Assembly (NCBI GenBank): GCA_964406295.1
Contig: CAYORB010000004.1
Coordinates: 1-47,621 of the forward strand
DNA from: an uncultured Candidatus Peribacteria bacterium
Lineage (GTDB): Bacteria > Patescibacteriota > Gracilibacteria > UBA1369 > LOWO2-01-FULL-3
Length of the DNA stretch: 47,621 bases
Reading direction: 5' to 3'
The stretch's first letter is position 1; each line of letters opens with the position of its first letter. The notes beneath the pieces are model-generated. The model was given only the letters and a program-made list of their open reading frames with translations. It did no database searches and was not told the origin of the DNA. Both the position numbers and the translations under genes were made by a program. This document shows, in pieces, positions 1 to 47,621 of this stretch.

Positions 1-85
1 CTTTTGTTAGTAACCCACCTGATAGATTAAAAAGAAAAAATGATTATTTAAATAGATTACAACCAACAGAAACAATTACTGAATA

Positions 86-1084
86 ATGGGATTTTTATGT
101 AAAATAAAAGAAAATAAATACTTAGATAACCCTCTTGATAGAGATTTGGGGTTAAGTAATATGTGGAAAGCGTGGTTTGCTTGTCGCAAAGGTAAGCGTA
201 TGAGCGATGAAATGCACGAGTTTCAATACAACCTTGAAAGCCGCCTCCTTGAGTTGCATAAGGATTTGAATGAAGGAACTTACAAGCACGGCAAGTACAG
301 GCATTTCATGGTCTGTGACAATAAGAGGCGTGAGATTTCCGTTTCTCCAATACGAGACCGCATAGTCCATCGGCTGCTTTATGACTACCTCGTACCGATT
401 TGGGATAAGACCTTCATCTATGACGCTTGGTCGTGCAGAAAGGGCAAAGGACTGCTGGGAGCGATTGAGCGCACTCAACAATTTTTGAAGTCTTACCCAC
501 ATAGCTGCATTTGGCGAAGCGATGTACAGAAGTTTTTTGATAATGTGGACCAAAGAGTGCTTTTTGAGTTGCTTAAACGGCGTGTGAAAGACAGGAGGGC
601 AATGTTGCTCATTCGTGAAGTTCTCAAGAGCTATAGTACTCATGCGGAAGGTGTGGGCATTCCCATTGGCAACCTTACCAGTCAGGTTTTTTCTAACATT
701 TACTTGAATGAACTTGATCGCCTTGTGAAATACGAGCTGAAACCACAGGCATATTTGAGGTACGGTGATGATTTTGTTTTGTTTGAAGCGGATGAGAGAA
801 AGTTAAAAGATATGAAGGTGGTTGCAACTGAATTTTTGTTCAACAAGCTGAAATTGCCCCTGCACAACAAAAACAATCTCATCGTGAAAGCCAGCCACGG
901 ACTTAAATTTCTCGGCACAGAGCTTTGGTCTTCTGGTAGAAGGCTCTCGAAACGCAACAAAACCCGAATCGCCGCTCGCCTGAACCTTAGAAATACTCCC
1001 AGCTATCACGGAGTAATTTCCAAACATGGTGGTGAAAAAATGCAAAAATGGCTGAATTGGAGAATACATGATCTCATGGATTAA
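86..1084 (+). CDS. Reverse transcriptase, diversity-generating retroelement (DGR) type
   Basis: 332-aa ORF with an ATG start. RT motif 4 reads PIGNLTSQVFSNIYLNELD (IGNLTSQ = nt 665-685); SQ in place of the SP seen in group II intron and retron RTs is the DGR-RT hallmark. Catalytic YGDD is at nt 761-772. N-terminal KGKR and DRIVH motifs are present, and the size matches ~330-aa DGR RTs. Confidence 0.85.
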   Translation: MGFLCKIKENKYLDNPLDRDLGLSNMWKAWFACRKGKRMSDEMHEFQYNLESRLLELHKDLNEGTYKHGKYRHFMVCDNKRREISVSPIRDRIVHRLLYDYLVPIWDKTFIYDAWSCRKGKGLLGAIERTQQFLKSYPHSCIWRSDVQKFFDNVDQRVLFELLKRRVKDRRAMLLIREVLKSYSTHAEGVGIPIGNLTSQVFSNIYLNELDRLVKYELKPQAYLRYGDDFVLFEADERKLKDMKVVATEFLFNKLKLPLHNKNNLIVKASHGLKFLGTELWSSGRRLSKRNKTRIAARLNLRNTPSYHGVISKHGGEKMQKWLNWRIHDLMD

Positions 1085-1776
1085 GAAGCAAAAATCTCGT
1101 TCATGGCATTTTCAAGATTCTGCTCATCAACAAATTTGAAGAGTGTTTCCTTTGGTTCAGCAGGAAAAGCCTCATTGCTGGACCAGCTCCTTTGGATTTC
1201 CCTTTGATAGAGTTTGGTCAGTTCCCGTTTATATTCGGTGTCGGTATTGCCGAGCAGATGACCTCCTTTGGTTTCTACCAGAAAGATTTTATCAAAACTC
1301 TTTTGAGCATTTTCTTGAAGCGTCAGAATGAAGTCAGGGTAGAAGCGATTTTTACGCCACGCCACCAGAAAGAAGTCCTTCTTTGCTTTGTTTCTGTACC
1401 ACCAGTAAGTCTCCTTACCATCTTCCATTCGCCACACAGCTTTATCTTCCAACTCATTCAAATCTTCATTGATAACTGGCTCAAACAGGCTCTTTTTTAC
1501 ATTCAAACTGTGCCTTCTGGCTTCTTTTTCAAAGTAGTACTCAGGTGTCAGTACTCGCTTGAAACTGAATTTAGGTACAAAGCGAACCTCATCCCTTTTC
1601 ATTCGTTCAATAAAAACCTTGCGAGCCAACCGATCAACTTCGCCAACTTTGTTACCCGAACCGCTCAAAATCTTCCTCAACTCATCAAGCAAGATTAGAC
1701 CTCTTTGTAAAACATTCTTTGCAAACAGATCAAATTCTGTATGATGTTCTTGGATGAGAGTTCTAACGTCGTCCAC
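1081..1776 (-). CDS. PD-(D/E)xK nuclease-domain protein; possibly the C-terminal remnant of a type III Res-like helicase-nuclease
   Basis: The FYPDFILTL...IFLVETKGGHL pattern (D...E-x-K) resembles the C-terminal endonuclease domains of type III restriction Res subunits. There is no in-frame ATG at the 5' end; the ORF-track start is a GTG, and the frame stays open upstream to a TGA near nt 1856. No helicase part is present. The stop overlaps the RT stop by 4 nt (convergent). Confidence 0.55.
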   Translation of the reverse strand: MDDVRTLIQEHHTEFDLFAKNVLQRGLILLDELRKILSGSGNKVGEVDRLARKVFIERMKRDEVRFVPKFSFKRVLTPEYYFEKEARRHSLNVKKSLFEPVINEDLNELEDKAVWRMEDGKETYWWYRNKAKKDFFLVAWRKNRFYPDFILTLQENAQKSFDKIFLVETKGGHLLGNTDTEYKRELTKLYQREIQRSWSSNEAFPAEPKETLFKFVDEQNLENAMNEIFAS

Positions 1777-1783
1777 GACTCTC

Positions 1784-1826
1784 CGCCAAAAAAATGTTAA
1801 CTCGAAGAGTTGATGTTTTTTTGGCG
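1784..1826. other. 20-bp hairpin with a GAA loop, built as A7-stem-T7 (possible bidirectional terminator)
   Basis: cgccaaaaaaatgttaactc-gaa-gagttgatgtttttttggcg. Three stem positions pair only as G-U on the + strand RNA. A second GAA-loop hairpin, gaacc-gaa-ggttc, lies at 1836-1848. Confidence 0.4.
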
Positions 1827-1958
1827 TGGGGATGAGAACCGAAGGTTCGCGTATTCAAGTGAGTGAGACAATCAAAAAGTAGACATTCGAACGTTCAATA
1901 TCCACTACTGACAAAATCCCCAGGGATTTACTAATTCCGAACAAGCAACAAATACCAT

Positions 1959-2219
1959 CTAAAAAACTTTGTCATAAACATCTTTTCTATGCTTCACAAG
2001 CAGCAATATAATCTCTTGTTTTTCCAATTTAAAAACAATTCGATAATCCCCCATTCTAAACCTAAAAACATTTTTCCTTCCTGTTAACTTTTTAGCAAAG
2101 AAAAGTGGTTTTTTAAGATTCGAAAGAAAATGAAGTTTCTTTTTAACCTCCTGCTGCACTTTATTATCCAGTTTATGGAGACTTTTCACAAAACCTTCAG
2201 CAACAATAAATTTAAACAT
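1959..2219 (-). CDS. RelE/ParE-family type II toxin
   Basis: 86 aa. The FRFRMGDYRIVFKLEKQEIILLLVKHRKDVY core matches the RelE/ParE signature (R.R.GDYRIIY...HRKDVY). It lies 6 nt downstream of its antitoxin. Confidence 0.85.
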   Translation of the reverse strand: MFKFIVAEGFVKSLHKLDNKVQQEVKKKLHFLSNLKKPLFFAKKLTGRKNVFRFRMGDYRIVFKLEKQEIILLLVKHRKDVYDKVF

Positions 2220-2225
2220 AAAAAA

Positions 2226-2486
2226 TTAAAGTATTGAATTCAGAGATTTTCGTTTAGACTTTTTTTCATTCTTAATCACAGTATCCAATTCAGCCTCAAA
2301 AGCCTGATTCAAAGGTAAATGTTCTTCAATAAAATCTTCAAATTCCGCCTTGCTCATAAAAATCCCAACCTCTTTACCATTTTTCACAATCCTTACAATT
2401 GCAGCATCTAAAGCTTGAGACGGGTTTTTCTGCAACGCAGACATAGATACAATTTTCTCCTTCATAAGAACCGTGGCAGTAGACAT
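2226..2486 (-). CDS. Type II antitoxin, Phd/YefM-like
   Basis: 86 aa counted from the ATG at 2486 (MSTATVLMKEKIVSMSALQKNPSQALD...). It has an acidic C-terminal half and sits directly upstream of the RelE-like toxin. The longer ORF-track start adds an implausible hydrophobic leader. Confidence 0.7.
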   Translation of the reverse strand: MSTATVLMKEKIVSMSALQKNPSQALDAAIVRIVKNGKEVGIFMSKAEFEDFIEEHLPLNQAFEAELDTVIKNEKKSKRKSLNSIL

Positions 2487-2513
2487 AAATTCATAGTTAA
2501 ATACTACTATAAG

Positions 2514-2541
2514 TTTATAATAAAACCACACCGCATGTCAA
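2514..2541 (-). promoter_or_regulatory. Sigma70-like promoter for the antitoxin-toxin operon
   Basis: The minus strand reads TTGACA-16 nt-TATAAA, about 28 nt upstream of the antitoxin ATG. Confidence 0.5.
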
Positions 2542-2676
2542 GCTTCACACCTCAAATCTGCATCTTCTTCTTATTCCCAAATTTGCCCCCCCCTCAAAGA
2601 CATGTAATAAGACCTCAGACAAAGCGTTCCAGAAGCTCACGGTATTCAAACAAGAGAAGGATACGACATTGAAAAC

Positions 2677-2871
2677 ATGGCTCAATTAGTCCAACAAGCT
2701 TTAGCAAAAGCTGCAAATCTCACAATCATAGAGAACCCAAACCAAGGAGAACAAGAAGAAACACAGGCCTACATAGAACCTGGTGAACTTTCCCCAGAAA
2801 ATCAATATACAGACACTTCACACGAAAAAGGCAACAAAAGAACTGGCGCTAGACGTATGTTAATAGGGTAG
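2677..2871 (+). CDS. Hypothetical small acidic protein (weak call)
   Basis: 64-aa ORF with an ATG start, no recognisable motif and no clear RBS. Confidence 0.25.
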   Translation: MAQLVQQALAKAANLTIIENPNQGEQEETQAYIEPGELSPENQYTDTSHEKGNKRTGARRMLIG

Positions 2872-2902
2872 ACTGTAAACACCCACCCCATAAAAAAACA
2901 CA

Positions 2903-3184
2903 ATGGATTTCATCACAATAATAGGAACAACAGGTGCGACAACCCTTCTCATCGCATTCATCCTCAATCAACTACATAAATGGAAAGAAGATTATCTCGT
3001 TTATGACCTATTCAACACTATAGGAGGAAGCCTTTTGATCACCTATGCACTCATGCTAGAAAGCTGGCCCTTTGTGATACTCAATCTAGTTTGGGCTACG
3101 CTTTCTTTTCGAGACCTAATTTTAGACACAAAACGAAACAGCAAAAGAGATTCCAAAAACTTCACATCAAAATGGCTTAAATAG
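2903..3184 (+). CDS. Small membrane protein with three predicted TM helices
   Basis: 93 aa with three hydrophobic segments (IIGTTGATTLLIAFIL, FNTIGGSLLITYALML, WPFVILNLVWATLSF) and a basic tail. Confidence 0.6.
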   Translation: MDFITIIGTTGATTLLIAFILNQLHKWKEDYLVYDLFNTIGGSLLITYALMLESWPFVILNLVWATLSFRDLILDTKRNSKRDSKNFTSKWLK

Positions 3185-3266
3185 GGTCCATTTAAAAAAA
3201 TTTGGAAAATATGGTGAAAATTGTTGCCATTTGCTATTCTTCAGTGGCCCTTAAGTTATCAAAAAA

Positions 3267-3710
3267 ATGACCACTTTCGCAAAAAACAAAAAGGCGTATC
3301 ACGATTATCAAATCCTTGAAGACTTTGAAGCAGGAATTGTGCTCAATGGCGATGAGGTGAAATCAATTAAAAACGGTAGGTCAAATCTGAAAGGCTCTTT
3401 TGTAGACACTTTAAATGAAGAAGCTTTCATCAACGAGCCGCACATCAGTCGCTATGAAAATTCAGCACGACAAACCCACGACCCCACACGCAAACGAAAA
3501 TTATTACTTAGCAAAAAAGAAATTTTAAAAATAGACCAAGCGATCAACCAAGACGGAGTTACCGCAATCCCATTACAACTGTATTCAAAAAAAGGCTTAA
3601 TAAAACTAAAACTTGGTATATGTCGTGGTAAACAACTACATGACAAACGCCATGACCTCAAAAAACGTGCACAAGAAATGGATGTAAAACGACAGTTGAA
3701 AAACTTCTAA
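3267..3710 (+). CDS. smpB: SsrA-binding protein SmpB
   Basis: 147 aa. N-terminus NKKAYHDYQILEDFEAGIVLNGDEVKSIK, the RKRKLLL motif and a basic C-terminal tail are typical of SmpB. Confidence 0.93.
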   Translation: MTTFAKNKKAYHDYQILEDFEAGIVLNGDEVKSIKNGRSNLKGSFVDTLNEEAFINEPHISRYENSARQTHDPTRKRKLLLSKKEILKIDQAINQDGVTAIPLQLYSKKGLIKLKLGICRGKQLHDKRHDLKKRAQEMDVKRQLKNF

Positions 3711-3747
3711 AACCTTTTATAATTCAACGGCAAATTAATCCTACCCC

Positions 3748-4530
3748 ATGCACAACACTTACACTCAGATCATTGCCGGTATTCAAAAATATTTCAAAGA
3801 AGCTAAAATAGGAAAAGCCGTTGTAGGTGTAAGTGGAGGCGTAGATTCGGCTTTAAGCTTAAAGCTAACAGTTGACGCTTTAGGTGCTGAAAACGTAACT
3901 GGAATCATGATGCCAGAAAAAGGAGTTTCTTTAGAAGAAAACCACATGCACGCAAAAACACTTTGCAAGTTTCTTAAAATAGAAAGCTATTCAATTTCAA
4001 TCAACAAATACCTTACAGATTTTTTAGCATTACCTTGGAAACCAAGCAATTTGGCACAAATGAATATAAAAGCCAGAATCAGAATGATAGTTCTTTACAA
4101 CTACGCAAACACTAGAAACTCATTAGTAGTAGGAACTTCAAATAAAACAGAACTTATTCTTGGTTATGGAACAAAACACGGTGACATAGCCTGCGATATA
4201 AATGTAATAGGAGATTTATACAAAGATGAAATTTACGACCTTGCAGAACACGTTGGCCTTCCGAACGAGTTCATCGAAAAAGAACCTTCAGCGGAGCTCT
4301 ATCCGGGACAAACGGACGAAGAGGAGTTGGGACTTTCTTATAAAGAAATCAACACAATTCTTAGAAAAATAGAAGAGGGATTCGGTAAAGACCAACTAAT
4401 CAACAAAGGATTAAATCCAAACGCCGTCCACAAAGTTTTCCGACTAGTAGAACTAAACGCCCACAAAATAACTATGCCCTATTTGATTAAACTAAAGACT
4501 ACGAAACCATTTCAAAAGGAACAGGCTTAG
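3748..4530 (+). CDS. nadE: NH3-dependent NAD+ synthetase
   Basis: 260 aa. The PP-loop SGGVDSALS and the overall layout match NadE. Confidence 0.9.
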   Translation: MHNTYTQIIAGIQKYFKEAKIGKAVVGVSGGVDSALSLKLTVDALGAENVTGIMMPEKGVSLEENHMHAKTLCKFLKIESYSISINKYLTDFLALPWKPSNLAQMNIKARIRMIVLYNYANTRNSLVVGTSNKTELILGYGTKHGDIACDINVIGDLYKDEIYDLAEHVGLPNEFIEKEPSAELYPGQTDEEELGLSYKEINTILRKIEEGFGKDQLINKGLNPNAVHKVFRLVELNAHKITMPYLIKLKTTKPFQKEQA

Positions 4531-5107
4531 CCACATGCTTAAGATGCTTCGCTTCAACATCATACCCCCCAAGACCAGATTTTCTTTTCCTAGCTTCCAT
4601 ACACCTGGTAAAACAACGAAAATGAAAACTAACATTGGGTAGATATCGAAAAACCTTTACCGAAGACGAAGCGTTCAAGAAAATTTTAATATCACCGTAT
4701 CCTAAAAGGTTAGCCACAAAACCATCTCCCAAACGTTCGATATTCTGAATCTGTGCCATATCAATTGAATCAAAAACATTTTTGAAAAACAGTGTTTTTT
4801 CATAATCTATCACCCTAACATCCGTAATAATTCCAATGTTCATAAAATAATTAAACACTTTAATAAAAAACCTATGCATACAAACATTCAAAATCAAAAA
4901 ACAGGTTATAAACAATAGTTTCATCTCCCTATCCCCTCTTATCACCTCCTGAATCACACCAATCTTGCTAACAAGCAAAATCAACACAAAAAGAAAAACA
5001 ATAAAATAAGCAAATTCCTTCACCAGCATAATGGGGTGATGCCTAAAAAAACACACCAAATTCTCATCTGCGTGTTGTCCTTTAAAATACTTATCTTTAT
5101 TAGTCAT
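4499..5107 (-). CDS. Membrane protein with a C-terminal soluble domain (hypothetical)
   Basis: The ATG at 5107 forms an ATGA overlap with the upstream stop. It has two hydrophobic helices followed by a soluble region. Its 3' end overlaps the nadE 3' end by 32 nt (convergent). Confidence 0.6.
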   Translation of the reverse strand: MTNKDKYFKGQHADENLVCFFRHHPIMLVKEFAYFIVFLFVLILLVSKIGVIQEVIRGDREMKLLFITCFLILNVCMHRFFIKVFNYFMNIGIITDVRVIDYEKTLFFKNVFDSIDMAQIQNIERLGDGFVANLLGYGDIKIFLNASSSVKVFRYLPNVSFHFRCFTRCMEARKRKSGLGGYDVEAKHLKHVAKPVPFEMVS

Positions 5108-5418
5108 AACGTAATCAAAAACCAAGTTATAAAAACAATTTGCCCAAACACAACCAAAGAATAAAACCCTACAAAATGTTTCTTGGTAAACAAACCAAAC
5201 AACTTCGTATATTTCAATTCTGGTAAATTATATCTTTTACAATAAATCAACACCTTCGTAACCACCACAAAATACAACAACGCCGAAAGCGTTAAAATTA
5301 AAATTATTAAAAAGGTAAAAACTGCCATATTTCCCCTTGTTAAAGCCCATGCATTCCTCACTCTACGCCTACCCAAATTATTTGTCAACAAAGCAAATAA
5401 AACATATACTGGATCCAC
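5104..5418 (-). CDS. Small membrane protein (hypothetical); start uncertain
   Basis: Hydrophobic 104-aa ORF. The ORF-track start is a GTG; an alternative ATG is at 5328. Confidence 0.45.
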   Translation of the reverse strand: MDPVYVLFALLTNNLGRRRVRNAWALTRGNMAVFTFLIILILTLSALLYFVVVTKVLIYCKRYNLPELKYTKLFGLFTKKHFVGFYSLVVFGQIVFITWFLITL

Positions 5419-5434
5419 CTAGTACACTCATATT

Positions 5435-6001
5435 ATGAAATCTGCACTTTACATAGGTCGCTTCCAACCCTTTCACAATGGACATTTGTCTATAATCAAA
5501 CAAATTCTCAAAGAAAACGACAGGGTGATCATAGTAATTGGTAGTGCAGAAAAGAATTTTATCCAAAACAACCCCTTAACAGCCGGCGAACGATACACTT
5601 TAATAAACAAAGCCCTGCAAGAGGCAAAAGTTAAAGCAGAAAAATATTGTATAATTCCTATAAGGAATGTGAATAATTACGCCCTTTGGGTAAATCATAT
5701 CAATATTTATGTACCGTCATATGAAACTCTTTACACTGGTTCAAAAATTGTCAAAACTTGCTATGAGAACAAATACAATCCCCTGCACAACAAAAAAACT
5801 GGACCAAAAATTATACAACTAAACCGCAGCTTAATCCCTGTCTCTGCCACAAAAGTTCGTGATGCAATGTTACATGATAAAGACTGGCAATCACTCGTCC
5901 CATCAAGTGTAGCGGAAACTCTTGATAAATGGAAAATTCCCAACAGAATAAAAAATATTAATGAAACAATGGACCTAACAAAATACAATAACTCCTACTA
6001 A
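5435..6001 (+). CDS. Nicotinamide-nucleotide adenylyltransferase, archaeal (NadM) type
   Basis: 188 aa. GRFQPFHNGHL (the H-x-G-H nucleotidyltransferase motif), IGSAEK, NPLTAGER and SATKVR match archaeal-type NMNAT. Confidence 0.9.
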   Translation: MKSALYIGRFQPFHNGHLSIIKQILKENDRVIIVIGSAEKNFIQNNPLTAGERYTLINKALQEAKVKAEKYCIIPIRNVNNYALWVNHINIYVPSYETLYTGSKIVKTCYENKYNPLHNKKTGPKIIQLNRSLIPVSATKVRDAMLHDKDWQSLVPSSVAETLDKWKIPNRIKNINETMDLTKYNNSY

Positions 6002-6004
6002 AAT

Positions 6005-7411
6005 ATGTCTATCAACCCTCTTATTTTTCGTGCCTATGATATTCGCGGTATCGCCGATTCAAGCCTGTGCCCTAAAGGATCAAAGGCGGATTTAACAGAA
6101 GAAAGTGTCTATCTTATAGGAAAAGCTGCTGCAACACATCTTATACAAAAATACCAAGCAAAAACTATTGCTGTGGGAATGGACAATAGACTGACAGGAC
6201 CAACACTCAAAGCAGCATATATCAAAGGTCTTAGAGAAATAGGAATGGACGTAACAGACATAGGAATCGCAACTTCCCCTATGTTGTACTGGACTGTCTG
6301 CGCACTAAAGTTTGACGCAGGAACAAACATAACGGCTAGTCACAATCCAAAAGAATATAACGGATTAAAAATAGTAAGCCAAAACGCACACTCCGTATGC
6401 GGACCAGAACTGCAAGAATTGGTAGAAATCATAGAAACCGAGGCCTATGCAAAAACTGAAAAACAAGGATCCTTAGAAACGCTAGACGTTTGGGGTAAAT
6501 ACTTAAAAGATTTAAGCTCTCACGCTAACATTAACCGCAAACTCAAGGTTGTAGTAGACTGCGGCAACGGAACAGCCGGCAAATTTGCACCTGAACTTCT
6601 GCGACATATAGGCTGTGACGTAACAGAATTGTATTGTGAATTGGACGGAAATTTCCCAAATCATGAAGCAAATCCTGAAGAGATAGAAAACATGCGAGAT
6701 CTAATAGCAAAAGTAAAAGAAACAAATTCAGATTTAGGAATCGGCTTCGATGGTGACGGTGATCGTGTTGGTGTCGTAAATGAAAAAGGAGAACTTTATT
6801 CTTCAGATTTCATGCTACTTTTATTAGCTAGAGACTTGCTAACTCGCCAGCCAGGCGCACAAATCGTTTTTGACGTAAAAGTATCACAAGCTATTATAAA
6901 TAATATCAAATGTTTAGGTGGCATCCCCGTAATGAGCAAAACAGGTCACAGTTTCATAGAAAGCAAAATGAAAGAAATAGGAGCACCTCTCGCCGGAGAG
7001 GTCTCAGGTCATCTGTTCTTTGCAGAAAACTATTATGGTTTTGACGATGCATTTTTAGCTTCAATTAAAATTATAGAACTACTGTCACAAGAAACGCATC
7101 CTCTTTCACAAATGTTCAATGATTTGCCAAAAACATTTACCACTCCAGAAATAAAAATCCCCTGTCCTGATGAAAAAAAATTCGCAATAGTAGGAACATT
7201 GGTCGCACATTTCACAAAACTATATCCTTCCATAACAATAGATGGTGTGCGCACAAATTTCACAGAAAATTCTTGGGGAGCAGTAAGAGCTTCAAACACC
7301 AGTCCAAATTTAACTTTGAGATTTGAAGCAGACACCAAAGAACAACTAGAAAAAATTAAGGAAGAAATGTTTATCGAACTCCGCAAACACCCAGAAATCA
7401 CAGACATTTAA
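6005..7411 (+). CDS. Phosphomannomutase/phosphoglucomutase
   Basis: 468 aa. FRAYDIRG N-terminus, phosphoserine loop TASHNPKEYNGLK, Mg site GFDGDGDR and sugar loop GEVSGH. Confidence 0.9.
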   Translation: MSINPLIFRAYDIRGIADSSLCPKGSKADLTEESVYLIGKAAATHLIQKYQAKTIAVGMDNRLTGPTLKAAYIKGLREIGMDVTDIGIATSPMLYWTVCALKFDAGTNITASHNPKEYNGLKIVSQNAHSVCGPELQELVEIIETEAYAKTEKQGSLETLDVWGKYLKDLSSHANINRKLKVVVDCGNGTAGKFAPELLRHIGCDVTELYCELDGNFPNHEANPEEIENMRDLIAKVKETNSDLGIGFDGDGDRVGVVNEKGELYSSDFMLLLLARDLLTRQPGAQIVFDVKVSQAIINNIKCLGGIPVMSKTGHSFIESKMKEIGAPLAGEVSGHLFFAENYYGFDDAFLASIKIIELLSQETHPLSQMFNDLPKTFTTPEIKIPCPDEKKFAIVGTLVAHFTKLYPSITIDGVRTNFTENSWGAVRASNTSPNLTLRFEADTKEQLEKIKEEMFIELRKHPEITDI

Positions 7412-7449
7412 AAATTTAGTTAATTAATTTAATATCAAAGACCTTTACC

Positions 7450-10400
7450 TTAATTATTAAACACAAAGGAATCTTTTGCTGGAGCCCTGTAGTAAATATA
7501 AACAGGATCTGGAGATCCATCTACTTCAACTACAAATTCATGATCTTGTGGTGGCACTAAATCCCCTTCCGCAGATCCACTCCCATCATAAATCACCAAA
7601 GGATTAATCCCATTACAAGCATATACCGGAAGCCTACCACCAAACCACCACCCACTACCATCCTCTCGTACAGCCCTTGGACTACAAACTCCACGCTCTC
7701 CACAAAGAATCGCACCACGAGCAATTTCACCAAGATCCTCTATAGTTAAACAAGCACCACAGGCTTGATCTTTTGGCGTACCGTCAGCACAAGTTTCAAC
7801 TTCCATGGTAAACATCCTCAGATAATTCAAATCATAAGTTTGCGCCCTTAATCTATCCGCAGAACTAGCCGGCAATTCTATTATTTCACCAGCTCCCGCC
7901 ATTAAATAATTTTTAGGATTATCACCACCATCCAAATCCGCACCACCAATAGTATTATCAGAGTAAATAGCACCTCTCACTAACAACTGATAATTCAAAG
8001 CCTGTGCCTTGGTAGGAGCATCTGGCCAAAGCGGCGAACCTTTATCACCAAAATCAAGTCCTTCCATATAAGGAAATAAACTTCCATCAAAAATCATTGT
8101 CGCATCTAAAACCATAGACTTTCCTCCAGTCAAATACCCATGTCCCGTTTTATAATAGTTCCTAAGGTTAGTAGAATCTCTCAATGCAACCAAGGTAATT
8201 CGTCTATCTAGCTCATCTTCACTATTGATTGAACTATTCATAAAAATATTCCCACCATCAACAACCACAACCCATCTATTTTCCACCTCACCAGAAGAAA
8301 GATCAATCACCACATCTTGTCCTTTGAAATACAGAACATTTTCATCACCCACCGTAAACTCTTTATACGAACCTAACGCACAAGTTGCGCTATCACGATT
8401 AAATCTACCCGCCTCAATTTCAGATAATTCTCTAACAACACAAACTTTATTTTTACCCGCTTTGTTTTTGCCTGCACTTGGAACTTCAGAACTAATATTC
8501 TTTTCTAAATTTCTCACAATAGTATCCCTTACCAAATCAATTGCCGGATTCCCTACCAGCTGAACTGAATTTTTACTACTAACATTACCAATATCCTGAC
8601 CATAAATATTACCATGAACCTCAATCGAAGGATTGCTTATCTCTCCAGGAGTTTTGGGTAATTTATTCGAATAATAAGAAACTGGTTTTCCAGCAGTCGG
8701 CCAATACTGAACCGTAGTAAACAAACTCGGCGCCTCAGCAAAGGGACAAGGAAAAGAAGCCTCTTCCCCCTCTTCCACTTCCACAACAGGCAAGGTAGCA
8801 ACAGCTTGTAATTCCAAATCCTTTCCAACAACATCTCTACCATGCAAAGATAAAACATGAGTTTCATCGTCCTCAAGTTTTTCCCTATTCATAGTCAAAA
8901 AATGAAAATTAAAATCAGACTGTTTACACCCTCTATTGTCTGCATCAGGTTCATAATACAAAGAATAATTAAACAAAGCCTGATTCACAATTTTTGTAGC
9001 TAAATTATGAGAGGCACTTGCTTTGGTTATAGCTGTAGAAGGTATTCCTCTATACGCATTAATTTTATCTTCCATAGCACCAACATAAAGAGTGTTAACA
9101 CTGATAGGAGGTTTAAATCTAAAATTAACACCGTCAATCTTACCATTCGGAACAACAGAACCAGCAGGCCGCTGAGTCCCCTCCCCATCATCATATGCCC
9201 CATATTCAATTCTCTTTAAAACCAAACGATTTTGTTCAACTGTTTCCGGAACACCAACACCATAAATAAAAGTTTCATTATTAAAAGGATATGAAGGACT
9301 TGTACTATGTGTAAAAGAAATGTTTTCTCCAGTGGTAGGCGCATAAGACGAAACAGGTTCCACAGAAACATAATGTCCGGGATCTTTAGGCATTTCTCTA
9401 AAATCATCAAAAGAAAGAGGTTTAAATTTAACTGCCCCTACAGCATCTGACTGAGTCCAAGGTCTATTCATATCACGAAGAGAATCTCCAACTCCATCAG
9501 CCCACCCATCAGTGCCATCATAACTTTGCATAGATTTTACCGTATCTTCCCAAACAAAAGTAATACCATCAAAATCATCTGGGTCAAGAGACTGTTCATC
9601 AGCATCTTTTAAATACAAATGTACATAATACCCATCCACCCCATCAGCATAACTCACATCGCCTCTTGCAGATGCTTCCAAAGTAAGATCTAAGGCTACA
9701 GCATCAGAATTATCACTACCTATTTCTAATCTATCTTGTCCATTCTGCCCTCCCCTTCTGTCGTCACTATTGCCACCACCTCTTCTATCCTGGTCTCCTC
9801 CACCATTACCACTACCGTCATCAATCTCCATACGGTCAACCCAAACTCCATCAATCCATTCTCCATCTCCCATACGATCAACCCATTCACCATCAACAAA
9901 ATCAAATTCAGGACCATCCACACCTAAACCTAAAGGTAAATCTTCAGGTGCAGGGTTAATTTCCACACAAAGAAAATCTTTATTTTTACACCACTTTCTA
10001 ACATCAGGCACAACCGCTTCACAGTCTGCGCCCTCACAAACCTCACAAGCAACACCTTCACAGGCCACGCAATCTTCTCCTACACAAACTTCACACATAG
10101 GCCCAACACAACCCAAACAATCTTTCCCCTCACAGACTTGGCAAAGAGGCCCTTCACAAGCAACACAGTCTTCCCCTTCACACAATTCACAAGCAGGCCC
10201 ATTACACATTGGCTCCTCTGGAAACAAAGGATCACCAAAAAACGAATCACCTTCAGCATAGTCATACATTTCTTCATCCTCATAAAGTTCAAGTCTAATA
10301 CCGCTAAAATCCATCCACATCCCCGTACTTGTCCAAGCATAGCCGCTAGTATAACCATCCGCATCAACCTTCACTTCATGTTCAGGAAAAACCCCATTAT

Positions 10401-10914
10401 CAAACTGAATCCAACCGAAAACAGAATTCCAAGCATAGCCTTTCAGCGCCCTATTCCCTTCAACATCCGGAGTAGTTAGCTTTACAGAATAATTAATCCT
10501 ACCACATCTGACACCTCCACCAACCACTCCAGAATTATTTCTACCACCTTCAGGATTGAAACCACCCTCACAAGAAAAAGAAATGAAGCCTAAGTTGTCA
10601 CTCCAAGCCCATCCTTTTAAAACATGATCATAGCCAGGTTTCCCAACAATATATTCAGTACAAGCAGCATTCCCCTTTTCGCTGGGAGCAAGCCCTCTAT
10701 CTAACCCTAAAATACTTAAATCAACTAAATCATCCGAAGTTAAACCTGAATTTTCATGTGCATCAAAAGAAATATCACCAATATTAGTGTTTCCACCAGA
10801 AATAACACCAGCAACATTACCTTTACATAGAAAATCACCTTGCGCAAAAACGGTAGATGACAAGGCCATAACTGAAAGAACGCTAATCCCTAAGGACAAA
10901 ATTATTTTTTTCAT
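7450..10914 (-). CDS. Giant secreted repeat protein (hypothetical)
   Basis: 1154 aa. Signal peptide MKKIILSLGISVLSVMALSSTVFA-QG, three Trp-rich repeats (GWAWSDNLGFISF, GYAWNSVFGWIQF, GYAWTSTGMWMDF), a cysteine ladder, a D/G/R low-complexity tract and a long C-terminal region with no recognisable motif. Confidence 0.85.
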   Translation of the reverse strand: MKKIILSLGISVLSVMALSSTVFAQGDFLCKGNVAGVISGGNTNIGDISFDAHENSGLTSDDLVDLSILGLDRGLAPSEKGNAACTEYIVGKPGYDHVLKGWAWSDNLGFISFSCEGGFNPEGGRNNSGVVGGGVRCGRINYSVKLTTPDVEGNRALKGYAWNSVFGWIQFDNGVFPEHEVKVDADGYTSGYAWTSTGMWMDFSGIRLELYEDEEMYDYAEGDSFFGDPLFPEEPMCNGPACELCEGEDCVACEGPLCQVCEGKDCLGCVGPMCEVCVGEDCVACEGVACEVCEGADCEAVVPDVRKWCKNKDFLCVEINPAPEDLPLGLGVDGPEFDFVDGEWVDRMGDGEWIDGVWVDRMEIDDGSGNGGGDQDRRGGGNSDDRRGGQNGQDRLEIGSDNSDAVALDLTLEASARGDVSYADGVDGYYVHLYLKDADEQSLDPDDFDGITFVWEDTVKSMQSYDGTDGWADGVGDSLRDMNRPWTQSDAVGAVKFKPLSFDDFREMPKDPGHYVSVEPVSSYAPTTGENISFTHSTSPSYPFNNETFIYGVGVPETVEQNRLVLKRIEYGAYDDGEGTQRPAGSVVPNGKIDGVNFRFKPPISVNTLYVGAMEDKINAYRGIPSTAITKASASHNLATKIVNQALFNYSLYYEPDADNRGCKQSDFNFHFLTMNREKLEDDETHVLSLHGRDVVGKDLELQAVATLPVVEVEEGEEASFPCPFAEAPSLFTTVQYWPTAGKPVSYYSNKLPKTPGEISNPSIEVHGNIYGQDIGNVSSKNSVQLVGNPAIDLVRDTIVRNLEKNISSEVPSAGKNKAGKNKVCVVRELSEIEAGRFNRDSATCALGSYKEFTVGDENVLYFKGQDVVIDLSSGEVENRWVVVVDGGNIFMNSSINSEDELDRRITLVALRDSTNLRNYYKTGHGYLTGGKSMVLDATMIFDGSLFPYMEGLDFGDKGSPLWPDAPTKAQALNYQLLVRGAIYSDNTIGGADLDGGDNPKNYLMAGAGEIIELPASSADRLRAQTYDLNYLRMFTMEVETCADGTPKDQACGACLTIEDLGEIARGAILCGERGVCSPRAVREDGSGWWFGGRLPVYACNGINPLVIYDGSGSAEGDLVPPQDHEFVVEVDGSPDPVYIYYRAPAKDSFVFNN
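10021..10206 (-). repeat. In-frame tandem (C-x2-C-x4) repeat, about 7.5 units of 8 aa, inside the giant protein
   Basis: Residues 237-298: CNGPACELCEGEDCVACEGPLCQVCEGKDCLGCVGPMCEVCVGEDCVACEGVACEVCEGADC. Confidence 0.9.
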
Positions 10915-10955
10915 GATTCAAATGAGGATTTATTTTTATTTTTTCTATTGCAGAA

Positions 10956-10984
10956 ATTATAGCATAAATCAACATCATCCGCAA
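10956..10984 (-). promoter_or_regulatory. Candidate promoter of the giant protein gene
   Basis: The minus strand reads TTGCGG-17 nt-TATAAT with an extended -10 TG (tgcTATAAT). The -35 lies in the last codons of topA. Confidence 0.4.
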
Positions 10985-13233
10985 TCTGTACAAACCACCT
11001 CTCCCTTCTTTTCAACCTTCAGTCCTTTGCATTTCTCACAAATACCTACAGGCTTGTCCCAGGTAGCAGTTTTACACTTAGGGAATTTATCACAACCCCA
11101 GAAAATCTTCCCTCCTTTGCGTGTACGTCTTTCAGCCAATTGTCCTGTTTCACATTTTGGACATTTAACCCCAGAATAAACAACAATTGATTCAATAGTT
11201 TTACATTCAGGATAATCCACACATCCCAAGAACGGACCAAATCTTCCAACTTTCACCTCCATTCCTTTTCCACATTTTCCACACTTTTTATCCTTATATT
11301 TTTCCTTTAATGCCAAAACTGCCTCGCTATCCTCAGCTTGCTCAGGTTTTTCCTGTCCAGGTAAAGGTTTAGCATTTTTACATTCAGGATAATTTGAACA
11401 AGATAAAAATTTACCAAATCTTCCTAATTTTATAACCATATCTTTCCCACATTTTTCACATTTCTCATCCGATTTTTCATTTACAATATCAGATTTTTTC
11501 AGCTCTTTATCTTTTTTCTCAATATTTTTATGAAAAGGTTTATAAAACTCTTTAATCATAGGCACCCAATTCACTTTCCCTTCTTCCACTTGATCAAGCT
11601 TATTTTCCATCTCGGCAGTAAACTGATAATCAACAATATCAGAAAAATGCGCCACCAAAAGATCAATCACAACACCTGCCACATCCGTAGGCTTCAAAAC
11701 CTTAGCTTCTTTCTCCACGTACCCCCTGGTAATAACCGTTCCGATTGTAGGAGCATAAGTACTCGGTCTACCAATCCCTTCATTTTCCAATTTCTTAACC
11801 AAAGACGCTTCAGTATATCGAGCTGGTGGTTTGGTAAAATGCTGATTATACTCCACCTTATCCTCTTTTACAGCCTCACCTTTCACCAAAACAGGCAAAA
11901 ACTTTTCTCCATGAGAAACCTGTTCATCATCGGCATCTTGCCCCTCCGTATACACCTTCATAAACCCTGCAAATTTCACTGTTTGTCCAGTCGCTCTAAA
12001 TTGATATTTCGTACCTTCAGCCTCAATGTTTACACCAACCTTATTCAAAATCGCCTCCTTCATTTGACAAGCCACAGCCCTTTTCCAAATCAGTTCATAC
12101 AATTTCATTTGATCTTTTGAAAGATATTTTTCAACATTCTTAGGCTTCAAATACATATCCACAGGACGAATAGCCTCATGAGCCTCTTGCGCCCCCTTTT
12201 TTCCTTTAAATCTTCTAGGTTTATCCAAAACAAATTCCTTACCATATTCCTTAGAAATTAAATCCTTTGCTGCCTTCAAAGCCACATCAGAAAGATTCAC
12301 AGAATCCGTTCTCATATAAGTAATCAACCCAGTTTCTCCTCCACCAATGTCTATACCTTCATAAAGCTGCTGAGCCACCATCATCGTTTTTTTCACAGAA
12401 AAATGCAGTTTTCTCGAAGCCTCTTGTTGCAATGTAGAAGTGATAAAAGGCGGAGCTGGATTTCTCTTAGCCTCTTTTTCTTCAACACTAACAACTTTAT
12501 ATTTTGCTTTATTTAAAGCTTTTTCAATCTTTTTCGCTTCCTTTTCATTCTTAATCTCCAGCTTTTTACCATCAAATTTTTGCAATTCAGCCTCAAAAGT
12601 ACGCTCCTCCTTCTTCAGTTTTTTATCATCTTTTTCAAAAGCCCCAACAACTTTCCAATATTCCTCAGGTTTAAACGCCTCTATTTCACGCTCTCTCTCA
12701 ACAACCAAACGCACCGCCACACTCTGTACACGCCCAGCAGAAAGCCCATAACGAACTTTTTTCCACAACAAAGGTGATAGTTCATAACCAACCAATCTAT
12801 CCAAAACTCTTCTCGCTTGCTGCGCTCCCACCACATTATCATCAATGGTTCTAGGCTCATCCAAAGCTTTCAATATCGCCCCTTTTGTAATTTCATGAAA
12901 AACAATTCTCTTTACAGGAGTTTTCTTTTCATCAACTTTCAAAGCTTGTAATAAATGCCAACCAATCGCCTCTCCTTCTCGATCTTCATCAGTTGCGATC
13001 CATAGGTTCTCAGCCTTTTTCAACTCGGATTTGAGCTGTGTTATTACTTTTTTCTTATCAGGTGAAACTGAATAAGTCGGTGTGAAATCTTTTTCCACTT
13101 CAATTCCCATTTTTGATTTAGGAAGATCTCTAACATGCCCCATTGAAGCCAACACTTTGTATTCTTTACCTAAAAAGCGCGAAATTGTTTTCGCTTTAGC
13201 CGGGGACTCTACTATTACCAAATTTTTTGCCAT
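10975..13233 (-). CDS. topA: DNA topoisomerase I
   Basis: Start at MAKNLVIVESPAKAKTI (ATG 13233). Toprim DEDREGE, the active-site region YMRTDS and four C-terminal C-x2-C...C-x2-C zinc ribbons. Confidence 0.93.
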   Translation of the reverse strand: MAKNLVIVESPAKAKTISRFLGKEYKVLASMGHVRDLPKSKMGIEVEKDFTPTYSVSPDKKKVITQLKSELKKAENLWIATDEDREGEAIGWHLLQALKVDEKKTPVKRIVFHEITKGAILKALDEPRTIDDNVVGAQQARRVLDRLVGYELSPLLWKKVRYGLSAGRVQSVAVRLVVEREREIEAFKPEEYWKVVGAFEKDDKKLKKEERTFEAELQKFDGKKLEIKNEKEAKKIEKALNKAKYKVVSVEEKEAKRNPAPPFITSTLQQEASRKLHFSVKKTMMVAQQLYEGIDIGGGETGLITYMRTDSVNLSDVALKAAKDLISKEYGKEFVLDKPRRFKGKKGAQEAHEAIRPVDMYLKPKNVEKYLSKDQMKLYELIWKRAVACQMKEAILNKVGVNIEAEGTKYQFRATGQTVKFAGFMKVYTEGQDADDEQVSHGEKFLPVLVKGEAVKEDKVEYNQHFTKPPARYTEASLVKKLENEGIGRPSTYAPTIGTVITRGYVEKEAKVLKPTDVAGVVIDLLVAHFSDIVDYQFTAEMENKLDQVEEGKVNWVPMIKEFYKPFHKNIEKKDKELKKSDIVNEKSDEKCEKCGKDMVIKLGRFGKFLSCSNYPECKNAKPLPGQEKPEQAEDSEAVLALKEKYKDKKCGKCGKGMEVKVGRFGPFLGCVDYPECKTIESIVVYSGVKCPKCETGQLAERRTRKGGKIFWGCDKFPKCKTATWDKPVGICEKCKGLKVEKKGEVVCTDCG

Positions 13234-13257
13234 AAAACTTATTAATTTTCGCTCCAC

Positions 13258-13287
13258 ATTGTTATTGATGTTGACAAATTCGTCAAC
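13258..13287 (-). promoter_or_regulatory. Candidate topA promoter whose -35 lies in an 18-bp near-palindrome
   Basis: The minus strand reads TTGACG-17 nt-AACAAT. The palindrome gttgacAAATTCgtcaac (13270-13287) overlaps the -35. Confidence 0.3.
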
Positions 13288-13428
13288 AGAATGTGTGAAA
13301 AAGGGCTTGTACAGCGCAAAACATCTCCCTCAAAGGCGCAAGTTTATTTTTTCTGGCTTTCTCAAGGGCTTTCCCCGGATTTAAAGAGAATGTTTCTTCA
13401 AATTTTGGCTACAAACAAGGCTTTTTAC

Positions 13429-13456
13429 TTGCTTTGAGAGAAAGGATCCATATAAT
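13429..13456 (+). promoter_or_regulatory. Sigma70-like promoter of hup
   Basis: TTGCTT-16 nt-TATAAT, 31 nt upstream of the hup ATG. Confidence 0.5.
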
Positions 13457-13486
13457 GCCAATGATTTAATTTCTAACCCAAAGCAT

Positions 13487-13762
13487 ATGACTAAGGGAGA
13501 TTTAGTAGCTGGTGCAGCACAATCAGCTGGTGTAACAAAAAAAGCTGCAGCAGAAGTTCTAGATTCAATTCTAGCAATGATCACAAAGAGCCTTAAAAAA
13601 GGTGAATCTGTAACAATTACAGGTTTTGGAACATTCCGTGTTTCAAAAAGAGCTGCTAGAACTGGTGTAAATCCAAGAAATCCTAGCGAAAAGATCAAGA
13701 TTCCAGCAATGACACTTCCAGCTTTCAAAGCAGGAAAGTCTCTAAAAGATGCTGTTAGATAA
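13487..13762 (+). CDS. hup: HU/IHF-family DNA-binding protein
   Basis: 91 aa. GFGTFRVSKRAARTGVNPRNPSEKIKIPA (the beta-arm with the conserved RNP) is canonical HU. Confidence 0.93.
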   Translation: MTKGDLVAGAAQSAGVTKKAAAEVLDSILAMITKSLKKGESVTITGFGTFRVSKRAARTGVNPRNPSEKIKIPAMTLPAFKAGKSLKDAVR

Positions 13763-13809
13763 TAGAAAAACTGTTTAAACAGTTTTTCAAGTGTTCGTAT
13801 AGGAACACC

Positions 13810-13847
13810 AAAAGCCCCCAACTTTTTGTCTGGGGGCTTTTAATTTT
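13810..13847 (+). terminator. Rho-independent terminator of hup
   Basis: An 11-bp stem (aaaagccccca / tgggggctttt) followed by a T-rich run. Confidence 0.8.
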
Positions 13848-13880
13848 AAAAAATCAATCTATAAAAATAATCATATTACA

Positions 13881-14062
13881 ATTTCTATTTAACTAATTAA
13901 TTTTCAACTAAGCATGTTTGAGGGAACAATCGGCTTGGTCAAAAACAAAGTTTTTGCGATTTTTCCGAAACCAAGGCAAGCTTTTCGCTGGAAAAAGCGT
14001 TAAGCCGATGCTTGGTTGAAAATTAATTAGTTAAATAGATAGAAATTAAACGATTTCTATCT
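13881..14062 (+). repeat. Nested inverted-repeat element (structured RNA or MITE-like)
   Basis: Nt 13884-13915 pair with 14008-14039 over 32 bp. Of these, 25 bp are perfect and one pair is a U-G allowed only on the + strand. An inner helix (13931-13936 with 14002-14007) and two internal hairpins (caaaaac-aaa-gtttttg; gcttttc-gctg-gaaaagc) follow. A further hairpin, atagaaat-taaacg-atttctat, lies at 14039-14061. Confidence 0.75.
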
Positions 14063-14104
14063 CAACATTGCTCTAAGACAAGAATTCATATAAATTATGC
14101 CACG

Positions 14105-15145
14105 ATGAAAGAAGCATTAGAAAAATTACAAAAAGAATCAAGTTCAATAATTCTCAACGCAAAAACCGTAGAAGAGCTTAAGAATCTAGAGGTTCAATAT
14201 CTCGGACGAAAAGGTGAATTAACAAAAATACTCAAAGGTATTAAAGATCTTTCAATAGAAGAAAAAAAAGTTATAGGAAAACTGTCTAATGAAATAAAAA
14301 ACAAGCTTCAGTCCGATTTAGAAAAAAAACAACAAGAATTAGAAACCGAGGAATTATCAAAAAGCTTAAAAGAAACTTTTTTCGACACCACTATTCCAGG
14401 AAAAACCAGAAAAGTAGGACATGTTCATCCATTATCACAAGTGCAAGAAGAATTGGAAAAAATCTTCAATCAACTTGGATTTATGATAGCTGATGGCCCA
14501 GAAATTGAATCCGAATATTATAATTTTGAAGGATTAAACATCCCTGCAGATCATCCAGCTAGGGACATGCAAGATACATTTTTCATTCAAGATAAAGACG
14601 ATCCAAAACATGGCAGGATGGTTCTTAGAACTCATACCTCTCCCGTACAAGTACGTTCAATGGAAAAATATGGTGCACCACTTCGATTAATAGTACCAGG
14701 ACGAGTATTTCGCTATGAAGCAACCGATGCTAGCCATGACACTACTTTTTATCAAGTAGAAGGGCTTTTAATAGACAAAGGCGTTTCACTTAGCCACCTC
14801 AAAGGAATTATGGCTGAATTTTTAACACGCCTATTTGATAAACCTGTAAAAGTCCGATTCCGACCTGGATATTTCCCTTTCGTGGAACCAGGGTTAGAAC
14901 TAGATTTTTCATGTCTTCTCTGCAAAGGAAATGGTTGTAAAACCTGCAAACACACTGGATGGATAGAGTTCATGGGCGCTGGAATGGTACACAAAAATGT
15001 TCTAAAAGCCGGAGGCATTGATAGCGAAGAATATCAAGGCTGGGCTTTTGGCTTTGGTTTAACCCGTTTGGTTATGATGAGATATGGTATTGATGACATT
15101 CGATTGCTCACAAACGGAGACCTTAGATTCACGAAACAATTTTAA
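14105..15145 (+). CDS. pheS: Phenylalanine--tRNA ligase alpha subunit
   Basis: 346 aa with class II aaRS motifs (HPARDMQDTF, LRTHTSPVQ, GFGLTRL). Confidence 0.95.
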   Translation: MKEALEKLQKESSSIILNAKTVEELKNLEVQYLGRKGELTKILKGIKDLSIEEKKVIGKLSNEIKNKLQSDLEKKQQELETEELSKSLKETFFDTTIPGKTRKVGHVHPLSQVQEELEKIFNQLGFMIADGPEIESEYYNFEGLNIPADHPARDMQDTFFIQDKDDPKHGRMVLRTHTSPVQVRSMEKYGAPLRLIVPGRVFRYEATDASHDTTFYQVEGLLIDKGVSLSHLKGIMAEFLTRLFDKPVKVRFRPGYFPFVEPGLELDFSCLLCKGNGCKTCKHTGWIEFMGAGMVHKNVLKAGGIDSEEYQGWAFGFGLTRLVMMRYGIDDIRLLTNGDLRFTKQF

Positions 15146-15162
15146 AAAACTAAGACCACAAA

Positions 15163-17574
15163 ATGCACATTTCCCTTAATTGGATCAAAGACTTTGTAGA
15201 CATTCCAAAAAAACTATCTCCTGAAGAGTTAGGACAATTGCTAACTCTAAAAACAGCTGAAGTTGAAGGAGTAGAATCAGAAGCAGAGAAATTCGCAAAT
15301 ATGGTATCAGGAAAAGTGGTGAAGTTAGAAAAACATCCAGACGCAGACAGCCTTCAGATTGCACAAGTAGATATAGGTGACGAAGTTATCCAACTTGTTT
15401 GTGGTGGAGCCAATTTGAAAAAAGAAATGGCAGTGGCAGTAACAAAAATCGGTGCAAAAGTTCAATGGCATGGCAAAGGAGAATTAATTACCTTAGAAAA
15501 AGTAAAAATAAGAGGCGTTGAAAGCTTTGGGATGATCGCTGCATCAAGCGAAATTGGTTTAAATAATCCAAATGAAGGAGAAAAAGATATTTTAGATTTA
15601 TCTGACAAAGAACCAAAGCCTGGAACTCCATTGTCCGAACTTTTTGAAAAAAACGACTATATCTTTGAAATTGACAATAAATCGCTCACCCATAGACCTG
15701 ATCTTTGGGGGCATTATGGAATGGCCAGAGAAGTCGCAGCCATAACAGAGACAAGGCTTAAACCTATAAAACCAAATGTTTCAATCCCTTCAGGTGGTGA
15801 ACAAATTGAAGTAGAAGTAAAAGACTCAAAGCTATGCCCTAGATTCTGTGCACTTGTAATTAAAAATATAAAAGTACAAGAATCCCCAGATTGGCTACGC
15901 TCTCGCCTCCAAGCAATAGGGCATGGTGTTCATAGTAACATTGTAGATGTAACAAATTATGTAATGGCAGAAATTGGACAACCAATGCACGCCTTTGACA
16001 AAGAAAAAATAGATGAAAAAATCATAGTTCGCAGAGCTGAAGAAGGAGAGAGGCTCACAACATTAGACGGAAAAGAGCGTAAACTCACAAAAACAATGGG
16101 AGTCGTGGCTGATCAAAAAAATGCTGTATCTGTAGCTGGAATTATAGGAGGGGCAAATAGTGAAATCGATGACAATACCACAACAATTATTTTAGAAGCA
16201 GCAAATTGGCACCCTTCAATACTAAGACGAGCATCAATTGAACTGGGAGTACGAACAGACGCCGTTCAAAGATTCGAAAAATCATTAGACCCAAACCTGC
16301 CCGAACTAGCAATTAAGCGCGCTGCTGAAATAATTTTAGAAATCTGTCCAGAAGCAGAAATTGCAGGTCCAATGACAGATATCAAAAATTTTGACAATAA
16401 AGCCATTCAAATAGAGCTAGATCCCAAAAAAGCCATTTCAAAAATCGGAATAGAGCTTTCACCAAAAGAAATAAAAGAAATTCTAGAAAATCTAGAATTC
16501 AAAGTAGAAGAAGGTGATTTAATGAAAGTTACAGTACCAAGTTTCCGTGCAACAAAAGATATAAATATAGAAGACGACTTAATAGAAGAAATTGCTAGAA
16601 TTTATGGATATGATAATATTCAAGCAAGCATTCCTTCTCTACCGGCTAAACTGCCAAGCGAAAACACAGAAAGATTAAAAAAACACAGAGCCAGAGAACT
16701 TTTCTCATATGGCCTTGGTTTTGACGAAGTCTACAATTATTCATTTTACGGCAAATCCGAGCTGTCCAACTCGCTAATGACCGAAGAAGCTCATGTAAAG
16801 CTACTAAATTACCTTTCTGCAGACCAAACACATATGAGAACAAGTCTCATTCCAAATCTATTAAAAAACCTTCAGCACAACATCAAGTATCAAGACGAGT
16901 TCAGTATTTATGAAATTGGACGCAGCTACAAAGAAATTGGAGATTTCATGCCATTGGAAGAAAAACAAATTGCAGGAGCTATTTTAATAAAAGGAAATCA
17001 AGAAAAAGTGTTTTATGAGGCCAAAGGTTCTATTGAGGCTTTTTTAAAAAAATTCACATTAAAAAATATAGAAGCAAAAAAAGGCATAGACAGCACACCT
17101 TATGCTCACCCAAATCAAGCCTTAACCTATATAGACCAAAACGCTCAAACAATTGCAAAGGTATTTAATATTCACCCTCTCGTGAGTAAAAACCACGGAT
17201 TAGACAAATATTCCATAGCTTTATTTGAAATTAATTTCACAGAAGCGATGAAGCTAAAACCAGAAGAAGAAAAATACAAAAGCATTCCCAAATTCCCTAG
17301 TATCATCATGGATATTTCAGTCGTTATAGATAAAAATAAAGAAATAGCAGAAATCCAAAAAGCTATAGAAAAAGCAGATCCCAAACTAATCCTAAAAATT
17401 GAACTTTTTGATGTTTATAAAGGTGAAAACGTTGAAAAAAACAAAAAAGCCGTAGCCTTCAAAATCACACTTCAAACCCCCACCAGAACACTTACCGACC
17501 AAGACATGTCGGCAGTTCAATTAAAAATCTTTAAGAATCTTGAAACAATTGGCGGCCAGATCAGGGGGAAATAG
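15163..17574 (+). CDS. pheT: Phenylalanine--tRNA ligase beta subunit
   Basis: 803 aa. MHISLNWIKDF start, a tRNA-binding OB domain, B3/4, B5 and a C-terminal FDX-ACB-like domain. It lies directly after pheS. Confidence 0.95.
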   Translation: MHISLNWIKDFVDIPKKLSPEELGQLLTLKTAEVEGVESEAEKFANMVSGKVVKLEKHPDADSLQIAQVDIGDEVIQLVCGGANLKKEMAVAVTKIGAKVQWHGKGELITLEKVKIRGVESFGMIAASSEIGLNNPNEGEKDILDLSDKEPKPGTPLSELFEKNDYIFEIDNKSLTHRPDLWGHYGMAREVAAITETRLKPIKPNVSIPSGGEQIEVEVKDSKLCPRFCALVIKNIKVQESPDWLRSRLQAIGHGVHSNIVDVTNYVMAEIGQPMHAFDKEKIDEKIIVRRAEEGERLTTLDGKERKLTKTMGVVADQKNAVSVAGIIGGANSEIDDNTTTIILEAANWHPSILRRASIELGVRTDAVQRFEKSLDPNLPELAIKRAAEIILEICPEAEIAGPMTDIKNFDNKAIQIELDPKKAISKIGIELSPKEIKEILENLEFKVEEGDLMKVTVPSFRATKDINIEDDLIEEIARIYGYDNIQASIPSLPAKLPSENTERLKKHRARELFSYGLGFDEVYNYSFYGKSELSNSLMTEEAHVKLLNYLSADQTHMRTSLIPNLLKNLQHNIKYQDEFSIYEIGRSYKEIGDFMPLEEKQIAGAILIKGNQEKVFYEAKGSIEAFLKKFTLKNIEAKKGIDSTPYAHPNQALTYIDQNAQTIAKVFNIHPLVSKNHGLDKYSIALFEINFTEAMKLKPEEEKYKSIPKFPSIIMDISVVIDKNKEIAEIQKAIEKADPKLILKIELFDVYKGENVEKNKKAVAFKITLQTPTRTLTDQDMSAVQLKIFKNLETIGGQIRGK

Positions 17575-17599
17575 GCAAACTTTTCGTCCAGCCCACTTG

Positions 17600-17640
17600 A
17601 CAGCACTTATTAATAATAGGATTATTAGGGTGCTGTTTTA
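17600..17640 (+). terminator. Candidate rho-independent terminator after pheT
   Basis: acagcac..taataat-agg-attatta..gtgctgt (two 7-bp helices with an internal loop) followed by TTTT. Confidence 0.5.
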
Positions 17641-17668
17641 ATAGCAACTATTACCTCATAATATTTGT

Positions 17669-18955
17669 ATGTCAAAAAACTTAAGTACGAAAACAACTAT
17701 TGATTCGACAAATATTGCACATATTATGGCAGAGCCTCTTTGGCTCGGAGACAATGAACATAAAACAATTTATGTAAATCCAGCTTTTGAAAAATTAAGC
17801 GGATATTCTCTAAAAGAAGCCCTAGGAAAACCCTGTGCTGAATTTTTTGATGAAAATTCAGCAAAACTGATGAAAATTCAGCATAATTTGAGAAAAAAAC
17901 ATATTTCTTCCCAGTATGAGGCCATATTAGTTACAAAAACACAAGAAAAGGTTCCTCTTTTAATCAGCGGATCACCCACAACAAATGGTGGCAGCATGGG
18001 GGTATTTACAAATTTAACAACAGTTAAAAAATTAATAGAACAAGATTCTCTAGCCCAGCAAATAGTACAACATTCAACTGAAGCCATTGTCGTTTTAGAC
18101 ACAAATCGTAAAATCAAATTGTGGAATAACGGAGCAGTAAAAATGTTTGGATATAAAGAGTCCGACGTCCTCAATGAATCTATTAATTTTCTAATTCCTA
18201 AAGAAGAAAGTTTAGAGAATAAAAAATTAATTTGTGAAGTTAAAAAGAAAAACCAAATAAAAAATATTGAAACCCAAAGGTTAAATAAAAACGGTAAATT
18301 AATAGATGTGTCGCTATCTGTAACTATGGTAATGGGAGAAAAAAAGAAATTCATAGGGTATCTGATAATATACAGAGATATTTCTCATGAAAAACAAATT
18401 AGTAATGAGTTGCAAAAACGCTTTGAAGCAATACAAGACGCATACAAAGAACTGGGGTTACAAAAAAGATATTTAGATTACATGTCAGAAATTCTTGAAG
18501 TCGCCACTTCAAATGAAAGCAGCACCAAAGATTTAGAAAAAATCATTGTAAGCGCTTTGTCTCTTTTAACAAAATGTGATTGTGCAACCTTGAGGCTCTG
18601 CGATAAAGATCAAAAATCTTTGAAATTAAAATGTTCATTTGGGGTAGATTCAAATTGGAGTAGCAAAGATAAAATAGATATAAAAAATAGTATTGCGTAT
18701 GACGCATATGTAAAAAAAAGAGCAATAATTTTAGAAGATGTTGACAACTATAGAAAACACCAAGGAATAAATTTGTTAAAAACACATAATATAAAAGTCC
18801 AAATATTAATTCCGCTTTTTGTCAGGGACCATTTTCTCGGATCAATAAGCCTTTATGCCACAAATGCAGCCAAATTTAGACTTATAGAGACTAGTTTCTT
18901 AGAAAAAATGGGCAAGCAGTGTTCCTTAGCACTATTTACAATTCAACAAGATTGA
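17669..18955 (+). CDS. PAS-PAS-GAF sensor protein with no recognisable output domain
   Basis: 428 aa. Two PAS-like segments (..IYVNPAFEKLSGYSLKEALGK.. and ..IKLWNNGAVKMFGYKESDVL..) and a C-terminal GAF-like region. I see no H-box, HATPase, GGDEF or HTH. Confidence 0.7.
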   Translation: MSKNLSTKTTIDSTNIAHIMAEPLWLGDNEHKTIYVNPAFEKLSGYSLKEALGKPCAEFFDENSAKLMKIQHNLRKKHISSQYEAILVTKTQEKVPLLISGSPTTNGGSMGVFTNLTTVKKLIEQDSLAQQIVQHSTEAIVVLDTNRKIKLWNNGAVKMFGYKESDVLNESINFLIPKEESLENKKLICEVKKKNQIKNIETQRLNKNGKLIDVSLSVTMVMGEKKKFIGYLIIYRDISHEKQISNELQKRFEAIQDAYKELGLQKRYLDYMSEILEVATSNESSTKDLEKIIVSALSLLTKCDCATLRLCDKDQKSLKLKCSFGVDSNWSSKDKIDIKNSIAYDAYVKKRAIILEDVDNYRKHQGINLLKTHNIKVQILIPLFVRDHFLGSISLYATNAAKFRLIETSFLEKMGKQCSLALFTIQQD

Positions 18956-19023
18956 AATACAACAATCCCCTAAATTAACAGCCTGCTCTTTACCAAAAGT
19001 GCTTTTTTAAGTAAGATTCACTT

Positions 19024-21729
19024 ATGTTAAAACGATTTCTCCCTCACAAAGATGTTGGGTTGTGGAAAAAATTAGGGTTTTGGCTAATAATTGGAATTAC
19101 TGGGCTTGCCTGTTTAGGAATAATAAGCCTGGCAGCATTAATAGCCTTTTTATCAATTGGCCTGCCCAATGTAAATAATCTAGAAAATCTTAATGCAGAT
19201 CAGTCCACACAAATTTTTGACCGTGAAGGCATACTTCTTTATACAATTCATGGTGAAGAAGATAGAGAACAAGTAGATATAAATGATATTTCACAATATT
19301 TAATTGACGCAACAGTTGCACTTGAAGATAGTGATTTTTGGGTTCACAACGGTTTCGATCTTATGGCAATAGGAAAAGCTGGATTACATGAGGTGTTTGG
19401 AATTGGAAACCCGCGAGGAGGGTCCACATTAACACAACAGTACGTTAAAAATACTTTTTTATCGTCAGAAAGAAGTTATGTGCGTAAAGCAAAAGAATTA
19501 ATTTTAGCCCTAAGGTTAGAAAGGGCTTTTGAAAAAGAAAAAATTCTTGAACTATATCTAAACCGAATCCCTTATGGCAATAACGCATACGGTATAGAAA
19601 AAGCCGCTAATATTTATTTCGACAAATCAGCAGCAGAACTTACCTTAGGAGAAAGTGCCATTTTAGCATCTTTACCACAAGCACCCAGCAGATACAACCC
19701 CTATGGAGACAACCGTTATTCCCATCTTCTTAAAGAATTTACTGAAGAAGAACTAAAAAATCGTGTAATTGAAAGTGAATTTGATCTAAATACAGAAGAG
19801 TATGCTAGAGGAATAATTGGAAAACATGTAGAACTCAGCAATGGCAATAAAGTATATATAGCAGGACGAAGTGATCTCGCTTTAAAAAGCATGAACAAAA
19901 GAGGCTATATAACAGAAGAAGAATGGCAAGATGCATTAAATGAAATTCAATCACTTGAGTTTAATCAACCAGGGAACAGCCTAAAACATGCACATTTTGT
20001 TTTATACATAAAACAAATTTTAGAAGAGAAATATGGTAAAGATGTAGTAGAAAGAGGTGGTCTCAAGGTATACACATCACTTGATGAGAAATTACAATCT
20101 CATGCAGAAAAAACAGCAGAAGAAAAAGGAGAATCAAACGAAGAGCGTTTTGGGACAAACAACATGGCGGTATTAACAATTAATGCTAAAACCGGAGAAA
20201 TACTGGCAATGGTAGGGTCAAGACTATACAACATGGAAGAAATCGACGGTAATGTAAATGTGGTTTTCAGACCACGACAACCAGGGTCTTCTTTTAAACC
20301 AATTGTGTATGCACAGGCATTTTACAACAATTACGCGCCTGGGAATGTGATCTATGATGTTCCTACAAAAATTGGACCAGATCAACCAGCAAATTATGAT
20401 GGAAAATGGCAAGGCCAAATTTCAGTACGTCGAGGTTTGGCTCAGTCAAGAAACATCCCAGCAATAAAAGCTTATTTCCTTGCTGGAGAACAGGGACCTA
20501 TTATAAAGCTGGCAGAAAAAATGGGAATTAGCACCTTAAATAAAAATCATAGCTATGGTTATCCTTTAGCCCTTGGTGCTGGGGAAATATCTTTATCTGA
20601 AATGGTAACAGCGTTTGCAACATTTGCGAATGCAGGTAAAAAACCTGAGTTAGTCTCTATTTTAAAAGTAGAAAATGCTGACGGAGACATTTTAGAAGAA
20701 TGGAAAGCAAAAGAATTTGAAGAAGTATTAGACCCACAAATCGCATACTTAATAAACAGTATTTTGTCAGATAAAAACCATTCTGTTGGACCTCGCCTCT
20801 TTGTTGATGGGCATATAAATGCTGCTAAAACAGGTACTAGTACAAAAGAAAATAAAAAAGAATCAGGTGGTAGTAGTGTAAGACCTAGTGATGCTTGGAC
20901 AATAGGCTATACACCAACCATAGTAACAGGTGTTTGGACAGGTAACACGGATGGTACAGGCCTTGGCTATAATGCAAACGGATATGATACAGCCTCTCCT
21001 ATTTTTCAATCAATCATGGCAAAGGCCTTAGAAGAAAGAGCCACAGAACCTTTCCCTGAACCAAAAGGAATTAAACAAGTTCAAATAAGTTCAGCTTCCG
21101 GAAAATTACCTGGTCCAAATACACCAAAAAACTTTCTTATTACAGATATTTTCTCAAGTTTTTCAGTTCCAACAGAACAAGAAAAGTTATTTTTTGAAGT
21201 AGAAATTGATAAAATTTCCGGACTCCTTGCAACAGACTTCACACCAAAAGATGCAATTCAAAATGTAACCTTTCAGGCCTATGAACCAATTGCCCCACTT
21301 CTAAACTGGGCACAAGAAATTCAAAATTTTTACAAAAACGATAACTCAAGTCAATCATTAAAAGATATACAAATAGGGCTACCTCCATCAGAATATGACA
21401 ACATTCACACAGCAGAAACAGCCTCTCAAGCACCAACAATTAGTATTATAGAACCAGTCACTCAAACAAAAATATCTCCAGGCAACACAAAAATAATAGT
21501 AGAAACAACAGCAAAAAATGGAGTTGAAATTATTGAATTTTACCTTGATAACGAAAGAAAGTTCTTTACAAAAACCGCCCCTTATAACGGATTTATAAAC
21601 ATATCTCGATTTTTACCAGAAGGCTCCCGTCATTTAATTGTTGCAAAAGTAGTAGACTCACTTGGCTATAGCTCACAATCTGCTATAGAAATTAAAATTG
21701 GATCAAAAGAAAAAAATAGTACAGAATAA
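19024..21729 (+). CDS. Class A penicillin-binding protein (glycosyltransferase plus transpeptidase)
   Basis: 901 aa. N-terminal TM helix, GT51 motifs EDSDFWVHNGFD and GGSTLTQQYVKN, transpeptidase SSFKP / SRN / KTGT, and a C-terminal Ig-like domain. Confidence 0.92.
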   Translation: MLKRFLPHKDVGLWKKLGFWLIIGITGLACLGIISLAALIAFLSIGLPNVNNLENLNADQSTQIFDREGILLYTIHGEEDREQVDINDISQYLIDATVALEDSDFWVHNGFDLMAIGKAGLHEVFGIGNPRGGSTLTQQYVKNTFLSSERSYVRKAKELILALRLERAFEKEKILELYLNRIPYGNNAYGIEKAANIYFDKSAAELTLGESAILASLPQAPSRYNPYGDNRYSHLLKEFTEEELKNRVIESEFDLNTEEYARGIIGKHVELSNGNKVYIAGRSDLALKSMNKRGYITEEEWQDALNEIQSLEFNQPGNSLKHAHFVLYIKQILEEKYGKDVVERGGLKVYTSLDEKLQSHAEKTAEEKGESNEERFGTNNMAVLTINAKTGEILAMVGSRLYNMEEIDGNVNVVFRPRQPGSSFKPIVYAQAFYNNYAPGNVIYDVPTKIGPDQPANYDGKWQGQISVRRGLAQSRNIPAIKAYFLAGEQGPIIKLAEKMGISTLNKNHSYGYPLALGAGEISLSEMVTAFATFANAGKKPELVSILKVENADGDILEEWKAKEFEEVLDPQIAYLINSILSDKNHSVGPRLFVDGHINAAKTGTSTKENKKESGGSSVRPSDAWTIGYTPTIVTGVWTGNTDGTGLGYNANGYDTASPIFQSIMAKALEERATEPFPEPKGIKQVQISSASGKLPGPNTPKNFLITDIFSSFSVPTEQEKLFFEVEIDKISGLLATDFTPKDAIQNVTFQAYEPIAPLLNWAQEIQNFYKNDNSSQSLKDIQIGLPPSEYDNIHTAETASQAPTISIIEPVTQTKISPGNTKIIVETTAKNGVEIIEFYLDNERKFFTKTAPYNGFINISRFLPEGSRHLIVAKVVDSLGYSSQSAIEIKIGSKEKNSTE

Positions 21730-21753
21730 CAAAAACAAAAAACCTCAGCAGGC

Positions 21754-21782
21754 TTGGCAAATCTGCTAAAAAATGTTATAAT
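21754..21782 (+). promoter_or_regulatory. Near-consensus sigma70 promoter with an extended -10
   Basis: TTGGCA-17 nt-TATAAT, with TG at the extended -10 position (tgtTATAAT), 21 nt upstream of the ATG at 21803. Confidence 0.6.
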
Positions 21783-21802
21783 ACCAAGAAAGAAAAACAA
21801 AA

Positions 21803-22816
21803 ATGGACTACACTAAAGAAAAATTAGAGGAGCTTAGGCATCGATGGACAACGCCAAGAGGAAAAAAACTTATAAAGCTAATCAAGGAATCTCGTTGTTA
21901 TTTAAGCCCTGTTCTTTTCAAGGGGAAAATTAATCACTTCCCCGGAATTAATGATCCAGAACTACAAGACGGAGTAGATCTACGTGGCGCACCGTTATCT
22001 GGTTTCGATTTTAGAGTACCAATTCAAGAAGACGAAGGTGGTTTTTCAGAAGAAATCGCTATTCTTTCAGACATTCATCTGGAAGGTGCCATACTCAAAT
22101 ATTGTAATTTTCAAAATGGAAAAATTCATGATTGTTTTTTTGAAGACGCAGACGTTTCCCACACAGAATTCAAAAGCGCCACAATAAGCAATTGCTCTTT
22201 TCAGTCAGCTAATTGCAACGGAATAAATTTTCATGGAGCCAAGATAATAAATTGTAATTTTATCGATGCTCATATTAAAGATATGACATTAGATGCAACT
22301 ATCGTCGATCCAAAAACAAATTTTGGAAAAACCTTAAAATCGGAAAAGGAGGGACATTATCATTTTGCATCAATAGAATACAAACAAATCAAACAAGTAT
22401 ATAAAAACTCCAGCTTACATGCTATTGCAGATGAGTATCATTATAAAAAAATGGTAGCAAAAAGGAAATTATCTCCTATAACTAGTGTAAAATATTGGAC
22501 AAATTATATTTTTGGAGACCTACTTTGTAGATATGGCACTTCTTTTACAAGAGTCCTTTTGTGGTCAGCACTCATCATAACAAGCTGTGCATTTATCTTG
22601 AGTGGACCAAACAAATTAATCTATGACAGCACACCTATTCACGCTAGTTTTCTTGATTCTCTATATTTCAGCATCGTTACTTTCACAACCTTGGGATATG
22701 GAGATTATCATGTAATGGGGCCTATGCGATTTATAGCTGCCGGTGAAGCCTTTGTTGGAGCAGCTCTAATGGCGTTATTTACCGTTATAGTTGCCAGAAA
22801 TCTTATCAGAGATTAG
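21803..22816 (+). CDS. Pentapeptide-repeat domain fused to a 2-TM potassium channel pore
   Basis: 337 aa. Pentapeptide-like repeats occupy the middle of the protein (..GAILKYCNFQNGKIHDCFFEDADVSHTEFKSATISNCSFQSANCNGINFHGAKIINCNFIDAHI..). A TM helix, the K+ selectivity filter TTLGYGD and a second TM helix follow. Confidence 0.85.
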   Translation: MDYTKEKLEELRHRWTTPRGKKLIKLIKESRCYLSPVLFKGKINHFPGINDPELQDGVDLRGAPLSGFDFRVPIQEDEGGFSEEIAILSDIHLEGAILKYCNFQNGKIHDCFFEDADVSHTEFKSATISNCSFQSANCNGINFHGAKIINCNFIDAHIKDMTLDATIVDPKTNFGKTLKSEKEGHYHFASIEYKQIKQVYKNSSLHAIADEYHYKKMVAKRKLSPITSVKYWTNYIFGDLLCRYGTSFTRVLLWSALIITSCAFILSGPNKLIYDSTPIHASFLDSLYFSIVTFTTLGYGDYHVMGPMRFIAAGEAFVGAALMALFTVIVARNLIRD

Positions 22817-22825
22817 TATTAAAAT

Positions 22826-23377
22826 ATGAATACTAAAATCCAAGAACTTCTTCACGAACTGGAAAAAACTAGAGAAATTTATTGGAACATTACACCAGAA
22901 GTAGGAAAGTTTCTTAGTAACTTCATTCAAAAAAATGATTATAAAACTGTGCTAGAGATAGGTACATCGAATGGTTATTCAGGCATATGGCTTGCTGAAG
23001 CTCTAAATCACACAAAAGGTGTGCTTTACACAATAGAATCAAATTCAAAAAAACGATTCCCTTTAAGCCAAGCAAATTTTGCAAAATCAGGCCTTTCTAA
23101 TGTCATTCAAATTTTAGGCCATGCACCAGAAGCAATCCCTGACATGCCAAAAACATTTGATATGGCTTTCTTTGACGCCACAAAATATGAACACATAGAT
23201 TATTTCAACACACTCAAAGATAGAATCACCCCAGGAGGAACTATTATAACAGACAACATTAACTCCCATAGAAAAGAATTAACTCCATATATAGAAAACA
23301 TAAACCAGGAACCAAACTGGACTTCATCAGAAAAATCAATTGGAACAGGCCTTTTAATTAGCAGAAAAGCCCTCTAA
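22826..23377 (+). CDS. Class I SAM-dependent O-methyltransferase (catechol/caffeoyl-CoA OMT-like)
   Basis: 183 aa with the SAM motif VLEIGTSNGYSGIWLA and the later FFDATK and ITDN segments. Confidence 0.75.
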   Translation: MNTKIQELLHELEKTREIYWNITPEVGKFLSNFIQKNDYKTVLEIGTSNGYSGIWLAEALNHTKGVLYTIESNSKKRFPLSQANFAKSGLSNVIQILGHAPEAIPDMPKTFDMAFFDATKYEHIDYFNTLKDRITPGGTIITDNINSHRKELTPYIENINQEPNWTSSEKSIGTGLLISRKAL

Positions 23378-23956
23378 AAAATTCTTAACTTCACTCAAGC
23401 TCTTTCCTCTATGGCTAATCAACGCTTTTTCATCAGCACTTAATGCAGAATAAACCTTATCCAAACCATCAGGTAAAAATACAGCGCTAAGAGGTAACCC
23501 ATCTTTTAACGGTCCTTGTAAGTCTTTAGTAATAACCCCTCTCGTTTCTCTTTCAAAATGATGTCTTTGATTATCAAAAACAAGACAAGCATTGCAAACA
23601 AAATACGCAGCCCTATTTTCCTCTCTATCCATCCTGTTCATAAAATAATCCATCCATTCTTTATCACTGGCATTTTCTCCAGCCCCCCAACGCCTACTCT
23701 TAACCCCCAATTCTCCAGGAAGAGCTTCCAGTATGACTCCAGAGTCCTCACCAAGAGACATCATCCCTGTTTTTGCAGCATAGTAAGAAGCTTTTTTAAA
23801 AGCATTGTCCTTAAAAGTTTCACCATCTTCAACAAAATCAGAATCTTCAATTCCAAGATCTTTCAAAAACACAAACTCAAAAGCCAAACCATTAAGCACT
23901 TCCAAAATTTCGTGGTATTTTCCTGGATTTTTGGTCGCTATCAGTAATTTTTTCAT
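23354..23956 (-). CDS. rdgB: Non-canonical purine NTP pyrophosphatase (RdgB/HAM1)
   Basis: Start at MKKLLIATKNPGKYHEILEVL (ATG 23956). Later EDSG and SHRG motifs are present. Confidence 0.88.
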   Translation of the reverse strand: MKKLLIATKNPGKYHEILEVLNGLAFEFVFLKDLGIEDSDFVEDGETFKDNAFKKASYYAAKTGMMSLGEDSGVILEALPGELGVKSRRWGAGENASDKEWMDYFMNRMDREENRAAYFVCNACLVFDNQRHHFERETRGVITKDLQGPLKDGLPLSAVFLPDGLDKVYSALSADEKALISHRGKSLSEVKNFLEGFSAN

Positions 23957-25145
23957 ATTTTTGGATTTTCCACTTAGTATTTTTCTTAGCAAAATCATAA
24001 TTAAACACCCAACCTTCTGCCTCCATTTCTACCTGTATTTTTGTTCTGGCTACACGAGAAATTTCCATCTCATCAGCTTCAAAATAATCACAAAGTCTAT
24101 CACTAACATTTTCATTCAAATCTCTACGTTCAGTAGCGTTCAAATCACGCGAAAAACTAACTTCATTCTCACAAACAGTAGGATATCCCCTGGCAATCCT
24201 ATCAAAATTAAAACCTAAATCAAAACTAAACACTATATATGAAACAACCATTACAAAAACGAACACAGGTGACACAAGTAAAAAATGCTTCCACTTATCA
24301 ACAAAATCATAAAATTTTTCTTGTCTTTCCATTCTACGTTGATTAGAAAATAATTCTTTTTCTTCTTCTTCACGCATTTCTTTAACAGCTTCAACAAAAA
24401 TCTTAGCAGGATCATTAGATCCAGTAGCTTCCTTAGATACAACTGGAGTTTGTCTTTCCGGCACAGGTTCTACTTCTATAGCAAAATCTTTACGGTCAAT
24501 TCTTCCCGAAATATCCATTTTTAAATTGAGCTTTAAAATTTCTGGAATATCAATACTCTCTATATCTCTCAGCCTAGCAAAAAAACCACTCAATTCGCCA
24601 AAATACACACCTTGTCCATCATCAGTCTCGCCAAACAAAAGAAAATGCGCTCTTTTCAATACACGATAAATCTGCGGACCAATTGTCCCATCAGTCATAC
24701 CTAAAACGGTCATTACATCACCATCAGCAACTTCTTCAAAAAACTTCAATCTTAAAATCTCTCGTTCTTCCATGGAAAGTTTACCAAACATATTTTTTGC
24801 CTTCGCCATCAATTCCTCCTTATCTGCCTGCTTAGAATCTTCTTCTGAATCAAAAACAACACCTTGAGTACTCATAGGATTATTAGCCAAATAACTCCAA
24901 ATACGAGATTTAGCTAAAGAATAAAGCCAAACCGCATATCCAACATCAGTAGGCGCAACTTGAATTTGTCCAAGCGCATCCAAAAAAGTCAATCGAACAA
25001 TCTTATCTACTTCTCCTATATCACCTATTCTTCTTCGTACATATTTATAAAGTGCCGAAAAATTAGAATCAAAAAGTAATAAAAACTTCGTGCTATCCCC
25101 AGCTTTCATTTGTTCAACACATTGCCTTTCAACGTATAAATCCAT
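23892..25145 (-). CDS. Sigma-70/ECF-like sigma factor fused to a TM helix and a ~110-aa C-terminal domain
   Basis: 417 aa. Region-2-like FSALYKYVRRRIG...LTFLDAL...WLYSLAKSRIWSYL and region-4-like LSMEEREILRLKFFEE...VLGMTDGTIGPQIYRVLKR, then a charged linker, the TM segment FLLVSPVFVFVMVVSYIVFSF and an unassigned C-terminal domain. The 3' end overlaps rdgB by 65 nt. Confidence 0.7.
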   Translation of the reverse strand: MDLYVERQCVEQMKAGDSTKFLLLFDSNFSALYKYVRRRIGDIGEVDKIVRLTFLDALGQIQVAPTDVGYAVWLYSLAKSRIWSYLANNPMSTQGVVFDSEEDSKQADKEELMAKAKNMFGKLSMEEREILRLKFFEEVADGDVMTVLGMTDGTIGPQIYRVLKRAHFLLFGETDDGQGVYFGELSGFFARLRDIESIDIPEILKLNLKMDISGRIDRKDFAIEVEPVPERQTPVVSKEATGSNDPAKIFVEAVKEMREEEEKELFSNQRRMERQEKFYDFVDKWKHFLLVSPVFVFVMVVSYIVFSFDLGFNFDRIARGYPTVCENEVSFSRDLNATERRDLNENVSDRLCDYFEADEMEISRVARTKIQVEMEAEGWVFNYDFAKKNTKWKIQKYEKITDSDQKSRKIPRNFGSA

Positions 25146-25184
25146 AATAGCCCATTAATTCCAGGACTGAATTATAACAATAAA

Positions 25185-26321
25185 TCATAAATTGTAAAGC
25201 CGGAAGTTCCAGGATAATTGAGCCATTTCCCCTCTGGTATACCACTTTTTATTAACAAAATCTTCTGTTAATAAAGATTCTTTATTAGCCCAATAAACAT
25301 AGGAGTCATACCAGGGGCTAGAAGTTTTAAGATTAATTTCTGAAGCATCTATCAACATTTGCAAAGCTCTTAAATTTCTAATCCGAACACTAGGATCATT
25401 CCCTTGTAAATCACATTCTTTCCCAATCGCAACTCGACAAAATTCAGCCGCTTGTCCATAATTTATAACTTCATATGGTTTAAAAACATCTAGATTTTGA
25501 CCATAATCCATGTTCAATCCTAATTCAAAAAGACCATAAACAGATTCAGTAAAACCTTCCCCTTCTCGCACGTCCTTAAAAATATCAGTTTCTATTTGAG
25601 GTTTAACCAAAACAAAGGCTTTATCACTATAAGTAGGAACCATATAAACATCTTCATCAAAACCAGAATCCAAATATTTCGAATTAGGAATGGGGTCAAC
25701 TTCTCCAGGAGTACGCGAAAACTCAGTTGGTCCCCGAGGAGCCTGAACACTAACGTTAAAATAATTAGCAAAACTTTGTGCTAAAGTTGACGTTTCAGGA
25801 TATCCTTCCGCCACATTACATCCATTAAAACGAATAGTCGCATTTTCAGAAAAAATATCTGCCGGCAATTCATAAATAGACGCTGCCACATAAATTTCAT
25901 TCAATAAAGGATCGTTGGCGTATAAACCTCCGTTCACATTTGCCGCTTGATTCACATAAAGCCCAACATTATTACCATGTCCAAAGTATTCCAAATGATC
26001 TATTGCACCTTTTATAGAAACAAAATCTTTCATTGCAGAAATAAATTCATCACCATTTGCCACATGATAATCCTGACTAGGCACTTCTTTCTTATAAGTC
26101 TCCGCGGCTTTAATAAACATCCCTCCGGAAGTCCCTCCTTCCCCCACAATTACTAAAACATTTCTTTGCACAGGTTCAACCACTTCAATTTCTTCTTCAA
26201 CATCAACCACCTTTGTTTCCACAGGCGGTCCAACAGAACAGCTTAAAAACATAAGACTAAGCCCCACAATAATAAATAAAAACCTATTTTTTCTTTCTTT
26301 TTTCTGCCTTAATTTTTTCAT
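25185..26321 (-). CDS. Secreted protein or possible lipoprotein (hypothetical)
   Basis: Start at MKKLRQKKERKNRFLFIIVGLSLMFLSC, a signal peptide with a possible lipobox Cys. The C-terminal third is weakly SLH-like (FKDVREGEGF..., WYTRGEMAQL). Function unknown. Confidence 0.65.
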   Translation of the reverse strand: MKKLRQKKERKNRFLFIIVGLSLMFLSCSVGPPVETKVVDVEEEIEVVEPVQRNVLVIVGEGGTSGGMFIKAAETYKKEVPSQDYHVANGDEFISAMKDFVSIKGAIDHLEYFGHGNNVGLYVNQAANVNGGLYANDPLLNEIYVAASIYELPADIFSENATIRFNGCNVAEGYPETSTLAQSFANYFNVSVQAPRGPTEFSRTPGEVDPIPNSKYLDSGFDEDVYMVPTYSDKAFVLVKPQIETDIFKDVREGEGFTESVYGLFELGLNMDYGQNLDVFKPYEVINYGQAAEFCRVAIGKECDLQGNDPSVRIRNLRALQMLIDASEINLKTSSPWYDSYVYWANKESLLTEDFVNKKWYTRGEMAQLSWNFRLYNL

Positions 26322-26544
26322 ATTTATCATAAAATTCTGACCCAACATCACCAAAAAAACCAGCTGTTTTTTTCAAACTAAACAGAATTTTTCCCTTCAC
26401 AGTATCAGTTTTTTGCTTCTTTATACCCTTGTCCCCAGCGCTTTTCATCTTTTTAAACCCTATATCCAACACATCATCAACCAAAGCCTGAAAATGAGCC
26501 ATCCCCCTCCCCAATGATTTTGCTATAGATTTCTTTTTTGCCAT
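26284..26544 (-). CDS. Small lysine-rich protein (hypothetical)
   Basis: 86-aa ORF with an ATG start and no recognisable motif. It overlaps the next gene's start by 38 nt. Confidence 0.45.
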   Translation of the reverse strand: MAKKKSIAKSLGRGMAHFQALVDDVLDIGFKKMKSAGDKGIKKQKTDTVKGKILFSLKKTAGFFGDVGSEFYDKYEKIKAEKRKKK

Positions 26545-26697
26545 AACAAATATAACTAAATAATAAGTGAAATCAATATAGCATGAATTTTATTGCCAGA
26601 CGTAAAAGAGTAGAAAATTATATGAAATAAGCCTACATAAGTAGGTGTTTGAATAATTTCTGCGGTTGAATTCAAAGATGCATCTCAAATAACTTTC

Positions 26698-27132
26698 TGG
26701 TGGAGATGCGGGGAGTCGAACCCCGGTCCAGAGATGAGACCCTGCTGCTTCTACAATCATGTTCCATCTTAAATATTTCATCACTTGGAATAAAAGTTGG
26801 ACAGAAAACGCCAAGTGCCTAGCCTTTTGAAATTTCGTAGCTATCAGGTAAGACAGACCTGGTAACTACTAACCTGCTAAATTACGCCTGTACAGCTCAG
26901 CAGGTGTCGGAAGTACAGACGAAGCCCGAAAATATTCAGGCTGTAAACACATAGTTAGGCAGCTACAGGAACTGGACGCAAAGCGCCAGCGTACTGAGCT
27001 AGATAAGCAAATGTGTTTTCAGATGTGTTTTTAGCACTTAATTTGCGCTGGACGGATTATGGTGGGACAGCGCGACCACCAGATTGCAACAAACAGAACC
27101 TAAATCATCCTGTCGAATACCAATACATCCCC
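26698..27132 (-). ncRNA. ssrA: tmRNA (SsrA)
   Basis: The minus strand begins GGGGATGTATTGGTATTCGACAGG and ends CGGGGTTCGACTCCCCGCATCTCCACCA. The acceptor stem has the G3-U70 alanine identity pair, a T-arm is present and CCA is encoded. An internal tag frame ends ...PVPVAA-TAA (about 26955-27035). Confidence 0.92.
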
Positions 27133-27152
27133 ATGTTTCAAAGAGCATATAC

Positions 27153-27181
27153 ATTAAACATTAAAACACCACATAAGTCAA
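27153..27181 (-). promoter_or_regulatory. Candidate tmRNA promoter
   Basis: The minus strand reads TTGACT-17 nt-TTTAAT, about 20 nt upstream of the mature 5' end. Confidence 0.35.
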
Positions 27182-27203
27182 TCTATTCCGCAAGAATAAG
27201 CCC

Positions 27204-30200
27204 TTATTTCTTCTTTCCTCCATGTTTCGCTTTTTCACTCAAAGCTTCTACGCTAGACTGTAGTCCTCTGAACCAGTCTGTTCCAAGTTCTTTCATATTA
27301 ATTCTCAAACGACTACCCACAATTTGCCAATTTGGATTGTATTCAAGTAAATTCACAATATTAGCAGGTTTCACAGAACCAGACATATACAAAACTATAT
27401 CTTTTTCCTTACTCATAGCCACAGTTTCAGCTTTCACGTTAATTAACCCAGCTTTTTTCGCCCAGATTTTCAGTCCTATAATTTTAAATAAATTATTAAC
27501 TTCCCGTGGCATCTTTCCATAATCATCAACAAGATCTTTCTTAATTTCAGCCAAATAATCAAGAGTATCAGCAGATGAAAGTCTTTGATATTCATTAATT
27601 TTATCCTTTGAATCAGCGATATAAACATTCGGAATATAAGCGGGTAAAGGCAATTCTACAGAAACATCCTTTACTTCTTCCTCTCCTTCAAGCACTCGTC
27701 CAGCCTTTAAGTCTTCCACAGCCTTATTTAACATTCGCATAAAATGCCCAACACCAACCACATTAATAACACCATGTTGATTCGCACCTAAAATATCTCC
27801 AGCACCACGGATTTCTAAATCCTTCATAGCAATTTGAAAACCACTACCTAAATCTGAAGCTTCAACAATAGCCCTTAATCTCTTCTTTGCATCCAATTTC
27901 AAGCGCTGTCCGTGATACAAGAAATAGGCATAAGCCTGTTTTTTTCCACGACCAACGCGACCTCTCAACTGATAAAGCTGTGACAAACCAAATCTTTCAG
28001 CGTTATTTACAATCAAAGTATTAGCATTCGATAAATCTATACCATTTTCAATAATAGTTGAACTAACTAAAACATCATATTCATGGTTAGTAAAAGCCAT
28101 AATTCTTTCCTCAAGATCACCAGCTCCCAACTTACCATGGGCAACCCCAAACCTAGCTTCAGGAATTAATTCTCTCAGTTTATCTGCAAAACTATCAATA
28201 GTTTGAACACGATTATGAAGAAAATAAACCTGCCCACCTCGTTCAACTTCACGCAAAATAGACTCTCTCACTAAACTTGGGGAATATTTTCTAACCTCTG
28301 TAATAACAGGCAACCGCCCATAAGGAGGGGTTGTAATAGTTGTAATATCTCGCAAATTATTTAGACAAATATTCAAAGTTCTAGGAATAGGTGTAGCTGT
28401 TAAAGTTAAAATATCAACCTCCTTACGCATTTCTTTTAATTTTTCTTTTTGCTTCACACCAAACCTTTGTTCTTCATCAATAATAACCAAACCTAGATTT
28501 TTAAATTTAATATCAGACTGCAACAATCTATGTGTTCCAACAATTACATCCATCTCACCTTTACTTGATTTCTCAATAATTTCTTTCTGTTGTTTGGCGG
28601 TACGAAATCGACTAAGCATTTCAACACGAACATTAAATTCGCCCATTCTTTTGCTAAAAGATTTATAATGCTGATCCGCCAAAATCGTAATAGGCGAAAT
28701 CACAGCAACCTGTTTCCCACTTTTAACAGCCTTAAAAGCAGCACGCATAGCAACTTCAGTTTTTCCAAAACCAACATCGCCACAAATCAATCTGTCCATA
28801 GGTTCAACTTTCTCCATATCAGATTTAACATCATTAATCGCTTTGATTTGTCCTGGAGTTTCATCATAAGGAAAGGTCTCAGCAAATTTAACTTGTTCTT
28901 CGGTATCTTTAGTGAATTTATGCCCTTTAGCAGCACGTCTTTCAGCATACAGTTTCAAAAGTTCTTTCGCTATTTTTTGAGTCTCCTTTTTAACCTTACT
29001 AGTCATAGTGTTCCATTCTGCACTACCCAACCTGGTTAGTTTAGGCATCATTTCTTCTGAACCTATATATTTATTAACCTTATCTGCCTGATCAATAGGC
29101 ACAAACAATTTATCATTTTCCGCATAAGCCAATTTTAAATACTCCTTTGTAATCTCATCAACAGTCTTTTGATCAAGCCCCATAAACTTAGCCACACCAT
29201 GATCAGCATGTACAACATGATCCCCCGCCTTCAGACTTGTTAAAAAATCATTAAAAATATTCTGACTACTCGAAGCACGTTTCTTCTCTCTCAAAAAACT
29301 AACATCACCGTCTGTAAGCAAGTTTATTTTTTGAACAGGCGCCTGAAATGATTGTGGAAAAACATCATCCTTTTGAACATCAATTACAAAAACTGAAGAA
29401 GTTTTGAACGTTTTTTCATCAATTCCTTGCTTAAAGGGTATTGCTTGATCCGCAAAAAGACCTCTAATTTCATCAATATTCTTAGTAAAAAAGATTGTTT
29501 TCCATCCTAGTTTTATCTTGTCTCTTAGACTATTAGCAAAATCATAAGCAGTTCTAAACTTTAATATAGACAAGAAATGTACATGCATGTGATTAGCCAC
29601 ATCGTCATTAAAAGCAGAAAAGGAAATAGTCCTACATTGACTACTCGCCGCCTCCATAAACTCATTCCATGCCCTATAATTATCATCTAAAACATCTACT
29701 TCATCATCAATAACAACACCTTTATCACTTAAAACATCTAAAATATTTATTTCCTCCTCATCATATTCAATAGGAAAAATAAGCAAAGAGTTATGCTCAT
29801 TAAGCTCTTTAGTATAATTATCAACATCTAGCTCAACTATCTTCTCTATTTCCTCAAAAGCCACATCAATACGCCATATAGAATCAGTATTAATAGGACA
29901 AATAAACAAAGAGTCTCCACGTTTATAATACTCTCCCTTCTTTAACTTATAATCCTCAGTCATCTCATATCCAATAGAAACAATAGACTCTATTGCTTGA
30001 ACAGAATTGAATTCAGCACCTTTTTGAAATTTAGTACTTCCCTTTTCCAAAACTTCAACATTAGGACCATAATCTGTAATAGAATCAAAATTAGTTATAA
30101 AAACAGCCCCCTCTAACAACTTCATCCTCAATATAAACTCAAGTAACTCTACTGATTTAGCTCTCTCAAAATCAGCATTCGTGGGAAAATTCAACATCTC

Positions 30201-30470
30201 ATCACTACGCCTTTTATTATAAATAAAAACCTTGTTATTCCCCCATATTTCCATAGCCTTTTTAACAGCATTTTGCATCTCTCTATCAGATACAATCCAA
30301 AGAACATTAGTCTTTTCATTACCTTTAGACCTCAAAATATCACTAAGAAGCATCGCTTTTGACGAAGCGTTTCCTCCTCCTGAAAAAGTAACATTCCCCC
30401 TCTCATTAAAAAGAGTCGTAGAACCTTTTAGCTCTTCTTTTGGGAAATAAGAAATTATATTTCGCATCAA
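27204..30470 (-). CDS. mfd: Transcription-repair coupling factor
   Basis: 1088 aa. CarD/TRCF RNAP-interaction segment GDHVVHADHGVAKFMGL, helicase motif I GDVGFGKTEVA, motif II DEEQRFGV and a TRG-like region. Confidence 0.93.
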   Translation of the reverse strand: MMRNIISYFPKEELKGSTTLFNERGNVTFSGGGNASSKAMLLSDILRSKGNEKTNVLWIVSDREMQNAVKKAMEIWGNNKVFIYNKRRSDEMLNFPTNADFERAKSVELLEFILRMKLLEGAVFITNFDSITDYGPNVEVLEKGSTKFQKGAEFNSVQAIESIVSIGYEMTEDYKLKKGEYYKRGDSLFICPINTDSIWRIDVAFEEIEKIVELDVDNYTKELNEHNSLLIFPIEYDEEEINILDVLSDKGVVIDDEVDVLDDNYRAWNEFMEAASSQCRTISFSAFNDDVANHMHVHFLSILKFRTAYDFANSLRDKIKLGWKTIFFTKNIDEIRGLFADQAIPFKQGIDEKTFKTSSVFVIDVQKDDVFPQSFQAPVQKINLLTDGDVSFLREKKRASSSQNIFNDFLTSLKAGDHVVHADHGVAKFMGLDQKTVDEITKEYLKLAYAENDKLFVPIDQADKVNKYIGSEEMMPKLTRLGSAEWNTMTSKVKKETQKIAKELLKLYAERRAAKGHKFTKDTEEQVKFAETFPYDETPGQIKAINDVKSDMEKVEPMDRLICGDVGFGKTEVAMRAAFKAVKSGKQVAVISPITILADQHYKSFSKRMGEFNVRVEMLSRFRTAKQQKEIIEKSSKGEMDVIVGTHRLLQSDIKFKNLGLVIIDEEQRFGVKQKEKLKEMRKEVDILTLTATPIPRTLNICLNNLRDITTITTPPYGRLPVITEVRKYSPSLVRESILREVERGGQVYFLHNRVQTIDSFADKLRELIPEARFGVAHGKLGAGDLEERIMAFTNHEYDVLVSSTIIENGIDLSNANTLIVNNAERFGLSQLYQLRGRVGRGKKQAYAYFLYHGQRLKLDAKKRLRAIVEASDLGSGFQIAMKDLEIRGAGDILGANQHGVINVVGVGHFMRMLNKAVEDLKAGRVLEGEEEVKDVSVELPLPAYIPNVYIADSKDKINEYQRLSSADTLDYLAEIKKDLVDDYGKMPREVNNLFKIIGLKIWAKKAGLINVKAETVAMSKEKDIVLYMSGSVKPANIVNLLEYNPNWQIVGSRLRINMKELGTDWFRGLQSSVEALSEKAKHGGKKK

Positions 30471-31573
30471 ATTTTTAATGGCATTATTATATATACGTAA
30501 CCGTCTTTATCTACAGGTTTTATCACAGCAGGAGAGGTTGTATCATTAACAATTAACGCAATCTTCTCCTCACTAATATGTGTAAGAACATCTAATAAAT
30601 ACTGAGCATTCAATGATATCTTATTATTATCACCTTTAATTTTAATTTCAAGCTCAGCTTTCTCTTCTCCAATTTTCGTTTCTTCTGAACTAACAAGCAT
30701 TTTCCCTTCATCCGTTACAAGTAATTTCACACTGTTATTATTCTCTCTAGCAAACAAACTAACACGCTTTAATATTAATGATAAGTCTTCTACAGAAACC
30801 TCAACAACAGTTTTCTCTCCTGAGGGTATAATCTTCTGATAATCTGGGAATTTACCATCTATAAGCCTAGAAACTAATTCTACCCCATCGACTTTAAACA
30901 AAATCTGATTTTTCGCAATATTAATATCAACCTTTTTTGATTCCGCTTTATTAATTATTTTTGCTAACTCAGACATAGTCCTAGCTGGCACTATACAATC
31001 AAATTCATTATCAATTCCATTTTCTAAAAGTAATTCTTTTTCAGCCAAACGATAGCTATCTGTAGCCACTAATTTCATTTTCTTACCATCTCCTTTTATA
31101 AAAATACCAGATAAAACAGGTCTCGATGTATTCAAAGAAGCAGCAAAAACAGTTTCTGTTATAGCTCCATGCAAATTATTAACATTAACCTCCAATTCAC
31201 ACCCCTTTTCAACCTTAGGGATAAGAGGAAATTCATCTGCATTAATACCTTTTATTTTAGTTGTAGAAGAATCTGAATTAACACTTAAATCAACACCATT
31301 TACAACATTTAATTCAACTTTTTCATCTTTCAAAAGCGAAACATATCCTGTTAAAAGCTTAGCAGGTACAGTAATAGCACCTTCAGTTCTAATATCAGCA
31401 TTGATAGAACAGCTAATAGCAATCTCTAAATTCGTAGAAGAGAAATACAAACTTTTCCCTTCAGCCTTTAACAAAATATTATTCAAAACTGCTAAGGTAT
31501 TATTGGGATTTATTGCCTTATTAACAATATTAATCGCATACTCCAATTCTCTTTGAGCGCAAAAAAGCTTCAT
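30467..31573 (-). CDS. dnaN: DNA polymerase III beta sliding clamp
   Basis: 368 aa with a typical DnaN N-terminus (L..A...V.K.I......L.NILL.A) and three-domain length. A 4-nt overlap with the mfd start. Confidence 0.9.
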   Translation of the reverse strand: MKLFCAQRELEYAINIVNKAINPNNTLAVLNNILLKAEGKSLYFSSTNLEIAISCSINADIRTEGAITVPAKLLTGYVSLLKDEKVELNVVNGVDLSVNSDSSTTKIKGINADEFPLIPKVEKGCELEVNVNNLHGAITETVFAASLNTSRPVLSGIFIKGDGKKMKLVATDSYRLAEKELLLENGIDNEFDCIVPARTMSELAKIINKAESKKVDINIAKNQILFKVDGVELVSRLIDGKFPDYQKIIPSGEKTVVEVSVEDLSLILKRVSLFARENNNSVKLLVTDEGKMLVSSEETKIGEEKAELEIKIKGDNNKISLNAQYLLDVLTHISEEKIALIVNDTTSPAVIKPVDKDGYVYIIMPLKI

Positions 31574-31811
31574 ACATCAAATTAATTATCTTGCCCAAAA
31601 CCAGTATATGTATATTACAAATCAAAACAATAGATTTTTTCATTTGAACATATATACATACTAAGTTTTAAAAGAATATATATAAATAATTTAAATACTG
31701 TAGTATTAGGGGGTTCACAAAAAGAATAAAATATTGTATTACAATAAACACTAGATATAACCTGTGTTTAAACCAAAACCTTTCATTAACAATAAAATAA
31801 GTGCGTTGAAT

Positions 31812-31842
31812 TGTTTAAAAACTGTTTAAAAGTTGTTTAAAA
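31812..31842. repeat. Three tandem 11-bp phased repeats, TGTTTAAAA(nn)
   Basis: Copies at 31812-31820, 31823-31831 and 31834-31842, plus a related tgtttaaa at 31765-31772. They lie within the 317-bp AT-rich dnaN-rny intergenic region. Confidence 0.85.
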
Positions 31843-31890
31843 GGGAGTAGTATTAGCCAGCAATTCTGCAAAACTTATAAAGAAATAAAC

Positions 31891-33426
31891 ATGACATTCT
31901 GGAATATATTAATATTAATAACAACATGCGGCTTAGGCTTTACTACAAGCGCTTTTTTGTTAAAAAATAGAAAAATAATTGATTTTTCAAAAAAAGCTAA
32001 AGACGCTGAAAACATGAAAGAGAAAAGCAAAGAAGACGCTCTCAAAATTATTAAAGAAACAAAAGAGCGTGTTCAAAAGAGGAGAGAAAATATAAAACAA
32101 TTCATAAAAAATAAAGAAGGAAGAATTTCTAAGCTTGAAGAATCACTTAAACAAAAAAGTGCCTCTTTAAGAAAAAAGGAAGACCGTAACAATGATGTGA
32201 AATTAAAATTAGCCTCGTATAAAGAAGAAACACAGAGTTTAGAAAACAGTATAAAAAGAACGAATGAAACAGTTTTAGAAAATTTATCAAAAAAAACAGG
32301 TGAATCAGCATCTAAAATAAAGGAAAACTTACTAGAGCAGTCTAAAAAAGAATTAGAATTAGAAAATGCTGAGAAGTTATCAAAAAGAGAAGAGGTGTTA
32401 AAGGAAGGTGTTGACAAAAGGGCTAAAAAAATATTAATAGAAGTTATACAAAGAGTTTGTTCTTCAACATCTGTGGAGAGAAGAGCTGTCAATATTAATG
32501 TTCCAAAAGATCATATAAAAGGAAAAATTGTTGGGAAAGACGGTAGAAACATTCTTGCTTTTGAAGAATCTATTAACGTAGATATTATTTTTAATGACAT
32601 GCCGAATAATATTAGTATTTCAGCATTTAATTTAGTTGATAGAAGAATAGCTGAAGTAGCTATGTTAAAACTTGTTAAAAACAAAGGAGAGATAACACCT
32701 GAACTTGTAAAGAAGCTTATAAAAGACGCAGAAAGAGATACTGATGAAGAATTGTATAAGATAGGAAAGAACGCAATTGAGAAAATGAAGATTAAAATTG
32801 AAAGCAAAGAGCTTATTAGAACAATAGGACGATTACAGTATAGAACAAGTTATGGTCAAAATATTATGAAGCACTCAATGGAAGTGGCCTGGGTTTGTAG
32901 AATGCTAGGTAGTGAAATAGGACTTAACGAAAAAACTTGTTTAAGAGCGGGTTTTTTACACGATATAGGTAAAGCTATTGATCAAGACCCTAATGTAAAA
33001 GATTGTCATGATCAACTTTCTAAAGAAATCATGGAAAAATATGATTTTTCAGAAGAAGAAGTTCATGCAGCCTGGGCACATCATGACGCAGTTCCAATAG
33101 AAACAGCAGAAGCATTATTGGTAAAAGCGGCAGACGCTGTTTCAGCCTCTAGACCAGGGGCAAGACAAGAATCTTTTGAGAAATATATAGAAAGAATGAA
33201 AGACCTTGAGAGAACAGCAAAAGAATTTAATGGTGTAAAAAGAGCCTTTGCAATTTCAGCAGGAAGAGAATTACGTGTAATAGTTGATTCTGATAAGGTT
33301 AATGATAAAGGTTTATACGGGTTAGCAAAAGACATGGCGGGAAAAATAAAGCAGGAAATTGTATACCCTGGGAAAGTAAAAGTTAATGTTATTAGAAAAA
33401 CTAAACATACAGAAACAGCTCGTTAA
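31891..33426 (+). CDS. rny: Ribonuclease Y
   Basis: 511 aa. N-terminal TM helix, a long charged coiled coil, KH domain (GKIVGKDGRNILAFEE) and HD domain (GFLHDIGKA). Confidence 0.93.
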   Translation: MTFWNILILITTCGLGFTTSAFLLKNRKIIDFSKKAKDAENMKEKSKEDALKIIKETKERVQKRRENIKQFIKNKEGRISKLEESLKQKSASLRKKEDRNNDVKLKLASYKEETQSLENSIKRTNETVLENLSKKTGESASKIKENLLEQSKKELELENAEKLSKREEVLKEGVDKRAKKILIEVIQRVCSSTSVERRAVNINVPKDHIKGKIVGKDGRNILAFEESINVDIIFNDMPNNISISAFNLVDRRIAEVAMLKLVKNKGEITPELVKKLIKDAERDTDEELYKIGKNAIEKMKIKIESKELIRTIGRLQYRTSYGQNIMKHSMEVAWVCRMLGSEIGLNEKTCLRAGFLHDIGKAIDQDPNVKDCHDQLSKEIMEKYDFSEEEVHAAWAHHDAVPIETAEALLVKAADAVSASRPGARQESFEKYIERMKDLERTAKEFNGVKRAFAISAGRELRVIVDSDKVNDKGLYGLAKDMAGKIKQEIVYPGKVKVNVIRKTKHTETAR

Positions 33427-33437
33427 TTTAAATATTT

Positions 33438-33647
33438 ATGGAAGATAATAAAAAGAAAAAAATATGGGACAAGGTGTTAATGGGAGCTGTGATTGGTGGT
33501 GCCATAGGGTCTGTAGTTGGAGGAACAGTTGCACCAAAAGCAGTAGAAAAAAATAAAAAGAAACCAGAAAAATTCTTAATTAAAATATTAAAAAAAATCT
33601 TAAAAAAGAAGCCGAAAGTAAAGAAGATACCAAATGAATCATCTTAA
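33438..33647 (+). CDS. Small protein with a Gly-rich hydrophobic segment and a Lys-rich tail (hypothetical)
   Basis: 69-aa ORF containing MGAVIGGAIGSVVGGTV, then a lysine-rich tail. It overlaps the next gene by 14 nt. Confidence 0.4.
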   Translation: MEDNKKKKIWDKVLMGAVIGGAIGSVVGGTVAPKAVEKNKKKPEKFLIKILKKILKKKPKVKKIPNESS

Positions 33648-35478
33648 TAAAAAACTACTTAGCGCTATAATTACAGGAGTTGTTGCAGGGGGGATGCTTG
33701 CAGGAGCCACGACTTTTATTAAAATATCAATACACGGAAAATATTTACCAAACACAGTTCTTGCAGGTATAGATTTTTCTTATAAAACAGAGGGGGAAGC
33801 AAAAAACATATTGAAATCTAAAATAGAAGATTATTACCAAAATAGTATTGAATTTAAACTAAAAGATCAAAATATAAACCTTTTAATCAAGGATCTTGGT
33901 ATAGAAATCCTTTGGGAAGATTCTATTGATGTTTTAGAAAAAACAGATTCTAGTAAAATTAACCTATTAAACCTTTTTAATATAAACAAACAAAAAAGGG
34001 AAGAATTAGGGCTACTGGTTAATATAGACTCAAACAAGCTCGTTTCTACAATAGAGAAAGCGTTTAATTTAGAAGAACTAAAACCACAATCTGCAAGTTT
34101 TTACTTTGAAAAAAGTAAGCTCAGTATAAAGGATCAAAAAAACGGGGTAGTTTTAGTTAAAGAGGATTTAATAAAGGATGTTAAAAAAACGATAAAAAGT
34201 CTTAAATCAAATGTTATTAATATTAAAACTAAAGAAAAAAAAGCAAATCTTAGTAAGGTTGATTTAGAAGCTCAAAAAGAAGAGATTGTAGGAAAATTAG
34301 CTAAAAAAATCACACTAATAGATCCTATTTATGTTGACAATTGGCATATATCTTTAGAGGACAATTTAGACTGGGTTGAATTTGCGCAAGAACAGACAAT
34401 TGAACTGCCATATTTAAAAAAAATAAAACTTAACAAACCAATAGAATCTATAGAGGGAGATAGAAGTATTGTAATTAAAGTAAAAGATGATAAATGGAAT
34501 CTATATGTTGATGAGAAAATTTCAAAATGGCTAGACAGAAAGAAGGAAAATATTTCCATTAAGTATGATGAAGATGGAGAGATTCTCATAGAAGGAACTG
34601 GGGTGAATGGAAGAGAAATTAAAAGAAAACTTTTTAAAGAAGCATTTGAACTAGCCGTTAATAACAACATAGACGAAGTATTAATTCCTGTTGCAGATAT
34701 AGAGTCAGAATTATTTATTTCAGAGGATTTAAAAAGAATTGGTATAAAAGAACGCATATCTCAGGGCTACACTTCGTATTATGGATCACCAAGAAACCGT
34801 GTACATAATATAAAAACAGGAGCATTAAAATTTAATGGATTAATAATTCAACCGGATGAAAAATTTTCATTCAATACAAACCTTGGTGCTGTAAATGGTA
34901 GTACAGGTTATAAAAAAGAACTTGTTATAAAACCAGAAGGAACAATTCCAGAATTTGGTGGTGGAATATGTCAGGTTTCAACAACAATGTATAGAGCCGT
35001 TCTTTATGGAGGGTTGCCAATCAACAGCCGAAGACAACACTCCTATGCTGTTTCATATTATTCACAAGTTGGTGGACATGGATTGGATGCAACAATTTAC
35101 ATTGGGGGGCAAGATTTAATATTTACAAACAACACAGGGTATCCAATTTTAGTTCAAACATATATAATAAATGATTATGAACTTTATATTAATTTCTATG
35201 GAACATCAGATGGACGAACGGTTGAATTGGAAGGCCCAAACATTTATGGACACACAAACCCAGGGCCAACACAGTATATAACAACAAAAAAGCTCAATGC
35301 AGGAGAAAGTAAAAATGTAGGAAACGCACATGGAGGATTTACTGCAGATTGGCAATATACAATCACTGACGCTGAAGGAAATTCAAATACTGAAACGCTT
35401 CATACAGTTTACAAGTCTGTACCAAAAAAAGTTTGGGTTGGAGAAGACACTGTTTTAGAAGAAAGCGTTCAAGACTAA
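33634..35478 (+). CDS. VanW-family protein
   Basis: 614 aa. N-terminal TM helix; the C-terminal region with GGGICQVSTTMYRAVLYGGL is typical of VanW domains. Confidence 0.8.
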   Translation: MNHLNKKLLSAIITGVVAGGMLAGATTFIKISIHGKYLPNTVLAGIDFSYKTEGEAKNILKSKIEDYYQNSIEFKLKDQNINLLIKDLGIEILWEDSIDVLEKTDSSKINLLNLFNINKQKREELGLLVNIDSNKLVSTIEKAFNLEELKPQSASFYFEKSKLSIKDQKNGVVLVKEDLIKDVKKTIKSLKSNVINIKTKEKKANLSKVDLEAQKEEIVGKLAKKITLIDPIYVDNWHISLEDNLDWVEFAQEQTIELPYLKKIKLNKPIESIEGDRSIVIKVKDDKWNLYVDEKISKWLDRKKENISIKYDEDGEILIEGTGVNGREIKRKLFKEAFELAVNNNIDEVLIPVADIESELFISEDLKRIGIKERISQGYTSYYGSPRNRVHNIKTGALKFNGLIIQPDEKFSFNTNLGAVNGSTGYKKELVIKPEGTIPEFGGGICQVSTTMYRAVLYGGLPINSRRQHSYAVSYYSQVGGHGLDATIYIGGQDLIFTNNTGYPILVQTYIINDYELYINFYGTSDGRTVELEGPNIYGHTNPGPTQYITTKKLNAGESKNVGNAHGGFTADWQYTITDAEGNSNTETLHTVYKSVPKKVWVGEDTVLEESVQD

Positions 35479-36209
35479 TTCTTTTTTAAATTGTTAATAG
35501 TCCGAAGTAAATCTTTAGCTTCATGGTAGTTTGAGTCCGATTTAAGTAGATTTTTTAGTAAAACCTTAGCTTCTTCTACGTTATTAAGATCAAGTTGTAA
35601 ATTAGCAAGAAAGAATAGATTGTCTAAATTTTCGTTATCAATCACCAAGGCCTTATTTAGAGCTATAACAGCATGATTAACACGTCCAAGCGCACGATAA
35701 ACCTGGGCTAAACTAACAAAACGCTGAGGCCTGGAATCATCGATTTCAACAGCCTTCTTATAGGCATCTAAAGCTTCCTCAAAATTAGACTGTTGATATA
35801 AGGCAAGTCCAAGATGACTGTAATGTACGGGGTCATTCGTTGCTATAGAAAGTTGTTTAAATAAAGCGGAAGCTGCACTAAATAATTGTTTTTTTAAATA
35901 CAAAACAGCTAATTTATGTTGAGTTTCTTGGTGAAACTCATCTAAAGCTAAAGCTTGAACAAAAGATTTTACAGCTTCATCTTCTTTCCCACGATTTAAT
36001 AAAAGCTGTGCACGTTTACACAAAGCTTCAACCTCACCTTGGACATCACTGGAAATTTTTTTAGAAACTTTAATAGGATTATCTTTATTTTCTATTGCTT
36101 CTTCTTTTTTTGAAACTTTCAAACCTTGTTTTTTCAAAAACCAAGCTCTTCTAAAAAATATAATAAAAACCGTTAATAAACTAAAAAATATTAAAAGATA
36201 AGTCCACAT
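35475..36209 (-). CDS. TPR-repeat protein with an N-terminal TM anchor
   Basis: 244 aa. The TM helix MWTYLLIFFSLLTVFIIFF is followed by repeated TPR-like A..Y..AL..D helices. Confidence 0.75.
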   Translation of the reverse strand: MWTYLLIFFSLLTVFIIFFRRAWFLKKQGLKVSKKEEAIENKDNPIKVSKKISSDVQGEVEALCKRAQLLLNRGKEDEAVKSFVQALALDEFHQETQHKLAVLYLKKQLFSAASALFKQLSIATNDPVHYSHLGLALYQQSNFEEALDAYKKAVEIDDSRPQRFVSLAQVYRALGRVNHAVIALNKALVIDNENLDNLFFLANLQLDLNNVEEAKVLLKNLLKSDSNYHEAKDLLRTINNLKKN

Positions 36210-36214
36210 TTATA

Positions 36215-37060
36215 TTAGTTTTTAAGTTTTAAATCCTCAACATCAGAAGCATTTAAGGTGTAAACATCACCAGATTCAGTTGCAACCTTAATTTTCTGAT
36301 TAAGTATATCAACAGCAAAAACCTTTACTCTTTCCTTAGCCTTTAGTTCACAATTTTTTTTCACTGAAACTATAGATCCGGCTCTAGGCAAACCTTTTCT
36401 TAAAGACTTGTAAGCATCAACTTCATATTTCAAACAACAAAGCAGTTTTCCACAGGTACCAGAAAGCTTTGAACTTCCTTTGTTTTCAAGGCCCTGAATC
36501 CTTACCATTTCCATATTAATACTCTCTAATTTCCCCAACCAGGTACTACAACATAAAGATCTGCCACATTTTCCATAACCACTAATCATTCTAGCCTTAT
36601 CCCTAGGCCCAATTTGTTTAAGATGAATTTGTTTTTTAAGTGTTTTTGCAAGTAACTTAACCAGTTCTCTAAAATCTACCCTATCTTCAGATGTAAACAT
36701 AAAATGAACAGAACTACCATCAAAAGAATAACCGGTACGAAAAACAGACATATCTAGCTTAAGATCTTTAATAATAGAATTACATTTTACCATTGCAGAT
36801 TTAGCTTTATCTATATTTCCATCAACTCTTTGAATATCATTTGCTGTCGCTTTTCGTAAAATTTTAGAAGTAAAAACAACATCATCAGCCTCAACAGCCT
36901 CACGATCAACATATTTTACAACCCCATATTCTTCTCTATCGTCTTTATCTTTAAAAATCACCTCATCACCTTCAACAACAGATGTTTTATCAGAAAAAGG
37001 AATTTCAATAACATCACTAGAATACGCTGATTTTATACCAATAACTTTTGTGACCATCAT
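36215..37060 (-). CDS. PSP1 domain protein (YaaT/RicT-like)
   Basis: 281 aa with cysteine clusters CGRSLCCSTWL and CGKLLCCLKYE, in the conserved position downstream of holB. Confidence 0.8.
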   Translation of the reverse strand: MMVTKVIGIKSAYSSDVIEIPFSDKTSVVEGDEVIFKDKDDREEYGVVKYVDREAVEADDVVFTSKILRKATANDIQRVDGNIDKAKSAMVKCNSIIKDLKLDMSVFRTGYSFDGSSVHFMFTSEDRVDFRELVKLLAKTLKKQIHLKQIGPRDKARMISGYGKCGRSLCCSTWLGKLESINMEMVRIQGLENKGSSKLSGTCGKLLCCLKYEVDAYKSLRKGLPRAGSIVSVKKNCELKAKERVKVFAVDILNQKIKVATESGDVYTLNASDVEDLKLKN

Positions 37061-37770
37061 AAACTCAACATTAAATTTTCCAGAACCAAACGAGAATTAA
37101 CATTTTGCTTCAGAAGGATACCAGCCTCATCAATTTTTGAAAGAGCTTTTATGTTTTTTAAAGAATTATCTGTCCCATTAATTAAACGTTTTCTAAATAA
37201 AATTAATAAAATATCAAGAAATTTTATTATATGGCCGCTATCTTCCTTTAGCATTTCATCAACGTACTCGAAGCGGCCCACCAAATCAGGCCTTTGCAAC
37301 AGAATATCAACAGCCTCCATATCAAATTGGCTATATTCAGGCTTTTGAGTAGAAGAAAAACGCAGCACCCTGGTGCGCGATATTATTGTAGGAAGAACCA
37401 AACTTAAATTAGCCGTTGTTAGTATGAAAATTGTTTGAGAAGGAGGTTCTTCAAGTGTTTTTAGAAAAGAATTAGCAGCCGCAACGGTCATTCTTTCAAT
37501 ATTTTGAATCAAAAGAAATTTATAAGCTGCTTGTGGTGTAAGATTTACACCTTTAATTACAGTACGAATCATATCCACTTTTATTGCAGAACCATCATCA
37601 ATAATTTCAACAATATCTAAATCTTTGATAGCATCTGGCTGAATAAATTTTGCAAAATCGGCAGCTAGTTGAAACTTTCTTATCCCCTCTTGCCCAACAA
37701 ATAAATAAGCATGGGCTAAATTCCTTGAATTAAAATCAACCTTTAATTGTTTAAATTGCTCTTCGTGCAT
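37057..37770 (-). CDS. holB: DNA polymerase III delta' subunit (short form)
   Basis: 237 aa. The AHAYLFVGQEGIRK (degenerate P-loop), NSFLKTLEEPP and SRTRVLRF motifs belong to the clamp-loader delta'/AAA+ family. Confidence 0.8.
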   Translation of the reverse strand: MHEEQFKQLKVDFNSRNLAHAYLFVGQEGIRKFQLAADFAKFIQPDAIKDLDIVEIIDDGSAIKVDMIRTVIKGVNLTPQAAYKFLLIQNIERMTVAAANSFLKTLEEPPSQTIFILTTANLSLVLPTIISRTRVLRFSSTQKPEYSQFDMEAVDILLQRPDLVGRFEYVDEMLKEDSGHIIKFLDILLILFRKRLINGTDNSLKNIKALSKIDEAGILLKQNVNSRLVLENLMLSL

Positions 37771-37772
37771 GT

Positions 37773-39050
37773 TTATAGTTTAGCCTGCCAAACCCTGCTT
37801 TGCCTTACTAGAAGATCTTTAGCATCATCAGGATTTTCCATTAATTCTTTTACAAATTTTTCAAGCCTAACTCGAGTTTGAGACCCTTTCACTAACAAAA
37901 CATCACCTTTTTTTATTTCTTTTTTAAAAAACTCAGCAGCTTCAATTGGAGATTTAAATTTAAAAACAAGCGCAGCATTCATTCCTCTTTCGATAGCTTT
38001 GTCGGCAATAATACCTGCATCTTTCCCAACTGTTAAAAGAATATCTGCGACATCAGGTACTAATTTACCGATCATTTCATGCATTTCTTTTGAATGAACA
38101 CCAAGTTCATTCATATTTCCAAGAACAGCAATTTTTCTATTATTTACAGCAACTTCTTTTAAAACATTTAAAGCTTCTTTCAAAGCAATAGGAGAAGAAT
38201 TATAAGAACTATCTAAAATAACAGCTTCATTAATAGCTGAAATAACGCTCATTCTACCTGGAGGTAAAGCATATTTTTTTAAAGCAATAGATACTGTTTC
38301 AAAATCCATTCCCATTTTCAAAGCACAAATTAAAGCAGGAAGTAAAACATATACCTGATATTTTCCTAAAATCTGTGATTCCACTAAATGTTCTTTTTTA
38401 TTAGCATGAAACACAAAACTCAGACCATCTATAGAACTTTTTATTGTAGAAGCAAAGTAATCCGCACTATTATCGCATCCAAAACCAATCCTCATATCTT
38501 TATCAAATTCATCATGGGCCTTTTTAAGGAAACTATTATCAATATTAAAAAGAGCAAAAGCACCTTTTTTTAAAGATCTCACAGCTTTTAATTTTTCATT
38601 ACAAATATTTTCCATACTGGAAAATTGCCCATCATCAATGTGTACGGGACAAATATTGGTCATAACAACCATGTCCGGTTGTAGAATAGACATGAAAAAA
38701 TCCATATCACCAGGCTTATCAACCCCGAGTTCTAAAAGCAAAACCTCACTATGATCACGCATAAAACTGTGAAGAAAACCTTTCAATAAATACCATGACC
38801 ATTTAGTAGCTGAAGAAAAACCACTTTTAATATCTAAAATTGTAAGCAAAAAACCAAAATCACTGTTCAAATTCCCTTCATTCCTTTTAACCTTAAATTG
38901 AGAATTTAAAACAGTATAAATTGCATCTTTTGTACTGGTTTTACCAACAGACCCAACAACTGTGATAATTTTTCCACGGAATTTTTTCAGCCTTTTTTTA
39001 GCCATTATCTTTAATATCCATAGAACAAATTTTTTCAAAACACTCTTCAT
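37773..39050 (-). CDS. murF: UDP-N-acetylmuramoyl-tripeptide--D-alanyl-D-alanine ligase
   Basis: Start at MKSVLKK (ATG 39050). Mur ligase P-loop VVGSVGKTSTKD and the MurF-like DSSYNSSP motif. Confidence 0.8.
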   Translation of the reverse strand: MKSVLKKFVLWILKIMAKKRLKKFRGKIITVVGSVGKTSTKDAIYTVLNSQFKVKRNEGNLNSDFGFLLTILDIKSGFSSATKWSWYLLKGFLHSFMRDHSEVLLLELGVDKPGDMDFFMSILQPDMVVMTNICPVHIDDGQFSSMENICNEKLKAVRSLKKGAFALFNIDNSFLKKAHDEFDKDMRIGFGCDNSADYFASTIKSSIDGLSFVFHANKKEHLVESQILGKYQVYVLLPALICALKMGMDFETVSIALKKYALPPGRMSVISAINEAVILDSSYNSSPIALKEALNVLKEVAVNNRKIAVLGNMNELGVHSKEMHEMIGKLVPDVADILLTVGKDAGIIADKAIERGMNAALVFKFKSPIEAAEFFKKEIKKGDVLLVKGSQTRVRLEKFVKELMENPDDAKDLLVRQSRVWQAKL

Positions 39051-39151
39051 TTTTACCTTTAAATAGTGGCAGAAGACTATCATATAACAAGTAAATTTCC
39101 AATATTCACCAGAAGTGTATATAATCGAAACCACCTATAACTCTAATCCCT

Positions 39152-39739
39152 ATGAAAAAGCTTATTTCAATCATTTTCGCAGCAGTAATGATATTTACCG
39201 CATGCCATCACAAAATAACTAACGAAACTATGCAAACAGAACCAAAAAAAGGAAACACAGTAGCAATTCTCCATACAAACATGGGAGATTTAAGCATGCT
39301 TTTATATACAGATGTGGCTCCAAAAACATCAGAGAACTTTATTAAATTAGCTAAAGACAAAAAATACAACGGAGTTAGTTTTCACAGAGTTATAAAAGAC
39401 TTCATGATCCAAACAGGTGACTTCGAAAGCGGAAACGGAATGGGAGGCTATAGCCACAAAGGACCTGGTACGACTATATTAGACGAATTTGGAGAAGGTC
39501 TTGAACACGTCAAAGGGGCTGTTTCCATGGCAAACAGAGGCCCTCACACAGGAGGTAGCCAATTCTTCATAGTACAGGCAGAAGAAGGAACAATGTTCTT
39601 AGACGGGAAACATGCGATTTTTGGATATATATATGGAGGGCTAAACTTGGTAGATAAAATAGCAAACGTAGAAACTTCAGGTGCAGACATGCCAGTTGAG
39701 CCAATTATTATTGAAACTATTGAGATAAAAGAAGTATAA
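39152..39739 (+). CDS. Cyclophilin-type peptidyl-prolyl isomerase, secreted or lipoprotein
   Basis: 195 aa. Signal peptide ending IFTAC, and cyclophilin motifs FHRVIKDFMIQTGD and GGSQFFI. Confidence 0.9.
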   Translation: MKKLISIIFAAVMIFTACHHKITNETMQTEPKKGNTVAILHTNMGDLSMLLYTDVAPKTSENFIKLAKDKKYNGVSFHRVIKDFMIQTGDFESGNGMGGYSHKGPGTTILDEFGEGLEHVKGAVSMANRGPHTGGSQFFIVQAEEGTMFLDGKHAIFGYIYGGLNLVDKIANVETSGADMPVEPIIIETIEIKEV

Positions 39740-39764
39740 ACGGAGACTCTATAAAAGACGATAC

Positions 39765-39794
39765 AAAAAAAGAGCCCTATAACAGGGCTCTTTT
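39765..39794. terminator. Bidirectional rho-independent terminator (PPIase / rplT)
   Basis: A-tract, stem agagccct, loop ataac, stem agggctct, T-tract, lying between convergent genes. Confidence 0.75.
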
Positions 39795-39812
39795 CAATAG
39801 TTTTGTTAAACC

Positions 39813-40160
39813 TTAGGCCATTGCTTGATCTAGTACAGATTTGAAAACAACAGGCTCATTAGCTGCTAATTCAGCAAGCATTTTACGGTTCACTTCCATT
39901 CCTTTCAATGTCATAGCAGCAATAAAACGGCTGTATTTCACATCATGTGCCCTACAAGCAGCGTTAATACGTGCAATCCATAGTGAACGGAACGTTCTTT
40001 TCTTCAGACGGCGACTGGTATAAGCATTAGTTCCAGCTTTCATTACAGCGTTTTTCGCCGCTCGGAAGTTTCTACTTCTGAGACCTCTGAAACCTTTGGC
40101 TGCCTTTACCATATCGCGGTGCCTGCGGTGGGCTGTTACGCCTCTTTTTACTCTAGTCAT
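39813..40160 (-). CDS. rplT: 50S ribosomal protein L20
   Basis: 115 aa beginning MTRVKRGVTAHRRHR, followed by a canonical L20 sequence. Confidence 0.95.
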   Translation of the reverse strand: MTRVKRGVTAHRRHRDMVKAAKGFRGLRSRNFRAAKNAVMKAGTNAYTSRRLKKRTFRSLWIARINAACRAHDVKYSRFIAAMTLKGMEVNRKMLAELAANEPVVFKSVLDQAMA

Positions 40161-40191
40161 CTTGAGTTATTTTAAGATCTAATAAATTAAT

Positions 40192-40428
40192 TTATGCAGC
40201 GACAGATGCTGCTACAGGAGACTTTGGAGTTCTTACCTTTCCTGGCATCATTCTCCTAACTGCTCTTGTACGTGTTGAACATACTGGCATTCCATCGTCA
40301 AACTTAGCTTTTTGACCTTTTGATTTATTAGTCAAAAGATGTCTTTTACAAGCTTTTTGAACGAAAGCTTTACCCTTTCCATTAACCTTTACTCTTTTTT
40401 TAGACCCACTATGTGTTTTCTGCTTCAT
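40192..40428 (-). CDS. rpmI: 50S ribosomal protein L35 with a C-terminal extension
   Basis: 78 aa. MKQKTHSGSKKRVKV...HLLTNKS is the L35 core, with about 16 extra residues (KVRTPKSPVAASVAA) after the usual end. Confidence 0.9.
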   Translation of the reverse strand: MKQKTHSGSKKRVKVNGKGKAFVQKACKRHLLTNKSKGQKAKFDDGMPVCSTRTRAVRRMMPGKVRTPKSPVAASVAA

Positions 40429-40431
40429 GTT

Positions 40432-40944
40432 TTATGATTTATTTGGTGTTAGTATCATTAGTAGCGTGTTCCCTTGTTTCTTCGGAGCAGTTTCTACCTT
40501 ACAAATATCCTCTAGAGAATCTGCGAATTTTTTCATTTTTACAGTTGCAAGGTCTTTGTATATAACCTCTCTCCCTCTAAAAATCAATGAAACTTTTACC
40601 GAATTTCCTGCTTCCAGGAACTTTCTTGCTTGTTTTGCTTTTGTTTCAACATCATGATCACCAGTCTTAAAACCCATCCTAACACCTTTTACCTCTCTTT
40701 TTTTCTGCATTTTGCGGTGTTTGGTCTCAATCTTTTTCTGATGGTACTGATATTTCCCATAATCTAGGATTTTGCAGACTGGAGGATTAACATTTGGAGC
40801 GACTTCCGCCAGATCCAAATTCTTCTCTTTTGCGAGATCCATAGCTTTTTCAATAGCCATGATTCCCAGCTGTTCCCCTTCCGCACCGATCAAACGTACG
40901 GTCGGTGCAACAATCCTATTATTTACTCTTAGTTTTTTAGCTAT
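40432..40944 (-). CDS. infC: Translation initiation factor IF-3, probable non-canonical start
   Basis: The ORF-track TTG (40893) falls inside the conserved VRLIGAEGEQLG segment. The frame is open upstream and encodes (I/M)AKKLRVNNRIVAPTVRLIG with no ATG, GTG or TTG. ATA at 40944 would give a ~170-aa IF-3. The start coordinate is tentative. Confidence 0.75.
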   Translation of the reverse strand: MAKKLRVNNRIVAPTVRLIGAEGEQLGIMAIEKAMDLAKEKNLDLAEVAPNVNPPVCKILDYGKYQYHQKKIETKHRKMQKKREVKGVRMGFKTGDHDVETKAKQARKFLEAGNSVKVSLIFRGREVIYKDLATVKMKKFADSLEDICKVETAPKKQGNTLLMILTPNKS

Positions 40945-41028
40945 GTGTTCAAAAGTTAAAAAAGCCCATGGATCATAAGGAAAACAGCCCTTGAAGTCAA
41001 GCCTAGCTTGGCATACAGTGGGCCCATT

Positions 41029-41991
41029 ATGAAAAAAATAATAATACTAGGATCGACTGGAAATTTAGGAACGCAAACCCTAGATGTTCTAGAGAGACAT
41101 AAAGATAAATTTGAAACAATAGCTTTAACCGGTTATACAAGGGGAAAACTGCTTGCCGAACAAGCAGTGAAATTTAATGTGGCAAAGACATATTTACAGC
41201 CAAATATAGATTTTTCTGAAGCAGATATTGTTATAAACCTATTATCAGGAATAGTAGGAATTGAACCTACAAAAACCATACTTAAACTAGGAAAGACACT
41301 TCTTTTGGCAAATAAAGAACCTTTAGTGGCCGCCGGAAAAGAAATCATGCCCCTGGCAAAGCCAGGCCAAATAATCCCATTGGACTCAGAGCACAACGCC
41401 ATATTCGAAATCTTAAAAACCCACAAAGCTCCAATAAAACGATTAATAATCCCCTGCTCCGGCGGCCCATTCTTCGGCAAAACTTCAGCAGAATTAGCGT
41501 ACCTGACAGCCAAAGACGCACTTGCCCACCCAAAATGGGATATGGGAGCAAAAATAAGCATAGAATCTGCTTCTTTGATAAATAAAGGACTGGAAATCGT
41601 AGAGGCACATTATCTTTTTGACATTCCATTGGAAAAAATCGAAGCTCGCATTCACAGAAAGTGTTTAATTCACGGCATAGTGGAATTCACTGACGGCAAA
41701 ATCTTTGCATACAAATCAAAACCGGATATGCGAGAACACATAGAAAACGCACTTTTGCACATAGATAACGAAGAAAAATCGCACCCGGCCGTTGTAGAAA
41801 TAAGCGCAGAAGAACTGGAGGCTCTCCCGCGCCCGGACCACAAAACATTCCCAGGAATTCATCTCGTATTAGAAGCTCTCAAGCAAGATCGCATCAAGGG
41901 ATTTTTAGAAAAAGAAGAAACCATAATTGCCAATTTCTTAAAGGGAGATACAATGTTTTCTGAATTATTAAAAAGCCTTAAAAACACATAA
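41029..41991 (+). CDS. dxr: 1-deoxy-D-xylulose 5-phosphate reductoisomerase (compact form)
   Basis: Start at MKKIIILGSTGNLG (ATG 41029). LANKE, PLDSEHNAIFE, SGGPF, HPKWDMG and NKGLEIVEAH motifs. At ~320 aa it is shorter than the usual ~390 aa. Confidence 0.88.
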   Translation: MKKIIILGSTGNLGTQTLDVLERHKDKFETIALTGYTRGKLLAEQAVKFNVAKTYLQPNIDFSEADIVINLLSGIVGIEPTKTILKLGKTLLLANKEPLVAAGKEIMPLAKPGQIIPLDSEHNAIFEILKTHKAPIKRLIIPCSGGPFFGKTSAELAYLTAKDALAHPKWDMGAKISIESASLINKGLEIVEAHYLFDIPLEKIEARIHRKCLIHGIVEFTDGKIFAYKSKPDMREHIENALLHIDNEEKSHPAVVEISAEELEALPRPDHKTFPGIHLVLEALKQDRIKGFLEKEETIIANFLKGDTMFSELLKSLKNT

Positions 41992-41993
41992 TC

Positions 41994-43199
41994 ATGAACC
42001 ACGTAATTATTTTAGCAGCAGGGCAGGGCCAAAGAATGGCTTCTAGAAAAGATAAAATGCTTCTTCTGGCGGCAGGAAAACCTGTTGTTTATTATACAAT
42101 AATGGCTTTTAACGATCATGATAAGGTAGACAGTATTAGTATTATTGTTAACAAAAACAACGAAGACGAAATTAAAAAAATAGTTAAACAATATAATTTC
42201 CGTAAAGTAAAAAACTTTGTTATTGGAGGTCTGTTGAGACAAACTTCATTAGAAAAAGGAATTTCTCACCTTGAAGGAAAAGTAAAAGACTCAGATCTTG
42301 TGATTGTGCACAATGGGGCTAATCCTCTCCCGGATTATGAGGAAATAGGCCAGGCTATAGAGTTAGCAGAGGAACGTGGAGCTTGTATTGTAGGCCGAGC
42401 ACTGTGTTCAACTATAAAAGAGGCAAATAAAACAAAGATTCTCAAAACTCATGATAGAGAGAATCTTTTAGCGGCTGAAACCCCTCAGATAGTAAAATTT
42501 AGCCTGCTTCAAAAAGGGCTTGAGCACGCCAAGTCTCATGGTCTGGAAGTAACAGATGAAGCTATGCTTATGGAGGTGATAGACCAGCCCGTTGCTTATA
42601 TAAAATCTAGCGAAAACAATTTCAAAATCACGACTCAAGCTGATCTTTTACGTTTAAAAACGGTTCTTGGCGAAATGCCAGAAGATGTTCGCATGGGAAT
42701 TGGACAGGATAGTCACGAATTCGAACCTGGAGAAAAAGGACTTACAATAGCTGGTGTTTATTTTGAAAATGAAAAGAAATTAAAAGCAAATTCAGATGGT
42801 GACGTTATCATTCATGCAATGTTTAACGCTTTTTCACAAGCACTTGGAGATAAATCTCTAGGGTTTTACGCCGATCCTATGTGTGAAAGAGGGATTAAAG
42901 ACAGCAGTAAATATCTCGATGTCATTCTCAAAAAAATGCATAAAAAAGGATTTAAAATTAACAGCCTTGGTTTAATGCTGGAGTGCAAAACCCCAAAAAT
43001 TGACCCCATTGTTGCTAAACTAAAAAAATCTCTCAGTAAAATACTTAATTTAGACGTAAATCGCATAGGAATAACGGCTACTACAGGCGAAAACCTCACA
43101 GCTTTTGGCGCAGGACTCGGCATACAATGTTTTGCTATCATTACTATGATAAAAACAGAAAAAGTTGCCAGTGGCACCTCCAAAGAAGGCAATATCTAA
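41994..43199 (+). CDS. ispDF: Bifunctional IspD/IspF (MEP cytidylyltransferase / MEcPP synthase)
   Basis: 401 aa. N-terminal IILAAGQGQRM (IspD) and a C-terminal GIGQDSHEF...DGDVIIHA... segment (IspF). Confidence 0.9.
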   Translation: MNHVIILAAGQGQRMASRKDKMLLLAAGKPVVYYTIMAFNDHDKVDSISIIVNKNNEDEIKKIVKQYNFRKVKNFVIGGLLRQTSLEKGISHLEGKVKDSDLVIVHNGANPLPDYEEIGQAIELAEERGACIVGRALCSTIKEANKTKILKTHDRENLLAAETPQIVKFSLLQKGLEHAKSHGLEVTDEAMLMEVIDQPVAYIKSSENNFKITTQADLLRLKTVLGEMPEDVRMGIGQDSHEFEPGEKGLTIAGVYFENEKKLKANSDGDVIIHAMFNAFSQALGDKSLGFYADPMCERGIKDSSKYLDVILKKMHKKGFKINSLGLMLECKTPKIDPIVAKLKKSLSKILNLDVNRIGITATTGENLTAFGAGLGIQCFAIITMIKTEKVASGTSKEGNI

Positions 43200-43963
43200 C
43201 CTTTTTGAAGCTGGTCGAAAAGGAAGTGCAAAGTTTGGGCAATATCTGAGTGTGAGATTTTGATAGCGATTGTGTTTTCTCTAAAAATTACTATAAAAAT
43301 GGTGTCCCCTACTATGTATATGTGGGAGGCACCGTTTTTCGTTGGGAGTTTGAAAATCTCATCAAGATTGGTGATTTGGCTGAGCCTTTCGCGGGTAAGC
43401 ATGCCTTCTGCCACGCAAGTGTCTATGTGTATGCGCTCTTTTTTGATCTCACGAAGGAAATTATAAGAACTGTCTTTTAGACTGATTCCGCTGAGCTGTT
43501 CGTTCATTGTATTGGACGCTAGTAACCTAATCGTACGGATTTTTTGTTTTTTTGTTTCGTTAATAATATCTTCAAAAAGTTGTTTTTGTTGATTGTCATA
43601 GATTTTGATTTTTGGGATCTCAATTTCAGTTGAACGCAAGGATTTCAGTTCAGTTGCGATTGTTTCATAATTTTTTTCAACTTGTTCTAAGTTTTTACGT
43701 TTTTCTTGAATATGCTTGAGTAATTCGTTTTCATTTTCAATAAAAAAGACCTGAACTCCTTGGCGTTTGCTACTAGAAATCAGACCTAGTTTATTTAATT
43801 TTTGTAGTATGCGATAAGTGGTGGTGCGCTCTACTTTGCAATTTTTGGCAATTATTGAAGCTGGATTTGGACCAACCTTGTAAACCGCTAGGAATATTTC
43901 ATATTCTCTTTCGGAGAGACCTAGGTTTTTAAAGACTTGTTTAAGCATGGTTAAATTGTACAT
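43196..43963 (-). CDS. TrmB-family transcriptional regulator
   Basis: 255 aa with the N-terminal winged helix LGLSEREYEIFLAVYKVGPNPASIIAKNCKVERTTTYRILQKLNKLGLI. An alternative ATG is at 43948. Confidence 0.75.
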   Translation of the reverse strand: MYNLTMLKQVFKNLGLSEREYEIFLAVYKVGPNPASIIAKNCKVERTTTYRILQKLNKLGLISSSKRQGVQVFFIENENELLKHIQEKRKNLEQVEKNYETIATELKSLRSTEIEIPKIKIYDNQQKQLFEDIINETKKQKIRTIRLLASNTMNEQLSGISLKDSSYNFLREIKKERIHIDTCVAEGMLTRERLSQITNLDEIFKLPTKNGASHIYIVGDTIFIVIFRENTIAIKISHSDIAQTLHFLFDQLQKG

Positions 43964-43973
43964 GCCTTTGTTC

Positions 43974-44231
43974 TTATTTGTAATGAAAGCGACAGGAAAG
44001 AATAATGATCTCTTTTTTTAAAGCTTTGTAAACCAGCCTATGTTCTTTTGTAATTCGTCTAGAGTAAAACCCCGAAAGACTCCCCCTAAGCGCCTCTGGT
44101 TTTCCCAAACCTTTGAACGGTTCGTTGCCTATATCTATAAGGAGATTTTTAATTTTTTGATATTCTGGAAGCTTATTTTTTTTGAAAAAGTCGAAATCTT
44201 TTTTACTTTGTTTTGTGAAAGTTATTTTCAT
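43974..44231 (-). CDS. yoeB: YoeB/Txe-family toxin
   Basis: 85 aa. PFKGLGKPEALRGSLSGFYSRRITKEHRLVY...SCRFHY closely parallels E. coli YoeB. Confidence 0.92.
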   Translation of the reverse strand: MKITFTKQSKKDFDFFKKNKLPEYQKIKNLLIDIGNEPFKGLGKPEALRGSLSGFYSRRITKEHRLVYKALKKEIIILSCRFHYK

Positions 44232-44482
44232 AATTCATTTAGATCTAAACTGCTTGTTTCCTTGTTTTTAAGTTCTTTTAAACTGTTTTGAATATGCTTG
44301 GCATTATTTGGATTGGATAGAAGATACACAGTTTCTTTCCATCCTAAATATTCTTCTTCTGACATAATTACGACATTTTTCCCATTTCGCCTGGTTATTG
44401 TAATATCGACTAACTGTTCTGTTACCATATCAAAAACTGATTTCAATTTTTGCCTAGCAGCACTGTATGTGGTTGTAATCAT
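44228..44482 (-). CDS. yefM: YefM-family antitoxin
   Basis: The ATG at 44482 gives MITTTYSAARQKL...ITRRNGKNVVIMSEEEYLGWKETVYLLSNPNNAKHI, a YefM-like sequence. A 4-nt overlap with yoeB. Confidence 0.9.
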   Translation of the reverse strand: MITTTYSAARQKLKSVFDMVTEQLVDITITRRNGKNVVIMSEEEYLGWKETVYLLSNPNNAKHIQNSLKELKNKETSSLDLNEL

Positions 44483-44497
44483 TTTCACTAAATTAAT

Positions 44498-44537
44498 TGT
44501 ACAGACTTATTGTACAGGTTGTGCGCAGGTAGAGCAA
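44498..44537 (-). promoter_or_regulatory. yefM-yoeB promoter with two TGTACA operator cores
   Basis: The minus strand reads TTGCTC (44537-44532)-17 nt-TACAAT (44514-44509). TGTACA hexamers lie at 44511-44516 (overlapping the -10) and 44498-44503 (near the predicted TSS), 13 bp apart. Confidence 0.65.
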
Positions 44538-44567
44538 GTCAGTGTATTTTACCCATAGACTATTTTA

Positions 44568-45839
44568 TCACCTCCCACACCCTGGTATACGACTAATAGG
44601 AACACGAATTTTCGCATTTCTTCCATAACTCTTTTTTGCATTCCCTGAATCAAATTTTTTAATTTTCCTAATGAAAGCCCTATAGACCTTGCCTCTAAGA
44701 TAGGCCCTGAGTTTTTTTGCACCGTCGCTGGGGGCCCATCCCGGCACATCTATTCCAGCATTTTCAAAAGCCTCAGGAAATGTTCTACCATTTTTTCTCC
44801 CAGCCCGAATTGTTCTATATGCTAGCCCTTTATATCGTCCTTCTGGGGCACAAACATCATTTTTCCTTGGTCTAGGAGCAGGCGGGTTTGATGATTTTTG
44901 AATAGGCAATTTTTTACCTCCATCTTTTAACATAACTACAACATGGAAATGTTTTGAACTGCCACGACCATGCATACGAACTTTTGCATCACCATTTTGT
45001 GTTAATTCATATAAAGACTGAGCCAAAGCCTCTCTAAAAGACTTATCCATTTGCATTGTTTTCTGGCTTCCTTCTTTGAGGTTCTCTACACTCATTTTCC
45101 AATTACTAAAATCTATAGCATTAAGTGTTAGATGAAAACTTGTTCTACTGCTACCGTTAGTCCCGCCGTTTTGCTTTATTGCACGAATTGTTGAATTAAT
45201 AATAGGATAGATGGAGAAATCCTCAGACATCCCCTCTTTGTATAGTTTTTGATTTATCATTGTGTACAGCTCCTCCAAAAACGGAAGATGAGCAACCCTT
45301 AAAACTCTTCTCTCTGGATCAGCAATACCATTAAAAACAAACTGATCCCCCCCTTCTGTTTCTTCCGGCCAAACAAACCTATCAGTGCCACCATTTGAAT
45401 TTAAATGACCTCTTATTTGAGACACGCGCCTAACTCCTTTGGACCAAGGACCATTTTCATTTAAGTTCATCCCGCGTTTTAAGGCTGAACTACGCATAAC
45501 CTCTCTTGAAACAACAGCCTGGTTTTGAGAGCGGGCGTGAGCCAGAAAATCAAAAACTCCAGATTTCGCTCTATACCTCAAAGGCAAAGCTGGATTAGGT
45601 GAAACTTTTTTAGTTAATTCACTAGAATTGAGACTGGTTTGGCTTTCTCCCTCGTCAGTCTTTGTAGGGACTGTCACCCCAGCTTGAATAGCGGAAATAT
45701 CACAAGCAACCTCCTCTGGGCTTGAAGCATTATCTCCCATTAAACCCATTGCCAGCAATCCCAGAAGGACAGCACTTCTTGTACCAATCCTTGGTTCTCC
45801 CTCCTCCCCCATATGTTCCCCACCCCTAGACATACTCAT
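44568..45839 (-). CDS. Secreted hypothetical protein with an H-x6-D ... H-x-H (LAS/M15-like zinc peptidase) signature and a basic C-terminal tail
   Basis: From the ATG at 45839: MSMSRGGEHMGEEGEPRIGTRSAVLLGLLAMGLMG, a signal or TM segment. Candidate metal ligands are SFHLTLNAIDFS and SSKHFHVVV. The last ~110 aa are rich in Arg and Lys. The start is uncertain (the ORF-track TTG is at 45896). Confidence 0.6.
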   Translation of the reverse strand: MSMSRGGEHMGEEGEPRIGTRSAVLLGLLAMGLMGDNASSPEEVACDISAIQAGVTVPTKTDEGESQTSLNSSELTKKVSPNPALPLRYRAKSGVFDFLAHARSQNQAVVSREVMRSSALKRGMNLNENGPWSKGVRRVSQIRGHLNSNGGTDRFVWPEETEGGDQFVFNGIADPERRVLRVAHLPFLEELYTMINQKLYKEGMSEDFSIYPIINSTIRAIKQNGGTNGSSRTSFHLTLNAIDFSNWKMSVENLKEGSQKTMQMDKSFREALAQSLYELTQNGDAKVRMHGRGSSKHFHVVVMLKDGGKKLPIQKSSNPPAPRPRKNDVCAPEGRYKGLAYRTIRAGRKNGRTFPEAFENAGIDVPGWAPSDGAKKLRAYLRGKVYRAFIRKIKKFDSGNAKKSYGRNAKIRVPISRIPGCGR

Positions 45840-45906
45840 GCAAAAATTTAAATACTCAGAAGTAGAATGTTTTAACAGTTTTGTGCGAGCTGTCAAGGCT
45901 TTTGGC

Positions 45907-47556
45907 TTAAAACTTCTCCAAATAAGCCTTTTTACTCAACAAATGGTGGTCATATGCTTCGGGCCAATGGGTTTTGATTTCTGTGCCGAATTTTGAACAT
46001 TTTGTTATTCTGAGTTCACCTTCCAGGTTCATCCATTTTAGATTTCTTTTCATTCGGCCTATGTAATAATTGCGCGGGAGTGGGCTTTTTATTTTTTGAG
46101 CAAATTTAATATCTTCTGCTTGTATTTGAAATGGGCGTTTGTTGATTATATCCCAAAAAACTTGTTGGCTTAGCCATTTTGCTTCTTTGTTTGTACAGCT
46201 TGAGTTGTCTGGAATTTCTGATATTTCAGCAGTTTTTGAAGTTTCTCTAGTTTCTCTCTGCGCTTGTCTGAAATTCTGTTTTTCAGAGGCTTCCAAAGGA
46301 AATATTACTCCTGAATAGCTTTCATTATAAGGATTTGCCGCAAAGTAACTGGGGAAAAACTGGCCCCACTCCCCTGTTGATCTCATGTGTTTAGTTATTT
46401 TCTCAACAAGCTGGTGATATTCTTCTTCTTTATATTGTTTATTTAATATGCAATATTTTTTATTCACTAGCCCGCAGCAGGCAAAGCAATATTGACAGTT
46501 TTTTAAGTAGGCGGAGTATTGGGTGAAACGGCAATTGTCGACGCTAAAGCAAAATTGGGCATTGTAGGAATACACAGCGAGGCAGGAATTGAAGACCAGT
46601 TCGCTGCCTACATTCCCCAAGGAGTCCAACGTATTTTTTGCATTTGGCCCTGAAAACACTGTATTTGCACAATCTTCATGATTAGAAATCATATAACAAT
46701 TTTCGCAATTTTTACAGTTTCTTAAAAAATTTCCTGTGGAGTTTTCACATTGTTCGATTTCCAGGTTTTTATGCCAGGCGGTTTTTTCCATCATTTCTTC
46801 AAAAATCGAGACCGTATATTGATAGGTGCTATCTGAAGCAAAATCCCATTCTTGTATTTGTTGTTCGTATTCTGTTTTTGTGAGTTGTTTGTTGGCGATA
46901 CAGTACTTTTTGTTCCTTAAGTTTGAGCACAAAAGGCAGTCTGAGCAATTGCGACAATCATAGAGAAAACTTGAATCTGAGCAGTTTTTTGAATTGAGGA
47001 GAAAGCGACTATTGAAGCATTTGCTAGAATTTATAAGATCTATACAAAGCTCAGAATCGAACGAAAATATGCTGTAATAGACGTCTTTTAACCCATCACA
47101 CCCATAGCAATATCGACAATCTTCATTATTTTGTCCAGAATGGCATAGGTAGCAGTTTTTGCTGTTATAGAAGTCATCAGTGTATTCGCAATTTTCGTTG
47201 TTACTTTGAAAAATATGTGGAATTGGGGATTTTTGGAACAAGGCCCAAGCTTGTTGGAAAAAAGATTGCTTGAAGTCAAAATCTTGTTCTGGAGGATTGG
47301 AATGGTTAAACCACTCTTTGCGATCCCAGACAGGGTAGGGACATTCTGGTGAAAATATGGAAATGACTTGTTTCCCAGTTTTATTACATTTGCGCTTATG
47401 AAAATGCCATTGTGGCCAGAAGGCACCAAGGTGTTGAAAGCGGTATTTTGGAAGAGTGTTAGGCAAAGTATCTGCAAACCCAAATTTCGCACGAAGATCC
47501 AATTCTTGATCAGAAATTTCAAATGTTTGCTTGGAAATTGCACAGGTATTTTTCAT
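45907..47556 (-). CDS. Cysteine-rich repeat protein with internal module duplications (hypothetical)
   Basis: 549 aa, more than 30 Cys and no signal peptide. It has repeated N-C-x2-C / C-x-Y-C-x2-C motifs. Two modules end CLLCSNLRNKKYCIANKQLTKTEY and CFACCGLVNKKYCILNKQYKEEEY. The N- and C-terminal segments resemble each other. Confidence 0.7.
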   Translation of the reverse strand: MKNTCAISKQTFEISDQELDLRAKFGFADTLPNTLPKYRFQHLGAFWPQWHFHKRKCNKTGKQVISIFSPECPYPVWDRKEWFNHSNPPEQDFDFKQSFFQQAWALFQKSPIPHIFQSNNENCEYTDDFYNSKNCYLCHSGQNNEDCRYCYGCDGLKDVYYSIFSFDSELCIDLINSSKCFNSRFLLNSKNCSDSSFLYDCRNCSDCLLCSNLRNKKYCIANKQLTKTEYEQQIQEWDFASDSTYQYTVSIFEEMMEKTAWHKNLEIEQCENSTGNFLRNCKNCENCYMISNHEDCANTVFSGPNAKNTLDSLGNVGSELVFNSCLAVYSYNAQFCFSVDNCRFTQYSAYLKNCQYCFACCGLVNKKYCILNKQYKEEEYHQLVEKITKHMRSTGEWGQFFPSYFAANPYNESYSGVIFPLEASEKQNFRQAQRETRETSKTAEISEIPDNSSCTNKEAKWLSQQVFWDIINKRPFQIQAEDIKFAQKIKSPLPRNYYIGRMKRNLKWMNLEGELRITKCSKFGTEIKTHWPEAYDHHLLSKKAYLEKF

Positions 47557-47621
47557 GGCTGAATTCTAACACGGCTTGAGAAGGAGCTGTGATTTCCTGT
47601 TGTGAATTTTGCCGCACAGGG

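What the first reader, a model, noticed from the sequence alone, without database searches (positions are those of the whole stretch)
1..1084. DGR-type reverse transcriptase at the window edge, with its TR, VR and target out of view
The RT carries the DGR-diagnostic IGNLTSQ motif 4 and YGDD, and has the usual ~330-aa size. A working DGR also needs a template repeat (usually within a few hundred bp of the RT), a variable repeat at the 3' end of a target gene, and often an Avd accessory protein. None of these is recognisable in the window. The 85 nt upstream of the RT are non-coding, and downstream the RT runs directly into a convergent nuclease-domain ORF. Either the rest of the cassette lies just left of the window, or this is an orphan RT. 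DGRs are enriched in small-genome episymbionts, where they diversify surface proteins, so the missing target is probably the most informative gene.
Basis: partly seen in the sequence, partly recalled or inferred. Interest (0 to 1): 0.7.

Follow-up and report, generated by a model that had tools for sequence, protein, structure and literature searches.

The report
Severed DGR reverse transcriptase remnant
The gene is a genuine reverse transcriptase of a diversity-generating retroelement (a known kind of system that mutates one target gene), but in this contig it is cut off at its seventh codon from its helper protein, template and target gene, all of which I recovered intact from near-identical contigs of other samples.

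Summary
ORF 86-1084 is a reverse transcriptase (RT) with IGNLTSQ and YGDD. The 47.6-kb window, which is the whole contig, has no template repeat (TR), variable repeat (VR), Avd or target.

The RT is DGR-type. Its best solved relative is a 328-aa RT that looks like Bordetella bRT. In 31 of 32 related loci with enough upstream DNA there is an adenine-specific TR/VR pair.

The missing cassette was found. Contigs from at least 7 other samples match window 142-1833 or further with one mismatch. Leftward they continue into the native RT start, a divergent 91-aa bAvd, a 106-nt TR, and the VR at the 3' end of a 278-aa DUF4256 protein with a lectin-like predicted fold.

All of this lies on a 6.9-kb integrase/resolvase island inserted in tRNA-Ser(GGA) and bounded by 101-bp direct repeats. 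Window 1779-1879 is the right-hand copy (attR).

In the window, 141 nt of unrelated AT-rich DNA replace everything left of RT codon 7. The "332-aa" ORF is therefore a fusion; the native RT is 320 aa. The downstream "nuclease" ORF is the C-terminal quarter of an 858-aa ResIII protein.

Most likely this is a real truncated allele (about 0.6). A contig-end chimera is the main rival (about 0.3). It is an ordinary member of a known kind, of low to moderate interest.

The parts
1..141 (.). Non-native AT-rich segment (24% GC) joined to the RT inside codon 7. It supplies the ATG at 86 and 19 foreign codons. Its origin is unknown.
   Evidence: It has no homology to the bAvd-RT intergenic region or RT start of any relative. 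It is absent from the intact island, from 7.6 kb of left host flank and from the rest of the window. There were no exact matches in the GTDB, JGI or IMG/VR scans. The only similarity is 51 nt at 82% to an intergenic stretch of a Gracilibacteria MAG.
86..1084 (+). The ORF as read by the first stage (332 aa). It is a fusion of 19 foreign codons and RT residues 8-320.
   Evidence: All relatives align only from query residue about 20 onward.
142..1084 (+). Body of the DGR reverse transcriptase (native residues 8-320), with all clade-invariant residues, IGNLTSQ (I194), R82 and YGDD intact.
   Evidence: It has one mismatch (974 G against T) to the 320-aa RT of the intact island copies. Alignment A2. 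The alignment to 8ub7 puts R82 and I194 opposite chain residues R74 and I181.
1081..1776 (-). Truncated remnant of a ResIII (type III restriction-like helicase-nuclease) gene. Only the C-terminal ~205 residues are homologous (window 1084-1698).
   Evidence: tblastn with the 858-aa ResIII of L007 matches residues 654-858 to window 1698-1084 at 94.6%. PADLOC REase_III profile positions 739-848 of 883. The ResIII helicase domain lies at residues 77-279 of the full protein and is absent here. The same 231-aa ORF is present in the intact island copies that extend beyond it (L099, L100; in L098 and L101 it runs off the contig end).
142..1778 (.). Right-hand 1.64 kb of a ~6.9-kb integrative island (42.6% GC against 35.6% for the rest of the window).
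   Evidence: 99.94% identical to L098, L099, L100 and L101. GC values.
1779..1879 (.). attR: the right copy of the 101-bp direct repeat bounding the island. It holds the last 10 nt of tRNA-Ser(GGA) plus 91 nt downstream.
   Evidence: 100% identical over 101 nt to L098 5839-5939. tRNA-Ser(GGA) lies at L098 5758-5848. Contig ends at 1779, 1833 and 1897 in several assemblies fit k-mer graphs collapsing on this repeat.

Best explanation
Window 142-1084 is the body of a bona fide DGR reverse transcriptase. The element sits on a ~6.9-kb island that encodes a tyrosine integrase and a small serine recombinase. The island is inserted into the 3' end of tRNA-Ser(GGA) and bounded by 101-bp direct repeats; window 1779-1879 is attR. 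In the intact island, reading leftward from the RT, the order is: a 52-nt gap; a divergent 91-aa bAvd; a 106-nt TR that abuts the avd stop codon; and, 427 nt further left, the VR. The VR forms the last ~39 codons of a 278-aa DUF4256-family protein whose C-terminal domain is predicted to be C-type-lectin-like. By analogy with characterised DGRs, the intact element would work as follows (inferred, not shown here): TR RNA is copied by RT plus Avd with misincorporation opposite adenines, and the cDNA replaces the VR, which recodes 13 AAY codons in the target's binding surface. In the window's contig everything left of RT codon 7 is replaced by 141 nt of unrelated AT-rich DNA. I consider this most likely a real truncated allele, produced by a deletion, an insertion or another rearrangement. 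In that allele an intact-looking RT ORF is separated from its Avd, TR and VR, so it cannot carry out mutagenic retrohoming from this locus.
For: RT identity: Pfam RVT_1. The best solved relative is 8ub7 (132 bits, against 72 for the group II intron RT GsI-IIC), with IG(N/S)LTSQ aligned and the R74 and I181 equivalents conserved. Clade context: 31 of 32 related loci with at least 900 nt upstream carry an A-specific TR/VR pair. In the 87-89%-identical relatives all 19-20 mismatches fall at TR adenines. Intact copy of the same element: L013/L099, L098, L100 and L101 match window 142-1833 or further (L099 to 2008, L100 to 1897) with 1 mismatch, and carry the 320-aa RT, bAvd (PF22296), TR/VR and a DUF4256 target; L102 and L103 cross 141|142 with the canonical sequence and no mismatch over the shorter spans they cover (to 564 and 439). 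Within the repeat, 19 of 20 mismatches fall at TR adenines. Island: the 101-nt repeat and the tRNA-Ser gene. Severing: homology stops at 141|142. For a real truncation: the junction is present in two assemblies, the NCBI contig and ENA L001. It is linked to a private SNP at 974 that none of the intact copies has. Assemblers run straight through this region in at least 7 other samples, so nothing there intrinsically breaks assembly. A k=31 Logan contig (L011) crosses the 101-nt repeat without branching, as expected if the left repeat copy is missing in that sample.
Against: The foreign segment is only 141 nt long and the contig then ends. Both assemblies stop at the same base and may derive from the same reads. 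The segment's origin could not be found anywhere. The junction has at most 1-2 nt of microhomology, which fits an in-vitro chimera as well as illegitimate recombination. L011 is short and may be coverage-limited, so its unbranched crossing of the repeat is weak evidence. DGR activity was not shown for this island: the target protein is identical on all 13 contigs and its 90% cluster holds one sequence.
Confidence: 0.6

Rival explanations
1. Contig-end chimera. The genome carries the complete island and DGR, as in the sibling contigs. Window 1-141 is an artefact (a chimeric read or mis-join) stuck onto the contig end where the assembly broke.
For: Only 141 nt of foreign DNA precede the contig end, and these bases are found nowhere else. 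The intact allele is 99.94% identical and occurs in sibling samples of the same project. Contigs of this clade often end just upstream of the RT: 6 of 38 GTDB loci do. The NCBI contig and L001 may come from the same reads.
Against: If canonical sequence were present at the contig's coverage, the assembler should have followed it, as it did in at least 7 other samples, and clipped a low-coverage 141-nt tip (inference from how de Bruijn assemblers work). The allele carries a private SNP at 974. L001's right end behaves as a regular k=55 graph end, 55 nt into the repeat, so that assembly is not erratic.
Confidence: 0.3
2. Interrupted rather than deleted. A foreign mobile element inserted into RT codon 7, and the bAvd-TR-VR-target part still lies further left, beyond the insertion. 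The contig ends because the inserted element is repeated.
For: Both assemblies stop at the same base shortly after the junction, as expected at a repeat edge. The segment is not part of the local chromosome within 7.6 kb to the left or 45.7 kb to the right.
Against: The 141 nt show no transposase, terminal inverted repeat or other mobile-element signature. With k=55 a repeat-induced end would be expected 55 nt past the junction, not 141 nt (inference). L011 suggests the left repeat copy is absent.
Confidence: 0.08
3. Not a DGR RT at all: a retron, group II intron, CRISPR-associated or defence (UG/Abi/DRT) reverse transcriptase that works alone or with the adjacent nuclease-like ORF.
For: Generic RT profiles do hit it: TIGR04416 group II RT/maturase at 142 bits, and PADLOC RT_UG17, UG4 and Drt3a. 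It sits beside a restriction-enzyme-like fragment and a ParE/Phd module.
Against: All NCBIfam hits fall far below their curated cutoffs (142 against 300, 65 against 200, and so on). The gene is 99.9% identical to the RT of an intact DGR. Rfam finds no group II intron or retron RNA in 1-2600, even at E up to 1. The nuclease-like ORF is a truncated fragment.
Confidence: 0.02

Closest known systems
Bordetella phage BPP-1 DGR (bRT, Avd, TR, mtd), the prototype DGR. PDB 8ub7 is taken to be bRT on my own knowledge: 328 aa, with IGSLTSQ, I181 and R74.
   Same: The RT is of the same family (132 bits, E 2.5e-37) and conserves the motif-4 Ile and the Arg equivalent to bRT I181 and R74. The intact island also has an Avd-family protein, a TR whose adenines alone differ from the VR, AAY-rich TR codons, a VR at the extreme 3' end of the target, and a lectin-like target fold, with Mtd among the Foldseek hits.
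   Different: The element is chromosomal, on a tRNA-Ser integrative island rather than in a phage tail-fibre locus. Avd is encoded antisense between the TR and the RT, with the TR abutting its stop codon. The target is a DUF4256 protein. In the window itself only the RT body survives.
DGRs of Candidate Phyla Radiation / Patescibacteria genomes (Paul et al. 2017 from my own knowledge; reviewed in PMC10221324)
   Same: Relatives at 50-89% identity come from Peregrinibacteria/Peribacteria, Gracilibacteria and Saccharibacteria MAGs and share the same target-VR-TR-avd-RT layout.
   Different: Nothing fundamental. This copy is truncated, and the island context (tRNA-Ser att sites, integrase plus resolvase) is documented here for this lineage.
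Group II intron reverse transcriptase/maturase
   Same: Similar RT fingers and palm (TIGR04416 at 142 bits, GsI-IIC at 72 bits).
   Different: The score is below the curated cutoff of 300. There is no maturase or endonuclease extension, and Rfam detects no intron RNA.
Stand-alone defence RTs (UG/DRT, Abi)
   Same: As assembled, it is a solitary RT ORF next to a nuclease-like fragment and a toxin-antitoxin pair.
   Different: The sequence is that of an intact DGR's RT with one substitution. The PADLOC UG hits are generic RT similarity.

Membership tests
Diversity-generating retroelement (DGR) | RT of the DGR clade, with the motif-4 [I/L]GxxxSQ signature and YxDD | tested here: met
   IGNLTSQ and YGDD are present and invariant in the clade. 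The best solved relative is 8ub7, with IGSLTSQ aligned. 31 of 32 related loci have TR/VR pairs.
Diversity-generating retroelement (DGR) | A TR/VR repeat pair whose mismatches fall at TR adenines, on the same replicon | tested here: not met
   There is none in the 47.6-kb window/contig, and the scanner's positive control worked. The feature is met in intact copies of the same island: 106 nt, 427 nt apart, 19 of 20 mismatches at A. Other contigs of this genome could not be examined.
Diversity-generating retroelement (DGR) | Accessory variability determinant (Avd) next to the RT | tested here: not met
   tblastn finds no Avd in the window. Its expected position (start codon at about virtual position 69) is occupied by unrelated DNA. 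The intact copies have a 91-aa bAvd (PF22296, E 1.1e-9, 39.2 bits, just under the cutoff of 40).
Diversity-generating retroelement (DGR) | Target gene with the VR at its 3' end, encoding a C-type-lectin or Ig-like fold | tested here: inconclusive
   No target is in the window. In intact copies the VR covers codons 240-275 of the 278-aa DUF4256 protein. The AlphaFold model has pLDDT above 95 for residues 94-278. The top Foldseek hits are all C-type-lectin-like domains and Mtd, but every E-value is above 0.1.
Diversity-generating retroelement (DGR) | Evidence of ongoing VR diversification | tested here: not met
   The target protein is identical on all 13 contigs from at least 7 samples, and its 90% cluster holds a single sequence. 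The VR does differ between the related elements L007 and L005. Read-level heterogeneity cannot be tested with these tools.
Group II intron RT/maturase | Full-length match to TIGR04416 and an intron RNA (domains V/VI) around the ORF | tested here: not met
   142 bits against a cutoff of 300. Rfam finds nothing in 1-2600 at E up to 1.
Retron / UG-DRT defence RTs | Score above the family's curated cutoff, with an msr-msd ncRNA or fused effector domains | tested here: not met
   retron_St85 47 against 235, Drt3a 65 against 200, Drt2 42 against 390. There is no ncRNA hit and no extra domain in the 320-aa protein.
tRNA-targeting integrative island (tyrosine integrase) | Integrase gene, insertion at the 3' end of a tRNA gene, and flanking direct repeats that duplicate the tRNA 3' end | tested here: met
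   A 371-aa Phage_integrase protein. tRNA-Ser(GGA) at L098 5758-5848 overlaps the left repeat by 10 nt. The 101-nt repeat is perfect and includes window 1779-1879. The window itself holds only attR and the island's right end.

The most novel reading that the evidence does not exclude
The 141|142 junction is a real in-vivo event that re-wired an otherwise intact DGR reverse transcriptase to a foreign 5' region and start codon. This would leave a stand-alone RT that is maintained in a CPR population after loss of its TR, Avd and target. It would be a snapshot of how orphan or domesticated RTs arise from DGRs, or an RT that still acts in trans on a TR elsewhere in the genome.
Probability: 0.06. 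Interest if true: 0.55.

Novelty: new member of a known kind. Interest (0 to 1): 0.27.

Why it matters
The finding matters only modestly.

1. It resolves the open question of the finding. The missing Avd, TR, VR and target are identified, and the target is a DUF4256-family protein with a lectin-like predicted fold. That family is not named as a DGR target in any full text I could search. Supplementary tables of the DGR surveys were not searched, so I claim no priority.

2. It shows a DGR riding on a small tRNA-Ser integrative island in a probable CPR lineage. The contig ends suggest that occupied and empty sites coexist, so the diversification module would be horizontally mobile.

3. If the truncation is real, intact and RT-only alleles of one DGR coexist in related samples. 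That would be a natural knock-out usable to ask what the DGR contributes.

4. It is a practical caution. An RT at a contig edge with a plausible length and start codon can be a fusion ORF.

Tried and rejected
- **Exact-DNA scans for window 7-35.** GTDB genomes and JGI metagenomes gave 0 hits. The JGI scan is uninformative: a string taken from the JGI-derived contig L009 also gave 0, so that collection lacks the relevant samples.
- **IMG/VR scan for window 116-141.** 0 hits. The RT's viral relatives are only 31-35% identical, so there is no evidence for a phage origin.
- **Exact look-up of the window's SmpB.** Not on record.
- **Look-up of L013's RT by DNA reference.** I worked around this with ids from the listing of cluster members.
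- **Early idea that L001 is a k=141 bubble branch.** L001 is the L007-homology block 142-1692 plus exactly 141 nt on each side. I dropped the idea because the right ends are explained by the 101-nt repeat with k=55: 1779 + 54 = 1833, the L010/L013 overlap is 55 nt, and L101 and L109 start 55 nt inside the repeat. The 141/141 symmetry appears to be coincidental, because 1692 is only where L007 diverges, not where the sibling island copies do.
- **Remote VR in the window.** The A-tolerant search with the island's TR gave at best 32 of 72 non-A positions, which is background. A hypervariable patch at 8797-8945 relative to L009 shows mixed substitutions and a 12-nt indel, which is not a DGR signature.
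- **Circular contig.** The ends do not overlap.
- **Island more conserved than chromosome.** Rejected: outside one variable gene, the flank is as conserved as the island.
- **Literature.** Several paper searches timed out.
- **Origin of window 1-141.** The only lead is 51 nt at 82% to an intergenic region of a Gracilibacteria MAG, which is too weak to build on.

Full report
**1. The observation**

ORF 86..1084 (+, 332 aa) exists and contains IPIGNLTSQ and RYGDDF. It matches Pfam RVT_1 (E 1.6e-14). The window is a complete 47,621-nt contig, because the exact protein is on record from only one NCBI contig of that length plus one ENA contig.

No TR/VR pair is present:
- The general repeat finder found nothing relevant.
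- An all-diagonal scan that tolerates mismatches at A or T found nothing in direct or inverted orientation. The same scan recovers the TR/VR pair of locus L007 as a positive control.
- tblastn with a relative's Avd and target, and blastn or A-tolerant searches with relatives' TRs, found nothing.

**2. The RT is DGR-type**

Three lines of evidence support this:
- Among solved structures the best match is 8ub7, a 328-aa RT, at 132 bits (E 2.5e-37). The group II intron RT GsI-IIC scores 72 bits and retron-type RTs about 57 bits. In the alignment the chain reads IPIGSLTSQ with Ile at position 181, and KPRLIS with Arg at position 74. From my own knowledge these are the two Bordetella bRT residues implicated in adenine mutagenesis, so I take 8ub7 to be bRT. 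A paper search for the PDB code found nothing. Both residues align with residues that are invariant in the window's clade, R82 and I194.
- NCBIfam models for group II intron, retron, Drt and Abi RTs all score far below their curated cutoffs.
- Rfam finds no intron or retron RNA near the gene.

Genomic context is decisive. I scanned 38 related loci from GTDB genomes, mostly Peribacteria/Peregrinibacteria, Gracilibacteria, Saccharibacteria and other Patescibacteria. Of the 32 with at least 900 nt upstream of the RT, 31 have a repeat pair whose mismatches fall at adenines of one copy. The 6 remaining loci are contigs that end 88-693 nt upstream of the RT. In the closest relatives (87-89% identity) the layout is a DUF4256 gene with a 107-nt VR, 435 nt of spacing, the TR, bAvd on the minus strand, then the RT. 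All 19-20 mismatches there fall at TR adenines.

**3. The window's copy is severed**

- Alignment of the RT-upstream DNA shows that the window resembles its relatives only from about position 140.
- blastn against L007 matches window 142-1692 only.
- In the protein alignment the native N-terminus MGSEELI is replaced by MGFLCKIKENKYLDNPLDR. Everything from DLGLSN onward is conserved, including every clade-invariant column.
- All GTDB relatives align from query residue about 20.
- Downstream, ORF 1081..1776 matches only residues 654-858 of L007's 858-aa ResIII protein, at 94.6% identity. The helicase domain at residues 77-279 is missing. The "nuclease-domain ORF" is thus a gene fragment.

**4. 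The missing cassette was found in the same population**

An exact-protein look-up of the ResIII fragment returned L013, from a sibling sample of the same project. In window orientation it matches window 142-2008 with one mismatch (974 G in the window, T in L013). Leftward it continues with the canonical RT start, bAvd, TR, VR, the DUF4256 gene, a tyrosine integrase and a small serine recombinase.

Look-ups of its RT (P0121, 7 contigs) and target (P0148, 13 contigs) returned further copies from at least 7 samples in three projects, all 99.9-100% identical.

Coordinates in L098 (12,872 nt):

| Feature | L098 position | Strand |
|---|---|---|
| tRNA-Ser(GGA) | 5758-5848 | + |
| Left direct repeat | 5839-5939 | |
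| orf207 | 5948-6571 | - |
| Resolvase | 6663-7262 | - |
| Integrase | 7448-8563 | - |
| orf141 | 8628-9053 | - |
| DUF4256 target | 9582-10418 | + |
| VR | 10300-10405 | |
| TR | 10727-10832 | |
| bAvd | 10833-11108 | - |
| RT | 11161-12123 | + |
| ResIII fragment | 12120 onward | - |
| Second repeat copy | from 12818 | |

Window position equals L098 position minus 11,039. In the intact element the native RT start would therefore be at window 122 and the bAvd start codon at 69. The TR would lie 207-312 nt beyond the left edge, and the VR 634-739 nt beyond it.

Within the repeat, 19 of 20 TR/VR mismatches fall at TR adenines. The TR has 13 AAY codons, 12 of them recoded in the VR.

**5. The element rides on an integrative island**

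Window 1779-1879 is 100% identical over 101 nt to L098 5839-5939. That repeat begins 10 nt before the 3' end of tRNA-Ser(GGA). So this is a 6,878-nt island with 101-bp att repeats in a tRNA gene, and window 1779-1879 is attR.

This explains the contig ends seen in other assemblies:
- Right-flank contigs stop exactly at 1779 (L009, L012).
- Island contigs stop 55 nt (L001, L098, L101) or 119 nt (L100) past the start of the repeat.
- Left-flank contigs stop at, or 55 nt inside, the repeat.

The k=119 JGI contig L100 consists of 18 nt, the repeat, the island, the repeat and 18 nt. That is what a graph containing both occupied and empty sites would give. This is an inference from contig ends and was not observed directly.

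**6. What window 1-141 is**

It has 24% GC, against 42.6% for the island remnant. It is absent from:
- the island;
- 7.6 kb of left host flank;
- the rest of the window;
- all 100-odd fetched loci, except for 51 nt at 82% to an intergenic region in a Gracilibacteria MAG.

The join falls inside RT codon 7, with at most 1-2 nt of microhomology.

Arguments for a real allele:
- The junction is in two assemblies.
- It is linked to a private SNP at 974.
- Other samples assemble straight through this region.
- The k=31 contig L011 crosses the 101-nt repeat unbranched.

Arguments for a chimera:
- The segment is short and the contig ends right after it.
- The two assemblies may share the same reads.
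- The segment's source is unknown.

I put a real severing at about 0.6 for a deletion or unspecified rearrangement, plus about 0.08 for an insertion. A chimera gets about 0.3.

**7. Mechanism**

Shown here: the parts list, their arrangement and the A-specific TR-to-VR pattern.

Inferred from established DGR biology (my own knowledge of the Bordetella phage system): RT plus Avd reverse-transcribe TR RNA with adenine-specific errors, and the cDNA replaces the VR. This would diversify about 13 residues in the C-terminal domain of the DUF4256 protein.

The AlphaFold model of the target is confident for residues 94-278 (pLDDT above 95). Its best structural matches are C-type-lectin-like domains: the Bd2740 C-terminal domain, CD72, MCL, intimin and Mtd. 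None is statistically significant (E 0.14 or worse).

There is no sign of current activity at consensus level. The target is identical on all 13 contigs, and its 90% cluster has one member. In the window's allele the RT lacks TR, Avd and VR, so it cannot drive retrohoming from this locus.

**8. Novelty**

DGRs in CPR bacteria are known (and my own knowledge). This is a new member of a known kind, with a truncated copy in the window. The minor points of interest are the tRNA-Ser island context, the antisense avd lying between TR and RT, and DUF4256 as the target family, which is not named in searchable full texts.

Noticed in passing
window 1959-2219 (-) and 2226-2531 (-): A ParE-family toxin (PF05016, E 4e-7) and a Phd/YefM-like antitoxin (E 6e-5, below the Pfam cutoff) lie immediately outside attR, on the chromosomal side of the island. 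In one assembly a further graph branch sits at 1954-2008, 5 nt from the ParE stop. This suggests additional strain variation there.
   Followed up: partly
window 1785-1827: An 11-bp-stem hairpin (CGCCAAAAAAA ... TTTTTTTGGCG) lies inside the att repeat, just after the tRNA-Ser 3' end. It may be the tRNA's terminator or part of the recombination site. The simple terminator scan did not report it.
   Followed up: no
L098 10727-11108; likewise L007 8565-8947: In this DGR clade, avd is encoded antisense between the TR and the RT, and the TR ends at the base before the avd stop codon. Any TR-downstream spacer RNA would therefore be antisense to avd. I did not check whether this layout has been described.
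   Followed up: no
L098 9582-10418 (P0148) and its homologues: DUF4256 (PF14066) is the DGR target in this clade, and the Pfam domain itself spans the VR-encoded C-terminus (residues 101-275 of 278). About 188-aa DUF4256 proteins also occur outside CPR, for example in Haliscomenobacter. No searchable full text names DUF4256.
   Followed up: partly
L098 10300-10405 in 13 contigs: The VR and target protein are identical in every sample and project where the island was found, and the target's 90% cluster has one member. The related island of L002/L005 against L007 shows different VRs. The DGR of this island may be quiescent.
   Followed up: partly
L098 5964-5991 (3' end of orf207, 25-52 nt inside the island from the left repeat): The only differences among intact island copies form a tight cluster (GAA to TTC at 5983-5985, A to C at 5991, and G to T at 5964 in one copy), giving two haplotypes across samples. 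The cluster lies close to the att site; its meaning is unknown.
   Followed up: no
window 8797-8945 and 10114-10192, inside the 1154-aa ORF 7450-10914 (-): Compared with a contig that is otherwise 99.95% identical (L009), nearly all differences cluster in these two patches, including a 12-nt indel. The substitutions are mixed rather than A-specific, and the island's TR does not match. The protein has no Pfam hit on record. It contains a 48-nt-period repeat at 10021-10206.
   Followed up: partly
window 26698-27132 (-) and 3267-3710 (+): A tmRNA gene (Rfam 115.9 bits; tag peptide AKNTSENTFAYLAQYAGALRPVPVAA) and an smpB gene lie on the same contig. These are ordinary housekeeping genes.
   Followed up: no
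window 92-141 against L017 13319-13369: There is 51 nt of 82% similarity between the foreign segment and an AT-rich intergenic stretch upstream of a small ORF (MIKILDRKSS...) between pgk and gatB in a Gracilibacteria MAG. The similarity ends exactly at the window's 141|142 junction. It could be a shared promoter-like element or chance similarity in low-complexity DNA.
   Followed up: partly
L014, L023, L043, L044, L052, L066, L006: Many MAG contigs of this RT clade end 80-700 nt upstream of the RT. DGR loci therefore seem to be frequent assembly break points, and RTs that look orphaned at contig edges are common artefacts of that.
   Followed up: no
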